Source: Brevundimonas sp.
GTDB taxonomy: Bacteria; Pseudomonadota; Alphaproteobacteria; Caulobacterales; Caulobacteraceae
NCBI GenBank assembly: GCA_036405055.1
Contig: DASWYI010000022.1
Span: forward strand, 3,967 to 67,966
Direction: 5' to 3'
Length of the DNA: 64,000 nucleotides
Positions 1 through 64,000 of this stretch are shown in pieces. Position 1 is the first letter of the stretch; every line of letters starts with the position of its first letter. The notes below the pieces were generated by a model. It worked only from the letters and a program-made list of their open reading frames with translations, was not told the origin of the DNA and did no database searches. A program made the position numbers and the translations under genes.

Positions 1-76
1 CCCGTTCGGGGCGCCGGGGGCGGCGAACCTGCTGCGGCTGGCCCATGCGCCCCAGGCGCCGAAGAAGCGGAAGTAG
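1..76 (+). CDS. 3' end of a CDS entering from the left edge (…PFGAPGAANLLRLAHAPQAPKKRK*)
   Basis: Open frame from nt 2 to TAG at 74-76 with high-GC3 codon usage; too short to identify. Confidence 0.5.
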   Translation, partial: PFGAPGAANLLRLAHAPQAPKKRK

Positions 77-124
77 CGCCGGCCCAATTGCCGGGCTGAC
101 CGAACACCCCCACTCTCCGGCGCG

Positions 125-1153
125 ATGATCAAATACATCGGCTCAAAGCGCGCGCTTCTCGGCCACGTCACCGGCGCGGTGCGCGACGTGCTGCCCGACG
201 GCGGGACGGTGTGCGACCTGTTCTCCGGCTCAGCCCGCGTCGGCCATGCGCTGAAGGGGCAGGGGTTTTCCGTCTGGTCGAACGACCACAACGCCTACGC
301 CCACACCCTCGCCACCGCCTATGTCCAGGCCGACCGCGACCGCTGGCAGGCCCCCGCCGAAACCATCCTCGCCGAACTGCGGACGCTGAAGCCCGAACCC
401 GGCTGGTTCACCCAGGCCTTCTGTCAGGACGCCCGCTACTTCCACCCCGACAACGGCGCCCGCATCGACGTCATGCGGGCGCGCATCGAGACCCTCGACC
501 TCGAACCTGAGCTGAAGGCCGTCGTCCTCGTCGCCCTGATGGAGGCCGCCGACCGGGTGGATTCCACCGCCGGGGTGCAGATGGCCTATATGAAACAATG
601 GGCCGGCCGGGCGCTGAAGCCGCTTGAGCTGCGAATGCCGGACATCCTGCCGGGGCCGGGCCGCGCGACCCATGCCGATGCGGTCCAGATCGCGCCCGAA
701 ATCGAGGCCGACCTGGTCTATCTCGACCCGCCCTACAACCAGCATTCCTACCTCGGGAACTACCACGTCTGGGAAAGCCTGGTGCTGTGGGACAAGCCCG
801 AGACCTATGGCGTCGCCAACAAGCGTATCGACGTCCGCACGCGGAAAAGCGCCTTCAACAGCCGCCCCGGCATCGGCCCGGCGCTGCAGTCGGTGGTCGA
901 GCAGGTGAAGGCGCCGAACCTGATCGTGTCGTTCAACGACGAGGGCTATCTCAGCCGCGATCAGCTGGTCGAGATGCTGTCCGCCCGCGGCCATGTGCAG
1001 GTCGTCGAGATCGCCCGCCCCCGCTACGTCGGCGCCCGCATCGGCATCCACAACCCTAAGGGCGAAAAGGTCGGGGCCGTCGGCCGCCTGAAGAACGTCG
1101 AGCACCTGTTCGTCGTCACCGACAAGCCGGTGGATCTGGCCGCCGCCGCCTGA
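125..1153 (+). CDS. N6-adenine DNA methyltransferase, D12/Dam-FokI-like family (orphan)
   Basis: N-terminal KYIGSK, SAM-binding DLFSGS and catalytic DLVYLDPPY motif; no restriction endonuclease next to it in the window. Confidence 0.88.
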   Translation: MIKYIGSKRALLGHVTGAVRDVLPDGGTVCDLFSGSARVGHALKGQGFSVWSNDHNAYAHTLATAYVQADRDRWQAPAETILAELRTLKPEPGWFTQAFCQDARYFHPDNGARIDVMRARIETLDLEPELKAVVLVALMEAADRVDSTAGVQMAYMKQWAGRALKPLELRMPDILPGPGRATHADAVQIAPEIEADLVYLDPPYNQHSYLGNYHVWESLVLWDKPETYGVANKRIDVRTRKSAFNSRPGIGPALQSVVEQVKAPNLIVSFNDEGYLSRDQLVEMLSARGHVQVVEIARPRYVGARIGIHNPKGEKVGAVGRLKNVEHLFVVTDKPVDLAAAA

Positions 1154-1190
1154 GCGGGAACATCATCGGGCAGAGTCCGTTACCGCACCC

Positions 1191-1442
1191 ATGGAAACGA
1201 TGCTCGCCGACCGCCCCGCCCGCCGGATCGCCATCAAGGCCTATGAGACCGTGGACGCCTTCGACGCCGTCGCCTGGCGCCCGCCCTCGGCCCGCCGGTT
1301 CGAGGCACCCGCCAACGATGTGTTCGAACAGCCGTCCTTCATGGACGAGCTCAAGGCCATGCCGGGCTGGGTCGTCCCGGTCACCGGAGCGATCGCCGCC
1401 GCCCTCATGGGCCTGCTGCTCGGCGGCTGGCTGGCGGTCTAG
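1191..1442 (+). CDS. small hypothetical protein with C-terminal transmembrane helix
   Basis: 83 aa ORF, hydrophobic C-terminus, PAND motif, host-like codon usage. Confidence 0.6.
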
Positions 1443-2059
1443 GCGTCCAGCAGCGCCCGGATCGGCGCCCAGCTGCGGCGATGCGCGGGGCAGGGGCCCA
1501 GCGTCCGCAGTGCTTCCTGATGCGCCGGCGCATTATAGCCCTTGTGGCCCGCGAAGCCGTAGCCGGGATACTGCGCATCCAGCTCGACCATCAACCGGTC
1601 CCGCGCCGTCTTGGCCAGGATCGACGCCGCCGCGATCGACAGGCTCAGGCCGTCGCCGCCGACCACCGTCTGAACATCGCAGGGCAACTTGAAGCGATAG
1701 TTGCCGTCCACCAGCGCCGCCACCGGCGCGACCTGCAACGCCTCGATCGCCCGGCACATGGCCAGGCCGGTGGCGTGCAGGATGTTCAGCTCCTCGATCT
1801 CCTCCACCGAGGCGAAGCCGACGCCCCAGGCCACGGCCTTGGCCTTGATCTCGATCTCCAGCCCCTCACGCGCCTTGTGTGTCAGCACCTTGGAGTCGTC
1901 GATGCCGGCCGGGACGCGTCGGGGGTTCAGGATCACCGCCGCCGCCGACACGGGCCCCGCCCACGGTCCGCGCCCGGCCTCGTCCACGCCGCACACCGGC
2001 CCGCCTGCCGCTTTCGCCGCCAGCTTTTCGAGCGTCAGGGTGGGGATGGCCTTGGTCAC
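1439..2059 (-). CDS. rnhB: ribonuclease HII
   Basis: [32 protein letters not shown] and HKGY motifs. Confidence 0.97.
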
Positions 2060-2640
2060 TTGCCGCCCATAGCCCGGACCTCTTCCTCGCGGAAGCAGGT
2101 CACGACATGGTCATTGACCATGCCCACAGCCTGCATGAAGGCATACACAATCACGGGCCCGCAGAAGGTGAAGCCCCGCTTTTTCAGCGCCTTCGCCATC
2201 GCCTCGCTCTCGGGGCTCTGAGTCGGATGCGCGCCGGGTGTCAGGCGGCTCTGGATCGGCGCCCCGCCGACGAACGACCACAGCCATTCGCTGAAGTCCT
2301 CGCCGTTCGCCTGCATCTCCAGCCAGATCTGCGCCCCCTTGATCGCCGAGTTGATCTTGGCCCGCGAGCGAATGATCCGCGCATCGCCCAGCAGCCGCTC
2401 GATGTCCGCCTCGCCATAGGCCGCGACCTTCACCGGATCGAACCCGTCAAAGGCGTCGCGCATCCCCTCGCGCTTCCTCAGGATCGTGATCCACGCCAGC
2501 CCCGCCTGAAACCCGTCCAGCACCAGCTTTTCCCACAGCGCCCGGCTGTCATACTCGGGCACGCCCCAATCCTCGTCGTGATAGGCGACATACAGCGGAT
2601 CAGTCCCGCACCAGGTGCAGCGGTGGGATGAGTCGGTCAT
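2056..2640 (-). CDS. tag: DNA-3-methyladenine glycosylase I
   Basis: RCTWC…[27 protein letters not shown] and [10 protein letters not shown] motifs. Confidence 0.95.
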
Positions 2641-2723
2641 GCAGGGAGGGTAGCGGGTTGGAGGAGGGGGTGCAGCAGCGCTATCGAGCCTGATCGAACG
2701 TTCCTCAGTTTTCGAATCGAGGA

Positions 2724-3455
2724 TTAAACATCCAGTTTCGCGGCACTCCAGAGCCGTTCAGTCATCAAAGTGTCGATCTCTTTTGAAAGAGCTGCGGCTT
2801 CCTGAACGTGTGCTTGGGCCTCGGTAACCGGCCAAGGCATGATGTCCGGCATATCAAGAATCTGCCGCCACGTCCTTAAGCCCCTCTGGAGGCCCTGCGA
2901 CGTTTCTGTAAGCTTCGCGCGGATCGTGGGCTCAATGAAAATGCCGAACTGGATCGTGTGATTGTGGAACTCCATCGTTGCTCGATGCGCCTCGGCAAAG
3001 GCGATCCGATCTTGATAGGTCTGATAGACTTTGGATTTCTCAAAGCGGTCGGCGTCCCTGACGGCTTGTTTCTGGAAATCTTCCAGTTCGGTCTTGGCGA
3101 GGAACACTTCCAACTCCTCGGGTGACATCGTTCCCGGATCGGCAACCTCTCTTCCACTGGCAGTGACCATGCTGACGGCGCCCAATGCAGTCGTGAGCAA
3201 GTCCCACGACTTCGACAACGCCTCGAATTCGTGGTGGTGGAGCTTGGTGGCGCGATCCAACATGCCAGCGATCTTGGCCCGGAGTCGTTCGATCTCTTGC
3301 GCCTGAACGTGTTTGAGATTGTCCAACTGGCCTTGGAAATGCCTAGCCAGCCACCTGTCGATGTAGGCCTTGCCAAACCATACGGCGAAGCCGCCGACAA
3401 ATGTGAAGACTAACGCAAAGCGGCCGATCCACTCAAAGATCAGATTCCAATTCAT
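2724..3455 (-). CDS. hypothetical protein, N-terminal TM plus coiled coil, lower GC (likely acquired)
   Basis: 243 aa ORF; visibly more AT-rich codons than its neighbours. Confidence 0.7.
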   Translation of the reverse strand: MNWNLIFEWIGRFALVFTFVGGFAVWFGKAYIDRWLARHFQGQLDNLKHVQAQEIERLRAKIAGMLDRATKLHHHEFEALSKSWDLLTTALGAVSMVTASGREVADPGTMSPEELEVFLAKTELEDFQKQAVRDADRFEKSKVYQTYQDRIAFAEAHRATMEFHNHTIQFGIFIEPTIRAKLTETSQGLQRGLRTWRQILDMPDIMPWPVTEAQAHVQEAAALSKEIDTLMTERLWSAAKLDV

Positions 3456-3513
3456 CAGCCAGCCTTCTTGAAATTAGTCACAAGGATGGTCTTCCAGCAA
3501 AAGTGGAAACCAA

Positions 3514-4170
3514 TCACTCTCGCCCCACCTCCGCAAAAGCCCTGACCGGGAACGTCCCGAACCCCTCCACCTTCGGCGGGGCGGCCGTAAAACGGAAGCC
3601 GGTCGCCGGCAGCAGCTCCAGCCCGCGCATGTGTTCGCAGATCGGGATGCCGGCCCCCAGCAGCAGGGTGTGCGCCGGGCGCAGCCGGGTGCGGGTGTCG
3701 TCGATATTGTGGCTGTCGATCCCGACCAGCGCCGCGCCCGCCCGGACCAGCAGCGCCGCCGCCGCCTCGGTCAGGAAGGGGTGGTCCTCGAAATAGGCGT
3801 CCGTGCGCCAGTGCCGCGCCCAGCCCGTGTGGACCAGCACCGCCTTGCCGCGCACGTCCAGCCCGGCGAGCCGGTCCGCATCCACCGCCTGCACGTCCAG
3901 CGCCTCAACCACCATCCCCGGCAGGCCCGCGACCCGTGCCAGCCCCACGTCGCTCAGGTCCTCGCCGTCGGCGTAGCGGTGGAACGGCGTGTCCAGATAG
4001 GTGCCGGTGTTGCCGACCATCTCGATCCGCCCGATCTGGAATTCGGTGTCGCCGTCATAGGCGCCGCGCGACGCCTCGCGGCTCATGTGGTCGCAGATCA
4101 GCGGCGCGGGCAGACCCTTGTAGGTCACCATCCCGTCCTCGATCGTGTGGCTCAGGTCGATCAGCGGCAT
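3514..4170 (-). CDS. cyclase family protein (kynurenine formamidase-like)
   Basis: IDLSHTI, NTGTYLDTPFH, VGIDS and PVRAFA motifs. Confidence 0.88.
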   Translation of the reverse strand: MPLIDLSHTIEDGMVTYKGLPAPLICDHMSREASRGAYDGDTEFQIGRIEMVGNTGTYLDTPFHRYADGEDLSDVGLARVAGLPGMVVEALDVQAVDADRLAGLDVRGKAVLVHTGWARHWRTDAYFEDHPFLTEAAAALLVRAGAALVGIDSHNIDDTRTRLRPAHTLLLGAGIPICEHMRGLELLPATGFRFTAAPPKVEGFGTFPVRAFAEVGRE

Positions 4171-4249
4171 GGCGGCTCCTGTTGCAGTCCGGAGGATGGC
4201 CTTACCTCTCCTTTGGGGTCCAGACTCAACTGCTCAATTTTGAACCCGA

Positions 4250-4374
4250 TCATCCCGGCGAAAGCCGGGACCCAGTGCTTTTATAGAGGCGCCAGCGTTT
4301 CAGGACTGACGGTGGCGGGTCACGGGTTCCGCTGCATCACCCAAAGCTCTGGGTCCCGGCTTTCGCCGGGATGA
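4250..4374. repeat. palindromic intergenic element with perfect 26-bp terminal inverted repeats (REP/MITE-like)
   Basis: TCATCCCGGCGAAAGCCGGGACCCAG at 4250-4275 and its exact reverse complement at 4349-4374; each arm is itself a GAAA/TTTC-loop hairpin. Confidence 0.9.
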
Positions 4375-4475
4375 GCGGAACTGAGTGTGAAGCCTGGGCC
4401 CGCGTCGTCACGTCTGGAAAGGCTTGGCGTCGCCCCCCTCATGGCACAAGGTTCGGTGAGAGGCGGGAGAACACC

Positions 4476-6155
4476 ATGTTGAATCGCATCATCGCGGCCC
4501 TGTTGCTGGTTCTGACCCTCGGGTTCAGCGCGCCCGCCATGGCCCAGGACCCGCAGCCGGTCTCGCTGGAAGCCGTCGCCGCCGCCATGGATGCGGGCGA
4601 CCTCGACGCCCTCCGCGCCGCCGCCGCCGACACCGAACTGCTGAATCAGCTGCGCGCTCTCGACCCCGACCTGTTGATCGAGTTCCAGCTCGCCCTTGCC
4701 GACGCCTTCGCCGAGGCCGGGCTGAAGGGCGAGGCCATCGACGTCTATCAGCAGGCCCTGATCTCCATCCTGCAGTTCCGAGGCCAGGGCGACATCTCCA
4801 TGGCCGAGCCGATGACCGCCGTGGCCCGCCTGACCGACGATCCGGAGGTGAAGGCCCAATGGTTGCTCAGCGCCTGGGACATCCGCGAGGGCGTCCTGGG
4901 CGTCGGCAATCCGAACCTCCAGCCGTGGCGCGATGAGCTGAACGCCGCCCGCCTCGCCGCCGGTCTCGATCCGCTGGGCACGCGCGGCTCGCCCGACGAG
5001 GGCGTCGACAACTTCGATCTGGTCAATGTCTGGTACGCCACCCACCGCGAACAGACCCGCCGCACCGCCCCCGCCGACATCTACGGCGGGCGTCGCGGCG
5101 CCCTCAGCTACGGCGTGGCCGAGGTCAGCGTGCCGCATGACCGCGAGCAGGGCGAAATCCCGCGCCCGTCGATCTGGAGCCTGGAGTTCCGGCCCGACCC
5201 TAACAAACACATGATCCTGAACCGCGTGACCCCGATCACCGACCAGGCCGCCTTCTTCGCCGATGTCCGCAATGTCGTCGGCGCCAGCGGGCGCAAGGAG
5301 GTCTTCGTCTTCATCCACGGCTACAACACCTCGTTTGAGGGCGCCGCCATCCGCACGGCCCAGCTGGCGGTGGATATGAACCTGGACGGCGCGCCGATCC
5401 TCTATTCCTGGCCGTCGCAGGCGTCGCTGCTGGGCTACGGCGCCGACACCCGCACCGTGGCCGATGAGGCCATGCTGGACGAGGTCGCGGACTTCCTTCA
5501 GGCCGTGGCCGAACAGACGGGGGCCGAGAAGGTCCACCTGGTCGCCCACTCCATGGGCAATCGCGTGCTGGTCCGCGCGCTGGACCGGCTGGCCGCCCGC
5601 CGTCCGGGCGCTGAACCCCTGTTCGACGAGGCCGTCTTCGCCGCCGCTGACGTGGGCGTGGACGAGTTCGCCGAGACCTGGCCGCGCATCGACCAGACTG
5701 CCCGCCGCTTCACCCTCTATGCGTCGCAACGCGACCGTGCGCTGCAGATCTCCGAGATGGTCAACCAGATGGCCCGCGTCGGCGACGCCCGCAGCATCGT
5801 GGTGCGGGACGGGTTGCAGACGGTGGACACCACCGCCGCGTCCGGCGGCCTGCTGGGCCACGACGACTTCGCCGGCAGCGCGCTCGCCGACTTCCGCGCG
5901 GTGGTGTGGCTGTCCCTCGCCCCCGACCGCCGCTGCGTGCTGGAAAGCGCCGAGGTTCAGGGGCAACGCTACTGGGCCTTCGGCGGCGGCTGCCCGGAAC
6001 AGGAGTTCGACGAAGCCACCGAATACGTCCGCGCGACCGGCTCGATCGATCAGGCCCTGGCCAAGTTGGAAGACGACCTGTCCAAAGCCGGCGCCGCCCT
6101 CCGCGACAGCCTGATGCGCAAACGCGCCCGGCTGGTGGCGATGTTCGGCTCATGA
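4476..6155 (+). CDS. secreted alpha/beta hydrolase (DUF900-like esterase) with N-terminal TPR-like helices
   Basis: Signal peptide MLNRIIAALLL…AMA; VFIHGYN, YSWPS, HLVAHSMGNR and AADV motifs; start moved to ATG 4476 (GGGAG upstream). Confidence 0.82.
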   Translation: MLNRIIAALLLVLTLGFSAPAMAQDPQPVSLEAVAAAMDAGDLDALRAAAADTELLNQLRALDPDLLIEFQLALADAFAEAGLKGEAIDVYQQALISILQFRGQGDISMAEPMTAVARLTDDPEVKAQWLLSAWDIREGVLGVGNPNLQPWRDELNAARLAAGLDPLGTRGSPDEGVDNFDLVNVWYATHREQTRRTAPADIYGGRRGALSYGVAEVSVPHDREQGEIPRPSIWSLEFRPDPNKHMILNRVTPITDQAAFFADVRNVVGASGRKEVFVFIHGYNTSFEGAAIRTAQLAVDMNLDGAPILYSWPSQASLLGYGADTRTVADEAMLDEVADFLQAVAEQTGAEKVHLVAHSMGNRVLVRALDRLAARRPGAEPLFDEAVFAAADVGVDEFAETWPRIDQTARRFTLYASQRDRALQISEMVNQMARVGDARSIVVRDGLQTVDTTAASGGLLGHDDFAGSALADFRAVVWLSLAPDRRCVLESAEVQGQRYWAFGGGCPEQEFDEATEYVRATGSIDQALAKLEDDLSKAGAALRDSLMRKRARLVAMFGS

Positions 6156-6158
6156 GTT

Positions 6159-6639
6159 CCTTCTCCCCTTGCGGGAGAAGGTGGCTCGCGCAGCGAGACG
6201 GATGAGGGGTCGCGCCGGTGTCGGACGATTGGCTTCAGGATCGCGCGAAGGAAATGCGCCGAGCGCCAAGTCTGAACGAGCGGCGGCTATGGAAGTTGTT
6301 GCGGGACCGTCGCCTCGAAGGCCTCAAGTTTCGCCGCCAATACAAGCTCGGTCGCTACATCGCTGATTTCATCTGCCTGCGTCACCGGCTGATCGTTGAG
6401 GCTGATGGTCCTCATCATGATCCTGACCATGACTCCGAGCGAGACGCTTGGCTGACCGCTGAAAACTTCCGGGTGCTGCGCTTTCCAAACAGTCAAATCG
6501 AGGCTGGCAGCCACGAGGTGGTGATGACCATCCTGGCGGCAGTTAATGAGCGAGTGATCCGGGACTGATCGGAAAGGGCGGCGCGACCCCTCATCCGTCA
6601 GGGCTTCGCCCTGCCACCTTCTCCCGCAAGAGGAGAAGG
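6159..6639. mobile_element. inverted-repeat-bounded unit carrying a DUF559 endonuclease gene
   Basis: Left arm 6159-6217 and right arm 6579-6639 are inverted repeats (20-bp perfect inner segment, 27-bp outer segment with 1 mismatch, variable small hairpin between) around a lower-GC ORF. Confidence 0.65.
6218..6568 (+). CDS. DUF559 / Vsr-like PD-(D/E)xK endonuclease domain protein
   Basis: ERRLWKLLR…GLKFRRQ…YIADF.C…LIVEADG.HH…D.ERDAWL…FRVLRF.N signature. Confidence 0.92.
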   Translation: MSDDWLQDRAKEMRRAPSLNERRLWKLLRDRRLEGLKFRRQYKLGRYIADFICLRHRLIVEADGPHHDPDHDSERDAWLTAENFRVLRFPNSQIEAGSHEVVMTILAAVNERVIRD

Positions 6640-7406
6640 GACGTATTTGGGGCGACAGCCCGCCCATCCACAGTCAGCGCCCCGTCGATCCGGTCCAGCC
6701 GCAGCAACGCCATCGCCGTGCCGTCCTGTCCCCACCGCACCTCTCCGGCGCGCAGCTCGCCGTTCAGCACCTCGGCTCCAAACGCCGGCGCCGGGCCGTC
6801 GAAGGTGATCGGCAGCATCCGGTTCCGGATCGCGCCGCGCCGCCACATGCGCGAGGTCGTCTCCTGGCCGATGAAGCAGCCCTTGTGGAAGTCGATCCCG
6901 TTCAGCAGGTCGAAATTGGCCTCGATCGGATAGGTCGTGTCCATCGGCGCGTCCGCCGCCGGATCGGCCGCGCCGACGCCCAGCCGGTGCGCGTGATAGG
7001 CGGCCTCGTCGCTGTTCGCCTCAGCAGCGCCGTATCGCCGTCCGCCCAGCCCGGCCAGTCGCGGATCGGCGGTGAAGCCCGCGGTGTCTGAACCCCAGGC
7101 CGCGCACACCGGCTCGTCCAGCGCCTCGATCCGCACATCCGCCCGTAGCCGGTACATCGACAGCCGCTGCATCAGCGCGTCCCGCCGGTCCTTCGCCACG
7201 TCCAGCACCACCGCGCCGTCCTCGCCCCACAGGAACAGGTCGAACAGCAGCCGCCCCGGGGGTGACAGCAAGGCTCCGAACCGCAGCGCGCCCGGCGCCA
7301 GCGTCTCGACGTCCTGGGTCAGCAGGTTGTGCAGGAACGGCCGCGCATCCGGCCCCGCCACCCGGATCAGGGCGCGGCTGTCGAGACGGGCGATGGATGC
7401 GGTCAT
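6591..7406 (-). CDS. ygfZ: folate-binding Fe-S/tRNA-modification protein YgfZ
   Basis: GPDARPFLHNLLTQD and KGCFIGQE signature; start ATG 7406. Confidence 0.92.
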   Translation of the reverse strand: MTASIARLDSRALIRVAGPDARPFLHNLLTQDVETLAPGALRFGALLSPPGRLLFDLFLWGEDGAVVLDVAKDRRDALMQRLSMYRLRADVRIEALDEPVCAAWGSDTAGFTADPRLAGLGGRRYGAAEANSDEAAYHAHRLGVGAADPAADAPMDTTYPIEANFDLLNGIDFHKGCFIGQETTSRMWRRGAIRNRMLPITFDGPAPAFGAEVLNGELRAGEVRWGQDGTAMALLRLDRIDGALTVDGRAVAPNTSLLLLREKVAGRSPDG

Positions 7407-7468
7407 GGGCTCTAGATAGGGCGCGTCGCCGCGTGATGCACGACAGAGAATCCCTATAGGCTTCCCCA

Positions 7469-8437
7469 ATGCCGGGGCGTTTTCCGATCCTCTACGTGGC
7501 TGAGGCCGATCCGGACCTCGCCGTCATGTCGTCCGGCGTGCTGGCCTATCTGGTTGAGGTCATGCCCCAGGCGGACTTCACCATCGTCGGATCGCCCGCC
7601 AGCGCCCCTCTGTTCGCCGACACGCCGCACCTGACCAAGCTGCTGGTGCTGGACAAGGAAAGCCGCCTCGACTGGATCAAGCTCTGGGATCAGGTGCGCC
7701 ACACCAAATGGGGCCTGGTCGTCGACATGCGCGGCTCGGCCCTGGCCAACAAGCTGAAGCGCGGCAAGCGGGCCGTGCGCGGCAAGGACGTGCCCGGCGT
7801 CCACCATGTCGACGCCGCCGCCCGCGCCCTGATGCTGGACGAGGTTCCGCCGCCCCGCCTCTTCACCGGCGACGAGACCGAGGCCGCCGCCGCCGAGCTG
7901 ATCCCGGCGGGGGAGGGGCCCATCCTCGCCGTCGGCCCCGGCGCCGAATGGGTCGGCAAGCAGTGGCCGCCCGACCGGTTCGTGAAGGTCGCCGCCGCTC
8001 TTCTGGCAAGTGACGGCCCCATGACGGGCGGCCGTCTCATGCTCGTCGGCGCCGCCGACACCGACCGCGAGGCGATTCAGACCGTCCGCTCGGCCGTGCC
8101 CCGCGACCGCATGATCGACCTGCACGGCAGGCTGACCCCGCTCCAGACCGTAGCCGCCCTGCGCCGCGCCGACCTCTATATCGGCAACGACAGCCTCTGG
8201 ACCCAGTTGGCCGTCGCCGCCGGCGTGCCGACCGTCGCCGCCTTCGGCCCGTCTGATGAGGCCGTGCGCGGCCCCTGGGGCGGCGTCACCATCCGCGGCC
8301 CGCGCAGCCTCGACGAGTTCCGCGCTCTCGATCCGAACCTGAACCAGCAGCTCAACCACATGATCGACGTCCCTGCCGACCGCGTGTTGAAGGCCGCCCG
8401 AACCCTGCTGGCGTCCCGGGCCGACGGCGGCGTATAG
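7469..8437 (+). CDS. glycosyltransferase family 9 (heptosyltransferase-like)
   Basis: PGAEWVGKQWP and IGNDS…AVAAGVPTVAAFGPS motifs. Confidence 0.85.
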   Translation: MPGRFPILYVAEADPDLAVMSSGVLAYLVEVMPQADFTIVGSPASAPLFADTPHLTKLLVLDKESRLDWIKLWDQVRHTKWGLVVDMRGSALANKLKRGKRAVRGKDVPGVHHVDAAARALMLDEVPPPRLFTGDETEAAAAELIPAGEGPILAVGPGAEWVGKQWPPDRFVKVAAALLASDGPMTGGRLMLVGAADTDREAIQTVRSAVPRDRMIDLHGRLTPLQTVAALRRADLYIGNDSLWTQLAVAAGVPTVAAFGPSDEAVRGPWGGVTIRGPRSLDEFRALDPNLNQQLNHMIDVPADRVLKAARTLLASRADGGV

Positions 8438-8444
8438 AGCGCCC

Positions 8445-9794
8445 ATGACGCAAGCTCGAAGTGCTTTGGCCTATGATGTGATCGTCCGTGGCGGCGAAGT
8501 CGCCAACCACGCCGGGCGCGGCATGGCCGATGTCGGCGTGCGCGACGGCCGCATCGTCACCATCGGCGACTTGTCGCAAGCCTCGGCGGGCGAGGTCATC
8601 GACGCCAAGGGTCTGACTGTCCTGCCCGGCGTCATCGACACCCAGGTTCACTTCCGCGAACCGGGTCTGGAGTGGAAGGAGGATCTGGAGACCGGCTCCC
8701 GCGCCGCGGCTCTGGGCGGCGTCACCGCCGTGTTCGAGATGCCGAACACCGAGCCGACCACCACCGATCCGGATACGCTCGCCGACAAGCTGGCCCGCGC
8801 CCGCGACCGCATGTGGACCGACCACGCCTTCTACGTCGGCGGCACCCATGGCAATGCGAAGTTCCTGGGTGAGCTGGAACGCCTGCCCGGCTGCTGCGGC
8901 GTCAAGGTCTTCATGGGCGCCTCGACCGGCACGCTGCTGGTGGCTGATGATGACGGCGTGCGCGAGGTTCTTCGTCATGTGAAGCGCCGCGCCACCTTCC
9001 ATTCCGAAGATGAATACCGTCTGGTCGAGCGCCGTCCGCTGGCCCGCCCCGGCGACTGGACCAGCCACCCCGAGGTCCGCGACGCCGAGAGCGCCATCAT
9101 GTCCACGCGGCGTCTGGTCAAGCTGGCCCGCGAAACCGGCGCCCGGATCCACGTGCTGCACGTGACGACGGCCGAAGAGATCGAATTCCTGTCCCACAAC
9201 AAGGATGTGGCCACCGTCGAGGTCACGCCCCAGCACCTGACCCTGACGGCGCCGGACGCCTATGAGCGGCTGAAGGGTCTGGCCCAGATGAACCCGCCGA
9301 TCCGTGACGCCGGGCATGTCGCCGGCCTGTGGCGCGGCATCGAACACGGGGTCGCCGATGTCCTAGGCTCCGACCACGCGCCGCATACGCTGGAAGAGAA
9401 GGCCCGGCCCTATCCCGCCTCGCCGTCGGGCATGCCGGGGGTCCAGACGCTGGTTCCGGTCATGCTGACCCATGTGGCCGAGGGCCGCCTGTCGCTCGAA
9501 CGCTTCATCGACCTGACCAGCCACGGCGCCCAGCGCGTCTTCGGCATCGCCGGCAAAGGCCGCATGGCCGAGGGCTATGACGCCGACCTGACCCTTGTGG
9601 ATCTGAAGGCCAGGCGCACCCTAACCCACGACGCGATGGCCAGCCGCTGCGGCTGGACCCCCTTCGACGGGATGCAGGTCACCGGCTGGCCCGTCGCCAC
9701 CGTCATCCGCGGCCGTCAGGTCATGCGCGACGATCAGCTGATCGACACGGCCCGCGGTCGCCCGGTCCGCTTCCAGGAAACGCTGAAGAGTTAG
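8445..9794 (+). CDS. pyrC: dihydroorotase (multifunctional-complex type)
   Basis: PGVIDTQVHFREPG, EMPNT, MNPPIR and GSDHAPH motifs. Confidence 0.9.
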   Translation: MTQARSALAYDVIVRGGEVANHAGRGMADVGVRDGRIVTIGDLSQASAGEVIDAKGLTVLPGVIDTQVHFREPGLEWKEDLETGSRAAALGGVTAVFEMPNTEPTTTDPDTLADKLARARDRMWTDHAFYVGGTHGNAKFLGELERLPGCCGVKVFMGASTGTLLVADDDGVREVLRHVKRRATFHSEDEYRLVERRPLARPGDWTSHPEVRDAESAIMSTRRLVKLARETGARIHVLHVTTAEEIEFLSHNKDVATVEVTPQHLTLTAPDAYERLKGLAQMNPPIRDAGHVAGLWRGIEHGVADVLGSDHAPHTLEEKARPYPASPSGMPGVQTLVPVMLTHVAEGRLSLERFIDLTSHGAQRVFGIAGKGRMAEGYDADLTLVDLKARRTLTHDAMASRCGWTPFDGMQVTGWPVATVIRGRQVMRDDQLIDTARGRPVRFQETLKS

Positions 9795-10714
9795 CGGATC
9801 AGAATGAATTCGGCGATGTCGTCAACGACACCCGGCGCCAGCGGCAGGGTGGGATCGCCATAGGTCGCGGCGTTAGCAGCACGGTCTTCCGGTGCGACCT
9901 TCAGCACGTGGTTGACCCCCTCCCAGATCACCAGATCGGCATCGGGCTGGGCGGCTTTCAACGCCTCGGCGTCAGCCACCGTGGTCTGGAAATCGGTCGA
10001 GCCCTGGCCGATGAACAGGGGACCCGGATAGAGGTTGGCCAGCACCTGCGGGTCCAGCGCGAACCACGAGATGATGTAGGGCTGCACCGACGGGCGGAAC
10101 AGGCTCTCCAGCCCCGGCACATTGTCGGTGGTCCGCCCGGCGGCCAGTTCGTCGATGGCGTGCAGCGCCTGGCTGAGCAGGGGCTCAGGCACGCCGGCCC
10201 GCAGTTGCTCGCTCAGCACCACCGGCGCCGAGCGCCCGGCGCCTGACAGGGACACCACCCCGCACACCAGATCGTTGTCCTGCGCGGCCGCCAGGGCGAT
10301 CAACGACCCCTCGCTGTGGCCGATCAGCCAGGCGCAAGGGCGTCCGGTCAGCCGCGCCGTCTCGGCGGCCCAGGCGCGGGCGTCGTCCACCAGCATGCCG
10401 AAGCGCAGCTCGCTCTCGGCCACCCCGGCCGCGAAGCTGGCCCCGATGCCGCGCTTGTCATAGCGGACTGTGGCGATGCCCTGCGCGGCCAGCCCTTCGG
10501 CCAGCAGGCGATAGCTGTTCGCCGACACGCCCATCGGGCTGTTGCCATTGCGGTCGGTCGGTCCCGATCCGGCGATTATGACGGCGGCGGCCCGCGTCTC
10601 GCCCCCGGGCGTCAGCATCGTGCCGAGGATCGGCGCCGGCTGGGCGGGCAGGGCGACGTTGGTCGAGGTCGGATCGGCCGTGGCCAGCACGGCGGCTAGG
10701 GCGAGGCTCAGCAT
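9791..10714 (-). CDS. secreted alpha/beta hydrolase
   Basis: GSGPTDRNGN, RYDKRG, GHSEG nucleophile and NHVLK motifs. Confidence 0.88.
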   Translation of the reverse strand: MLSLALAAVLATADPTSTNVALPAQPAPILGTMLTPGGETRAAAVIIAGSGPTDRNGNSPMGVSANSYRLLAEGLAAQGIATVRYDKRGIGASFAAGVAESELRFGMLVDDARAWAAETARLTGRPCAWLIGHSEGSLIALAAAQDNDLVCGVVSLSGAGRSAPVVLSEQLRAGVPEPLLSQALHAIDELAAGRTTDNVPGLESLFRPSVQPYIISWFALDPQVLANLYPGPLFIGQGSTDFQTTVADAEALKAAQPDADLVIWEGVNHVLKVAPEDRAANAATYGDPTLPLAPGVVDDIAEFILIR

Positions 10715-10741
10715 GGCGGGTTCTCCGTCAGGTCAAAAGGA

Positions 10742-11416
10742 TCAGAAAGGCTGGCGGTCGGGATCGGCGCGCCACACGCGCCAGCTCTCGAACACGGCCC
10801 AGGCGGCGGCGATCAGCACACCCGCGATCATGGCCTGATACCCCAGCGGCTGCGGCGCCAGCGGCGCGGCGGCCAGACCGGCGAGGCCCAACAGAAAGAA
10901 CAGCCGCCCGGCCAGGCGGTTCGACCGCTCCCACGCCAGCTTGCTCTTGTAGCTCCAGGGCGTGCGCACCCCGACGAAGGGATTGGCCCCGACCCGGCCG
11001 AGGAAGGCTCCGATCAGCAGGAACAGCAGGCTCATCCCCGCCATCGGCGCCGCGCCGCCCATGTCCGTGACCCCGCCCAGGGTGGACGACCCGGCGAACA
11101 GGGCGACCCCGGTCAGGGCGATCAGCACCACGGTCTGTGACATGCGCAGGCCCCGGCTCCGCGCCGGGTCTTCCGCCCGCGCCGCCGCCAGCCCCATGCC
11201 GCCCGCGATCAGCAGGTTCACGAAGCCCAGCATCAGAAAGGCGCCGCCCACCAGTTCCCGCGTGCCCCAGTCGTCAGCCTGACCGTCCGCGCCCCAGTGG
11301 ATGGGCATCAGCTCGGTCGGCCCGGCGGCGAACACCGCCACGCCGACGCCGCCCATCAGGACGCTGAGCAGCACGGTCGCCATGTCGGCGGCGGAGGCCT
11401 GTTTGCGAGTGGTCAT
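10742..11416 (-). CDS. SdpI family immunity membrane protein (DUF1648 + SdpI)
   Basis: PIHWGADGQAD and NPFVGVRTPWS…WERSNRLAG motifs; multiple TM helices. Confidence 0.88.
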   Translation of the reverse strand: MTTRKQASAADMATVLLSVLMGGVGVAVFAAGPTELMPIHWGADGQADDWGTRELVGGAFLMLGFVNLLIAGGMGLAAARAEDPARSRGLRMSQTVVLIALTGVALFAGSSTLGGVTDMGGAAPMAGMSLLFLLIGAFLGRVGANPFVGVRTPWSYKSKLAWERSNRLAGRLFFLLGLAGLAAAPLAPQPLGYQAMIAGVLIAAAWAVFESWRVWRADPDRQPF

Positions 11417-11697
11417 GACTTGTCTCCTTCATCGTCTGTGCGGGCGCCGGTCATCTGCATCAGGAAGGCGATGGCTTCCTCCACCGCCGAAATCTCGAGC
11501 CGGTAGCGGATCGAGGCGCCCTCCCGTTCGGGCGACACCAGCCCGGCCTCCTTCAGCGCATTCAGGTGGCCGGTGATCGTCGGCCAGCTCATGTCGAAGG
11601 CGGCGGCGATGTCGCCGGACGCGAGGGGGCCCTTGCGCAGCATCTCAATGATGCGGCGGCGGACCGGATGGGATAGGGCCTTGAACAGGGTGTTCAT
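11413..11697 (-). CDS. ArsR/SdpR family transcriptional repressor
   Basis: LFKALSHPVRRRII…ITGHLNALKEAGLV…REG motif; coupled to the SdpI gene. Confidence 0.9.
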   Translation of the reverse strand: MNTLFKALSHPVRRRIIEMLRKGPLASGDIAAAFDMSWPTITGHLNALKEAGLVSPEREGASIRYRLEISAVEEAIAFLMQMTGARTDDEGDKS

Positions 11698-11711
11698 AGC
11701 CAGAACGCTAA

Positions 11712-11756
11712 TTAGGAAAATCCCTAAGCACAAGCGTTATTTTGGCAAACGCCTAA
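11712..11756. promoter_or_regulatory. tandem candidate ArsR/SdpR operators
   Basis: TTAGG-N6-CCTAA (11712-11727) and TTTGG-N6-CCTAA (11741-11756) directly upstream of the repressor start. Confidence 0.55.
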
Positions 11757-11766
11757 ATGCCTTGAT

Positions 11767-12144
11767 CTAGATGGAGAAACTGACCCCGCAGCCGCAGCTG
11801 GACGCCGCGTTCGGATTGCGCACCACGAACTGCGCGCCGGACAGATCATCGACGAAGGCGATCTCCGAGCCCCTGAGGAAGGGCAGGGACACCGGGTCCA
11901 CCACCGCCGTTTGACCGTCCGCCTCGATGCGGATGTCGTCGGCGTCGCCGCCGTCCACCAGCTCGAACCGGTACTGGAACCCCGAACAGCCGCCGCCGTC
12001 GACGGCGACGCGCAGCAGCACAGGCTTGCCCTCCGCCTCGCCCAGAACCGCCAGCCGCCGGGCGGCGCTGTCGGACAGGGTCAGGCCATGCCCCGGGCGG
12101 GACGCGGTCTCGATCTGATAGGGGCTGGATTCGACGGTGCTCAC
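11767..12144 (-). CDS. erpA: A-type Fe-S cluster carrier (HesB/IscA/ErpA)
   Basis: GGGCSGFQY and NPNAASSCGCGVSF motifs. Confidence 0.9.
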   Translation of the reverse strand: MSTVESSPYQIETASRPGHGLTLSDSAARRLAVLGEAEGKPVLLRVAVDGGGCSGFQYRFELVDGGDADDIRIEADGQTAVVDPVSLPFLRGSEIAFVDDLSGAQFVVRNPNAASSCGCGVSFSI

Positions 12145-12209
12145 AGGGGTCTATATGAGGTGAGGGCGGGCGATCCGAAAGCCCCGCGCAGCATTGAAGC
12201 CGGATTGCT

Positions 12210-13394
12210 TTGAGCCAGACCGACCGCCGCCTGTCCCCTTACGCCGAAGATGTGGCCGCCAGCCGGGGCCGCCGCTTCCCCGAGGATGTCAGCCGCACCC
12301 GCACGGCCTTCGCCCGCGACCGCGACCGCATCATCCACTGCACCGCCTTTCGCCGCCTGAAGGAGAAGACCCAGGTCTTCGTGGCGCACGAGGGCGACCA
12401 CTACCGCACCCGTCTGACCCACAGCCTTGAGGTAGCCCAGATCGCGCGGTCTCTGGCCCACGCGCTGAAGCTCGACACGGACCTGGCGGAGACCGTCGCC
12501 CTGGCCCACGATCTGGGCCACCCGCCATTCGGCCATGCGGGGGAAGACGAGCTGCAGGCGCAGATGGCCGAGTACGGCGGCTTTGATCACAACGTCCAGA
12601 CCTTCCGCGTGGTGACCAAGCTGGAGGAACGCTACCCCAGCTTCGACGGCCTGAACCTCAGCTGGGAGACCGTCGAGGGCGTCATCAAGCACAACGGTCC
12701 GGTCAGCCACCGGCTGGACGAACCCGCCTGGCGCGCCATCGCTGACTACGCCCAGGGCTGGGATCTGCGCCTCGACGGCTTCGCCTCGCTAGAGGCCCAG
12801 TGCGCCGCCATCGCCGACGACATCGCCTACAACAACCACGATGTGGACGACGGGGTGCAGGCGGGCCTGTTCAGCCTCGACGACCTGGCCGAGGTTCCCC
12901 TGATCGGGCGCATCGTGCGGGAAACCCGCAAGGACTGGCCCAAGGCCGATGACCGGATGATCCGGCTGGAGGCCGTGCGCCGCATGATCGGGGCCATGGT
13001 CGCCGACGTCCTGGCTGAAACCGAGCGCCGTCTGGCCGAGGACAACATCCGGTCCAACGAGGATGTCCGCACCGCGAAACGGCCGCTGGTCGGCTTCTCC
13101 AACGACATGCTGGAGGAGCTGGGCGTACTGCGTCAGTTCCTGTTCAAGCGCATGTATCGCCACTATCGCGTCAACCGCATGCGCAGTCAGGCGCGGCGCA
13201 TCCTGGCCGAGATGTTCCAGCTGTTCATGAGCGAGCCGGGGGTCATGCCGCCGGAGTGGTCGGCCAAGGCCGAGACCCGCGATCCGGTGAAACGCGCCCG
13301 CGCCGTCTGCGACTACATCGCCGGCATGACCGACCGCTACGCCATCGAGGAGCACCGCAAGCTGTTCAGCCTCGAAGTCGCCCTCGATCTGTGA
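12210..13394 (+). CDS. dgt: deoxyguanosinetriphosphate triphosphohydrolase-like protein
   Basis: [36 protein letters not shown] and DYIAGMTD motifs. Confidence 0.95.
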
Positions 13395-13471
13395 TTCGAA
13401 TGCTGTCCCCGGCGGGGCTAGGATGACGTCCCGACGCGTCGATTCGCGCCGGACAAGTTGAAGGCGCGACC

Positions 13472-14188
13472 ATGTCCCACGAAGATCCCTATCGCCCCGA
13501 CCGCGACCGCGGCGCCTATACGCCCCCGACCGACGACGACCTGCCGTTTCGGCGTCAGGGCGGCGGACCGCGCAACGCGGGCGGGGGAGGGGGCAAGGCG
13601 CCGCCGGTGACCCTGATCGTCAGCGCGGGCGTGCTGCTGGTCCTGATCATCGCCGTGGTGCTGTTCTACCGTTCGGGCCTGCGCTCCTCGACCGACGCCC
13701 CGCCGGCTGTGGGCACCCCCGTGGGCCAGCTCAAGGTCGAGGCGCCGATCGACGCCCAGCCCATCGACCCGGCCGAGGGTGTCGACGTCTATGACCGCGG
13801 CGCCGCGACGGGCGCCGAGGCTCCCACCTTCGTGCCGCCGCCCGAGACGGTGCAGCCGCGCCCGACCACACCCGCCCCCACCACCCCGACCGCACCGGTG
13901 GTGACGCCGGCGCCGAAGGAGAAGACCGAGACGCCCGCGCCGGCGCGTCCTGTCGCCGGCGTCCAGATCGGCGCCTTCTCGACCCCCGGCATCGCCGACC
14001 GCGAATACGCCGCCATCCTCGGCCGCTATCCGCAACTGACCGGCGGCGCCTCGAAGCGGGTGCAGGAGGTGACGGCGTCCAACGGCTCGACCGTCTACCG
14101 CACCACCGTCACCGGCATCAGCGCCGAGAACGCCCGCGCCCTGTGCGGCGCCATCCGCGCCTCGGGCGGGGACTGCATCGTCCGGTGA
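13472..14188 (+). CDS. ftsN: SPOR-domain cell division protein FtsN
   Basis: Single TM, Pro-rich linker, C-terminal SPOR (VQIGAFS…LC..I…GGDCIV); dgt-SPOR-nagZ-scpAB synteny. Confidence 0.8.
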   Translation: MSHEDPYRPDRDRGAYTPPTDDDLPFRRQGGGPRNAGGGGGKAPPVTLIVSAGVLLVLIIAVVLFYRSGLRSSTDAPPAVGTPVGQLKVEAPIDAQPIDPAEGVDVYDRGAATGAEAPTFVPPPETVQPRPTTPAPTTPTAPVVTPAPKEKTETPAPARPVAGVQIGAFSTPGIADREYAAILGRYPQLTGGASKRVQEVTASNGSTVYRTTVTGISAENARALCGAIRASGGDCIVR

Positions 14189-15234
14189 CCACGGCTGCGA
14201 TCTACGGCTGCTCCGGGTTTCGGCTCACGGACGAAGAACGCGCCTTCTTCGCCGAGGAAAAGCCATGGGGTTTCATTCTGTTTCGGCGGAATGTGGATTC
14301 GCCGGATCAGCTTCGCGCCCTAACCGCCGAACTTCGCGCCAGCATCGGCAATCCCCATGCGCCGATCCTGATCGACCAAGAGGGCGGACGGGTTCAGCGC
14401 ATGGGCCCGCCGCACTGGCCCAAATACCCGCCGGGCAGCGCCTATCTGGCCGCCGTCAATGATCCGCTGGGCGCGCGAGAGCTGGTGCGGCTGGGCGCGC
14501 GGCTGATGGCGGCGGACCTGAAGGCTGTGGGAATCAATGTTGATTGCGTGCCGGTGATCGACACGCCCGTGCCCGGCGCCCACGACATCATCGGCGACCG
14601 CGCCTATAGCCGCGACCCTGCCACGGTGACGCAGCTGGGACGGGCGGCGGCCGAGGGCATGATGGCCGGCGGCGTCCTGCCGGTCATCAAGCACATGCCC
14701 GGCCATGGCCGCGCCTTCGCCGACAGTCACCACGAATTGCCGACCGTCCACGCCGATCTGGCGACGCTCGACGCCTGGGACTTCGCGCCGTTCCGCGCCC
14801 TGTCCGACATGCCGATGGCCATGACGGCGCACGTCGTCTTCGACGCCATCGATGCCAAGCGCCCGGCCACGACCTCGAAGAAGGCCATCCGCCTGATGCG
14901 TGAGAGCCTCGGCTTCGGCGGCCTCATCATGACCGACGACCTGTCGATGAAGGCGTTGTCCGGCTCATTCGCCGAGCGGGCGGCGGCGGCGCTGAAGGCC
15001 GGCTGCGACGTCGTCCTCCACTGCAACGGCGACCTCGCCGAAATGCGTCAGGTGGCGGCCGGCGTCGGCCAGCTGAAGGGCGCCTCCAAACGCCGGGCAG
15101 AGGCCGCCCTGGCCCGCATCGTCCGCGACGTCGAACCGCTCGACGAACGCGAGGCCCGCGAACGCTTCGATCGGCTGCTGTCCGGCAAGCTCGACGCGAA
15201 GAAGGGCCCGGACGTGGGGGAGGCGCAGGCATGA
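14185..15234 (+). CDS. nagZ: beta-N-acetylhexosaminidase (GH3)
   Basis: IDQEGGRVQR, KHMPGHG…DSH and TDDLSMKAL motifs; GTG start overlapping ftsN stop. Confidence 0.95.
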   Translation: MTTAAIYGCSGFRLTDEERAFFAEEKPWGFILFRRNVDSPDQLRALTAELRASIGNPHAPILIDQEGGRVQRMGPPHWPKYPPGSAYLAAVNDPLGARELVRLGARLMAADLKAVGINVDCVPVIDTPVPGAHDIIGDRAYSRDPATVTQLGRAAAEGMMAGGVLPVIKHMPGHGRAFADSHHELPTVHADLATLDAWDFAPFRALSDMPMAMTAHVVFDAIDAKRPATTSKKAIRLMRESLGFGGLIMTDDLSMKALSGSFAERAAAALKAGCDVVLHCNGDLAEMRQVAAGVGQLKGASKRRAEAALARIVRDVEPLDEREARERFDRLLSGKLDAKKGPDVGEAQA

Positions 15235-15248
15235 TGACCACCACGTCA

Positions 15249-15400
15249 TCCTTCCCCCCTCGCGGGGGAAGGTGGGCGGCGGAGCCGCTCGGATGGGGGC
15301 GCTGCCGGCCTCACGCTCCTCGTCATGGTGTCTGCTTGCTGAACCAGCACCCCCATCCGTCTCGCTTCGCGAGCCACCTTCCCCCGCGAGGGGGGAAGGA
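15249..15400. repeat. empty copy of the DUF559-type structured inverted repeat (CIR/MITE-like)
   Basis: TCCTTCCCCCCTCGCGGGGGAAGGTGG…CGGATGGGGG / CCCCCATCCG…CCACCTTCCCCCGCGAGGGGGGAAGGA; same architecture as 6159-6639. Confidence 0.88.
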
Positions 15401-15409
15401 GCAGTTTTC

Positions 15410-16231
15410 ATGACCGACGCCTTCCAGCCAAACCTCGATTTCAGCGCCGCGGAACAGGCCGATGCGCGTGAGGCCTTCGTCGTCGACCTCGAAGGTTATG
15501 AAGGCCCGCTGCACGTTCTGCTGGCGCTCGCCCGGACCCAGAAGGTCGATCTGCTGAAGCTGTCGATCACGACCCTGGCCGAACAGTATCTGGCCTTTGT
15601 GCAGGAGGCGCGGCGCCGCAACTTCTCGCTCGCCGCCGACTATCTCGTGATGGCGTCCTGGCTGGCCTATCTGAAGTCGCGGCTGCTGCTGCCGCGCACG
15701 GAGAAGGGCAAGGGCGAGGAGCCGCCGGCCGAGCAGATGGCCGCCATGCTGGCCTTCCGCCTGCAGAAGCTGGAGGCCATGCGCAAGGCGTCCGAGGCCC
15801 TGATGGCCCGGCCCCAGCTGCGCCGCGATGTCTTCACCCGGGGCGATCCGGAGGCGACGGTGATCGTGCCCTCCGACCGCATCGACGCCAGCCTGTACGA
15901 ACTGATGAGCGCCTATGTGGTGCAGCGCCGCCGCGAGGAGGCCCGTCACTACGCCCCCGGCCAGCGGGTCGAGGCCTTCGCCCTGGAGGCCGCCCGGGAC
16001 TGGCTGCGGGACATTCTGCCGCGCATGGAGGGCTGGACGCCGCTCAGCCGCATCGCCCCCGAGCGGGACGGCGACGAGGGTCCGACCCAGTCGAGCTATA
16101 CGGCCTCCACCCTGTCGGCCAGTCTGGAGCTGGTGAAGGAGGGGGCCATGGACGTGCGCCAGTCCGCCGCCTTCGCCGAGCTGTTCCTGAAACGCCGCAA
16201 CCAGGGCCAACCGCTGGAGCTGAATCCGTGA
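15410..16231 (+). CDS. scpA: segregation and condensation protein A
   Basis: EGPLHVLLAL and AADYLVMASWLAYLKSRLLLP motifs; start ATG 15410. Confidence 0.95.
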   Translation: MTDAFQPNLDFSAAEQADAREAFVVDLEGYEGPLHVLLALARTQKVDLLKLSITTLAEQYLAFVQEARRRNFSLAADYLVMASWLAYLKSRLLLPRTEKGKGEEPPAEQMAAMLAFRLQKLEAMRKASEALMARPQLRRDVFTRGDPEATVIVPSDRIDASLYELMSAYVVQRRREEARHYAPGQRVEAFALEAARDWLRDILPRMEGWTPLSRIAPERDGDEGPTQSSYTASTLSASLELVKEGAMDVRQSAAFAELFLKRRNQGQPLELNP

Positions 16232-16890
16232 GTATCCAGTTCGCCCCTGACGACGCCGAGATGGAGCGCCGGGTCGAGGCCCTGCTGTTCGCCGCCGCCG
16301 GGCCGCTGTCCGCCGCCGAGATTGCTCGCCGTCTGCCGGAAGGCGCGGATGTGGGGCAGGCCCTCGCCGGTCTGCGCGCCCGGTACGAAGGCCGCGGCGT
16401 GGAGCTGGAGATCGTCGCCGACCGCTGGCGTTTCCGCACGGCGGCGGACCTCAGCTTCATGATGACGGAAGAGCGCGAGGAGCCGCGCCGCCTGTCGAAA
16501 GCCGGCCTCGAGACCCTCGCCATCATCGCCTATCACCAGCCCTGCACCCGCGCCGAAATCGAGAGCGTGCGCGGCGTGTCCCTGTCGAAAGGGACGCTGG
16601 ATCTGCTGCTGGAGATGGGCTTTGTCCGCCTGCGCGGCCGCCGGCGCACCCCGGGCCGCCCGGTCACCTATGGCACCACCGACAAGTTCCTCGAACACTT
16701 CGGCCTCGCCAGCATCCACGACATGCCGGGCGTGGCGGAGATGAAGGCGGCAGGCTTGCTGGATCTGTCGCTGCCGGTCGGTTTCGAGGTGCCGGATCCC
16801 GGCCGCGCCGCCGACGGCGAGGAAGACCCCCTGTTCCCCGGCGACGAGGACAGCCCCGAGTTTGCCCAGGACTTCGTCGGCGAGCCCTAA
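16228..16890 (+). CDS. scpB: segregation and condensation protein B
   Basis: VEALLFAA, LETLAIIAYHQP.TRAEIE.VRGV and GRPVTYGTT..FL.HFGL motifs. Confidence 0.96.
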   Translation: MSIQFAPDDAEMERRVEALLFAAAGPLSAAEIARRLPEGADVGQALAGLRARYEGRGVELEIVADRWRFRTAADLSFMMTEEREEPRRLSKAGLETLAIIAYHQPCTRAEIESVRGVSLSKGTLDLLLEMGFVRLRGRRRTPGRPVTYGTTDKFLEHFGLASIHDMPGVAEMKAAGLLDLSLPVGFEVPDPGRAADGEEDPLFPGDEDSPEFAQDFVGEP

Positions 16891-17795
16891 GCCCCGAGGA
16901 TCCAGCCTTCTTCGCCCTCGACCCTCGCGATCAGGGCGTCGTTCGCGCCCTTCGGCGGGGCGAAGGCCTTGGCCAGATCGCCCTTGTCGTCCATCGCCGC
17001 GAAATGCTCGGCGGTGACGCGCACCTGAGCCTGATCCTTGAACTCGCCCGGCTGCGGCTTGGCGTCGAACATCGACGGCCAGACCTCGACCACCAGCGCC
17101 GACAGCGGCTCCACGTCGGCGGCGTCCAGCGCACGCCAGCCCGTGCCGAACGGCCAGACGGCGCTCGACGGCCCCATGGTCTCCAGCAGACGGCGCACGG
17201 CCGGAATGCCCACCAGCGTCTGGCCGCCCACCGCGCCCGCGCCGTGCATCTGCCACACGCTCTTGGGCTGTAGCTTGCCCTTGCGCGCTGCGTCCTCGGT
17301 GGCGCGGAACTCGGGGATGTCGGCGCCGGACCCTGCGGGCGGCTTGGTCGTGGTCAGCCAGCGCTGCGCCTGCTTGGCCGGGGCGCCCCACAGCGGCCAG
17401 GCGTTGTCGGTCATCAGCCGGTTCATCTTGGCCGCGACCTGATAGCGGTTGTTGGTGTTGTCGGCCTTGTCCACCACATTTGCCGCCACGAACTTCCACA
17501 TCGCCGACCAGGCAGGGCTGTCCTTCAGCCCCAGCCGCGCGGCGGTGCCGACAGGATAGCCCAGGTTGAAGTCGAACCCGACCAGCACCCGGTCGCCGCG
17601 CTTCCGGTGATCGGCCAGCAGGCTGTTCAGCAGCGCCTCGCCCTCTGCGCGCGTGGCGACGTTGTGCGTCTCGGAATACAGGCGGAAGCGCACGTCGCGC
17701 TTGGCCACGCCGATCCACAGCGACTGGTCGCCGAGCTTCTTGGTCTCGGCGGCGGTCCAGTCAGCGATGATGTAGGCGTCGAACAGGCGGGCCAC
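16887..17795 (-). CDS. conserved protein, DUF429/RNase H-like ('CbiG-like' in alphaproteobacterial annotations)
   Basis: IIADWTA, VGFDFNLGYP, VVEVWPS and terminal EEGWILG motifs; GTG start 17795 with AGGAG RBS. Confidence 0.7.
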   Translation of the reverse strand: MARLFDAYIIADWTAAETKKLGDQSLWIGVAKRDVRFRLYSETHNVATRAEGEALLNSLLADHRKRGDRVLVGFDFNLGYPVGTAARLGLKDSPAWSAMWKFVAANVVDKADNTNNRYQVAAKMNRLMTDNAWPLWGAPAKQAQRWLTTTKPPAGSGADIPEFRATEDAARKGKLQPKSVWQMHGAGAVGGQTLVGIPAVRRLLETMGPSSAVWPFGTGWRALDAADVEPLSALVVEVWPSMFDAKPQPGEFKDQAQVRVTAEHFAAMDDKGDLAKAFAPPKGANDALIARVEGEEGWILGA

Positions 17796-17876
17796 GGGGG
17801 CGCTCCTCAGGGGCAGGCACAGGGGATGCGGGGTTCTAGGCCTCCGCCCGCCGCGCAGCAATGACCGTTTCTGCGG

Positions 17877-18392
17877 TCACCCCTTCAGCAGGGCTTCCAG
17901 ATGCGACAACCACCGCCGCCCGAGCCTCAGCGCCTCCGCAGGCGACCCGGTCTGGGCCGCCCCCGCCGCGTTCCACAGATCCAGCTCGAATTCCGGATGC
18001 CGGGCGTCGGCGAACAGCAGCCGCAGCACAACCTGATCCGCATCGGGGGCCAGCACATCCAGCGCCTTCCTCGGTTCGCCCCGCCGGATCCGGGCCAGCA
18101 CATGGCCGTCGACGATGATCTCGCCGCCCTCGATCTCCTCGAAGGCATAGACCAGTCCGTGCGCGCCGCGGCCCCAGAGCACCGCCACCTGACCGCCGTC
18201 GAAATCCAGACCGGCGGCGCGGCCCTCGGCCGGCGACATGGCCTCGGCCTCCGGGACGACGCCCAGCGCCTTCAATAGCGCCCGACGCAGGCGGCGCTCC
18301 GGCTCCATCCACCAGGCGAGGCCCAGCGCAGCGGTGGTCAGGGCGGCGGCGCCCAGCGCGACCAGCAGGAACAGGCGCACCGCCTCACCCAT
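17877..18392 (-). CDS. conserved hypothetical membrane-anchored protein
   Basis: 171 aa, N-terminal TM, in operon with xth. Confidence 0.7.
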   Translation of the reverse strand: MGEAVRLFLLVALGAAALTTAALGLAWWMEPERRLRRALLKALGVVPEAEAMSPAEGRAAGLDFDGGQVAVLWGRGAHGLVYAFEEIEGGEIIVDGHVLARIRRGEPRKALDVLAPDADQVVLRLLFADARHPEFELDLWNAAGAAQTGSPAEALRLGRRWLSHLEALLKG

Positions 18393-18395
18393 GCG

Positions 18396-19193
18396 TCAGT
18401 CCTCGATCTCGACCACGACTGGCACGTGGTCGCTCGGCTTTTCCATGTCGCGGGCGTCGCGGTGGGTCTCGACGCCCCGGAACCGGTCGGCGGCCTGGGG
18501 CGACAGCAGGGCGAAGTCGATGCGGATGCCGTGGTCGCGCTGCCAGGCGCCGGCCTGATAGTCCCAGAAGGTGAAGGTCCCCGGCGGCTGCTTGCCCAAC
18601 TCGCCCGCGTCCGCATAGCCGAGGTAGCGCAGCGCCCGGAACGCGGCCTGACTCTCCGGCTTGAACAGGGCGTCGCCGACCCAGGCGGCCGGGTTCTTCG
18701 CGTCCTCGGGCGTCGGAATGACGTTATAGTCGCCGCACAGCGCCACCGGCTCTTCAAGCGCCAGCAGGTCGCGCGCATGGGCGTGCAGCCGTCCGAACCA
18801 GTCCAGCTTGTAAGCGAACTTGGCGCTGTCCACCGGATTGCCGTTGGGCAGATAGATCGACGCCACCCGAACTGGACGCGGCGCTTCGATCAGGGCCTCG
18901 ATGTAGCGGGACTGAACCGCCTCCGCCTCGACACCGGATGCATCCACGCCGGGCAGGCCGCGCCGCACGTCGCTGAGCGGATATTTTGAGAGCAGGGCGA
19001 CGCCGTTGTAAGTCTTCTGCCCGTGGGTCTCGACGTTGTAGCCGAGGCTCTCAAAAGCCTCGCGCGGGAAGTTCTCGTCGACGCATTTGATCTCCTGGAA
19101 ACAGGCGACGTCCGGCTGGGCCGCCTCCAGCCATGCCAAGACCGTCGGCAGGCGGGCGTTGACCGAGTTCACGTTCCAGGTGGCGATGCGCAT
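18396..19193 (-). CDS. xth: exodeoxyribonuclease III
   Basis: IATWNVNS, QEIK, YNGVA, YLPNG, GDYN, GIRIDF and SDHVP motifs. Confidence 0.96.
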   Translation of the reverse strand: MRIATWNVNSVNARLPTVLAWLEAAQPDVACFQEIKCVDENFPREAFESLGYNVETHGQKTYNGVALLSKYPLSDVRRGLPGVDASGVEAEAVQSRYIEALIEAPRPVRVASIYLPNGNPVDSAKFAYKLDWFGRLHAHARDLLALEEPVALCGDYNVIPTPEDAKNPAAWVGDALFKPESQAAFRALRYLGYADAGELGKQPPGTFTFWDYQAGAWQRDHGIRIDFALLSPQAADRFRGVETHRDARDMEKPSDHVPVVVEIED

Positions 19194-19225
19194 GGACGCG
19201 AGGCTAGAGCGCGTCGCGGCAAAGA

Positions 19226-19260
19226 AAAAGCCCGCGCCTCCGATGCGGAGACGCGGGCCT
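19226..19260 (-). terminator. probable rho-independent terminator
   Basis: GC hairpin GCCCGCG…CGCGGGC followed on the minus strand by CTTTTTCTTT. Confidence 0.6.
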
Positions 19261-19283
19261 GATCCCTGCCTTCGGGAAGGCGG

Positions 19284-20288
19284 TTACTCGGTGGGCGCAG
19301 CCGCCGGGGCAGCGGTCGTCAGCTGGCAGCCGCCGGCCAACGCAGCCACCGCCGGGTCGGTGCAGGCCTGAACCCGCTTGGCGACGCCGGCGAGATCGAC
19401 ACGCGCCATCCAGCCGTCGCCCGAAGCGCATTTGACCTCGTAGACAGCCAGACGCTGGGCGTCGATGCCGACCTTGCGGGCCTGCTGGACCTCGCAGCCC
19501 GAAGCCGCGGTGCCGGCCAGGACGCCGGTCCAGGCGCTGTTGGCCTCGGCGTCGGTGGTGAAGCGGCACAGCTGGCCTTCGATCTTCAGATCCCAGCAGG
19601 GGATTTTCGCCCAAGAGCCTTCCTGACGTTCGATCCAGTAGCCGTCGGCGTTGGCGCAGCCGATTTCGTAGCGGTTGATGGCCGTGGCCATGCCCGCATC
19701 GACCTGACAGGTCACGCCGGCCTGCTGGGCGTAGCCGGCGATGACGGTCAGGGTGTTCTGGTTGCCTGGCAGCGTGCATTGCAGGCCGGCGTTAGCCGCC
19801 GGGTCGCGTTCATGCAGCATGGCGGCGGCGCCGGCCAGGTCCACGCAGTCGGCGGACCGGGGCGGGGTCGTGGCTTCGAAGATGAAGCCCGGGCCGGTGG
19901 CGCAGGCGGCTTCATAGATGTTGCCGCCCTCGGGGCGGGCGCCCAGCAGGCTCGCTTCGGTCACCTGGCAGCTGTTGCCCAGCGACACGGCGACAGCCTG
20001 GGCGGCGGCGCGGTTTTGTTCCGGCGTCGGACCCTGATTCTGACCGCGGCGGGCGGCGTCCCGGCGCTGTTCGCGGGACTGGGGGCGTTCCTGGGCCTGA
20101 CGGCCGCCGCCGACGCGGCCGGGCAGGACGCTCTCGCCGCGAATGGTGCCTGAAGCCTTTTCAGACTCCGTCTGCTCGGCGTCGGGCGTGCCCGCGGTCG
20201 TGGGCGGGGTCTGGGCCGCGACAGGCGCCGCCGCAAAGGCGAGGGCGAGCGTGGCGCCGATAACGGCGATGAACTTGGTCTTCAACAC
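19284..20288 (-). CDS. secreted cysteine-rich repeat protein
   Basis: Signal peptide; three repeats of C-x-V…YE-x-x-C-x(2-3)-G. Confidence 0.75.
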   Translation of the reverse strand: MLKTKFIAVIGATLALAFAAAPVAAQTPPTTAGTPDAEQTESEKASGTIRGESVLPGRVGGGRQAQERPQSREQRRDAARRGQNQGPTPEQNRAAAQAVAVSLGNSCQVTEASLLGARPEGGNIYEAACATGPGFIFEATTPPRSADCVDLAGAAAMLHERDPAANAGLQCTLPGNQNTLTVIAGYAQQAGVTCQVDAGMATAINRYEIGCANADGYWIERQEGSWAKIPCWDLKIEGQLCRFTTDAEANSAWTGVLAGTAASGCEVQQARKVGIDAQRLAVYEVKCASGDGWMARVDLAGVAKRVQACTDPAVAALAGGCQLTTAAPAAAPTE

Positions 20289-20422
20289 GGCAATGGGCTC
20301 CTGGGCCGGTACAGTTGGTGAAAGCCTTGGCGGGCGACCGCGGCGCGGTCAAGGCGGAACACGCACCGGAATGTGAACTGAGCGCTGGACGGCGCGAGGC
20401 CGATCCGCTCTAACGGTGACCG

Positions 20423-21532
20423 TTGCGATTGGAGACGGACTTGGCCGACGGCGCCGCCAGCGTGAATCAGGACGGCAAGGCGCTGGAAAGCCGGGGCCTG
20501 ACCTATCCGCTCGGAGCGCCGCCCGCGCTGGGCGAGGCGGTTCAAGCCGCGCCGGGTGTGCTGTGGCTGCGTCTGCCCCTGCCGATGGCGCTGGATCACA
20601 TCAATGTTTACGCGTTGGAAGACGGCGACGGCTGGACCTTGATCGATACGGGGCTTCAGACCGATGCGTCGAAAGAGGCCTGGGACCTGCTGCTGGCGGG
20701 ACCGCTGGGTGGGCGGTCGGTGAAGCGGGTTGTCTGCACCCATATGCACCCCGATCATATCGGCCTGGCAGGCTGGTTCTGCGAGCGGTTCGACGCGCGC
20801 CTGACCATGACGCGGCTGGAGTATGTGACCGCCAGGATGCTGCTGGCCGACACGGGCCAGCCCGCGCCCGAGAACGGCGCCCGTTTCTATCACGCCGCCG
20901 GTTGGAACGCGGCTCAGCTGGACCGCTACCGCGCGACTTTCGGCCAATTCGGACGCGCCGTCGCGGCCATGCCCACCACCTATGACCGGATGCGCGAGGG
21001 CGACGTCCTGCGCATCGGCGACAGCGACTGGCGCGTGGTGGTCGGCGAGGGCCACAGCCCCGAGCACGCCTGCCTTTGGCGCGAGGCGGACGGCATGGTG
21101 CTGGGGGGCGACCAGATCCTGCCGCGCATCTCGTCCAACGTGTCGATTTGGCCGACCGAGCCGATGGCCGATCCGTTGGGCGACTGGCTGGTTTCGCTGG
21201 AGCGGATGAAGATCGTGCTGCCTGAGGACGCACTGGTCCTGCCGTCCCACGGCGAGCCCTTCATCGGCGTGCGCACACGGCTGGACGCCCTGATCCGGGG
21301 CCACAACACCGGCCTGAAGCGGCTGGAACGCACGCTGAAGACCCCCAGCCGCGCCGTCGATGTCTTCGGCGCCCTGTTCGCCCGCGAAGTGGGCGAGGGG
21401 CTGATGGGCATGGCGACGGGCGAAAGCCTGGCGCATCTGAACTATCTTGAGCGTCAGGGCCGGGCCCGGCGCGACCGCGACGCCGACGGTGTCGACTGGT
21501 GGACGGCCATTGAACAGGGAGACGAGGCGTGA
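20423..21532 (+). CDS. MBL-fold metallo-hydrolase
   Basis: THMHPDHIG, GHSPEH, GDQILP and LPSHG motifs; exact start uncertain. Confidence 0.9.
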   Translation: MRLETDLADGAASVNQDGKALESRGLTYPLGAPPALGEAVQAAPGVLWLRLPLPMALDHINVYALEDGDGWTLIDTGLQTDASKEAWDLLLAGPLGGRSVKRVVCTHMHPDHIGLAGWFCERFDARLTMTRLEYVTARMLLADTGQPAPENGARFYHAAGWNAAQLDRYRATFGQFGRAVAAMPTTYDRMREGDVLRIGDSDWRVVVGEGHSPEHACLWREADGMVLGGDQILPRISSNVSIWPTEPMADPLGDWLVSLERMKIVLPEDALVLPSHGEPFIGVRTRLDALIRGHNTGLKRLERTLKTPSRAVDVFGALFAREVGEGLMGMATGESLAHLNYLERQGRARRDRDADGVDWWTAIEQGDEA

Positions 21533-22302
21533 GCGACCATATCCAGACGGTGCTGCAGGACGGCGTCCTGACCGTCACCCTGAACCGGGCCGACAAGAAG
21601 AACGCCATCACCCAGGCCATGTATGCGGCCCTGGCCGACGCCACCGAGCGCACGCGCACCGACGACGCTGTGCGCGTGATCCTGTTCCGAGGCGAGGGCG
21701 ACAGCTTCTCGGCCGGCAACGACATCGCCGACTTCATCGCCCTGGGCCAGACGGCCGGCGATCTGGTCGAGATGGGGGTGTTCCGCTTCCTCAAGGCGCT
21801 GGCGGATCTGGACAAGCCGGCGGTGGCGGCGGTGCGCGGCCGGGCCGTGGGCATCGGCCTGACCCTGCTGCTCCACTGCGACATGGTGGTGGTGGCCGAG
21901 GATGCGCTGCTGTCCGTGCCGTTCGTGAACCTGGCCCTGGCGCCCGAGGCGGCGTCCTCGATGCTGCTGCCGGCGGTCCTGGGGCATCAGCGGGCGTTCG
22001 AGCTGTTCGCGCTGGGTGAGCCGATCGACGGCAGGACGGCTCTCGCCTGGGGCCTCGCCAATCGCGCGGTGGCCGCCGCCGATGTCGATGCGACGGCGCA
22101 GGAACTGGCGGCGAAACTGGCGGCGCGCGCCCCCAACTCGATCCGCAAGACCAAGGCCCTGATGCGCGATGCCGAGCGGATGTGGGCCTTGATGCAGCGC
22201 GAGAGCCAGGCCTTCGGCAGCCAGATGCGCAGCCCCGAGGCGATGGAAGCGTTCATGGCCTTCAGCCAGAAGCGCGCGCCGGATTTCTCCAAGGTCGGTT
22301 GA
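21529..22302 (+). CDS. enoyl-CoA hydratase/isomerase
   Basis: NRADKKNAI, FSAGND and AVGIG.TLLLHCD motifs. Confidence 0.92.
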   Translation: MSDHIQTVLQDGVLTVTLNRADKKNAITQAMYAALADATERTRTDDAVRVILFRGEGDSFSAGNDIADFIALGQTAGDLVEMGVFRFLKALADLDKPAVAAVRGRAVGIGLTLLLHCDMVVVAEDALLSVPFVNLALAPEAASSMLLPAVLGHQRAFELFALGEPIDGRTALAWGLANRAVAAADVDATAQELAAKLAARAPNSIRKTKALMRDAERMWALMQRESQAFGSQMRSPEAMEAFMAFSQKRAPDFSKVG

Positions 22303-22336
22303 TCCCCCGAGCAGCAGGCCCTATCTGCGCCGGCCC

Positions 22337-22828
22337 ATGACCGTATCCGCGTCCCAAATTCCGTCGCTTCGCATCGAGGCCGAGCACCCGTCCGACGCCG
22401 CGTCGGTCGAGGCTCTGGTGCTGGCCGCCTTCGGTCCTGGCCGCTTCGCCAAGACGGCCGAACGCCTGCGTGAGCGGGCGACACTGGCCGCCGGTTTCGT
22501 GGCGCGGGAAGGCGGCCGGGTGATCGGCTCCGTGCGTCTGTGGAATATTACGGTCGGCGAGACGCCCGCCCTGTTCCTCGGCCCCATCGCCGTGGACGCC
22601 GCCCAACGCAGCGCCGGCCTCGGCGCCGATCTGGTCGAGGCCTGCATCGCCCATGCGAGGGCCAGCGGCTCGCCTGGCATCCTGCTGGTCGGCGATCCCC
22701 CCTATTTCAGCCGTTTCGGCTTCGTCGCCGCCCCGGACGTGACCCTGCCCGGTCCCGTCGACCCGCGCCGCCTGCTGTGGCTGCCGTTGGGGGTGGAGAC
22801 GGTGGCGGGGATGACCACTGCCGCCTGA
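22337..22828 (+). CDS. GNAT family N-acetyltransferase (YhbS-like)
   Basis: FGPGRFAKTAERLRE, LGPIAV…GLG and LVGDPPYFSRFGF motifs. Confidence 0.9.
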   Translation: MTVSASQIPSLRIEAEHPSDAASVEALVLAAFGPGRFAKTAERLRERATLAAGFVAREGGRVIGSVRLWNITVGETPALFLGPIAVDAAQRSAGLGADLVEACIAHARASGSPGILLVGDPPYFSRFGFVAAPDVTLPGPVDPRRLLWLPLGVETVAGMTTAA

Positions 22829-22871
22829 TCGCGCTTTGCGCTGACGCCCGACGCCGCCTAAGTCTGGCTGC

Positions 22872-23414
22872 ATGATCGACCTGTCGCAGATCATCGCCAA
22901 GAGCCTGTCGGGGGTCGAGCCGTCCGCGCGCGGCCTGCCGCCGGTACACCTGTGGCATCCGGCCCATTGCGGCGAGATCGACATCGTCATCCGGCGCGAC
23001 GGCCTGTGGATGCACGAGGGCTCCCCCATCGGCCGGGCGGAGCTGGTGCGGTTGTTCTCAACCGTCCTGCGGCTCGACCCCGACGGCTATCACCTCGTCA
23101 CCCCGGTGGAGAAGCTGAAGATCACGGTCGAGGACCTGCCCTTCCGCGCCGTCGCCGTGTCGCGGCAGGGCGAGGCGCTGGCCTTCACCACCGACGTCGG
23201 CGACCGGGTCGAGGCGGGACCGGACCACCCCATCGAGGTCGAGACCGATCCGGTGACCGGCGAACCCGCGCCGCGCATCCATGTCCGCGCCGATCTGTGG
23301 GCGCGCATCGCCCGCCCGGTCTTCTATGAGCTGGTGGAGGGGGCGGCGCTGGACGGGACGCAGATGTCGGTCACCTCCAACGGCCGCCGTTTCGATCTGG
23401 GGTCCGTCACATGA
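22872..23414 (+). CDS. DUF1285 family protein
   Basis: PPVHLWHPAHCGEIDI…W.HEGSPI.R…LVTPVEK motif. Confidence 0.9.
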   Translation: MIDLSQIIAKSLSGVEPSARGLPPVHLWHPAHCGEIDIVIRRDGLWMHEGSPIGRAELVRLFSTVLRLDPDGYHLVTPVEKLKITVEDLPFRAVAVSRQGEALAFTTDVGDRVEAGPDHPIEVETDPVTGEPAPRIHVRADLWARIARPVFYELVEGAALDGTQMSVTSNGRRFDLGSVT

Positions 23415-24073
23415 GCCTCGACAGCCTGCGCGACCGGCTGACCGAGCGGCTGGCTCTGGTGGACGAGTGGAGCCACGAACTGCCGCCCCGCCGGTCCGAC
23501 TTCGACCTTAATCCCGACCTGACCCGGCCGTCCCGCGAGTTGCGGCCCGCCGCCGTGCTGATCGCCGTTATCGCGCGGCCCGAGGGGGCGACGGTGCTGA
23601 TGACCCGGCGCGCCGACACCCTGACCAGCCACACCGGCCAGATCGCCTTTCCCGGCGGTCGGCTGGACGCGGGCGAGACGGCGCTGGAAGCGGCCCTGCG
23701 TGAGGCGCGGGAGGAGGTGGCTCTGGCGTCGGAGACCGTGGAAGTCCTGGGTCTCGGCGATCCCTATGAGAGTGGCAGCGGCTTCCTGATTACGCCTGTC
23801 ATCGGCTGGCTGGCCGAACCGCCGGCGACGGCGCCGTCGCCTGACGAGGTCGCTGAGGTGTTCGAGGCGCCGTGGGACTTCCTGATGGATGTCGCCAACC
23901 ACCGCCGCGACTTTCTGGAGCCGGAGCCGGGCCTGCGCCGCTGGTTCTGGGCCATGCCTTGGGAGGACCGCTACATCTGGGGCGTGACGGCGGGGATTCT
24001 GCGCGCGCTGCGGGAAAGGCTATACGGAGATGAACCGTCGCAGGGGGCGGCGGTCGCGGAGGACGCGGCATGA
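23411..24073 (+). CDS. CoA pyrophosphatase (NUDIX)
   Basis: H.GQIAFPGG…AALREAREEV and IWGVTAGIL motifs. Confidence 0.92.
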   Translation: MSLDSLRDRLTERLALVDEWSHELPPRRSDFDLNPDLTRPSRELRPAAVLIAVIARPEGATVLMTRRADTLTSHTGQIAFPGGRLDAGETALEAALREAREEVALASETVEVLGLGDPYESGSGFLITPVIGWLAEPPATAPSPDEVAEVFEAPWDFLMDVANHRRDFLEPEPGLRRWFWAMPWEDRYIWGVTAGILRALRERLYGDEPSQGAAVAEDAA

Positions 24074-25287
24074 CCGCAGGGCTGGAGGGGCAAGCTTGGC
24101 TGACCGCGCCGGCGACCGTCCAGGTCATGGATGCGCTGGAGGCGGCGGGCGGACCCGACTGCGCCCGCTTCGTCGGGGGCTGCATCCGCAACAGCCTGAT
24201 GGACCAGCCTGTCGACGACATCGACATCGCCACAAAGTTGCCGCCCACGGCCGTGGTGGCGGCGATCGAGGCGGCGGGTCTGCGCGCCGTGCCGACGGGC
24301 ATCGAGCACGGCACGGTGACGGCGGTGGCCGGGGGGCGAGGGTTCGAGATCACGACCCTGCGCCGCGATGTCTCGACCGATGGGCGCAACGCCACCGTCG
24401 CCTTCACGGGCGACTGGTGCGAGGACGCGGCGCGGCGGGATTTCCGCCTGAACGCCCTCTACGCCGACCGGTCGGGTGCGATCTTCGACCCGACGGGGCA
24501 GGGGCTGGCCGATGCGCTGGCGGGCCGCGTCGTCTTCGTCGGCGCGCCTGAACGGCGGATCGAAGAGGACTATCTGCGCATCCTGCGCTTCTTCCGCTTC
24601 TACGCCTGGTACGGCCGCGGCTGGCCCAGCGCGGCGGCGGTCGAGGCCTGCGCGGCCCTCGCGCCCGGCATGATCCGCCTGTCGGCCGAGCGTGTGTCCA
24701 AGGAGCTGCTGAAACTGCTGGCCGCGCCCGACCCGTCGACGGCGGTGCGGACCATGGGCGGCGCCGGCGTCCTGGCCCAGATCCTGCCCGAGGTGCATTC
24801 GCTGGAGGTCTTCCTGCGGATGGTGGCGCTCAGCAAGGATGCGGAACTGCGGCTGTCGGCGCTTCTGCCGCCTGATCCGACGGTGGTCGAGACCGCGGCG
24901 CGGCGGCTGCGTCTGTCCAACGCCCTGCGCGAGCGGCTGATGGCGGCCGCCGGCCCTCCGGTGTCGCTGGAGATGACGGAGAAGGAGGCGCGTGCCCATA
25001 TTTACCGCCTGCGCGCCCGGACCTTCCGCGACCGGGTCATGCGGGCGTGGGCCATGGCGGATCATGCGAGCGGCGACGGCGCCGGCGAGCTGATGGCTCT
25101 GGCGCACCAGTGGACGCCGCCCCGCCTGCCTGTGGGAGGCGCCGAGCTGGCGAAACTGGGTGTCGAGCCGGGACCGGAGACCGGGCGGCTGCTGAAGGCG
25201 TTCGAGGACAGCTGGATCGCCGACGACTTCCCCACGACCGGCCATGAAGAGCGGCTGAAAGCCCTGGTCAGCGCGCCGCGCGGGTGA
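24070..25287 (+). CDS. cca: CCA tRNA nucleotidyltransferase
   Basis: FVGGCIR…DIDIAT, EITTLR.D, DAARRDF..NA and EDYLRILRFFRF motifs. Confidence 0.92.
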   Translation: MTAGLEGQAWLTAPATVQVMDALEAAGGPDCARFVGGCIRNSLMDQPVDDIDIATKLPPTAVVAAIEAAGLRAVPTGIEHGTVTAVAGGRGFEITTLRRDVSTDGRNATVAFTGDWCEDAARRDFRLNALYADRSGAIFDPTGQGLADALAGRVVFVGAPERRIEEDYLRILRFFRFYAWYGRGWPSAAAVEACAALAPGMIRLSAERVSKELLKLLAAPDPSTAVRTMGGAGVLAQILPEVHSLEVFLRMVALSKDAELRLSALLPPDPTVVETAARRLRLSNALRERLMAAAGPPVSLEMTEKEARAHIYRLRARTFRDRVMRAWAMADHASGDGAGELMALAHQWTPPRLPVGGAELAKLGVEPGPETGRLLKAFEDSWIADDFPTTGHEERLKALVSAPRG

Positions 25288-26218
25288 TCTCGGTGACCAC
25301 GGGCCGGTGGTCCGACCCCGTCGGTTCGCCCAGCTTGCGGCTGACGAAGGCGAGGTCGGGCGAGCGCCACACCTGATCGATGGTGACGCCGAGGGCCGAG
25401 GGCGCGATCGCGGGCCATGTGCCGGGCCAGCCGGGCGCGGGGATCAGTCCGGCCTCCGCCTGCACCTGCCGCCCGATGCGGGCGCTGGACACGCTGTTGA
25501 AGTCGCCCGCCACGATCACCGGCCCGGTCAGGGTCTTGCGGTATTGCGACAGCAGGGTGACCTGATTGATCTGGCCCCACTGATACTGGAACGGCCAAGG
25601 GCGGGTCAGGTGCGCCCCAAGCACGTTCACCGATCCCGCGGGCGTCTCGACCACGGCCCCGACCAGATGCAGCCCCTGCGGCAGCTTCCACAGCCCCTTC
25701 ATCGGATAGCGCGAGGCGATGGCCGACCGCGCCGCGCCGCTGGGCCGATCCACCCGCACCGTGGCCACGCGATAGGGATAGCCCTTCAGGATTTCGTCCA
25801 GCCGAGCGGCCGCGTCATCGCCCAGCTCGATCAGCACCACGATGTCTGCGTCGGCCGCCCTCACCGAGCGGATGACGGCGTCCACGTCCCTGTTCCGGGC
25901 CCAGAGGTTGGCGGAATACAGCCGCACCGTTTTCGCCTCGGGCTCAGGCGTCCCCATCGGCGTCGTCCATTGGGGCCAGACGGCCAGCAGAGACAGGGCC
26001 GCGACCCCCACCGCTCCCACCGCCGACATGTCCCGGCGCAGCAGCAGCATCCCCACCGCGAACGTCAGACTCAGCACGAACGCCGGGGCCGTGAATTGCG
26101 CCATCACGTCGGGCCAGCGGTGCCCGATCCCGCTCAGCGCCGCCAGCCCCGGCAACGCCAGTACGCCCAGCACCGCGGCGGTCGCCAGCAGGATCACGAT
26201 GCGCGGCACCTTCGTCAC
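25268..26218 (-). CDS. membrane-anchored endonuclease/exonuclease/phosphatase (YafD-like)
   Basis: N-terminal TMs; SANL, AGDFN, IDQV and GSDHRP motifs. Confidence 0.88.
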   Translation of the reverse strand: MTKVPRIVILLATAAVLGVLALPGLAALSGIGHRWPDVMAQFTAPAFVLSLTFAVGMLLLRRDMSAVGAVGVAALSLLAVWPQWTTPMGTPEPEAKTVRLYSANLWARNRDVDAVIRSVRAADADIVVLIELGDDAAARLDEILKGYPYRVATVRVDRPSGAARSAIASRYPMKGLWKLPQGLHLVGAVVETPAGSVNVLGAHLTRPWPFQYQWGQINQVTLLSQYRKTLTGPVIVAGDFNSVSSARIGRQVQAEAGLIPAPGWPGTWPAIAPSALGVTIDQVWRSPDLAFVSRKLGEPTGSDHRPVVTEITRAAR

Positions 26219-26285
26219 GCCTTGCCTTTCATGGTGAACGCTGTTCGAGATGGGGCGTTAGGACCGCGCGCTTTTGGAGCATCGC

Positions 26286-26744
26286 ATGGCCAGACGAAGT
26301 CTGAGGGATATCGAGAAAATCTGGTCCAATGTCGAGGGGATCAAGAAGCTCTCCGACCGCGTGATCGGCATCGGCCCGTTCGGCGTCGGCATGGACGGCC
26401 TGCTGACCTGGGTGCCCGGGCTGGGCCTGGCCTACAGCGTCATCGCGGGGGGCTGGATCTTCATCCAGGGCCTTCGCGTCCGGGCCACGCCGTCGACCCT
26501 ACTGCGCATGGCCGGCTATCTGGGTCTGGACGCCGCGACCAGCGAGGTTCCGCTGGTCGGCGACGCGGTCGACTTCTTCTTCCAGGGCCACCTGATGGCG
26601 GCCAAGGCTCTGCAGAAGGACATCGAAAGCACCCACTGGGTCGAGGCCAGCGAGCGCGACGCCAAAGCCTCCGGCGACCACGACAGCCACCTCGGCGAAA
26701 TGCGCAGCCGAGGCCTGAAACGCATCGTCTATCTGCACGACTGA
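26286..26744 (+). CDS. DUF4112 family membrane protein
   Basis: GMDGLLTWVPGLG and VPLVGDAVDFFF motifs. Confidence 0.82.
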   Translation: MARRSLRDIEKIWSNVEGIKKLSDRVIGIGPFGVGMDGLLTWVPGLGLAYSVIAGGWIFIQGLRVRATPSTLLRMAGYLGLDAATSEVPLVGDAVDFFFQGHLMAAKALQKDIESTHWVEASERDAKASGDHDSHLGEMRSRGLKRIVYLHD

Positions 26745-26817
26745 GCGTCAGACACGTCCGCTTACCGGCGCAATGCGGGAGTCCGCTATCGACCCATAGC
26801 GGACATTAGCCGCGACC

Positions 26818-27195
26818 GTGTTAAGCTCACTTATGTTCGAAGTGCTCGCTCTTCAGCCACAGACCGTGCAGGCCGCCGAAATCTGTGAGGTGTTGGCCCA
26901 CCCTGCGGCATATGACGGCAAGCTGATTTCTATCTCGGGTATTTTCCGCACCGATTGGCATCACGGCGCGATCATCATTGGTGAACCCTGCGGCTGGGGC
27001 ATTGTCTTTGGCGGAAACGCAAATCTGGGCGAGCCTTGGACAAGGATCGAAGGCACGCGAGGCCACCACGACGTAAAAATCAGCATAGCGGTCATAGGTC
27101 GGTTCAGATGGAACCCTGACGATGCGAGTATGTATCCGCTGAAACATGTGATCGCGGTCGATGCGATCACCTCTCTCGAAATCCAACCGGAATGA
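26818..27195 (+). CDS. hypothetical protein (cassette ORF 1; possibly OB-fold-like)
   Basis: 125 aa lower-GC ORF filling the gap between repeats; CEVLAHPAAYDGKLISISG; alternative ATG at 26833. Confidence 0.65.
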   Translation: MLSSLMFEVLALQPQTVQAAEICEVLAHPAAYDGKLISISGIFRTDWHHGAIIIGEPCGWGIVFGGNANLGEPWTRIEGTRGHHDVKISIAVIGRFRWNPDDASMYPLKHVIAVDAITSLEIQPE

Positions 27196-27303
27196 CGCTC
27201 AAAGCCGACTGTCCGCTTTCGAGCCATCTGCAAACGTCCGCTTTCGACCCATTGCGGACATTTCGTTTAGCGGTGAAGTTGGCACGGGAGCTGTAGAAGC
27301 CAA

Positions 27304-27597
27304 ATGCCGATTTACCGTTTCATGGTGCATGGCACCGACGTGAGTGTGCCAAACAAGCGTCGCGGGTTCTTCACCACCCGACATTCATTTGGGCGCGATC
27401 AGGAACAAGCGGCGGCTAAAGTTTTGCGCCGCCTTAGCCGCGAGTTCACCTCGGGAGCATCCGCCCAGATTTGGGGGAGCGGTCCGCCCGATATGGTGAT
27501 CGAGGACTGTTGGAAGATCGGGGTCCATCAACTGTTAGCAGCCCCGAACCGGGGCAGCACTTTCTACGACGACCGTGACGAGCCAAACGTCCACTAA
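27304..27597 (+). CDS. hypothetical protein (cassette ORF 2)
   Basis: 97 aa lower-GC ORF; its stop codon lies inside the next degenerate repeat (GTCCAC-TAA). Confidence 0.65.
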   Translation: MPIYRFMVHGTDVSVPNKRRGFFTTRHSFGRDQEQAAAKVLRRLSREFTSGASAQIWGSGPPDMVIEDCWKIGVHQLLAAPNRGSTFYDDRDEPNVH

Positions 27598-27665
27598 CCA
27601 GGCGAACGCGCCCGTCCGCTATCGACCCCTTGCGGTCGTCTGCCACCAAGGAGAGATGAAGGGCC

Positions 27666-27830
27666 ATGAGGCGGCTGACTAAAAAGGAAATCTGGTTGGG
27701 ACGGCTATTCGGGATAGTTGTCTCAGCTGTCCCGGCCTATCTGGTTGGCGAAACCACGACGCAGCGTGTGATGCTCTACGTCTTGTTTGTGGCCGGGGCA
27801 TTACTGCTTCAGGCCAAAACAATCGACTGA
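27666..27830 (+). CDS. 54-aa two-TM small protein (cassette ORF 3; not in ORF track)
   Basis: Own translation: MRRLTKKEIWLGRLFGIVVSAVPAYLVGETTTQRVMLYVLFVAGALLLQAKTID*; purine-rich upstream region. Confidence 0.55.
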   Translation: MRRLTKKEIWLGRLFGIVVSAVPAYLVGETTTQRVMLYVLFVAGALLLQAKTID

Positions 27831-28005
27831 AGCCCCAAGTCCAGGTGACCAGCTGAGTGTCCGCTTTCCCCCCATAGCGGACACTCCAACCGTCCGCTTT
27901 CCGGCTCCGTTCATCCCTCTTGCCGACGTCTGAACAGGCACCGTCGTCGCGCGCCGCCGCATTCAGCTTGACGGTATGCCCCGTCGCCCGGCTTAGTGGC
28001 GCGGC

Positions 28006-28563
28006 ATGAGCTTCTCGATGACCCGCGACGAACTGGCCCTCGCCCTTGGCCGCACGGCCCAGGGCGACCGCGCGGCCTTCCGTTCGGTCTATGAGGCGAC
28101 GTCCGCGAAACTGTTGGGCGTGTGCCTGCGTATCTTGGCTGACCGACAACTGGCCGAGGACGTCTTGCAGGACACCTATCTCACCGTCTGGAGGAAGGCC
28201 GAGAGCTTCGACGCATCGCGGGCCAGCCCGATCACCTGGCTGGTGACCATCGCGCGCAACCGCTCGATCGACCGGCTGCGTTCCGGCAAGCCGGTGCGGT
28301 TCGCCGCGCCGGTCGAGGCGGCGCACGATCTGGCCGACGAGGGGCCCCGGGCCGACACCCTGATCGAGAAGGGCGATGACGCCCGCCGCCTGACCACCTG
28401 CCTGGACGAACTGGACGAGAAGGCCGCGCGCTGCATCCGCACCGCCTTCTTCGAGGGCGTGACCTATGATGTGCTGGCCGAGCGTGAGGGGACGCCGCTG
28501 GGCACGATGAAGAGCTGGATCCGGCGGGGGCTGCAACGGCTGAAGGCCTGCCTCGAACGATGA
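28006..28563 (+). CDS. ECF sigma-70 factor (SigK-like)
   Basis: GDRAAF…AEDVLQD…W…WL.TIARNRSIDRLR and PLGTMKSWIRRGL motifs. Confidence 0.93.
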   Translation: MSFSMTRDELALALGRTAQGDRAAFRSVYEATSAKLLGVCLRILADRQLAEDVLQDTYLTVWRKAESFDASRASPITWLVTIARNRSIDRLRSGKPVRFAAPVEAAHDLADEGPRADTLIEKGDDARRLTTCLDELDEKAARCIRTAFFEGVTYDVLAEREGTPLGTMKSWIRRGLQRLKACLER

Positions 28564-29288
28564 TTGACGCCGATCCCGACACCCCCGACATCCTGGCCGG
28601 CGAACTGGCCCTGCGCGTGCTGTCGCCCGCCGATGAGGCCGCCGCCCGCGCCCGCGAGGCCGGCGACCCCGCCTTCGCCGCTCAGGTCGACGGCTGGAAC
28701 GAACGTATCGCCGCCTTCGCCGACGAGGTCGCACCGGTCGAGCCGTCGCCGCGCGTCTGGCCCCGCATCGATGCCGGAACCGCCGCCCGCGCCGCCAATG
28801 ACAATGACCGCGTGACCTTCTGGCGCCGCTGGGCCGTTGGCTCCACCGGCCTGCTGGCCGCCAGCGTCGCGGCGCTCGCCGTTGTGATGGCCCAGCCCGA
28901 GCCGACACCCGTGGCGCCGCCGACGCCACAGCCCGTCGCCGGCGTGGTCAAGGTGGCGACCCTGACGCTCAGCGACGGCGACGCCCCGGCCATGACCCTG
29001 GTCTACGACGCCGTCAGCGGGAACCTCTACCTCGCCCCGACCGACAAGATGGCGGGCGACAAGCGTGTGCCGCACCTGTGGCTGGTCATGCCGGACGGCG
29101 GCGGGGTCCAGCTGGTCGGCGCCATCGACGGCAGCGAGGCTTCGCGCCATCACCTGTCGGGCGCCTTGCCGGACATGGCGGGCCACGCTGTCCAGGTCGC
29201 CGTGTCGATGGAGGCCCCGGGCCACACCCCAGCGCCGCAGAAGCCTGACGGCCCGGTGGTCGCCAGCGGCGAGATGCAGATCCTCTGA
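28560..29288 (+). CDS. anti-sigma factor, RskA-like
   Basis: LAGELAL.VL, P.P.VW.RI, TM helix, LW… and AVSMEAPG…P.GPVVASG motifs; coupled to the sigma gene. Confidence 0.88.
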   Translation: MIDADPDTPDILAGELALRVLSPADEAAARAREAGDPAFAAQVDGWNERIAAFADEVAPVEPSPRVWPRIDAGTAARAANDNDRVTFWRRWAVGSTGLLAASVAALAVVMAQPEPTPVAPPTPQPVAGVVKVATLTLSDGDAPAMTLVYDAVSGNLYLAPTDKMAGDKRVPHLWLVMPDGGGVQLVGAIDGSEASRHHLSGALPDMAGHAVQVAVSMEAPGHTPAPQKPDGPVVASGEMQIL

Positions 29289-29547
29289 TCCGGCTGCATC
29301 CGCGCACGGCCTAACGGCGTAGCTTTGTCTGACGGGATGGATAGACGCCCAATCGTCCCCCCGTCCGGCAGGGAGGCTTCCAGCCCTTCCCAACAGGCCT
29401 CCCTGCCACATCGGGCGCTTAATCGCGCATATTTCCAGAAACGAACCCGAGCGTAATCAGCGGATTGCGCCGATCGACCTCGACTGAACGCACCCTGGTC
29501 CAGGGCGCGCGGACACTGATCTCCGGATTTTCACAGGAGACAGATCC

Positions 29548-31017
29548 ATGAGTGACGACGACAGCGCGCGCATCGCGTTGCCCTATCTGGCCGCAGGTCA
29601 GATGCAGAAGCATGTGACCCTGAACGAGGCCCTGACCCGCCTTGATGTGCTGGTGCAGACGGCGGTGGTCAGCCGCACGGCGGTCACGCAGCCCGCCGAC
29701 CCCGGCGACGGCGATCTCTACATCCTGCCCGAAGACGCCGAGGGCGCGGCATGGGACAGCAAACCTGAGGGCGCTCTGATGCGGTTCGAGGCCGGCGGCT
29801 GGACTGTCGTGCCCGCTCCTGACGGCATGGTCGCCGTGGTGCTGGACCACGGCGAACTGGTCGTGCGCCGCGACGGCGGCTGGACCCCGCTCGGCGAGCT
29901 GCTGGGCCAGGTGCAGCAACTGACCCGGCTCGGGGTCGGCACGACGGCGGATGCGGACAATCCCTTCGCCGCCAAGCTGAATAAGGCCCTGTGGACGGCG
30001 CTGGAGACTGGCTGCGGCGGTGACGGCGACCTGCGCCTTACGTTGAACAAGCAGGGCGCAGGCGACGTCCTGTCCCTGCTGTTCCAATCCGGATACGGCG
30101 GTCGGGCCGAACTGGGCCTGATCGGCGACGACGATCTGCGACTCAAGGTCAGCGCCGACGGCTCCACCTGGCATGAGGCCTTGTCGGTGGACCGCGCCAC
30201 GGGCCGGGTCACAACCACGCTGGGCGCACTGCGCAGCGAGGAAACAGTTTTCACCACTGACGGTTCGTGGACTGCGCCTGCCTGGGCCCGCAGGGTCGAG
30301 GTCCTGTGCGTCGGCGCCGGCGGCGGCGGAGCCGGCGGCCAGCTCGGCGCGGCGGGCACGAACCGCTTTGGCGGCGGCGGCGGGGGCGCGGGCGGCGTCA
30401 GCGTCGCGGTCTGGCCGGCGGACGCACTGACCGGCCCCCTGACCGTCACCGTCGGAGCGGGCGGTCTCGGCGGCGCCTCCAACACGGGGGGGCAGTCGGG
30501 CGAGGCGTCCAGCCTGACGATAGGCGGCGTGACCCTGCTGACCGGCGCGGGCGGGCAGGGCGGCCTCGCGACAGGGGCCGGGGGAGGCGGCGGCCTTGGC
30601 GTTCCCGCATCCAACGGCGGCGGAGCCTCTCTGCTGGCGGCGACGGCCCAGTCAGGCGCGACGCTGGCGCATCCGCTGGCTTCGGGCGGCGGCGGTGCGG
30701 GCGGCGCGCTGGATGCCGCCAACACGGCTCGACAGGGCGGCGTGGGCGGCGACGGCGGGCTGCTGGCCGTCACCACCGGCGGCGGAACGGGCGGCAGCGG
30801 TCCGGGCGGGGACGGCGATGCGGCGGCGGACCTCGACCTCGGTTGGACAGGTGGCGGAGGCGGGGGCGGGGGCGCCTCAGCCGCTGGGACCGGCCAGACC
30901 GGAGGCGATGGGGGCGATCATGGCGCGGGCGGCGGCGGCGGCGGCGCGGGTCTGAGTGCGGGCGGGGCCGGCGGTGACGGCTCGGGGGGCCTCGTCATCC
31001 TGAGGGCCGTCGGATGA
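29548..31017 (+). CDS. DUF2793 protein with glycine-rich C-terminus (phage/GTA tail fibre-like)
   Basis: LPYLAAGQMQKHVTLNEAL.RLD, RAELGL.GDDD…KVSADGSTW, then a phage-type Gly-rich domain. Confidence 0.85.
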   Translation: MSDDDSARIALPYLAAGQMQKHVTLNEALTRLDVLVQTAVVSRTAVTQPADPGDGDLYILPEDAEGAAWDSKPEGALMRFEAGGWTVVPAPDGMVAVVLDHGELVVRRDGGWTPLGELLGQVQQLTRLGVGTTADADNPFAAKLNKALWTALETGCGGDGDLRLTLNKQGAGDVLSLLFQSGYGGRAELGLIGDDDLRLKVSADGSTWHEALSVDRATGRVTTTLGALRSEETVFTTDGSWTAPAWARRVEVLCVGAGGGGAGGQLGAAGTNRFGGGGGGAGGVSVAVWPADALTGPLTVTVGAGGLGGASNTGGQSGEASSLTIGGVTLLTGAGGQGGLATGAGGGGGLGVPASNGGGASLLAATAQSGATLAHPLASGGGGAGGALDAANTARQGGVGGDGGLLAVTTGGGTGGSGPGGDGDAAADLDLGWTGGGGGGGGASAAGTGQTGGDGGDHGAGGGGGGAGLSAGGAGGDGSGGLVILRAVG

Positions 31018-31175
31018 GCGGCTTCACCCCTCGCGGCGCCCTGCATCCGCCCCTTCTCGACGCCGAGACCTGGGACGTCCCCGACCACCTGACCGATGAC
31101 GATTGCCTGATCGAAACCGGCGCCGAGCAGCGCCGGACCCGCGGCGATCTCGATCTGGAGCATGACAATGACTGA
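31014..31175 (+). CDS. possible 53-aa acidic small protein
   Basis: ATGA overlap with the DUF2793 stop; MSGFTPRGALHPPLLDAETWDVPDHLTDDDCLIETGAEQRRTRGDLDLEHDND*. Confidence 0.35.
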   Translation: MSGFTPRGALHPPLLDAETWDVPDHLTDDDCLIETGAEQRRTRGDLDLEHDND

Positions 31176-31422
31176 ACCCCAATCCATGCCCGAGGCGCGC
31201 TGGCTGTGGCGCCGCCTCTATGTCTTCGCCTTGACTTTCGGGGTGTGGCTGTTGCTGGCGCGGGCGGTGATGCGCGCCTCAACTGACAGCCTGCCGCGCC
31301 TGACCGAGGGGCTGATGTTGCTGCAGGCCCTGACGCTGGTGCTCTACCTCGTCGCGCCGACAACGCAGCAGATCGCGGCCCTGCTGGCGAACCTGAAGCT
31401 GCGGCTGGGGGGATCGGCATGA
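31162..31422 (+). CDS. putative holin (two TM helices)
   Basis: 86 aa, two hydrophobic segments, several closely spaced Met starts, ATGA-coupled to the endolysin. Confidence 0.6.
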   Translation: MTMTEPQSMPEARWLWRRLYVFALTFGVWLLLARAVMRASTDSLPRLTEGLMLLQALTLVLYLVAPTTQQIAALLANLKLRLGGSA

Positions 31423-31886
31423 GCTTCTCCTTCTCCGATCGCTCGCGCGCCGAACTGAAGGGCGTGCATCCCGACCTGATCGCGGTGGTCGAGCGCGCCC
31501 TTGTCCTGACGACCCAGGACTTCTGCGTCCATGACGGGGTTCGCACCCCGGAGCAGCAGAAGGCGCTGGTTCATGCGGGCGCCTCAAAGACTCTCAACAG
31601 CCGCCACCTGATCCGCTCCGATGGCTTTGGCCATGCGGTTGATCTGGTGCCATGGATCGGCGGCAAGCCGCGCTGGGACTGGACGCCGATCTATCGGGTC
31701 GCTGAGGCTGTGCGGCGCGCAGGCGTGGAGCGAGGTGTCCGCCTGACCTGGGGCGGGGTCTGGGACCGGCTGCTGGCCGATCTGCCTGAAACGGCGACGG
31801 GACTGGAGGCGGCGGTCCGCGCCTACACCGTCCGCCACCCCGGCCCGGACTTCATCGACGGCCCCCACTACGAGTTGGCGGCATGA
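31419..31886 (+). CDS. M15 family peptidase endolysin (L-Ala-D-Glu peptidase type)
   Basis: FS.RS…L.GVHPDL, G.RT.EQQ, SRHL…GHAVDL, WGG.W and DGPHYEL motifs. Confidence 0.9.
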   Translation: MSFSFSDRSRAELKGVHPDLIAVVERALVLTTQDFCVHDGVRTPEQQKALVHAGASKTLNSRHLIRSDGFGHAVDLVPWIGGKPRWDWTPIYRVAEAVRRAGVERGVRLTWGGVWDRLLADLPETATGLEAAVRAYTVRHPGPDFIDGPHYELAA

Positions 31887-32218
31887 TCGCCCGCATCCTC
31901 GCGGGCGGCCTCGCGGTCGCGCTGGCGGCCGCCGCTGTCCAGACTTGGCGCATCGACCGGCTCCGTGCCGGGAACGCCGCCCTCCAGGCTGAGGCCGAGG
32001 CCGCCGAGATCTGGCGGGTTCAGGCCCGTGACAACGCCGAGCGCTCGGCCGCGCGCTGCATCGACCAGATCGCCACGGCCCGCCTGTCCGCCCAACGCAT
32101 CGAAACCATCATTGAAAGGCCCGTCCATGTGGATCCTCAAGGCTGCGCTCGCCGCGAGCTTGTGCCTGCTGACCAGCTGCGCGACGCCCTCCAGCCCCGC
32201 CAAACCCCTGCCGAGTGA
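31883..32218 (+). CDS. putative i-spanin (Rz-like)
   Basis: N-terminal TM followed by Ala-rich coiled coil with Cys; directly after the endolysin. Confidence 0.65.
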   Translation: MIARILAGGLAVALAAAAVQTWRIDRLRAGNAALQAEAEAAEIWRVQARDNAERSAARCIDQIATARLSAQRIETIIERPVHVDPQGCARRELVPADQLRDALQPRQTPAE

Positions 32219-32396
32219 GTGCGTCCCCGTCGAACGCGCGCCGCCCCTGCCCGACGGCGCCGGCCTCGTTGCGCCCGCCACCGACCAGGAGCGTTCCGCC
32301 ACCCGTCTGTTCCTCACCTGGGTCGCCGAAATCGTCCGCATCGGCGACGCCAACGCCGCCCGGGCGGAGGACGGGCGGCGGGCGTGTTCGAGTTAG
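32127..32396 (+). CDS. putative o-spanin lipoprotein (Rz1-like), overlapping Rz in +1 frame
   Basis: MWILKAALAASLCLLTS-C lipobox, Pro-rich mature region, start inside the Rz-like gene. Confidence 0.65.
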   Translation: MWILKAALAASLCLLTSCATPSSPAKPLPSECVPVERAPPLPDGAGLVAPATDQERSATRLFLTWVAEIVRIGDANAARAEDGRRACSS

Positions 32397-32421
32397 AGTC
32401 TGCCTGGCCGTTTCTGCCTAC

Positions 32422-32560
32422 CCGTCGGAAATTTTTGCCGGTCCGGCCGCTTCACCCGGCAAATGCTGCCGGGCTCGAAGCGTGGTTAAGCAGACCTAAC
32501 GTAGTAAAATCAGTGACTTGATTTCTGGCCCGGTTTTGCGGCCGTGGCCCCGTCATTGCT
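32422..32560 (+). promoter_or_regulatory. sigma54 flagellin promoter with ftr (FlbD) enhancers and IHF site
   Basis: TGGCCCCGTCATTGCT (-24/-12, GG-N10-GC) at 32545-32560; ftr-like CCCGGCAAATGCTGCCGGG at 32455-32473 and a second weaker one near 32422-32441; IHF-like AATCAGTGACTTG at 32508-32520. Confidence 0.8.
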
Positions 32561-32632
32561 TCTGAGAGGATCGAGCAAAACGCTCCCGGCCGCCAAAATG
32601 GCGCCGGACACCTTGAAACAAGGACTATCGTT

Positions 32633-33466
32633 ATGGCGCTGAACAGCGTGAACACGAACGCTGGGGCTATGATCGCCCTCCAGAACCTGCAAGTCACCAA
32701 TGACGAGCTTGCCACGGTTCAATCCCGCATCAACACCGGCAAGAAGGTCGCCTCGGCCAAGGATAACGGCGCTGTTTGGGCTATCGCCCAGAACCAGCGT
32801 TCGGAAATCGGCGCGCTGAACGCGGTCAAGGACAGCCTGCAACGCGGCCAGTCGGCCACGGACGTGGCCGTCGCCGCCGGTGAATCCGTCTCGGATCTGC
32901 TGCTGCAGCTGAAGGAAAAGGCCCTGGCCGCGACCGACAGCTCGCTGACCACCTCGGCCCGCAAGGCCCTGAACGAAGACTTCAAGTCGATCCGCGACCA
33001 GATCGCCACGGTCGTCTCGAACGCCAGCTTCAACGGCGTCAACCTGATCAACAACTCGACCGGCACGAACGGGTTCAAGGCCCTGTCGAACGCGTCGGGC
33101 TCGACCATCAAGGTGGCTCCGGAAAACCTGTCGCTGGGCGGCGCCAACGTGACCGTCGCTGCGACGACCACGATCGGCACCGCGACGCTGGCCACGACCG
33201 CCCTGGGTCTGGTCAACGCCTCGATCAACAACGTGTCGGCTTCGCTGGCCCGTCTCGGCACCGGCTCCAAGTCGCTGGGCACCCACCTGAGCTTCGTCTC
33301 GAAGCTGCAGGACACCCTGGAAGCCGGCGTCGGCAACCTGGTGGATGCCGATCTGGCCAAGGAAAGCGCTCGCCTCCAGGCGCTGCAGACCAAGCAACAG
33401 CTGGGTGTGCAGGCCCTGTCGATCGCCAACTCTTCGACTTCGACCCTGCTCGGCCTGTTCCGCTAA
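32633..33466 (+). CDS. flagellin (Caulobacter FljK/FljL type)
   Basis: NSVNTN.GAMIALQNL and GVGNLVDADLAKESARLQALQTKQQLG motifs. Confidence 0.96.
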   Translation: MALNSVNTNAGAMIALQNLQVTNDELATVQSRINTGKKVASAKDNGAVWAIAQNQRSEIGALNAVKDSLQRGQSATDVAVAAGESVSDLLLQLKEKALAATDSSLTTSARKALNEDFKSIRDQIATVVSNASFNGVNLINNSTGTNGFKALSNASGSTIKVAPENLSLGGANVTVAATTTIGTATLATTALGLVNASINNVSASLARLGTGSKSLGTHLSFVSKLQDTLEAGVGNLVDADLAKESARLQALQTKQQLGVQALSIANSSTSTLLGLFR

Positions 33467-33479
33467 GGAACGCGTGGAA

Positions 33480-33504
33480 GGGCGGGAGCTTCGGCTCCCG
33501 CCCG
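33480..33504 (+). terminator. stable hairpin after flagellin
   Basis: GGGCGGGAG-CTTCGG-CTCCCGCCC with cUUCGg tetraloop; no U-tract. Confidence 0.5.
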
Positions 33505-33558
33505 ACTGCTCCGGGCGTAATCGTTCAGGAGCGCCGGTGAAATCCGGTGTCAGGAGAC

Positions 33559-33843
33559 ATGCAAAGCAATGCCAAGATAGCCCCGGTTCCCACCGTGGTC
33601 GTCGCCCCCAGCGGATCTTCCGCCGGCGGCGATTTTTCGCAATCCAAGGCCGCCCAGGACGCTGAACGCAATGCGCGTTACCGTCTGGTCATCGAGGAGG
33701 GGGCCCGCCCGGGCGCCTTCGTCTACAAGACCCTGGACCGCGTGACCGGTGAAGTGGTCCGTCAGCTCCCCCGCGAACAGATCGTGAAGCTGATGGAAGC
33801 CGGCGACTACGCCTCCGGCGCGGTGATCGACACCAGCGCCTGA
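33559..33843 (+). CDS. flaG: FlaG-like flagellar protein
   Basis: RLVIEE…FVYKTLDRVTGEVVRQLP motif; located between flagellins. Confidence 0.7.
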   Translation: MQSNAKIAPVPTVVVAPSGSSAGGDFSQSKAAQDAERNARYRLVIEEGARPGAFVYKTLDRVTGEVVRQLPREQIVKLMEAGDYASGAVIDTSA

Positions 33844-33978
33844 CGCAACCGACGACCCTCACGTCCATGCCGCGCAGGAGCGATCCGCGCGGTTAAAGCA
33901 CGTGGTGAACACGCGTTAACCATACACATACGAATCGTGACCTAGCCTGACCGGGCATCCTTCCAGGGCCCGAATTCC

Positions 33979-34809
33979 ATGACCAACAGCGTCCACACCA
34001 ACAACGCCGCTTCGATCGCGCTTCAGAACCTGACGCGCACCAACGACCGGCTTTCGGACGTTCAGGGGCGGGTGTCGACGGGCCTGAAGGTCCAGGGGGC
34101 CAAGGACAACGCCGCCATCTGGGCTATCGCCCAAGGCCAGCGGGCCGACGTCGGTGCGCTGGCTGCGGTCAAGCAGAGTCTGGACCGCGCCACCTCGATC
34201 GCCGACGTGGCCCTGTCGGCCGGCGAGTCGATCTCGGACCTGCTGAACCAGCTCAAGGAAAAGGTCGTCGCGGCCAAGGACGAGTCGCTCAAGACCCAGT
34301 CGCGCCAGCTGCTGAACGCCGACTTCAAGGCGCTGCTCAAGGCTATTGCGTCAGCGGTGCAGAATTCCAGCTTCGACGGCGGCAATATCCTGAACGGCTC
34401 GCTGACCAACGGCATCAAATTCCTTGCCAATGCTGACGCTTCGTCCTCGATCACCCTGTCAGCCAAGAACCTGTCGCTGGGCGGCTCGATCATCGAGCTG
34501 GCCATGTCGGACAGCCTGCTGACCTTGACGGGCGCGAACCAGGCGCTGACCCGTCTGGACGACTCGATCACCCAGCTGAACGCCGCGCTCGGCGAGATCG
34601 GCGCACAGGCCAAGCAGATCGAGGCTCACAACGGCTTCGTCACCAAGCTGATGGACACCCTGGAATCGGGCATCGGCAACCTGGTGGATGCGGACCTGGC
34701 CAAGGAAAGTGCGCGGCTTCAGGCCCTGCAGGTCCAGCAGCAACTGGGCGCGCAGGCGCTATCGATCGCGAACCAGTCGCCCCAGATCATCCTGTCGCTG
34801 TTCCAGTAA
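33979..34809 (+). CDS. flagellin (divergent, FljJ-like)
   Basis: NSVHTN…ALQNL, GAKDNAAIWAIAQ and GNLVDADLAKESARLQALQ motifs. Confidence 0.94.
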   Translation: MTNSVHTNNAASIALQNLTRTNDRLSDVQGRVSTGLKVQGAKDNAAIWAIAQGQRADVGALAAVKQSLDRATSIADVALSAGESISDLLNQLKEKVVAAKDESLKTQSRQLLNADFKALLKAIASAVQNSSFDGGNILNGSLTNGIKFLANADASSSITLSAKNLSLGGSIIELAMSDSLLTLTGANQALTRLDDSITQLNAALGEIGAQAKQIEAHNGFVTKLMDTLESGIGNLVDADLAKESARLQALQVQQQLGAQALSIANQSPQIILSLFQ

Positions 34810-35006
34810 GGGCGGTCAGCCCATCCGGCGGACAGAGTGACCGATCATCACCGGCGCCGGACGGCGTCGGTGATGCTGGGCTTTCGGGCCCAGGCCATAC
34901 AGCGACAGGAATGAAAGCAAGGCGGCACGCAAGGCGGACATGGCGTCGCTCCTGACTATCCGGCTGCGTTAACGGCTGTCGCCAATCGTTGTTCCGAGCC
35001 CGGATG

Positions 35007-35021
35007 TTAAGCGTTCGTTAC
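35007..35021 (+). promoter_or_regulatory. candidate CtrA box
   Basis: TTAA-GCGTTCG-TTAC (TTAA-N7-TTAA with 1 mismatch) upstream of the flaEY-like gene. Confidence 0.5.
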
Positions 35022-35056
35022 GCCGATTCGTGCAAGGTGCATGATCGGAGCGCACC

Positions 35057-37771
35057 GTGATCGACAACGGCTACCTGCTAGGTCTGTACGGCGGCACCTC
35101 GACAAGCTTCGGCACGTCGAGCGCGCTGACGGCTGCGAGCAAGAAGAAACAGCCGACGCCGCCGTGGGACGCCAAGGCTGTCGTGCCCAAGGCCGACGCC
35201 ATGGTGCGCGCCGCCCTGGGCGGCCGACGCCTGATCGACGAGAGTGCGGCCAACGTCGATCTGAACACGGCCGGCGCCGACTATCGCAAGCTGTTCGCCC
35301 TGTATCAGGGGCTGGAGACCCTGAACGCCCTGACCAACCGGGCGGCGGTGAAGAACATCAGCGTCAGCGAACAGGCGCTGCTGGCCAAACGCTTCGCTTC
35401 GGGTCTGACCGAGATCGGCACTTATCTGACGACGGCGAAGCTCGAGGATGTTCGGCTGGTGCAGGGGGTCTCGACTTCGACCAGCAAGTCCAGCGCCGCC
35501 CTGACCCGTGACAGCGCCGTCTCCCTGACCGCGCCGGTACACGAAGGTTCGCCTGACGCCGAGGTCGCCGCCTTCCAGGGCGACGTCGTCTTCGACATCA
35601 AGATTTCGCGCGGCACGCTGGGGACCGCAACGGTCGGCGTCGACCTGTCCGAGATGGGCTCCACGCCGCGCACGCTGGGCAACGTCACCAGCTACATCAA
35701 CGGCAAGCTGCAGGCGGCTGGCCTCGAAACCCGCCTGGGCCGCGAGCAGATCAAGGCTGAGCCCCGCACCCTGACCGTCAACGGCAAGACCGTGACCCTG
35801 CCGGCCGGCGCGGACCGCTGGGCCTTGGCCATTCGCGGCGTCTCGACCGAGACGGTCAGCTTCGTCCCGACCGAGACCGCTGACGCCGTCTACGTCACCC
35901 AGTCGGTGGGTTCGGGCGAGCAGTTGCTGAAGTTCCAGACCGATACGGGCGGAACCGCCGATGCAGCCAGCGCCCGCGTGGGCGAGACCTTCTGGGTCGA
36001 CGGCCGGGCCGCTCAGACCTCGCTGCCCGAGGGCGTGAAGGCCATCCGCGCCAGCGCCACGGCGCCCGACGGTTCGGTCTGGATCTTGGCCGACATCGAC
36101 GCCGGTCCCGGCAATCAGCCGATCAAGGGCCAGCAGGACGTGGCTCTGATGAAATACGATCCGGCGGGCCGTCTGGTCTCGACCCGGGCCATCGGTGCCG
36201 CCTCGACCGCCAGCGGCTATGCCATCGCCGTGGACGCGGACGGCAAGGTCGCCGTGGCCGGCTCCGTCACCGGCGCGCTGGAGCCGGGCCAGAGCGGCGA
36301 TGTGGCCAACGAGGTCGACAGCTTCGTCACCGTCTTCGACGCCAAGGGTCAGGAACTGTGGACCCAGCGGCGCGGCGCCCGCGCGGCGGACGAGGCGACC
36401 TCGGTCTCCTTCGGCGCGGATGGCACTGTCTATGTCGGCGGCCGGGCCAAGTTGGCCATCCCCGGCGGCACATCGGTCGGCGGTTGGGACGGCTATGTCC
36501 AGGGCTTCAGCGCCAGCCAGCTCTATCCGGGCGCAGCCTACACCGTGAAAAGCGCGGGCGTCAGCCAGTTCGGCACCACGGGAGAGGACAGCGTCCAGTC
36601 CGTGACCGTGGACGGCTCCAACCTCTATTCCGCGGGCGTCGAGGACGGACGCCTGATCGTTCGCCGCTTCACGCTGGACGCCAACGGCGCCGCGACCCTC
36701 ACCTCCAGCCGCGACCTCGGTCTGGCGAGCGGGGAGGTGGCGGGCGTCTCCGTCTCCGGTGGCCGTGTGATCGTCAGCGGCACGACCCGCAACAACGCCC
36801 TGGACGTCGGCACCATCACCAACGCCCACGCGGGCGGCTCGGACGCCTTTGTGATCGCGCTGGAAGGCGATCTGACCGCCTCGGCCAATGACCGTCTGAC
36901 CTATGTCGGCGGTGCGGGCGACGACACGGCGGCGGATGTGAAGGTCCAGAACGGCAAGGTCTGGCTGACCGGCATTTCAAATCGCCCCGAGGACGCCGAG
37001 GACAAGGATCCGACCCAAGGCTATCTGTCGCGCATCGACCCGCTGACCGGCGCCGTGGAATGGACTCGAACCTGGTCCGGCGACGGCGACAAGGCCGCGC
37101 CCCTGACTCTCGCGGTCGCATCGGGCGGGGCCAGCGTGCTGGACCGGCTGGGCCTGCCGAAGGGCGAGATCATCCAGGTGGACAGCAAGAAGCTGGTGGA
37201 CGCCACTTCGCTGCGCGCCGGCGACCGGTTCTTCGTCTCCCCGGCGGGCGGCGGCCGTCAGATCGCGGTGACCATCGAGGCGCGCGACACGCTCCAGACC
37301 CTGGCCCGCAAGATCGAGCAGGCCTCGAACATGAAGCTGAAGGTCACGATCACGGCCGAGTCCGCCGCCCTCGCCGAGGGCACCCAGGGCCAGACCGCGC
37401 TTCAGGCCGGGTTGCAGCGCCTGTCGATCACCGCCCGAGACGGCAAGGTCGGTGCGGTCATCAGCGCGGGCGAGCCGGGCAAGGACGCTTTGGCGGGCCT
37501 CGGCCTTTCCGCCGGCTTCATCGGCGCGGCCGGAGCGACCGGTGAGAAGAAGACCTTCGGCCTTGACCTGCCCAAGACCCTGTCCCTGACCGACGCGGAC
37601 ACCATCAAGACGGCGGGCATCCGCCTTCAGGCGGCGATGAAGGCGGTGCGGGACGCCTATCGTTCGTTGGCCCCGGTGTCGGCGACGGCCTCGGCGAGCG
37701 GCACGGCGCCGGCCTATCTGACGGCCCAACTGGCCAACTATCAGGCGGCGCTGTCGCGGCTGGGCGGATAA
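35057..37771 (+). CDS. flaEY: FlaEY-like flagellar-locus protein with beta-propeller (SBBP-like) repeats
   Basis: 904 aa; repeated 'D.FV..FD..G..LWT' propeller motifs; adjacent to the flagellin cluster as in Caulobacter. Confidence 0.65.
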   Translation: MIDNGYLLGLYGGTSTSFGTSSALTAASKKKQPTPPWDAKAVVPKADAMVRAALGGRRLIDESAANVDLNTAGADYRKLFALYQGLETLNALTNRAAVKNISVSEQALLAKRFASGLTEIGTYLTTAKLEDVRLVQGVSTSTSKSSAALTRDSAVSLTAPVHEGSPDAEVAAFQGDVVFDIKISRGTLGTATVGVDLSEMGSTPRTLGNVTSYINGKLQAAGLETRLGREQIKAEPRTLTVNGKTVTLPAGADRWALAIRGVSTETVSFVPTETADAVYVTQSVGSGEQLLKFQTDTGGTADAASARVGETFWVDGRAAQTSLPEGVKAIRASATAPDGSVWILADIDAGPGNQPIKGQQDVALMKYDPAGRLVSTRAIGAASTASGYAIAVDADGKVAVAGSVTGALEPGQSGDVANEVDSFVTVFDAKGQELWTQRRGARAADEATSVSFGADGTVYVGGRAKLAIPGGTSVGGWDGYVQGFSASQLYPGAAYTVKSAGVSQFGTTGEDSVQSVTVDGSNLYSAGVEDGRLIVRRFTLDANGAATLTSSRDLGLASGEVAGVSVSGGRVIVSGTTRNNALDVGTITNAHAGGSDAFVIALEGDLTASANDRLTYVGGAGDDTAADVKVQNGKVWLTGISNRPEDAEDKDPTQGYLSRIDPLTGAVEWTRTWSGDGDKAAPLTLAVASGGASVLDRLGLPKGEIIQVDSKKLVDATSLRAGDRFFVSPAGGGRQIAVTIEARDTLQTLARKIEQASNMKLKVTITAESAALAEGTQGQTALQAGLQRLSITARDGKVGAVISAGEPGKDALAGLGLSAGFIGAAGATGEKKTFGLDLPKTLSLTDADTIKTAGIRLQAAMKAVRDAYRSLAPVSATASASGTAPAYLTAQLANYQAALSRLGG

Positions 37772-37849
37772 CTCTGATCCCCAGCCTTCGCGGTTGACGC
37801 ACCGGGGCGCAACGGGGTTATTGGGGCCGACAGCCTCACAGAGCGCCCC

Positions 37850-38524
37850 ATGAACGACAAACGCATCATCATCGCCGTCGGCGCCGCTCTGGCGGTCCTC
37901 GTCGCGGTGATCCTGGCCCTGGTGTTCAGCGGCGGCAACAAGGCGGCGCCGTCGGCGCCCGAGCCTGAAGCCGGCGACCTGACCGTGGACCTGACCGACG
38001 TCGCCCCGATGGAGCCGACGCGCGAGCTGCGCTGCTATGTGAACGGCCAGTTCGTGGGCATGGCGACGCTTCAGGTCTGCGCCGAGCGCAACGGCCTGGC
38101 CACCGACGCGCTGGATGTGGGCCTGGACGAAACCGGCGCCCTGATCGCCGCGCCCACGGCCTCGCTGGCGCCGCCGCCGGCCCTGCCGTCGGTGGATCTC
38201 ACCGCGGTCGATCCGACGCCGATGCCGGTCGAGCCCAGCCAGCCCACGGCCAGCCCCGCGCCCCAGCCCGTCTCGGCCGGCAGCCCCTGCCTGCGCCACA
38301 GCGGTGGCGAATGGCGCTCGGTTTCCGCTGGAACCACTCTGAACGCCTGCGTCCAGCAGCTCTATGCCGGCACCTGTGTGCGCCCGGGCGAAGCGCTCTA
38401 TGGCCGCTGGGGCGACGTGACCCTGCGTCTGGTGCCGCGCCGGGTCGAGCAATCGAACGACAACAACCGCTTCCGCGCCCTGTACGACCAGGACCGCCAG
38501 TGCCAGTTCCCCGGACTCAACTGA
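37850..38524 (+). CDS. membrane-anchored Cys-containing hypothetical protein
   Basis: N-terminal TM, Pro-rich linker, paired Cys residues. Confidence 0.7.
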   Translation: MNDKRIIIAVGAALAVLVAVILALVFSGGNKAAPSAPEPEAGDLTVDLTDVAPMEPTRELRCYVNGQFVGMATLQVCAERNGLATDALDVGLDETGALIAAPTASLAPPPALPSVDLTAVDPTPMPVEPSQPTASPAPQPVSAGSPCLRHSGGEWRSVSAGTTLNACVQQLYAGTCVRPGEALYGRWGDVTLRLVPRRVEQSNDNNRFRALYDQDRQCQFPGLN

Positions 38525-38982
38525 TGAGCGTTCAACTGATGAAGGCCGCCGCCGTTCTCGCCCTTGGGGCCGCTGTCATCACGCTCGGCGCCTGCGACAC
38601 GGCTGTGAAGGCCCCGATGGACCCGGGCGTCTGCTACTCCGTGACGCCGGCCAAGGACGGCAAGAGCGCGCCCGCGTTCAACGTCGTGGCCCGCGACCAG
38701 CCGCAGCTGGAATACTGCGCAGCCCGGCTGGAGGAGATGCGCGCACGCTTCCTTCGCATGGGCGGCACCAACCGCGACATCATCGGGGCCTATCAGGGCC
38801 AGTTCCTGTTCCTGGACCCTGCGGGCGTGAAGGTGGGCAAGACCCTGACGGGCAGCCGCTTCTTCTTCCTGGCCCGCACCGGCGACGGCCGCCTGGCGGT
38901 GCCCGGCGTGATCCAGCGCGACGTCGACGGACGGCCGGTGGGGGTTATCGAGCCCGATCCGTCCAAGACCGGATCGAACTAG
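38524..38982 (+). CDS. hypothetical lipoprotein
   Basis: MSVQLMKAAAVLALGAAVITLGA-C lipobox; TGATG coupling to the previous gene. Confidence 0.72.
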   Translation: MSVQLMKAAAVLALGAAVITLGACDTAVKAPMDPGVCYSVTPAKDGKSAPAFNVVARDQPQLEYCAARLEEMRARFLRMGGTNRDIIGAYQGQFLFLDPAGVKVGKTLTGSRFFFLARTGDGRLAVPGVIQRDVDGRPVGVIEPDPSKTGSN

Positions 38983-39052
38983 AACAAAGCTGGAACATTT
39001 GGCCGCGACCTGCTAGGTCACGACCGCAACAATAAGAACAAGGAGCTCGGCG

Positions 39053-39529
39053 ATGGCGGGCAGCGTCAACAAGGTCATTCTGGTCGGCAACCTGGGCAAG
39101 GACCCGGAGATCCGCACGCTCAACAACGGCGAGCGGGTGGCGAACCTGTCGCTGGCGACGTCGGAGCAGTGGCGAGACAAGAACACCGGTGAGCGCAAGG
39201 AAAAGACCGAGTGGCACCGGGTGGTCATCTTCAACGAGAACATCGTCAAGGTGGCCGAGAACTATCTGAAAAAGGGCTCGACCGTTTACATCGAGGGCTC
39301 GCTGACCACCCGCAAATACGAGCAGGGCGGGGTCGAGAAATACACCACCGAGGTCGTGATCCAGCGCTTCAACGGCCAACTGACCATGCTGGGCGGCCGT
39401 GACGGCGGCGGTGGCGGCGCGAGCCGTGGCGGCGACGACGACTATTCCTCGGGCTTCTCCACCGGCGGCGCCAACAAGCCGAGCGGCCCGAAGGAAAGCT
39501 ACGACCTGAACGACGACATCCCGTTCTGA
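39053..39529 (+). CDS. ssb: single-stranded DNA-binding protein
   Basis: [23 protein letters not shown] and terminal DDIPF motifs. Confidence 0.98.
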
Positions 39530-39536
39530 TCACGGC

Positions 39537-39986
39537 GTGACGCGGGAGGCTTACAGCTACCGCGACGATCCGGCCGTGCCGTCTTTCCCGGACGACCGGC
39601 CGCTGATCCTTTTCGACGGCGATTGCGTGCTGTGCTCCGGTTCGGCGCGCTTCATCCTGCGGCATGACCGTGCGGGGCGGTTCCGGCTGGCCCCAGTCCA
39701 GTCGCCGCTCGGGCAAGCGTTGCTGGCCCATTACGGCGTCGATCCGGCCGATCCCTCGACCATGCTGCTGATCGCAGCGGGCCGGGCGCATGAGCGCTCG
39801 GATGCGGTGTTGCGCATCGCAGCGGGTTTGCCCCCTCCGATTTCGTTCGCGGCGGCTTTGCAGATGATTCCGGTCAGTTGGCGTGACGCGGTCTATCTAT
39901 GGGTGGCGCGGCGTCGCAGGCGGCTGGCGGGTCCAACCTGGTGCGCGATGCCGACCCAAGCCACGGCGGACAGGATTCTCGCATGA
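39537..39986 (+). CDS. DCC family thiol-disulfide oxidoreductase (DUF393)
   Basis: ILFDGDCVLC motif and RDAVY.WVA. Confidence 0.9.
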   Translation: MTREAYSYRDDPAVPSFPDDRPLILFDGDCVLCSGSARFILRHDRAGRFRLAPVQSPLGQALLAHYGVDPADPSTMLLIAAGRAHERSDAVLRIAAGLPPPISFAAALQMIPVSWRDAVYLWVARRRRRLAGPTWCAMPTQATADRILA

Positions 39987-41284
39987 CCCGCAGGGTTCTG
40001 GTTCTCGGCGCCAACGGCTTTATCGGGTCGCATGTGGCGGCGGCGCTGTCGGCGGCGGGCTGGAGCGTGCGCGCGGGGGCGCGGCGGCCGGACGAGGCTT
40101 CGCGGCGGGCGCCGGGGCATGAGTGGGTTCAGGCGGACTTTCGTCGCCTGACCGATGCGGCGGCCTGGGAGCCGTTGTTGGCGGGCGTGGATGCGGTGGT
40201 GAACTGCGTCGGCGTGCTTCAGGATGGGGGCGGGGACGACACCCGCGCGGCGCATGTCGAGGGACCGCGCGCCCTGATCGCGGCCTGCGAAGCGGCGGGG
40301 GTGAAGCGCCTGATCCATCTGTCGGCTGTGGGCGCGGATGCGGAAGCGGGCACGGCCTATGCGCGGACCAAGGCCGAGACCGAGGCGATGCTGGCGGCCA
40401 GCACGCTCGACTGGCTGATCCTGAGGCCGTCGCTGGTGATCGGGCGGGGCGCGTTCGGCGGCACGGGCATGGTGCGGGCCCTGGCGGCGATGCCGCTGGC
40501 GATCCCGGTGGTCGGCGGCGATCAGGCGGTCAGGCCGATTGCCATGGAAGACCTGTGCGGTGCGGTCGTCGCAGCGCTGGACCGGCCGGAGGTCAGCCGG
40601 ACGACGTTGGACATCACGGGGCAGCAAGCGGTGACGCTGGTCGCGCTGCTGCGGCTCTATCGCGGCTGGCTGGGCTTCGCGCCCGCGCCGGTCATCCGGA
40701 CCCCGCGCTGGGTGGCGGCGCCGGTGCTGATGATCGGCGACCTGCTGGCCAGACTGGGCTGGTTCTCGCCCCTGACCACCACCTCGATGCGGCAGCTGGA
40801 TCACGACGTGGCCGGGCGAGAGGGCGACTGGGCGGAGCAACTGGGGGTGAAGCCGCGTGGGATCACCACGTATCTAAGCCAGACCCCGGCGTCGGTGCAG
40901 GATGTGTGGCACGCGCGGCTGTGGTTCGTGCGGCCGCTCTCCATCCTGACGCTGGGCCTGTTCTGGCTGCTGACGGGCCTTATCACCTTCGGCGCCGGCT
41001 GGGACCGGGCGGTGGCGATCCTGCATGAGGGCGGATACGGCCAACACGCTGAGGCGGTGGCCGGCTGGGGCGCGGTGCTGGACATCGTCCTTGGTCTGGC
41101 CCTGTTCGTGCGGGCGTGGACCGCACGGGTGGCGATCGTGATGTGCCTGGCGACCTTTGGATACCTGCTGGCCGGGACGATCAGCCTGCCGCACTACTGG
41201 CTCGATCCCATCGGGCCGTGGCTGAAGGTGTTGCCGATGATGGTGCTGTGCCTGTTCGTGGCCGGGACGGAGGCGCGGCGATGA
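39983..41284 (+). CDS. NAD(P)-dependent SDR/epimerase fused to a DoxX-like membrane domain
   Basis: VLGANGFIG, VVNCVG and YARTK motifs; C-terminal P.YWLDP.GP..K; start ATG 39983. Confidence 0.88.
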   Translation: MTRRVLVLGANGFIGSHVAAALSAAGWSVRAGARRPDEASRRAPGHEWVQADFRRLTDAAAWEPLLAGVDAVVNCVGVLQDGGGDDTRAAHVEGPRALIAACEAAGVKRLIHLSAVGADAEAGTAYARTKAETEAMLAASTLDWLILRPSLVIGRGAFGGTGMVRALAAMPLAIPVVGGDQAVRPIAMEDLCGAVVAALDRPEVSRTTLDITGQQAVTLVALLRLYRGWLGFAPAPVIRTPRWVAAPVLMIGDLLARLGWFSPLTTTSMRQLDHDVAGREGDWAEQLGVKPRGITTYLSQTPASVQDVWHARLWFVRPLSILTLGLFWLLTGLITFGAGWDRAVAILHEGGYGQHAEAVAGWGAVLDIVLGLALFVRAWTARVAIVMCLATFGYLLAGTISLPHYWLDPIGPWLKVLPMMVLCLFVAGTEARR

Positions 41285-41748
41285 GCTTCTTCCTGCTGAA
41301 GATGATCCACATCCTGTCGGGGGCGGTGCTGTTCGGCACGGGGGCGGGCATCGCCTTCTTCATGCTGAGGGCGCATCGGACGAACGACCCGGCGACGGTG
41401 GCGGCTGTGGGCCGGATCGTGGTTCTGGCCGACTTTGTGTTCACGGCGACGGCGGTGGTGGTGCAGCCCGTGACCGGCGTGGCGATGATCCTGATGCAGG
41501 GCTGGCCGCCGTTCGCGCCCTGGCTGATGCTGGCCTATGCGCTCTATCTGCTGATCGGGGCCTGCTGGCTGCCTGTGGTGTGGATGCAGTTGAAGATGAC
41601 CCGGCTGGCGGAGGCGGCGACGGCGGCGGGCGAGCCTTTGCCCGAGGCCTATCACCGGCTGTTTCGCTGGTGGTTCGCTCTGGGCTGGCCGGCTTTCGCC
41701 GGTGTGTTGGGCGTCTACTGGCTGATGATCGCCAAGCCGGGCCTTTGA
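41281..41748 (+). CDS. DUF2269 family membrane protein
   Basis: K.IHILS..VLFGTG.G, QPVTG, CWLPVVW.Q and W..LGWPAF…LM.AKP motifs. Confidence 0.9.
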   Translation: MSFFLLKMIHILSGAVLFGTGAGIAFFMLRAHRTNDPATVAAVGRIVVLADFVFTATAVVVQPVTGVAMILMQGWPPFAPWLMLAYALYLLIGACWLPVVWMQLKMTRLAEAATAAGEPLPEAYHRLFRWWFALGWPAFAGVLGVYWLMIAKPGL

Positions 41749-41874
41749 GTGGAGCGCGATCTTTCCGAAAAACGCTGACACTTTTCGGGATCGCGCTCTG
41801 AAACGTAACCCTGGGTCACCCGATGTGACCGGCCGCGCCCTCGCTTCATGCGCGGGCGGGCATTAGGCAGGGGC

Positions 41875-42765
41875 ATGACCCACACACGCCTGACCGTGCT
41901 CGAGATCGTCTCCATCATCGCCATTGTTGTGATCTGGGGCGTGAACAACGCGGCGGCCAAGGTGGCGACCGAAGTTCTGCCGCCGCTGTTGATGGCGGCG
42001 TTGCGGTTCGCGGTGGCGGCGGTCTGCCTGGTCTGGTTCGTTCGGCCGCCGTTCCCGAACTGGAAGAGCCTGCTGATTATCGCCGGCGTCGGCGGGCCAT
42101 TACATTACGGCCTGATCTATCTCGCCTTCTTCCTCGCCAACGATGTCAGCGCCGTGTCGGTGGCGGCGCAGCTGTGGGTGCCGTTCACGGCCCTGTTCGC
42201 CTTTTTGCTGCTGGGCGAGAAGCTGGGGCGGGCGGCGCTGTTCGGGCTGACCATGGCCTTCGGCGGCGTGGTCTGGATGACGCTGGACCCCCATGCATTG
42301 CAGGAGTGGAAGGCCATCGTGGTCGGCATTATCGCCAGTGCGTGCTGGGCTTTGACCACTGTGATCGCGCGGCGGACGACCTCTATCCCGCCGCTGAAGA
42401 TGCAGGGTCTGCTGGCCCTGTTCGCGCTTCCGACCCTGGCCTTGGGTTCGGCGATGTTCGAGCGGGGGCAATGGGCGGCGATCCAGAACGCGACACCCCT
42501 GATCTGGGCCTGCGTCTTCTGGGCCGGAGTGGTGTCGTCGGTGGCGGCGACCAGCATGGTGTTCTGGCTGGTGCAGCGGCGCGAGGCCGGGCGGGTGACG
42601 CCCTATCTGCTGGCGACCCCGGTGGTGTCGATCGCGATCGGCTGGCTGTGGCTCGGCGACGTCCTGACGGTTCAGATCCTGACGGGCGCGGCCCTGACCA
42701 TGGGCGGCGTGGCGGTGGTGGCCCTGGCCGAGCGAGGCCTGAGGGCCGGAGCGGCGAAAGCTTAA
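41875..42765 (+). CDS. DMT/EamA family transporter
   Basis: About ten TMs; IWGVN, LRF and LLGEKL motifs. Confidence 0.9.
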   Translation: MTHTRLTVLEIVSIIAIVVIWGVNNAAAKVATEVLPPLLMAALRFAVAAVCLVWFVRPPFPNWKSLLIIAGVGGPLHYGLIYLAFFLANDVSAVSVAAQLWVPFTALFAFLLLGEKLGRAALFGLTMAFGGVVWMTLDPHALQEWKAIVVGIIASACWALTTVIARRTTSIPPLKMQGLLALFALPTLALGSAMFERGQWAAIQNATPLIWACVFWAGVVSSVAATSMVFWLVQRREAGRVTPYLLATPVVSIAIGWLWLGDVLTVQILTGAALTMGGVAVVALAERGLRAGAAKA

Positions 42766-43835
42766 GCCCAGGCGGCCTTGGCCTGGTCCAGAGACATCGG
42801 CTCCGGCTGCGGCATTGGCGCCGGCGCCTGACCGTCAAAGCGCGGGGCAGGGGCGGGCGCGCCGTAGACAAGGGTTCCGCGCGCGACATTGTGCGGATGG
42901 GCCGCCGCCTCGCCGAAGGTCAGCACCGGGGTGACGCAGGCCTCGGTCCCGGCGAAATGCGCGGTCCAGTCGTCACGGGGGCGGGCTGCGAAGGCGGCCT
43001 CGAACCGGGCGTGCAGGGCGGGCCAGCCGCGCATGTCGTACTGCGGGGCCTCGTCCGACGCGACCTCCAGACCGGCCAGCAGGGCGGCGTAGAAGCGCGG
43101 CTCCAGCGCGCCCACGGCGACGAAACGGCCGTCCGCGCAGGCGTAGCAGCGATAGAAGGGTGCGCCGCCGTCCAACAGGTTCGACGCCCGCTGGTCGGTC
43201 CACAGGCCGCGCGCGCGCAGGGCGTGGAACAGGGCCGACAGCATCGCCGAGCCGTCGGTCATGGCGGCGTCCACAACCCGGCCGCGTCCGGTGGATTTCG
43301 CTTCCAGCAGCGCGGCGAGCAGTCCCACCAGCCCCAGCATGGCCCCGCCGCCATAGTCGCCGATCAGGTTCAGGGGCGGGGGCGGCGGACGGTCCGCCGG
43401 GCCGATGGCGTTCAGGGCGCCGGTCAGGCCGATGTAGTTGATGTCGTGCCCCACCTGATCCGCCAGCGGCCCCGTCTGGCCCCAGCCGGTGATGCGGGCG
43501 AAGACCAGCGCCGGATTGACGGCGTGGCAAGCGTCCGGGCCGAGACCCAGCCGCTCCATGACGCCGGGACGGAAGCCCTCGATGACCCCGTGGGCGTTCG
43601 TGACCAGATCCAGCACCGCCGCGCGGTCGGCCTCGGTCTTGAGATCAACCGCCACCGCCGGTCGGCCCCGGTGCAGCACCTCGCCGCCGACCTCGTCGAA
43701 CACGGCCGCGCCCGCCGTGGCGCTGCGGGTCAGGCGCAGGACGTCGGCCCCGAGATCGGCCAGCACCATGCCCGCGAAGGTCACAGGCCCGAGGCCGTCA
43801 AACTCGATGATGCGGATGCCGGCGAGGGGTTTCAT
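42762..43835 (-). CDS. CaiB/BaiF CoA-transferase (alpha-methylacyl-CoA racemase-like)
   Basis: EGFRPGVMERLGLGP, GHDINY, GDYGGG and NLLDGGAPFY motifs. Confidence 0.93.
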   Translation of the reverse strand: MKPLAGIRIIEFDGLGPVTFAGMVLADLGADVLRLTRSATAGAAVFDEVGGEVLHRGRPAVAVDLKTEADRAAVLDLVTNAHGVIEGFRPGVMERLGLGPDACHAVNPALVFARITGWGQTGPLADQVGHDINYIGLTGALNAIGPADRPPPPPLNLIGDYGGGAMLGLVGLLAALLEAKSTGRGRVVDAAMTDGSAMLSALFHALRARGLWTDQRASNLLDGGAPFYRCYACADGRFVAVGALEPRFYAALLAGLEVASDEAPQYDMRGWPALHARFEAAFAARPRDDWTAHFAGTEACVTPVLTFGEAAAHPHNVARGTLVYGAPAPAPRFDGQAPAPMPQPEPMSLDQAKAAWA

Positions 43836-43906
43836 GGGATGAGGCTTAGCGCGGCATGGGGGCGGCGTGATAGCCTGCGTGGCCGATATCCGGCGCCGAG
43901 GGTTTC

Positions 43907-44296
43907 ATGATCGTGACCGTGTCCCAGTGGCTCGCCGTGCTGGTGGGCGTGTGGCTGATGGGCTTGAGCTTGTTCATGCTGCTGGCGCCGCAAAGGGCGC
44001 TCGGCGTGCTGGCGGCGATGGGCAGCACGCCGCTGATCCATTTCGGCGAGATGGGCGGACGCGTCACGGCGGGCCTTGTGCTGATGCTGGCGTCGGTCGT
44101 GTCGCGAAGCCCGCAGGTCATCAATCTGATCGGGACGTTTCTGATCGTTTCGGCGGTGGTGTTGATGGTCCTGCCGCGGCGATGGCACGCGGCCTATTCG
44201 TCATGGTGGGCGAGGCGCATTCCGGTCTGGGTGGTGCGGTTGAGCGCGGTGTTCTCGACTGTGGCGGGTGGGGTCCTGATCTGGACGGTCGCCTAA
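43907..44296 (+). CDS. hypothetical membrane protein
   Basis: 129 aa, four hydrophobic segments. Confidence 0.65.
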   Translation: MIVTVSQWLAVLVGVWLMGLSLFMLLAPQRALGVLAAMGSTPLIHFGEMGGRVTAGLVLMLASVVSRSPQVINLIGTFLIVSAVVLMVLPRRWHAAYSSWWARRIPVWVVRLSAVFSTVAGGVLIWTVA

Positions 44297-44658
44297 AGCC
44301 TCAGTTCACACCGCTCGTTGATCGTCGGCCGCGCCACGGTGATGCGGCACAGGCCCGGCCATTCGGGCTGGAGGCGTTTGACGAACCACAGGCACAGGTT
44401 CTCGAGGCTGGGCAGTTCCAGCCCCGGCTTCTCGTTCAGCAGGCCGTGGTCCAGCTCCTCGGCGGCGGCTTTCAGGGCGCGATCCAGCGCGCCGAGGTCG
44501 GCGACCCAGCCGTGGTCGGCGTCCAGCGTGTCGCCGCGCACCGTCGCCTCGACCATGAACGAATGGCCGTGCAGGCGGCGATAGATGCTGCCCTCGGGTT
44601 CGTTGGGGAAGTGGTGGGCGGCGTCAAACGTGGCCGCCTTGGTGATCTCGAACTGCAT
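44293..44658 (-). CDS. queD: 6-carboxytetrahydropterin synthase
   Basis: FDAAH, RLHGHSF, LDH..LN and PSLENL motifs; in queCE operon. Confidence 0.9.
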   Translation of the reverse strand: MQFEITKAATFDAAHHFPNEPEGSIYRRLHGHSFMVEATVRGDTLDADHGWVADLGALDRALKAAAEELDHGLLNEKPGLELPSLENLCLWFVKRLQPEWPGLCRITVARPTINERCELRL

Positions 44659-45293
44659 TATCGGACGCCGATGTACTTGTGGGTCTGGACGCTGAGGCGC
44701 CACTTCGGATGGGTGAGGCAGTAATCCATGGCCGCCGCCGTGTTGGCCGCCTGATCGGGGCCGTCCATGGGCTGGAGCCAGAACCGCTCGAAGGCCAGGT
44801 CCTCGAACCGGTCGGGCATGGCGAGGGTCTGGGGGAAGACCAGCTTCAGCTCCTGCCCGGTGGTCTGGACCACGGGGGCGTCGGCCTTGGGGCTGATGCA
44901 GATCCAGTCGATGCCGGCGGGGGCGGGCAGGGTGCCGTTGCTTTCGATGGCGATCTCGAAGCCGCGCGCGTGCAGGGCCTCGATCAGGGGCGCATCGAGC
45001 TGAAGCAGCGGCTCTCCGCCGGTGCAGACGACCAGTTTCGGATCACCTTCGCGGCCCCGCCACATCGCCGCGACATGGTCGGCCAGCAGGGCGGCGGTCG
45101 TGAACTTGCCGCCGCCGTCGCCGTCCACGCCGACGAAATCGGTGTCGCAGAAGGTGCAGACGGCGCTCGCCCGATCCCGCTCCAGCCCGTTCCAAAGGTT
45201 GCAGCCGGCGAAGCGCAGGAAGACCGCGGGCCGCCCCGCCTGTCCGCCCTCGCCCTGCACCGTCAGGAAGACTTCCTTGGCCGAATAGGTCAT
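44658..45293 (-). CDS. queE: 7-carboxy-7-deazaguanine synthase (Cx14CxxC radical SAM)
   Basis: QGEG…[12 protein letters not shown]…[13 protein letters not shown] and LSVQTHK motifs. Confidence 0.96.
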
Positions 45294-46006
45294 GCGGCGA
45301 CCCACTGGCTATATCCGGCGGCGCGCAGCTCGCAGGCCGGGCAGGCGCCGCAGCCGTAGCCCCAGGCGTGGCGATGCGTGCGGTCGCCGAGATAGCAGGT
45401 GTGCGAGTCCTCGACGATCAACTCGACTAGGGTGTCGCCTCCGATGGTGTGGGCTAGGGCCCAGGTCTGCGCCTTCGTCAGGGCCATCAGCGGCGTCTCG
45501 ATCGGCACAGGCTTGTCGAGGCCGAGGCTGAGGGCGCGGCTCATGGCCTCGATCGTGTCGCGGCGGCAGTCGGGATAGCCGCTGAAGTCCGTCTCGCACA
45601 TGCCGCCGACCAGCACGTCGAGGCCGCGCCGGTCCGCCAGGGCCGCCGCCGCCGTCAGGAAGATCAGGTTGCGGCCGGGGACGAAGGTGGTCGGCAGGCC
45701 GCGCGCGTCCACCTCAATGGCGCGGTCGCTGGTCATGGCCGTCTCGCCGATCCGTCCGAAGCCGGTCAGGTCGACGACGTGGTCGGGGCCGAGGCGGCCG
45801 GCCCACTGTGGCAGGGCCCGAACCATGCCGGCCCGGACATTGAGCCGCGCGTCCATCTCCACCGCATGGCGCTGGCCATAGTCGAAACCGACCGTCTCGA
45901 CCCGCTCAAACGCCTCCAGCGCCCAGGCGAGGCAGGTCGCGCTGTCCTGCCCGCCCGAGAACAGGACGAGGGCGGATTTCGGCGATGTCGGCTGGATAAC
46001 GGCCAT
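45290..46006 (-). CDS. queC: 7-cyano-7-deazaguanine synthase
   Basis: SGGQDS, YGQRH, FVPGRN, YPDCR and HTCY…CG.CPAC.LR motifs. Confidence 0.96.
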
Positions 46007-46212
46007 GACGAACCTGCGGTCGGCCGTTTCGGCCGCGCGCATGCAAAGAGGGATGGGGGAAAACGAGCTTTCCGGGGCGCGCCTTCTACACCTGCGGGCC
46101 TCCAGACGCAAAGCGGAGCATCAGGCGACTGAAAACGCGGCATTTCCCCGATTAACCGTTCCGCAAACCGTTTCTGCGCAATGTCCACCGGTGACACGGA
46201 GTGCCGGGCAGT

Positions 46213-47838
46213 ATGCCTACGATTGAAACCCTGACCGAACGCGTCGAGGCGGTGACCGTCGAGACTCTCGGTAGCGAGATCTTCGCCCGGTTCGAGCGTG
46301 AACCGGACACGCTGGTCATACCCGTCGTCAAGGATCACCGGCCCGTCGGCCTGATCGAGCGCAACGCCTTCCTGCTGAAGATCGCCGGCCCCTTCGGCCA
46401 TGCGCTCTACGCCAACCGCCCGGTCACACAGGTCATGGACGCCGAACCGGCCGTGGTCGAGGCGGGCATCGAGATCGACGCCTTTTCCAACATTGTCCTC
46501 GAGGGCGGGGCCGGCGCGCTGATGCGCGGTTTCGTCGTCACCCGGGAAGGCAAATACTGGGGCGTCGGCACGGCCGTGTCGCTGCTGCAGGCGGCCAATG
46601 ACGCCCAACGCCGCCAGAACGCCGAACTGGCCGAACAGGCCCGCGTCCTCAGCGACACACGCACCCAGGCCCTGAGCGCCGCCCGCGCCAAGAGCCAGTT
46701 CCTGGCCATCATGAGCCATGAGCTGCGCACGCCCATGAACGGCGTGCTTGCCGTGGCCGAACTGCTGCGCCGCCAGCCGCTGAACGACGCCTCCCATTCG
46801 CACGTCCAGACCATCGTGGACTCGTCCGAGACCCTGCTGCGCATCCTGCAGGACGCGCTCGACCTGTCGCGCGCCGAGGCCGGCGAACTGGAGCTGACGC
46901 CGCAGCCGACCGCTCTGCGCGCCCTGATGGACGACGTCCAGGCCATGTGGGAGCCGCGCGCCAGCCAGGATAACGTCGCCCTGATGGTGGGCTATGAAGG
47001 CGACACCGAACTGGCCGTCATGATCGACGGCATGCGCCTGAAACAGGTGTTCAACAACCTGATCGGCAACGCCCTGAAATTCGCGCGCAACGGCGTGGTC
47101 GAGGCCAGCCTGAAGGCCTGGGCCGAGGGCGACCGCATCCGCATGGAGGCGCGCGTCCGTGACGACGGCCCCGGCGTGGATCCCGAGCGGGTCGATACGA
47201 TTTTCGAACCCTTTGTCCATGGGGCGGGCGCGGACGGCGCGGGTCTCGGCCTGTCGATCTGCCGCCAGATCGTCCAGCGCATGGACGGGCGCATCTGGGC
47301 CGAGAACAACGCCGGCCGCGGCGCCACCTTCGCCTTCGACATCGAGGGCGAGCGTGTCGCGGTCGAAACGGAGGCCAGTTCGAACGTGTCCGCCTTGTCA
47401 GACCTCGATCTCCAGTCCAACCCGCACATCCTGATCGTCGACGACAACGCCACCAACCGCGTGGTGGCCCAGGCGCTTTGCGAGATGTTCGGCTGCACCT
47501 CGGAAACGGCCGAGGACGGCATGGAGGCGCTGGACGCGGTCAAGTCGCGCGCCTTCGACCTGATCCTGATGGACATCAAGATGCCGCGCATGGATGGGGT
47601 CCAGGCAACCCAAGCCATCCGCAAGCTCAAGGGACCGGCCGGCCAGACGCCGATCATCGCCCTGACCGCCAACGCCGATCCGGACGACGCCAAGACCTAT
47701 CTGGCCATCGGCATGGCCGCAGTGGTCGAAAAGCCGATCAAGCCGGAACGCCTTCGCATGGCCATGAACGCCGCGCTCAGCCAGGAGCCGGCGGTCGAGG
47801 AAGCGGCGCCCGCAGCCAAGGGCCGTTCGGCGGCCTAG
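46213..47838 (+). CDS. cytoplasmic hybrid histidine kinase (CBS-like N-terminus, HisKA, HATPase, REC)
   Basis: [37 protein letters not shown]…MDIKMP motifs; no TM. Confidence 0.92.
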   Translation: MPTIETLTERVEAVTVETLGSEIFARFEREPDTLVIPVVKDHRPVGLIERNAFLLKIAGPFGHALYANRPVTQVMDAEPAVVEAGIEIDAFSNIVLEGGAGALMRGFVVTREGKYWGVGTAVSLLQAANDAQRRQNAELAEQARVLSDTRTQALSAARAKSQFLAIMSHELRTPMNGVLAVAELLRRQPLNDASHSHVQTIVDSSETLLRILQDALDLSRAEAGELELTPQPTALRALMDDVQAMWEPRASQDNVALMVGYEGDTELAVMIDGMRLKQVFNNLIGNALKFARNGVVEASLKAWAEGDRIRMEARVRDDGPGVDPERVDTIFEPFVHGAGADGAGLGLSICRQIVQRMDGRIWAENNAGRGATFAFDIEGERVAVETEASSNVSALSDLDLQSNPHILIVDDNATNRVVAQALCEMFGCTSETAEDGMEALDAVKSRAFDLILMDIKMPRMDGVQATQAIRKLKGPAGQTPIIALTANADPDDAKTYLAIGMAAVVEKPIKPERLRMAMNAALSQEPAVEEAAPAAKGRSAA

Positions 47839-48869
47839 GCCACTTCGTCTGCGGGTGACGCCTCGTCGTCCTCATCGTCATAGCCGACCAGTCGCAGGGC
47901 GCGCGCCTTCATGCCGTTGATCTCGGCCCAGCGCAGCAGGCCTTCTTCACGGCCGTGGGTGATCCAGATCTCGTCGGGCTTCAGCTCGGTGAAGGTGTCG
48001 GTCAGTTCGGTCCAGTCGGCGTGGTCCGAAATCACCAGCGGCAGCTCCACCCCCCGCTGACGCGCCCGCGCCTTCACCAGCATCCACCCGGACGCAAAGG
48101 CCGTGACCGGATCGGCGAAGCGCCGCGCCCAGCGGTCCTGAATGGCCGACGGCGGGGCGATGACGATCTCGCCGCCCAGCGCGTCCTTGCCGAGGCCTGT
48201 GGCGGGCAACAGGTCGCCCAGCGCCACGCTTTCGCGCTCATACAGCCGGTTCAGCCGCTCCATGGCGCCGTGGAAATAGATCGGCCGCTCCCAGCCCGCT
48301 TCTCGCAACAGACAGATCACCCGCTGCGCCTTGCCCAGGGCATAGGCGCCGATCAGGTGGGCGCGGTCCGGGAACTGGCGCAGCGACAGGATCACCCGGG
48401 CGATTTCTTCCGCATCCGGCGGATGGGTGAAGACCGGCAGGCCGAAGGTCGCCTCGGAAATGAAGACGTGGCACGGCGTCGGCTCGAACGCGGCGCAGGT
48501 CGGATCGCGCCGGCGCTTGTAGTCGCCGGACACCACCATGGTCAGGCCCTTCCATGAGACCACCGCCTGGGCCGAGCCCAGCACATGGCCGGCGGGGACC
48601 AGCTTCACCTCCACCCCGTTGTGCGAGGCGTCCTCGCCATAGGCCACGGGCTGGCGCAACCGGGTAAAATCCTCGCCGTAGCGTTCGGCCATGATGGCCA
48701 GGGTCTGGGGCGTGGCCAGAACGGCGCCGTGGCCCGCGCGGGCATGGTCGGCGTGGCCGTGAGTGATGACCGCGCGATCCACCGGCCGCACCGGATCGAC
48801 GTAGAAATCTCCCGGCGGGCAATAGAGCCCCAGGGGCGTGGGCCGCAGCAGGTCTTCGGGCTTGATCAT
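47835..48869 (-). CDS. ligase-associated DNA damage response exonuclease (MBL/beta-CASP-like)
   Basis: GLYCPPGDFYVDP…ITHGHADHAR, AGHVLGS, EATFGLP, SDHADW and THG motifs. Confidence 0.92.
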   Translation of the reverse strand: MIKPEDLLRPTPLGLYCPPGDFYVDPVRPVDRAVITHGHADHARAGHGAVLATPQTLAIMAERYGEDFTRLRQPVAYGEDASHNGVEVKLVPAGHVLGSAQAVVSWKGLTMVVSGDYKRRRDPTCAAFEPTPCHVFISEATFGLPVFTHPPDAEEIARVILSLRQFPDRAHLIGAYALGKAQRVICLLREAGWERPIYFHGAMERLNRLYERESVALGDLLPATGLGKDALGGEIVIAPPSAIQDRWARRFADPVTAFASGWMLVKARARQRGVELPLVISDHADWTELTDTFTELKPDEIWITHGREEGLLRWAEINGMKARALRLVGYDDEDDEASPADEVA

Positions 48870-48931
48870 TCGGGCTCCATCAGACGGCCAAGGCCGCTTG
48901 CGCGCAACGCCTTGTGGGCTATGCACGATCC

Positions 48932-49381
48932 ATGAGCGAGCAACTCGACGCGATACTGCCCCAGCTGGCCTCCGGCGCGGCGCATACTCATGCGCTCGGC
49001 TTCGCCTATGTGGGCCGCGAGGGCGACCGCGTGCGCATCCGCGCGCCATACCGAGACGACCTGGTCGGCGACCCTGACACGGGGGTGCTGTCGGGCGGGC
49101 TGGTGACAACCCTGCTGGATCATGTCGGTGGGCTGGCGGTGTGGGTCGCGCTCGACGCGTTCAAGCCCATTGCGACGCTGGATCTGCGGGTCGACTACAT
49201 GCGGGCGGCCGAGCCGGGACGGGACCTGATCGCCGAGGCGCGCTGCTATCGCCTGACCCGGTCCATAGCCTTTGTCCGCGCCTGGGCCTTTGAGGACAGT
49301 CCGGACAACCCCGTCGCGGCGGCGCAGGCGGCCTACATCCTGCCCGCCGAGCGTCCCCGCAAGAAGGGAGCGGGGGCATGA
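48932..49381 (+). CDS. PaaI family thioesterase
   Basis: LVGDPDTGVLSGG…LLD and ATLDLRVDYMR motifs. Confidence 0.88.
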   Translation: MSEQLDAILPQLASGAAHTHALGFAYVGREGDRVRIRAPYRDDLVGDPDTGVLSGGLVTTLLDHVGGLAVWVALDAFKPIATLDLRVDYMRAAEPGRDLIAEARCYRLTRSIAFVRAWAFEDSPDNPVAAAQAAYILPAERPRKKGAGA

Positions 49382-49785
49382 GCGATCTGCTGGACCGGCT
49401 GCCCTATGCGCGCTTTCTCGGCCTGACCACGGCGATGGAGGGCGACGCCCTGACCGTGACCATGCCGTTCGCGGACAAGCTGATCGGCAATCCGATGTTG
49501 CCGGCCCTGCATGGCGGTTCGACCGCGGCATTGCTGGAGCTGACCGCGGTGGCACAGGTGGCGAAGCTCTATCCGTCGCTGCACCTGCCCAAGCCGATCA
49601 ACGTCACCGTCGCCTATCTGCGCTCGGGCCGGCCCCGCGACGTCTTCGGCCGGGCGCGAATCAACAAGGCGGGCCGCCGCGTGGTCCATGTGCTGGCTGA
49701 GGCCTGGCAGGACGACCCCGATCAGCTCATCGCCACCCTCAGCGCGCACTTCCTGCTTGAGGAAGACAACGAAGGGTTGCGTTAA
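49378..49785 (+). CDS. PaaI family thioesterase
   Basis: LIGNP.LPALHGG…LLE and PKPINVTV.YLR motifs. Confidence 0.88.
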   Translation: MSDLLDRLPYARFLGLTTAMEGDALTVTMPFADKLIGNPMLPALHGGSTAALLELTAVAQVAKLYPSLHLPKPINVTVAYLRSGRPRDVFGRARINKAGRRVVHVLAEAWQDDPDQLIATLSAHFLLEEDNEGLR

Positions 49786-49842
49786 AAAATTAGTCATGGT
49801 TGCAATACCTTCGGCGGCGTCGGGCCGCAGGGGGAGACATCC

Positions 49843-50217
49843 ATGAGCCGTGAGACTGTCGGTGAGGCGCTGGCCGCCCGCCTTTACGCCGCTGAAGCCG
49901 CCATCGACACCGCCCTTTATGAGACCGCCACTTTGGCCGCCATGCTGCCCGGTGCGCGGCACGAGGCGTTTCTATCAGCGGTTACGGGCCAGAAAGTGTT
50001 CCAGGGGACGGCCGCCGGCATCAGCGCCCTGACCGAGGCTCGGGCCCATATCGTCGAATCGCACAACGCCCTGGCGGCCCTGGCGCGCAGACTGGGACTG
50101 GACATCTTGGCCCTGGGGCCCGTCGACAAGCCCGAGGACAGACCCCCCGACGACGGGGGCGTGGAGCCGGCCGGGATGCTTAACAAAGCCCTACCAAAAT
50201 CGCCCGTGGCGTGTTAA
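49843..50217 (+). CDS. hypothetical helical protein (paralogue 1, ALGPVDKP motif)
   Basis: GGGGAG RBS; similar to the next ORF. Confidence 0.75.
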   Translation: MSRETVGEALAARLYAAEAAIDTALYETATLAAMLPGARHEAFLSAVTGQKVFQGTAAGISALTEARAHIVESHNALAALARRLGLDILALGPVDKPEDRPPDDGGVEPAGMLNKALPKSPVAC

Positions 50218-50255
50218 GGATCCATTCACCAGTTCAGTTGGTGGAGGGAGTTTCT

Positions 50256-50606
50256 ATGGATCGGGATCAAGTCATCGCCAGCGTCGCGGGCGACCTGTAT
50301 GCGACGGAAAAGGCGATTGACGGGGCCATCACCCAGGCCACGACTCTCGTGCAATCGATGATCGGCGCCCGCGCCGCCCTGTCGATCTCGGCCGTGGCTG
50401 GCACCGGCTCGCAGTCGAAGGCCATGGAAACCATCGCCGCTCTGGGCGTCGCCCGCGACGCGATCGTCGCCTGCCACGCGGAACTGCAAAAGGATCACCG
50501 CAAGATGGGCTGGGGCGTCTACGCGCTCGGCCCCGTCGACAAGCCCGACGATTGGGAGACCCCGATCGGCGGAACCCCGCCCAAGGGTCACCTGCGCGTC
50601 GCCTGA
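50256..50606 (+). CDS. hypothetical helical protein (paralogue 2, ALGPVDKP motif)
   Basis: GGAGGGAG RBS; LYATEKAID and ALGPVDKP motifs shared with the previous ORF. Confidence 0.78.
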   Translation: MDRDQVIASVAGDLYATEKAIDGAITQATTLVQSMIGARAALSISAVAGTGSQSKAMETIAALGVARDAIVACHAELQKDHRKMGWGVYALGPVDKPDDWETPIGGTPPKGHLRVA

Positions 50607-50696
50607 ATTCGGCGTAATGACTGAAACCGACAGTTTCGGTTTCATCAGACTCGATGCAAGATCGCCCCCGGCGCGTTAAGCGGCGGGGGCGATTTC

Positions 50697-51125
50697 ATGT
50701 TCGACACCCTCTATTCGCAAGTAGGGGCGGTGTTCACCGTCATCGTTGTGGCGTTCGCCTTCCTGAAGGGGGACGAGCCCGAGAGGATCGGCGGCGCCGT
50801 CTATCTCCTGGCCTGGTTCGCCTCGATGCTGGTTCAGGACGACACTGAACTTTATGGCGTCCAGTGGGGCATGTTCGCCGTCGATACCCTGGGGCTGATC
50901 GTCTATGGCGCCCTGGCCTGGAAGAGCCGCCGCGCCTGGCCGGTCTGGGTCTGCGCCCTGCAGCTTCTGGCGGTGATGAGCCACATCATGTCGATGGTCG
51001 ACATCCGTCCGCCCGCCGCGTCCTTCTACACCGTGCTCAATCTGGCCAGCTACGGCGTCCTTGTGGCGCTCGCCGTCGGCACCTTCTGGGCTTGGCAGGA
51101 GCGTAAGGCCGCGGGGCTGGAATAG
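50697..51125 (+). CDS. hypothetical four-TM membrane protein
   Basis: KG..PER.G and SRRAWP.W..ALQLL motifs; four hydrophobic segments. Confidence 0.75.
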   Translation: MFDTLYSQVGAVFTVIVVAFAFLKGDEPERIGGAVYLLAWFASMLVQDDTELYGVQWGMFAVDTLGLIVYGALAWKSRRAWPVWVCALQLLAVMSHIMSMVDIRPPAASFYTVLNLASYGVLVALAVGTFWAWQERKAAGLE

Positions 51126-51169
51126 GCGAATATTCCTAGTATGCTGGCGGGGAATCGAGTCTTCGCCTC

Positions 51170-51805
51170 ATGCCCCTGTCCCATGCAAAATTGTGGAAAG
51201 CCATCGACGCCCTGGCGCGGCGCGAGGGCTTGAGCGCGTCGGGGCTGGCGCTCAGGGCCGGGCTGGACGCCACCAGCTTCAATCCGTCCAAGCGGTTCGG
51301 CCCGGGTGAGCCGCCGCGCCCGCGCTGGCCCTCGACCGAGAGCCTGACACGGATTCTGGATGCGACTGGCTTGCCGCTGTCGGCCTTTGCGGCGCTGGCG
51401 GACGATGCGCCGCCCGTGCCGGCGGTTGCGCCACTGCTGGGCATGGCCCAGGCGGGTCAGGACGGCTTCTTCGACGATGCGGGTCTGCCCACCGGGGAGG
51501 GGTGGGAGCAGACGGAGCTGCCGCGCCCCAAGGACAGTCTGTTCAGCCTGCGCATCACGGGTGACTCGATGGCGCCGGTCTATCGCGAGGGTGACTGCGT
51601 CATCGTCGACCGCGACGTGACCGGCGTGCGGCGCGGCGACAGGGTCGTGGTGCGCACTCTGGAGGGTGAAACCGTCGCCAAGGAGGTGGCCGCCCTGACC
51701 GCCCGCACCGTGACCTTGGCTTCGATCAACCCCGCCTATCCGCCCCGCGCCATCGCCCGCCGCGACATCCAGTGGATGGCGCGGATCCTGTGGGTGAGTC
51801 AGTAG
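51170..51805 (+). CDS. HTH + S24 peptidase LexA-like repressor (probable RogA orthologue)
   Basis: LSH..LW.AIDALA…SGLA.RAGLD.TSFN.SKR…RWPSTES; GDSM.P (Ser) and Lys of the S24 dyad; terminal WMARILWVSQ. Confidence 0.85.
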   Translation: MPLSHAKLWKAIDALARREGLSASGLALRAGLDATSFNPSKRFGPGEPPRPRWPSTESLTRILDATGLPLSAFAALADDAPPVPAVAPLLGMAQAGQDGFFDDAGLPTGEGWEQTELPRPKDSLFSLRITGDSMAPVYREGDCVIVDRDVTGVRRGDRVVVRTLEGETVAKEVAALTARTVTLASINPAYPPRAIARRDIQWMARILWVSQ

Positions 51806-51879
51806 GCAGGCTTTTTGCGCTATCGCTCGCCGCGCGGCGGCTCACTGCTTGAGCGCGTACCAAGCGTTAGCGCAAAGAG

Positions 51880-51908
51880 AAAGGGCCGCCCCTTCGGACG
51901 GCCCCTTC
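51880..51908 (-). terminator. probable rho-independent terminator
   Basis: GGGCCG…CGGCCC hairpin followed on the minus strand by TTTTCTCTTT. Confidence 0.55.
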
Positions 51909-51926
51909 ATCAGGTCGGCGTGGACC

Positions 51927-52400
51927 TTAGTAGGTCAGATAGTTGGCGTTGACCCAGCCGCCGCTCGACAGCTGCACCCATTCGCCCTGCGAGCCGACCA
52001 CCTGCAGCGCCTGGCCGCGGCTCACGCTGCCCAGCTGGCGATAGTTGGTGCCGGGGCCCGAGCGGACGCGGACCGTCGTGGTCGGGCGGACGACGCTGGC
52101 GCTGGCTGAGGCGTTGGCCCGGGCGCGTTGCTGGTTGCAGCCGATGTAGGAACCGGCCGCGGCGCCGGCGGCGGCGCCGACCACGGTGCCGGCGGTGCGC
52201 TCGTTGCGGGCGACGTTCGAGCCGACCACGCCGCCGAGAACCGCGCCGATCAGGGCGCCGGTGGCCTGACGACCACCCGGGGCGTCACAGCTGGTGATGC
52301 CGTTGGACTGGGCCGCGGCGACGCCCGGCGCCGCCATGGCGGCGACCGAGGCGAGGGCGGCGGCGGAAAGGGCGGCGAATTTCAGATTGGACTTCGACAT
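51927..52400 (-). CDS. secreted glycine-zipper + bacterial SH3 protein
   Basis: Signal peptide; GALIGAVLGGVVG zipper; VRSGPGTNY…W…GWV SH3 motif. Confidence 0.85.
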   Translation of the reverse strand: MSKSNLKFAALSAAALASVAAMAAPGVAAAQSNGITSCDAPGGRQATGALIGAVLGGVVGSNVARNERTAGTVVGAAAGAAAGSYIGCNQQRARANASASASVVRPTTTVRVRSGPGTNYRQLGSVSRGQALQVVGSQGEWVQLSSGGWVNANYLTY

Positions 52401-52532
52401 GGCTCTATCTCCTTCATCGAGTTGGTCGATGGAGATGAGAATGCGTCACCCGGCCTGAAGGCTCCCCGAACCGCGCCGTTGTTTTCGGTTCATTTTCGGG
52501 CCCGCCAGCACTGGATTTGCGGGCGACCGCCG

Positions 52533-54203
52533 TTACTTCGTCAGCTCACCGTTTGCGCCAGCCTCGATCAGCGCGATCGTCTGCGGCAGGCCGTAGATGG
52601 CGGCGAAGGAGCCGAAGCGCGGGCCCTGCGGCGCGCCCAGCAGCACCTCGTATAGCGCCCCGAACCAGGCGCGCAGGGGCTCGAAGGCGTGTTCCTTGCC
52701 GACCGCATAGACCTCGCCCTGGATCAGCTCGCCGTCGGTGGTGTCGGCGGGCAGGGCGCGCAGACGGGCCGCGAGATCCAGCAGCGCCGCCTTCTCCTTG
52801 TCGTCAGGCAGGCGGTAGGTCTTCGTGGGCCGCACGAAGTCTTCGTAATAGTTCAGGGCATGGCCCATCAGCCGGTCCAGCGTCGGCTCGGACGCGGGCG
52901 TCGCCTCGGGCAGATACTTGCCCATATAGGCCCACAGCTGATCCTTGGACGACGCATTGGCGACGCCGACGAGGTTCAGCAGCAGGCTGAACGACACCGG
53001 GCTGGCCACCTTCGGCGGATGGCCCGCGTGGATCGACCAGACGGCGTTGTCGATCTGCTTGGCCGGCTCTTGCGTCTGGAACTGGTCGATGAAGGACAGA
53101 TAGTCGTCGATGGCGCGCGGAATGACGTTGAAGTGCAGCGACTTGGCCGACTTCGGCGACTGGAACATGTACCAGCTGAGGCTCTCGGGCGTGCCGTAGC
53201 GCAGCCACTCGTCCATCGTCAGGCCGTTGCCCTTGGACTTGGAGATCTTCTTGCCCTCGATGTCGAGGAAGAGCTCGTAGTTGAAGCCCTCGGGCGGCGT
53301 GCCGCCGAGCGCGCGGCAGACCTTGGAGCTTTCGCGCACGCTCTCGATCAGGTCCTTGCCCGACATCTCGTAGTCGATGTCCAGCGCGGTCCAGCGCATG
53401 GCCCAGTCGGGCTTCCATTGCAGCTTCACATGGCCGCCGGTGACGGGGAACTCGGTGCGGCCGCCGGCGGGGTCGTCGAAGACGATGGTCCCGCGCTCCA
53501 CGTTCCGCTCCAGCGTCGGAACCTGCAGCACATGGCCGGTGATCGGGCTGATCGGCAGGAAGGGCGAATAGGTCGCGCGGCGTTCTTCGCCCAGGGTCGG
53601 CAACATGATCGCCTGCACCGCCTCGAACCGCTCCAGCATCACCAGAAGCGTGTGGTCGAACCGGCCCGAGCGGTAGCATTCGGTCGAGGAGAAGAACTCG
53701 TACTCGAAGCCGAAGCCGTCGAGGAACGCGCGCAGCCGCGCGTTGTTGTGGGCGCCGAAGCTGTCGTGCGTGCCGAACGGATCGCGCACCACGGTCAGGG
53801 GCTTGTGCAGGTCCTCCAGCAGGATCTCGGGATTGGGGATGCCCTCCGGCACCTTGCGCAGCCCGTCCATGTCGTCGCTGAACGCAATCAGGCGCGTGGC
53901 CCAGTGGTCGCCGGTCAGGGCGCGGAAGGCGTTGCGCACCATGGTCGTGCGCGCCACCTCGCCGAAGGTGCCCATGTGCGGCAGGCCGGACGGGCCGTAG
54001 CCGGTCTCGAAGATAACCGGACGTTGCAACGCCGCGTGCTTCGCCAGCGCCTCATCCGCCTTGGCCGCCGCGATCAGGGCGGCGGCGTCCGCGCGCGCGG
54101 CGTCGTCCAGCCGCTTCTTCAGCACATGGGCCAGAAGATTGCGGGCCTGTTCAAACGGCCACGACCGGGCGTCGCGCGCGAGATTTTCGAGGGAGTGCAG
54201 CAT
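52533..54203 (-). CDS. lysS: lysine--tRNA ligase, class I
   Basis: FETGYGPSGLPHMGTFGEV, KLQWKPDWAMRW, KISKSKGNG and GPRFG motifs. Confidence 0.97.
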   Translation of the reverse strand: MLHSLENLARDARSWPFEQARNLLAHVLKKRLDDAARADAAALIAAAKADEALAKHAALQRPVIFETGYGPSGLPHMGTFGEVARTTMVRNAFRALTGDHWATRLIAFSDDMDGLRKVPEGIPNPEILLEDLHKPLTVVRDPFGTHDSFGAHNNARLRAFLDGFGFEYEFFSSTECYRSGRFDHTLLVMLERFEAVQAIMLPTLGEERRATYSPFLPISPITGHVLQVPTLERNVERGTIVFDDPAGGRTEFPVTGGHVKLQWKPDWAMRWTALDIDYEMSGKDLIESVRESSKVCRALGGTPPEGFNYELFLDIEGKKISKSKGNGLTMDEWLRYGTPESLSWYMFQSPKSAKSLHFNVIPRAIDDYLSFIDQFQTQEPAKQIDNAVWSIHAGHPPKVASPVSFSLLLNLVGVANASSKDQLWAYMGKYLPEATPASEPTLDRLMGHALNYYEDFVRPTKTYRLPDDKEKAALLDLAARLRALPADTTDGELIQGEVYAVGKEHAFEPLRAWFGALYEVLLGAPQGPRFGSFAAIYGLPQTIALIEAGANGELTK

Positions 54204-54256
54204 GGGCGGGGTTTGGCGCGTCGTGACCGCAGGGTCAACGCCTGTATGTCGCCGGA

Positions 54257-55705
54257 TCAGGCCGCCGATGCGTCCGCCCGGTCCGCGCGCCAGGTTTCGC
54301 GCCAGGGCGTTGCGGCCCATTGCATCAGCTTGGCGAACAGTTCCGGCGCGTTTACGGGCTTGCCGAGCCAGTCGTTCATCCCGGCGTCTGCATAGGTCAG
54401 CAGCTGTTCGTCCAGCGTATTGGCCGTCAGGGCGATGATCGGGACAGCGGCCGCCTCGACATCCAGCGCACGGATGCGCCGCGTCGATTCCACCCCGTCC
54501 ATGACCGGCATCTGGATGTCCATCAGGATGACGTCCCAGCCGCCGCGCGAGGCCGCGGCCAGACCCTGGGCGCCGTCGTCCGCCGTCTCGCAGACCACGC
54601 CCTGAAGCGACAACAGCGTCGAGACGAGCGTGCGGTTGTTGTCGTTGTCATCGACATAGAGCACCCGCATGGCGCGGCCGTCGTCTGTGTCTTCTGGCGC
54701 TGTGTCAGACGAGACGGTGGAGCGGGATGGACGGTCTGCGCCGCCTGTGTCGCCGGTCCAGTCGTCCTGCTGCGACAGGCCGATCATGTGCTCGACCACA
54801 TCAGCCAGACGTTCGCCCGCGCCGTGGATGCGCTGCGCATGCTCTTGCAGACGCGCGTCCAGTCCGGCCTCGGCCAGCAAGGACGAGAAGCCCAGCACGG
54901 CGTTCAGCGGCGTGCGCAGTTCGTGCGACATATCGGTGAGGAAGCGTTGGCGCGCCTCAGCCATGGCCGCCTTTTGCTCTGCGGCGGCGCGGGCGGCTTC
55001 GGCTTCGACGCGGTCGGTCACATCGCGCTCGTTCAGCAGGACGCTGAGGGCGCCGGTCACCGGGTCAAGCAGGGGACGACAGTCGATGTGGTGCCAACGC
55101 GGTCCAGACTGGGTCGCCATCTGGAACAGGGCCTTGGTCTCCTGTCCGGCGTTCGCCGCTTGCAACGCCGCCTCGCCTTCGGCGGCGACAAGGAAGCGGC
55201 CCGTGAAGTCCGCATCCGGGCCATAGGTCGCGAAGGCCGCAGGGTTGGAGAACAGGGCCTTGCCGCCGCCCTCGAACAGGCCGATCGGCCCGGACGAGTG
55301 GCGCAGCGCCTCGACCGCCCGGCGCTCCTCGGCCTCGACGTCGGTTTCGGCGGCCTCGAACAGCAGCACCTCACGGCCATCCGCCAGCGGCACGGTCGAG
55401 ATCACAGCCTGAACCGTGACGGGCTGGCCGTTGGGATAGAAGGTCCAGTTTTCCTGAATCTGCTGCCCGTCGACCGTCAGGACACGCAGACGCTCCGTCC
55501 GGGTGCGAACGGCGGGCGACAGCTTTGAAAAATCGCGGGAAAGCAGCTCTTCGAGACTGCTGGCGCCCCACAGGGTCAGCGCCGTCTGGTTGGCGTAGAC
55601 GCCGAAGCAGCTGACAGGGTCGAACAGCCATACGGGACGCCGCAGCCTGTCCCAGGCCTCAAGACGCTCTCCGTCAGCAAGTCGCGGCAGCTCGAGGCTC
55701 ATCAT
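54257..55705 (-). CDS. PAS-like + HisKA + REC signalling protein lacking HATPase domain
   Basis: [10 protein letters not shown] followed after a short linker directly by VLYVDDN…MDIQMP…K; real start near 55705/55702, not the 56878 ORF start. Confidence 0.85.
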
Positions 55706-55786
55706 GGGATGATGCCACAAACGGCTGAAGCAAGGTTTAAACGGGCGCTTGACCCCGCCGCGCCCCCGTGGCCTTTGCGCCGCCTC

Positions 55787-56872
55787 ATGAAGACCGCCGA
55801 TTTCGATTTTGACCTGCCGGAGGCGCGCATCGCGCTGCGGCCCGCCGAGCCGCGGGATTCCGCGCGGCTGCTGGTGGTGCGGGACGGCGAGATCGAGGAT
55901 CGCGGCGTCCGCGATCTGCCTGACTTCCTGCGGCCCGGGGATGCGCTGGTGTTCAACGACACGCGGGTGATCCCGGCGCGGCTGTCGGGGGTGCGTGAGC
56001 GGGTCGGCGCCGAGGGCGAGACCCTGACGGTGGCGGTGGAGGCGACCCTGCATCACCGCGATGCGCCGGATGTCTGGTCGGCCTTCATGAAGCCGGGCAA
56101 GCGGATCAAGGCGGGGGACCGGGTCCGGTTCGGAGCGGAGACCGACGGCGCCTGCCTGCTGGGCCGGCTGGACGCAACGGTCGAGGACAAGGGCGACGAC
56201 GGCCTCGTGGTCCTGCGCTTCGACCTGTCGGGGCCGATGCTGGACGAGGCGATCCGCGATGTCGGGGTCATGCCCCTGCCGCCCTATATCGCCGCCAAGC
56301 GGCCCGAGGACGACCGCGACCGCTCGGACTATCAGACCGTCTTCGCCGAGCATGACGGCTCGGTCGCCGCCCCCACGGCGGGGCTGCATTTCACGCCGGC
56401 GCTGCTGGAGGCGATCCGGGCTAGGGGTGTCTCGACCCATGCGGTGACCCTGCACGTCGGGGCCGGCACCTTCCTGCCGGTCAAGGCGGACGACACCGCC
56501 GACCACAAGATGCACAGCGAGTGGGGCGAGGTCAGCCCGGAGACGGCGGCCGCCCTGAATGCTGTCCACGCCTCGGGCGGCCGCATCGTCTGCGTCGGCA
56601 CCACCAGCCTGCGGCTGCTGGAGAGCGCGACCGGCGAGGACGGGGTGATCCAGCCCTTCCACGGCGACACGGCCATCTTCATCACCCCGGGCTACCGCTT
56701 CCGCGCGGCGGACGTGCTGATGACCAATTTCCACCTGCCGAAGTCGACCCTGTTCATGCTGGTCTCGGCCTTCGCAGGGCTGGAAACCATGAAGGCGGCC
56801 TACGCCCACGCGATCGCGGACGGGTATCGGTTTTATTCGTACGGGGATGGGAGCCTGCTGTTTCGGGCCTGA
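55787..56872 (+). CDS. queA: S-adenosylmethionine:tRNA ribosyltransferase-isomerase
   Basis: [37 protein letters not shown] and YRFYSYGD motifs. Confidence 0.97.
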
Positions 56873-56874
56873 CC

Positions 56875-57049
56875 TCACCTCCCCGGAGCGCAGGCGAGCG
56901 GGGAGGACAGACCGCGTCAGCGGTCAGGAGGGGGAGGCTCCGTCAGCAGTGATTGGCGATCCAGATTTCAGACGCCTGCGCCGCCCCCTCCTGGCGTCGC
57001 TCAGTCGCGCCGCCTGTCCTCCCCTCGCGCCTGCGCGCAGGGGAGGTGA
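56875..57049. repeat. diverged structured inverted-repeat element between queA and tgt
   Basis: TCACCTCCCC…GGGGAGGACAG…CAGGAGGGGG / CCCCCTCCTG…CTGTCCTCCCC…GGGGAGGTGA. Confidence 0.8.
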
Positions 57050-57084
57050 ATACGTCGCCGGTTTCCTGTATTGGGCGCCGCCTG

Positions 57085-58197
<1,113 letters not shown>

Positions 58198-58746
58198 CTA
58201 GCGCCGCCGGCTCGGCTGGAACCAGCTGGGTGCGGCGGGCGGGGCGCAGTTCCGCTGCATCCCCATGCCCTTCAGGAAGGCGCGGCGCAGGCGGCCGGAC
58301 TGGATGGCGGACTGCACATGCCGGCTGTGCTGCTCGGCGCCGGACAGACGTCTGATCCAGCTGCGGCCGGGGATGAAGTCGGTGGTCGCGTCGCGGATGG
58401 CGCCCAAGGCTCCTTGAGCCGCCGCATCGGCCGCGCGCTCACTCATGATCCGGCCGTCGGGGGCGGGCGGCTCATCGGCGTCGGGGCCCAGCGCCTCGTC
58501 CAGCCGCGCGACTTCCGCCGCGATGGTCGAGCAGCGGTTCATGTTGCGCATGTCGTAGGGATTGGCCTCGGCCTGCAGCAGCACCGTGGGGATCACCTGG
58601 CGCCGCAGGTTCAGATCCTCCAGCGGGGCCGTGACGGCCGCTCCGAAACCGTCGGCCACCGTGCCTACGCCTTCACCGGCCGAGCGCGCCACGGTGCAGC
58701 CGCCGAGGGCCAGAACGGAGATCAGAACAACAGCGGAAACGCGCAT
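58198..58746 (-). CDS. hypothetical lipoprotein
   Basis: LALGG-C lipobox; PLEDLNL…IP…NPY and LD..LGPD motifs. Confidence 0.78.
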   Translation of the reverse strand: MRVSAVVLISVLALGGCTVARSAGEGVGTVADGFGAAVTAPLEDLNLRRQVIPTVLLQAEANPYDMRNMNRCSTIAAEVARLDEALGPDADEPPAPDGRIMSERAADAAAQGALGAIRDATTDFIPGRSWIRRLSGAEQHSRHVQSAIQSGRLRRAFLKGMGMQRNCAPPAAPSWFQPSRRR

Positions 58747-58819
58747 GGCCCTGTTAGATCACGCCGCCCACGGAACAGGAAGCTTGGCCGTGCATTGGGA
58801 GCGGTGATAGGGAGCGCCC

Positions 58820-58969
58820 ATGTTCGAAGGCATCAAGACAGCGATCGAAACCTGGCTGCGGCAACGCAAGTGTGAGCACCGCTATCGCTACAGCCGCACC
58901 AAGCCCGGCACGCTGGTCTGCCGCGACTGCCGCAAGCGCAAGAAGCCCGAGGTCCAGGTCTTCCGCTGA
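58820..58969 (+). CDS. 49-aa putative zinc-ribbon microprotein (not in ORF track)
   Basis: GGGAG RBS; MFEGIKTAIETWLRQRKCEHRYRYSRTKPGTLVCRDCRKRKKPEVQVFR*; host-like codons. Confidence 0.6.
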   Translation: MFEGIKTAIETWLRQRKCEHRYRYSRTKPGTLVCRDCRKRKKPEVQVFR

Positions 58970-58972
58970 GGC

Positions 58973-59653
58973 CTAGAAGCCCCAGAACACGCGGCCGACC
59001 AGGGCGCTGTCCTCGGTGTCGCTGTCGACCCAGTCCAGACCGAGGGTGAAGGCGCCGACGGGGGCTTCGACGCCCACGCGCCAGTCGGTCTTGCCGTCGG
59101 GGGCGAAGGCGCCGTCCTCCTGGCCCAGCGTGGCGTGCAGGCTGACGGGCCAGTCGGTCGGGGCGTATTCCGCCCGGGTCCACAGATAGGTGTTGTCCTC
59201 GTCGCCGAGACCGGTCTGGGCCGGGGCCAGGATCGCGCCGACCTCGAGCGTGACATCGCCGACACTGCGGCCGATCTGGATCGGGAACTCGACATAGTCG
59301 ACGTCCGTGCCGTCCGGGTAACGATTGTCCCAGACCCCGACATCCACGTCGAAGCCGGCGACGGAGCCCGTCCAGCCGGCGTAGAAGGTCAGCTCGACCC
59401 GCGCGCCGTCCCCATCCGGGCCGACACCGTAGTCGTCGATGGTCGAGGCCCAGCCGCCGACATAGAAACCCGACCGGTGGGTGACCGAGATGTCGCCCTG
59501 AACGGCGGCCTCGCCGTCGCTGAGGGTGTAGCCCCGGTCGCGATAGTCGGACACCACGCCGATCTGACCGCCGACGGTCCAGGCCGCGTCCTGGGCGGCG
59601 GCCGATCCGGCGCTGGCCGCCAGAATCGTCAGGGTCATCAGAACATGGCGCAT
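58973..59653 (-). CDS. TorF-like outer-membrane beta-barrel (TIGR02001 type)
   Basis: Signal peptide; SDYR.RG.T.S…A.QG and G.Y.G.WAS motifs; terminal Phe. Confidence 0.85.
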   Translation of the reverse strand: MRHVLMTLTILAASAGSAAAQDAAWTVGGQIGVVSDYRDRGYTLSDGEAAVQGDISVTHRSGFYVGGWASTIDDYGVGPDGDGARVELTFYAGWTGSVAGFDVDVGVWDNRYPDGTDVDYVEFPIQIGRSVGDVTLEVGAILAPAQTGLGDEDNTYLWTRAEYAPTDWPVSLHATLGQEDGAFAPDGKTDWRVGVEAPVGAFTLGLDWVDSDTEDSALVGRVFWGF

Positions 59654-59776
59654 GGGGCTCCCTCCGTATGACCTGACCCTAGGGAATATCCCTTAAGTAT
59701 TCGTCCCCATGCAGATTAATCCGCGTTCACCAATCCCGGTTACCGAGCCTTATCAGGCCTGTGCGATGAAGGCGTC

Positions 59777-61444
59777 ATGCCGGGGACTGTCAGTCATCAC
59801 CGCGATCTGAAACGCATCGTCGTGGCGAGCGTGCTGGTCGCTGCCCTGGTGGTCGGCGGGATCGTGGGCGTCGTCGCCTTCGCGGCCGCGGCGATTGACC
59901 GGTACGAGCTGCGCAAGGAGCAGGCGCTGGTGCAGCGCCGCCTTGACCGGACGCTCGAGGGACTGGCCGAAGATCTGACCTCGGCCACCATCTGGGACGA
60001 CGCGGTCACGGCAACGGGAGAGGGCTGGGACGCCGAATGGCAACAGCTTAATTTCGGCGATTACTATGCCGACTACATGCATCACACAGCCACCCTGGTC
60101 TATGACGGTGCGGGGCGGCTGCGGGGCGCGTCGCGCGAGAGCGAGCCCGTGCCCTTGGCCCAGGAGGCGGCCCTCGCGGCCGCCGTGGCCTCGATGGTCG
60201 CCGATGTGCGCGCCGAGTCCATGAAGCCGGCCAAACGCAAGGGCTTCGGCTTTGACGCCGTGGTCAAACGCACGGGTCTCGTGCAGGCGGGGTCCGAGAT
60301 CTATCTGGTCGCCGCGTCCACCGTGGTGCCGGACACCGGCGACGTGGCGCGGCCGCGGCGTGATGCGGTGGTGGTGACGACGCGCACCCTGTCGTCCTTC
60401 CTTGAAGCCCTGCCCAAGGATCTGGCGATCAAGGCGCCCAAGCTCGTTCCCGCGACCGATGCAACACCGGCCTCCATACCCATTCAGGCCACCGGAGCCC
60501 GCGTCACAAGCGCGGTTCGGGCGCCCGGCGACGCGGTGTTGAGCCGTCTGGCCTGGACGCCTGAGCGCCCCGGCCGGCGTCTGCTGATGGACGCGGCGCC
60601 TTTGCTTGGCGTCGTGGTCTTGCTGCTGATTGCGGCCGGCGTCACCCTGTTCCACACCATGGACAGGGTCAGCCGCAGGCTCGCCCTCAACCAGACGGCG
60701 TTGTCGGAGGCGCGGGACCGGGCCGAAGCCGCCAACGAGGCCAAGACCCGCTTCCTCGCCAACATGAGCCATGAACTACGCACGCCCCTGAACGGCGTCA
60801 TGGGCATGGCCGAGGTGCTGGACGCCGGTGAGCTCAGCCCGATCCAGCGCAGCCACCTGGCGGTGTTGAAGGCGTCCGGCGCTGATCTGCTGAAGCTGAT
60901 CGAGCAGCTGCTTCAGGTCACCCGGCTGGAAAAGGGCGAGGTGAGGATCGCCGCCGCGCCGTTCAATGTTCGTGACATGCTGGAGGGCGCCGTCGCCGAC
61001 CATGCCGCGCGGGCCGCGGAAAGGGGCCTGCTGCTGTCGTCCAACGTCCACATCGAGGGCCACAGGATAGGGGACGAGGCGCATTTGCGGCAGGTGGTCG
61101 ATCATCTGCTGGACAACGCCCTGATCTATACGCCCCACGGCTCTGTCCGCGTCGAGGCCGAATGCGAAGGCGACACCGTCCACATCCGCGTGATTGACAC
61201 CGGTCCCGGCATCCCGCCCGAAATGCTGGAATGTCTGTTCGACCCGTTCGTACAGGTCGATGATTCCTCGACGCGTCAGAACGACGGCGCGGGGCTGGGT
61301 CTGTCGATCTGTCGGGATCTGGTGAAGGCCATGGGCGGCGAGGTCGGCGTGCAAACCTCGGCCAGCGGGTCAACCTTCGCCGTCACCTTGCCGCTGCCCC
61401 CGTCCGGGGCGGGCAATCGGGAAAATCATCGGCTGGCCGCCTGA
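59777..61444 (+). CDS. membrane sensor histidine kinase with CHASE4-like periplasmic domain
   Basis: Two TMs; A.WDD motif; [19 protein letters not shown] and GAGLGLSIC motifs. Confidence 0.9.
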   Translation: MPGTVSHHRDLKRIVVASVLVAALVVGGIVGVVAFAAAAIDRYELRKEQALVQRRLDRTLEGLAEDLTSATIWDDAVTATGEGWDAEWQQLNFGDYYADYMHHTATLVYDGAGRLRGASRESEPVPLAQEAALAAAVASMVADVRAESMKPAKRKGFGFDAVVKRTGLVQAGSEIYLVAASTVVPDTGDVARPRRDAVVVTTRTLSSFLEALPKDLAIKAPKLVPATDATPASIPIQATGARVTSAVRAPGDAVLSRLAWTPERPGRRLLMDAAPLLGVVVLLLIAAGVTLFHTMDRVSRRLALNQTALSEARDRAEAANEAKTRFLANMSHELRTPLNGVMGMAEVLDAGELSPIQRSHLAVLKASGADLLKLIEQLLQVTRLEKGEVRIAAAPFNVRDMLEGAVADHAARAAERGLLLSSNVHIEGHRIGDEAHLRQVVDHLLDNALIYTPHGSVRVEAECEGDTVHIRVIDTGPGIPPEMLECLFDPFVQVDDSSTRQNDGAGLGLSICRDLVKAMGGEVGVQTSASGSTFAVTLPLPPSGAGNRENHRLAA

Positions 61445-61454
61445 TCGCCGCCGG

Positions 61455-61531
61455 TGGTACGTCCTCTCGGGCTCGAACCGAGGACCCTCTGATTAAAAGT
61501 CAGATGCTCTAACCAACTGAGCTAAGGACGC
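61455..61531 (-). tRNA. tRNA-Lys (TTT)
   Basis: Minus strand GCGTCCTTAGCTCAGTTGGTTAGAGCATCTGACTTTTAATCAGAGGGTCCTCGGTTCGAGCCCGAGAGGACGTACCA; encoded CCA. Confidence 0.96.
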
Positions 61532-61600
61532 ACACTCGCCGGGGCGAAGCGGCTTCATAGTGGCGACGCCCGCGCCGGGCAACCCGGCTTTCTGCCTTTT

Positions 61601-61873
61601 TCAGCAGTCGCGGCCGGCGGCGCGGCGTTGCTCGCAGCGACGGCGCTCGCGCTCGGCCTGACGGGCCTCGCGGTCGTTCCTGGCGCGGGTTTCCTCATCC
61701 GAGGTGGTGACCGCGTCAAACCCGGCGCCGACCACCGCGCCCGTGGCCTTGGCCGTGCCGCCGACGATGGCCCCCGCCGTGCCGACCACGGCCCCGACCA
61801 GACAGCCTTGCAGCATCAGCGATCCGCCCAGCAGGACGGACAGGGCGGCGGCGCGGGCGAACGGACGGGTCAT
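61601..61873 (-). CDS. small glycine-zipper-like lipoprotein
   Basis: MTRPFARAAALSVLLGGSLMLQG-C lipobox. Confidence 0.7.
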   Translation of the reverse strand: MTRPFARAAALSVLLGGSLMLQGCLVGAVVGTAGAIVGGTAKATGAVVGAGFDAVTTSDEETRARNDREARQAERERRRCEQRRAAGRDC

Positions 61874-62062
61874 CGAAGGAAGCTCTGGAAAGGGGAGCCG
61901 CAGGGTTAACGGCGAATGGTGAACAGAAACTGAGGCTTTCACGCCCGCGCGGCGAATGTGGGGCCGGTGTTCACCATGTCCCTCGCGCCACGGGGGCAGG
62001 GGCTTGCCCGCAACCGCAACCGGCCTTCTACGTTCGTTTCGGACGTTAGGATTTCGGTAACC

Positions 62063-62191
62063 ATGCGGCGCGCGCTTCACATCGGCCTGTTCATCGGCAC
62101 CCTGCTGGGCATGAGCGCCTGCGCGGCCCTGAGCCCGGACGACGGGACGCGCGGGCCCTATGGCGGGGTCGAGGCCGGCGGCCGTCAGTAA
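62063..62191 (+). CDS. possible 42-aa lipoprotein
   Basis: MRRALHIGLFIGTLLGMSA-C lipobox followed by GPYGGVEAG. Confidence 0.45.
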   Translation: MRRALHIGLFIGTLLGMSACAALSPDDGTRGPYGGVEAGGRQ

Positions 62192-62273
62192 ATCGTGGCG
62201 CAGCGGGCGATCGTCCCCTAGTATCGCGCTTGCGGACGCCGGCTGTCGCGCCGCGCCGGTCCCTCCCGCCTAG

Positions 62274-63608
62274 ATGTTACCCCTCGCCATCGTCGTCGTG
62301 CTGCTGCTCGTGGTGCTGAACGGCCTGTTCTCGATGACCGAGCTCGCGGTCGTCTCGTCGCGCAAATCCAAGCTGCAAAGCCGCGCCGAGCGTGGCGACC
62401 GGGGCGCGCGCGCCGCATTGAAGCTGGCGGAAGAGCCGACGCATTTCCTGTCGGCGGTCCAGGTGGGCATCACCCTGATCGGCATTCTGGCCGGCGCCTA
62501 CGGCCAGGCGGCCATCGGCGGCGAGCTGAACCACATTCTCGAAACCTCGATCCCCGCCGTCGCGCCGTGGTCGGAAGCGATCTCGACCGGCCTCGTCGTC
62601 GTCTTCATCACCTATGTGTCGGTGATCGTCGGCGAACTGGTGCCCAAGCGGCTGGCCCTGATCTTCCCGGAAGTCATCGCCTCCAAGATGGCGGCGCCGA
62701 TCTCGACCCTGTCGGTGGTGCTGAAGCCTTTCGTGGTGCTGCTGACCGTCTCGACCTCCGGCATCCTGAAGCTGATGGGGGTCAAGGACCGCGACGGCTC
62801 GGACGTCACACAGGAAGAGGTCGAGACCATGATCGCCGAGGGCGCGGCCTCGGGCCTGATCGAGCCGGAAGAGCAGGAGATGATCGAGGAGATCCTGACC
62901 CTCGGCGACCGGCCCATCCGCGTGGCCATGACGCCGCGGCACGAGGTCTACTGGATCGCGCTGGACGACAGCCAGAAGGAGCTGCGTGCCGAAATCCGCG
63001 AATGTCCCTATTCGCGCATCGTCGTGGCGCGCGAGAACGACGTCGATAATCCCATCGGCGTGGTCCACAAGAAGGACCTGCTGGACAGCCTGCTGACCAA
63101 CGGCAAGTTCGACATCGAGGCCCTGATCCAGACTCCGGCCTTCATTCCGCAGTCGACCTCGGTGCTGAAGGCGCTGGAGATCATGAAGGCGTCGCGGGTG
63201 CACATGGCCTTCCTGGTGGACGAGTTCGGCGCCTTCGAGGGGGTGGTCACGGCCACGGACCTGCTGGAGATGATCGCCGGCGACTTCGACGAGGACCACG
63301 ACGAGGAAGAGGCCTATATCCGCCAGCGCGAGGACGGCAGCTGGCTGGTCGACGGCCAGACCGATTTGGACGAACTCAGCGACGTGCTGGGCGAGGATTT
63401 CGGCGAGGCCGAGGGCTTCCACACCGTCGCCGGCCTGGTGCTGCACCAGCTGTCGCGCGTGCCGGACGAGGGCGAGATCCTGCAGCTCGGCCGCTTCGAG
63501 GTCGAGATCATCGACATGGACGACCGCCGCATCGACAAGCTGCTGTTCAAGCAGGTCGTGAAGCCGGAAGACGAGGCCCGGGCGGTCGCCGACCACCTCG
63601 ACAACTAG
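62274..63608 (+). CDS. hemolysin/CNNM family protein (DUF21-CBS-CorC)
   Basis: NGLFSMTELAVVS, GELVPK, MTPR, VDEFG..EG.VT and HTVAG motifs. Confidence 0.94.
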   Translation: MLPLAIVVVLLLVVLNGLFSMTELAVVSSRKSKLQSRAERGDRGARAALKLAEEPTHFLSAVQVGITLIGILAGAYGQAAIGGELNHILETSIPAVAPWSEAISTGLVVVFITYVSVIVGELVPKRLALIFPEVIASKMAAPISTLSVVLKPFVVLLTVSTSGILKLMGVKDRDGSDVTQEEVETMIAEGAASGLIEPEEQEMIEEILTLGDRPIRVAMTPRHEVYWIALDDSQKELRAEIRECPYSRIVVARENDVDNPIGVVHKKDLLDSLLTNGKFDIEALIQTPAFIPQSTSVLKALEIMKASRVHMAFLVDEFGAFEGVVTATDLLEMIAGDFDEDHDEEEAYIRQREDGSWLVDGQTDLDELSDVLGEDFGEAEGFHTVAGLVLHQLSRVPDEGEILQLGRFEVEIIDMDDRRIDKLLFKQVVKPEDEARAVADHLDN

Positions 63609-63708
63609 ATTCCGCCTTGAAAACCATGAGGGGGTGAGGCATAGCCCCCGGTCTGGCGAAGGCCTTGCGCGCCGATGGGTCCGCCCACCGGCGCGTTGTT
63701 CTTTGTCT

Positions 63709-63784
63709 AGGAGTTTAGCTCAGCTGGTAGAGCACCGGTCTCCAAAACCGGGGGTCGTGGGTTCGAGTCCCCCAACTCCTGCCA
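63709..63784 (+). tRNA. tRNA-Trp (CCA)
   Basis: AGGAGTTTAGCTCAGCTGGTAGAGCACCGGTCTCCAAAACCGGGGGTCGTGGGTTCGAGTCCCCCAACTCCTGCCA. Confidence 0.97.
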
Positions 63785-63854
63785 TTTCCCCCTGTCGCCG
63801 CCGGATGGGACTTCCTATCTGCGGCGGCAGGATCAATTCTGGATGAGACGCTGA

Positions 63855-64000
63855 ATGGCCAAGGCCAAGACACCCGGACGCCGCCCGATGGGCGCACAGG
63901 CCACGCCCGGCGGGCAAACCGTCGCCGTGGACGCCGCTCCGGCCAAGCCGCGCGTGTCGCCGGTCCAGTTCTTCCAGCAGGTCCAGGCCGAGGCGAAGAA
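63855..64000 (+). CDS. secE: preprotein translocase subunit SecE (partial, runs off window)
   Basis: …SPVQFFQQVQAEAK motif immediately after tRNA-Trp (conserved trpT-secE synteny). Confidence 0.85.
   Translation, partial: MAKAKTPGRRPMGAQATPGGQTVAVDAAPAKPRVSPVQFFQQVQAEAK

Follow-up and report, generated by a model that had tools for sequence, protein, structure and literature searches.

Between a DUF4112 gene and an ECF sigma factor gene of a Brevundimonas sp. genome we find a 1,219-bp insert (26745..27963; coordinates refer to the 64,000-nucleotide stretch that was analysed, hereafter the window, and all features are on its forward strand) in which three cassettes lie between short directional sites. 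The comparisons presented here show a variable slot with fixed end sites, cassette boundaries at site positions 9–11, two classes of sites and a linkage of the sites to a family of tyrosine recombinases. We are nearly certain that site-specific cassette exchange takes place at these sites. The full model, in which the locus is an orphan three-cassette array whose sites would be targeted in trans by a recombinase of about 208 residues consisting of the catalytic domain only, appears probable to us on the strength of the sequence comparisons.

The ends of the insert, which consists of a left end, three cassettes and a right end, are defined by the empty alleles of metagenome contigs X5 and X9. 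The initial annotation had placed four repeat units at 26781, 27236, 27614 and 27859, spaced 455, 378 and 245 bp apart, and all four were found exactly there; it had also taken them for equal units of 27 bp, which had to be revised on both counts. The conserved core measures 24 bp and comprises two 9-bp arms around a 6-bp spacer (9-6-9), and only units 1–3 have an accessory box 25 bp upstream, whereas unit 4 has another spacer and a box 33 bp downstream. The array opens with the box at 26756..26765, 25 bp 5' of core site 1 (26781..26804; spacer CGACCC, right-arm hexamer TAGCGG as a candidate -35 element). Cassette gene 1 (ORF1, 26833..27195, 120 aa) starts with an ATG 28 nt past this site, and its cassette is closed by the box at 27211..27220, the upstream member of a 25-bp doublet. 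Core site 2 (27236..27259; candidate -35 hexamer TTGCGG) precedes cassette gene 2 (ORF2, 27304..27597, 97 aa), whose stop is overlapped by the box closing cassette 2 (27589..27598); core site 3 (27614..27637, 31.2 bits) precedes cassette gene 3 (ORF3, 27666..27830, 54 aa), with the ATG again 28 nt past the site. Terminal core site 4 (27859..27882; spacer CCCCCC, C at position 11) is followed by the accessory box at 27892..27901, at a distance of 33 bp from the start of the site, and by a right tail of about 60 bp (27902..27963) that is common to contigs X6, X15 and X17 and in which an HMM search detected no recombinase remnant. The window follows the general grammar that we describe below, namely three doublets and then a terminal site with a +33 box.

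The three ORFs had been reported as forward-strand frames of 125, 97 and 54 aa; the strand stands, and the start of ORF1 is more likely the ATG at 26833, since the database homologue is 120 aa long. Their lower GC content was borne out (GC 0.53–0.59 and GC3 0.63–0.68, against 0.66–0.74 and 0.87–0.91 in the flanks), as was their ending near or inside the next repeat, the stop of ORF1 lying 15 bp ahead of the next box or site, that of ORF2 9 bp inside it and that of ORF3 28 bp ahead of it. The flanking genes are host-like, as had been supposed: on the left the DUF4112 gene (26274..26744; Pfam PF13430, E=1e-14), which is present in 98 of 121 genomes of the genus, and on the right the ECF sigma factor gene (28006..28563; Pfam Sigma70_r2/r4_2), which is accompanied by an anti-sigma factor of the RskA type (Pfam). 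A TTGACG motif upstream of the sigma gene is situated just outside the insert.

Searching the window with the repeat pattern yielded 12 matches against 2.5 expected, and 12 were reached in none of 100 shuffles. With a site profile seeded with 85 sites, the four of the window included, the window sites score 31–47 bits, site 2 being the top-scoring site of the genome (46.7 bits), while the next-best locus in the 2.03-Mb genome (G000) reaches 12.7 bits. The window array is the only such locus in this assembly, which is 74% complete. A suspected decayed site on another contig of the same genome (C41) was discarded at a score of -37.8.

Some relatives have an empty slot and others a different cargo between end sites that stay the same, so the variation of the interval between the DUF4112 and sigma genes that the initial annotation anticipated does exist. 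The comparison was made with metagenome contigs of closer relatives, X1–X4 being left out as a possible source of the window. In the contigs of X5 and X9, which come from two studies, position 26744 is joined to 27964 with 6 other letters between. One X17 contig matches 26560–26804 and 27870–28120 with 1,139 other letters between them; the contigs of X6, X13 and X15 retain the left end, beyond which they diverge or stop, and X6 and X15 also retain the right end. In X6 and X17 identity resumes at positions 11–12 of the terminal site (27869/27870). In G064, the closest relative in GTDB, the two host genes are about 50 bp apart, the sigma gene follows the DUF4112 gene within about 50–80 bp in 16 of the 29 best-matching relatives, and none of these 29 has a site after the DUF4112 gene. 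When 36 other arrays were mapped onto G000, 10 bridging pairs were obtained and no precise empty-site junction.

That the entire 1,219 bp are missing in relatives would suit a reading without any platform, in which units or arrays are non-autonomous transposon-like elements of the same recombinase that nest into the ends of earlier units. The same locus argues against it, as the end sites persist while the cargo changes, and neither terminal inverted repeats nor a clean target duplication were found there. Beyond the window, the nesting of elements is favoured by the co-oriented arrays sitting at many unrelated intergenic loci, with as many as 6 terminal sites per genome, and by the existence of terminal-to-first, tail-to-tail and head-to-head junctions. 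One cassette shared by two arrays points the other way: its cargo differs by 3.3%, but the right part of the terminal site shows 7 differences in about 35 nt and so was not inherited along with it. On balance we give this reading little credence.

Sites were found in 25 of the 36 genomes sampled from the genus, where the control gave 4 hits, and in 1 of 24 genomes from elsewhere in the order; the terminal-site pattern was found in 36 of 80 further genomes with no control hits; about two thirds of the sampled genomes of the genus bear sites. The strict doublet pattern recovers 44 GTDB stretches, mostly from Caulobacteraceae. A strict pattern applied to the whole phylum occurs in 14 of 351 genomes against 6 control genomes, which is weak taken alone, and the matches share related spacers. 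A search of plasmid DNA with the doublet gave 5 weak matches, and one of phage DNA with an enterobacterial site chance matches only. The sites are not scattered and cluster in co-oriented arrays: among 40 loci chosen by the terminal site, at least two co-oriented sites are present in 33 and an opposite site in one. The cassettes have a median length of 535 bp (n=275) and a mean GC of 0.60. The co-orientation of genes, noted at first for the three ORFs of the window, turned out to be a bias and not a rule, the longest ORF lying on the site strand in 62–64% of cassettes, a figure diluted by shadow ORFs. Clustering of 868 ORFs around the first 83 site loci revealed no recurrent recombinase or transposase beside the arrays. 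Throughout these comparisons related genomes are non-independent and P values are overstated.

The boundary of the mobile unit is marked by three cassette pairs of 99.7%, 98.4% and 96.7% identity, the members of which reside in different arrays of one genome next to different neighbours. In all three, identity begins and ends at site positions 9–11, that is, at the left edge of the spacer; the crossover position rests on these pairs, and widening the set to 278 cassettes yielded no further full-length pair. In one pair a 25-bp doublet unit moves together with the upstream cassette, and in another it is missing.

As a palindrome of 24 bp (9-6-9), the conserved unit has two near-identical arms and a spacer that gives it direction. 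Among 273 unique sites the extra boxes peak at -25 (148 sites) and +33 (43 sites). The two positions correspond to two site classes, G at position 11 going with the -25 box in 154 of 215 sites and C at position 11 with the +33 box in 34 of 55; twelve sites combine G11 with a +33 box and are outside this two-class scheme. The repeat had been named a hairpin, of which only the symmetry remains. Paired arm positions number 1552 compared with 1537 ± 8 after shuffling, and a T-T mismatch occupies pair 7/18 in 71 of 227 sites; with arms that barely covary, folding is unsupported. The sole excess of covariation belongs to the innermost arm pair 9/16 (133 against 114.7 ± 4.2 shuffled), and this excess sits badly with a crossover inside position 10 if kinship is not the reason for it. 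The low covariation and the T-T mismatches would favour recognition of the sequence on duplex DNA.

These properties bear on the view that the sites represent atypical attC sites, the array being a CALIN on which IntI acts, or else REP-like hairpins used by an HUH (Y1) transposase. It is encouraged by the presence of one gene per repeat, by integron-typical cargo families including Hfx_Cass5, GNAT and glyoxalase, and by the fact that the sites can be folded in silico. However, no GTTRRRY or RYYYAAC core is present at any site, in agreement with the initial annotation, which had seen neither attC cores nor IntI: the interval 26740–27970 contains a single GTTRRRY (26820) and a single RYYYAAC (27181), both of which fall in ORF1 or its leader. 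The integrase model TIGR02249 stayed below its cut-off in all five array-bearing genomes searched (G000 among them, 74% complete), and the Y1 transposase domain Y1_Tnp (PF01797) was found in none of the five, while its control was positive in 6 of 14. The weak covariation of the arms and the frequent T-T pairs speak against folded substrates, and Rfam returned no match for the sites at E<=1. We therefore hold this view to be extremely improbable. The Rfam search returned no CRISPR repeat either, and with gaps of 245–455 bp that are coding (median 535 bp over all cassettes) the array differs from a CRISPR array, as had been concluded at the outset.

The enzyme had been guessed to be a recombinase or an HUH transposase acting in trans, and it is the first half of this guess that finds support, in the form of a catalytic-domain-only tyrosine recombinase. 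A PF00589 search of genomes brought up a protein of about 208 aa (P0001, E=2e-16) that adjoins two arrays of genome G023. Conserved columns and Foldseek show the R-K-H-R-H-Y residues and the catalytic fold of tyrosine recombinases, R58, K86, R158 (or 159), H181 and Y190 being invariant or almost invariant across 33 homologues. A Foldseek search with the model (pLDDT 84) matched it to the catalytic domains of XerH, XerA, Cre and Tn1549 Int; a single-sequence PDB search gave no matches. The profile aligns to XerD 131–280, and likewise to XerA, without insertion, and only about 35 residues precede the region aligned to XerD, residues 1–26 having no secondary structure in the model, so that the core-binding domain is missing. 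This domain is called ubiquitous in tyrosine recombinases, and the classification, in the portion of the article available to us, names no group that lacks it (PMC8138268). Matches to the recombinase were obtained in 14 of 55 genomes of the genus (fragments included), 10 of 301 in the class, 398 plasmid records and 50 viral loci.

The link between this gene and the sites is one of position. A terminal site lies 57–70 bp past the recombinase stop on the opposite strand in 14 of 15 copies by eye and 10 of 15 by score, the 15 being the genus copies with an intact C-terminus. The layout is convergent: the array reads toward the recombinase gene, which is situated just beyond a terminal-type site, and in G064 arrays are found on both sides of the gene. 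Phage and plasmid loci with homologues of 55–70% identity contain the same arms around different spacers. At 28 other PF00589 loci no site was found within 1.5 kb. A site-like motif also precedes the recombinase gene in 11 of 13 copies, so the gene could be cargo, and it is probably a cassette itself.

One may ask whether the cassettes are exchanged by another enzyme, the host XerC/XerD or some other, with the small recombinase as a frequent passenger. The site-like motifs on both sides of its gene are indeed what cargo looks like, and the 11-6-11-like geometry of the site resembles that of dif. The gene is also missing from most arrays and from several array-rich genomes: a profile search did not find it in G000 (74% complete), G005, G009 and G031, G026 keeps only a 24-codon remnant, and of 70 terminal sites selected without regard to the gene just 3 have it nearby. 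The only two PF00589 matches of G000 are XerD-like and XerC-like. On the other side stand the fixed convergent distance between gene and terminal site and the site family that travels with homologues down to about 55% identity; moreover, G003 and G018 have XerC/XerD-type genes but no pattern hits, and no site occurs within 1.5 kb of any Xer-type locus. We regard this explanation as rather unlikely, while granting it some weight.

According to the model that we prefer, subunits of the dedicated recombinase would attach to the GTCCGCTTT boxes in double-stranded DNA, and strands would be exchanged at the left boundary of the 6-bp spacer, such that a cassette would be made up of the spacer and right arm of one site, the gene, and the left arm of the next site. 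It would be excised as a circle and reinserted at another site, the recombinase, missing from this assembly, acting in trans. Recombination between CGACCC and CC(A/C)CCC spacers would imply that spacer mismatches are tolerated, perhaps through exchange of one strand only, with replication as the resolving step. The position at which cassettes enter may be biased by the extra boxes. About a quarter of cassettes would bring their own near-leaderless promoter, as opposed to being served by one platform promoter.

This last step derives from a signal built into the sites. An ATG is placed 25–28 nt past the site at 52 of 227 first or internal sites against 12.6 expected (P~1e-16, a value inflated by kinship). 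A -10-like hexamer at a spacer of 16–18 nt is seen at 34 of the 52 sites with this ATG offset versus 25 of the 175 others, and TTGCGG in the right arm at 27 of 52 versus 35 of 175. It is likely, judging from these patterns, that the right arm (TTGCGG or TAGCGG) doubles as a -35 promoter element, and the short offset suggests near-leaderless transcripts with the site as -35. In the window the best -10 of ORF1 has a 19-nt spacer, outside the 16–18 rule tested, and ORF3 has no -10 by that rule despite its 28-nt ATG offset.

The strength of the -35/-10/ATG signal, together with a 9-6-9 palindrome that would suit a dimeric regulator, could be taken to mean that the repeats are promoter or regulator sites and that cargo is exchanged by homology between short repeats without a dedicated enzyme. 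Terminal sites, though, face host DNA and have no promoter pattern, and 24 bp with mismatches are short for RecA. The tight linkage to the recombinase gene and the fixed position of the boundary argue for a dedicated enzyme, and we find exchange by homology alone very improbable.

Integrons are the textbook cassette-capture system, and the likeness of the present arrays to integrons and CALINs is considerable. In both, the arrays consist of co-oriented cassettes of low GC, most of them with one gene of unknown function, that are gained, lost and reordered at sites, as is the case here, many arrays are orphan, and a distinct terminal site adjoins a tyrosine recombinase gene; exchange seems to take place at one edge of a non-identical spacer, and the cargo family Hfx_Cass5 is common to the two. 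The differences concern the sites and the enzyme. The array sites have a fixed length of 24 bp and a conserved sequence, without attC cores or covariation, several arrays per genome occupy unrelated loci, and the -35 element likely comes from each site and not from a platform Pc. The recombinase gene is found at the downstream end, converging on the array, whereas intI sits upstream of the integron array and is divergent. P0001 has neither a core-binding domain nor a TIGR02249 match, and it is devoid of the catalytic-domain insertion that is described as IntI-specific (PMC8138268). Arrays that have no attC and no IntI would be missed by tools of the IntegronFinder type.

The nearest precedent for the array sites is the pair of Z/fun repeats of phage P2. 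In P2 (NC_001895), fun(Z) is flanked by 9-6-9 sites whose arms are those of the array sites, GTCCACTCT..AAAGCGGAC to the left and TTCCGCTTC..AAAGGAAAC to the right, which we take to be the published Z/fun inverted repeats. The title of the 2004 work of Nilsson, Karlsson and Haggard-Ljungquist reportedly proposes site-specific recombination at these repeats, and no recombinase is said to have been assigned there. In P2 a single slot lies between two opposed sites, with spacers GGCACA and CGCTCA, in contrast to the direct repeats with CGACCC and CCACCC spacers and the chromosomal multi-cassette arrays described here. The mechanism of exchange at P2/P4 hotspots is left open in the portions available to us of papers from 2022 and 2026 (PMC9122126, PMC13586616). 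For this question our analysis offers a candidate enzyme and a mapped crossover.

Two further systems share particular traits with the arrays. In the pdif modules of Acinetobacter plasmids, genes between short core sites with a 6-bp spacer are swapped by XerC/XerD in trans; gene modules between short 6-bp-spacer sites and a tyrosine recombinase in trans are common ground, whereas the array sites are symmetric, with identical arms, mostly direct, equipped with accessory boxes and linked to a dedicated mobile recombinase instead of the host Xer. Invertases of the FimB/FimE type are tyrosine recombinases of about 200 aa without an N-terminal domain and resemble P0001 in both respects. Unlike them, P0001 matches no NCBIfam invertase model at E<=0.01, though XerC/D fragments do match, and the array sites are direct repeats around variable cargo with no invertible switch.

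A literature search, which largely left subscription journals uncovered, found no description of the cassette system. We consider the system real, likely undescribed and functionally integron-like; the cassette-capture interpretation of the initial annotation is supported, and none of the contrary outcomes it had listed turned up where they could be tested. The window locus adds an allele series, the grammar of the direct repeats and a promoter signal. We lean, with some reserve, towards a wider proposal: this would be a second, independently evolved cassette system of Pseudomonadota, in which a catalytic-domain-only recombinase, its gene carried on its own cassette, stocks orphan arrays in trans via 24-bp sites bearing a -35 element, and the same family would explain the exchange at the anti-phage locus Z/fun of P2, long left without an explanation. 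The recombinase would be a test case for tyrosine recombinase function without a core-binding domain, and its size of about 208 aa combined with short sites would make it a compact genome-engineering tool. The 24-bp motif finds hundreds of cassettes and opens a searchable pool of mobile small genes.

As to the content of this pool, Pfam names 34 of 148 cassette ORFs, with GNATs, glyoxalase, barstar and Hfx_Cass5 among those named, and leaves 114 without a match; some large Pfam-named ORFs are probably host genes lying between arrays. PADLOC matched none of the 68 cassette ORFs of this set that were submitted to it, so a known defence role is without support. In the window, ORF1 has no Pfam, NCBIfam or PADLOC match; a single homologue (76% identity) was found, and the gene is absent from all 250 other genomes of the genus that were searched. 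Its product is predicted to resemble OB-folds (Atlas model, pTM 0.81). ORF3, with one homologue of 77% identity, is likely a small membrane protein; a match to Flavi_M was below the Pfam cut-off and was discarded as a likely hydrophobic-helix artefact. ORF2, by sequence comparison, is a member of a conserved family without a named function and has 12 other homologues of 56–84% identity. The homologues of ORF2 elsewhere often adjoin the repeat as well, as foreseen for cassette genes: site halves accompany them in 11 of 17 metagenome loci, with a right arm upstream in 8, a left arm at the stop in 10 and both in 7, and the right arms at these loci precede the ATG by 27–44 nt.

Past the terminal site of the array in the genus genome G026 (L064:1861 onward/L329), the tyrosine recombinase that is the candidate enzyme for cassette exchange is reduced to its last 24 codons. 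This remnant suggests that some orphan arrays, which have no recombinase gene nearby, arise through the loss of that gene. Where the gene is present, 11 of the 13 copies examined (L161–L179) carry a conserved GGCGC-type motif 60–72 bp 5' of the recombinase start, preceded by a box in several copies; in the remaining two a terminal-type site occupies the place of the motif.

Recombinase homologues with about 58% identity are also encoded on an E. coli plasmid (CP137937, L248) and a Pantoea plasmid (NZ_CP144369, L249), with cognate sites nearby in both cases. Amid GNAT and other small genes, the Pantoea locus has five such sites along with a second copy of the recombinase, which is broken. The fun(Z) gene of bacteriophage P2 (NC_001895) is flanked by 9-6-9 sites on one side at L265:1336–1359 and on the other at about 3434–3457 of the same locus. 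The arms of both P2 sites are the same as those of the window sites, while their spacers differ and the pair stands in opposed orientation.

Tail-to-tail terminal sites with a short linker common to both were observed in L051 (at two places), L284 and L321, and head-to-head first-type sites with 83 bp between them in L071 and L074; arrays are thus joined in opposite orientations too. At the internal junctions of many arrays, 'empty' units of 24–25 bp recur between cassettes (L053, L077 and L110, for example); their spacer is of the terminal type and their right arm is weakened. As for the array edges, about 29 bp of host sequence in L285 form a diverged duplicate, one copy on each side of the array, and a single copy of this sequence is found in the window's own genome (G000, contig C39) near 75206–75234.

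The product of one cassette (L015:1561–1851) belongs to Hfx_Cass5 (E = 1e-25), a family known from integron cassettes, and this match hints at a gene pool common to these arrays and integrons.

Elsewhere in the window, a run of ORFs at 29548–32396 resembles by eye a phage tail and lysis module; its putative products are a glycine-rich protein, a small membrane protein, a peptidase and a spanin-like pair. Downstream of this run lies a flagellin-like ORF (32633–33466).
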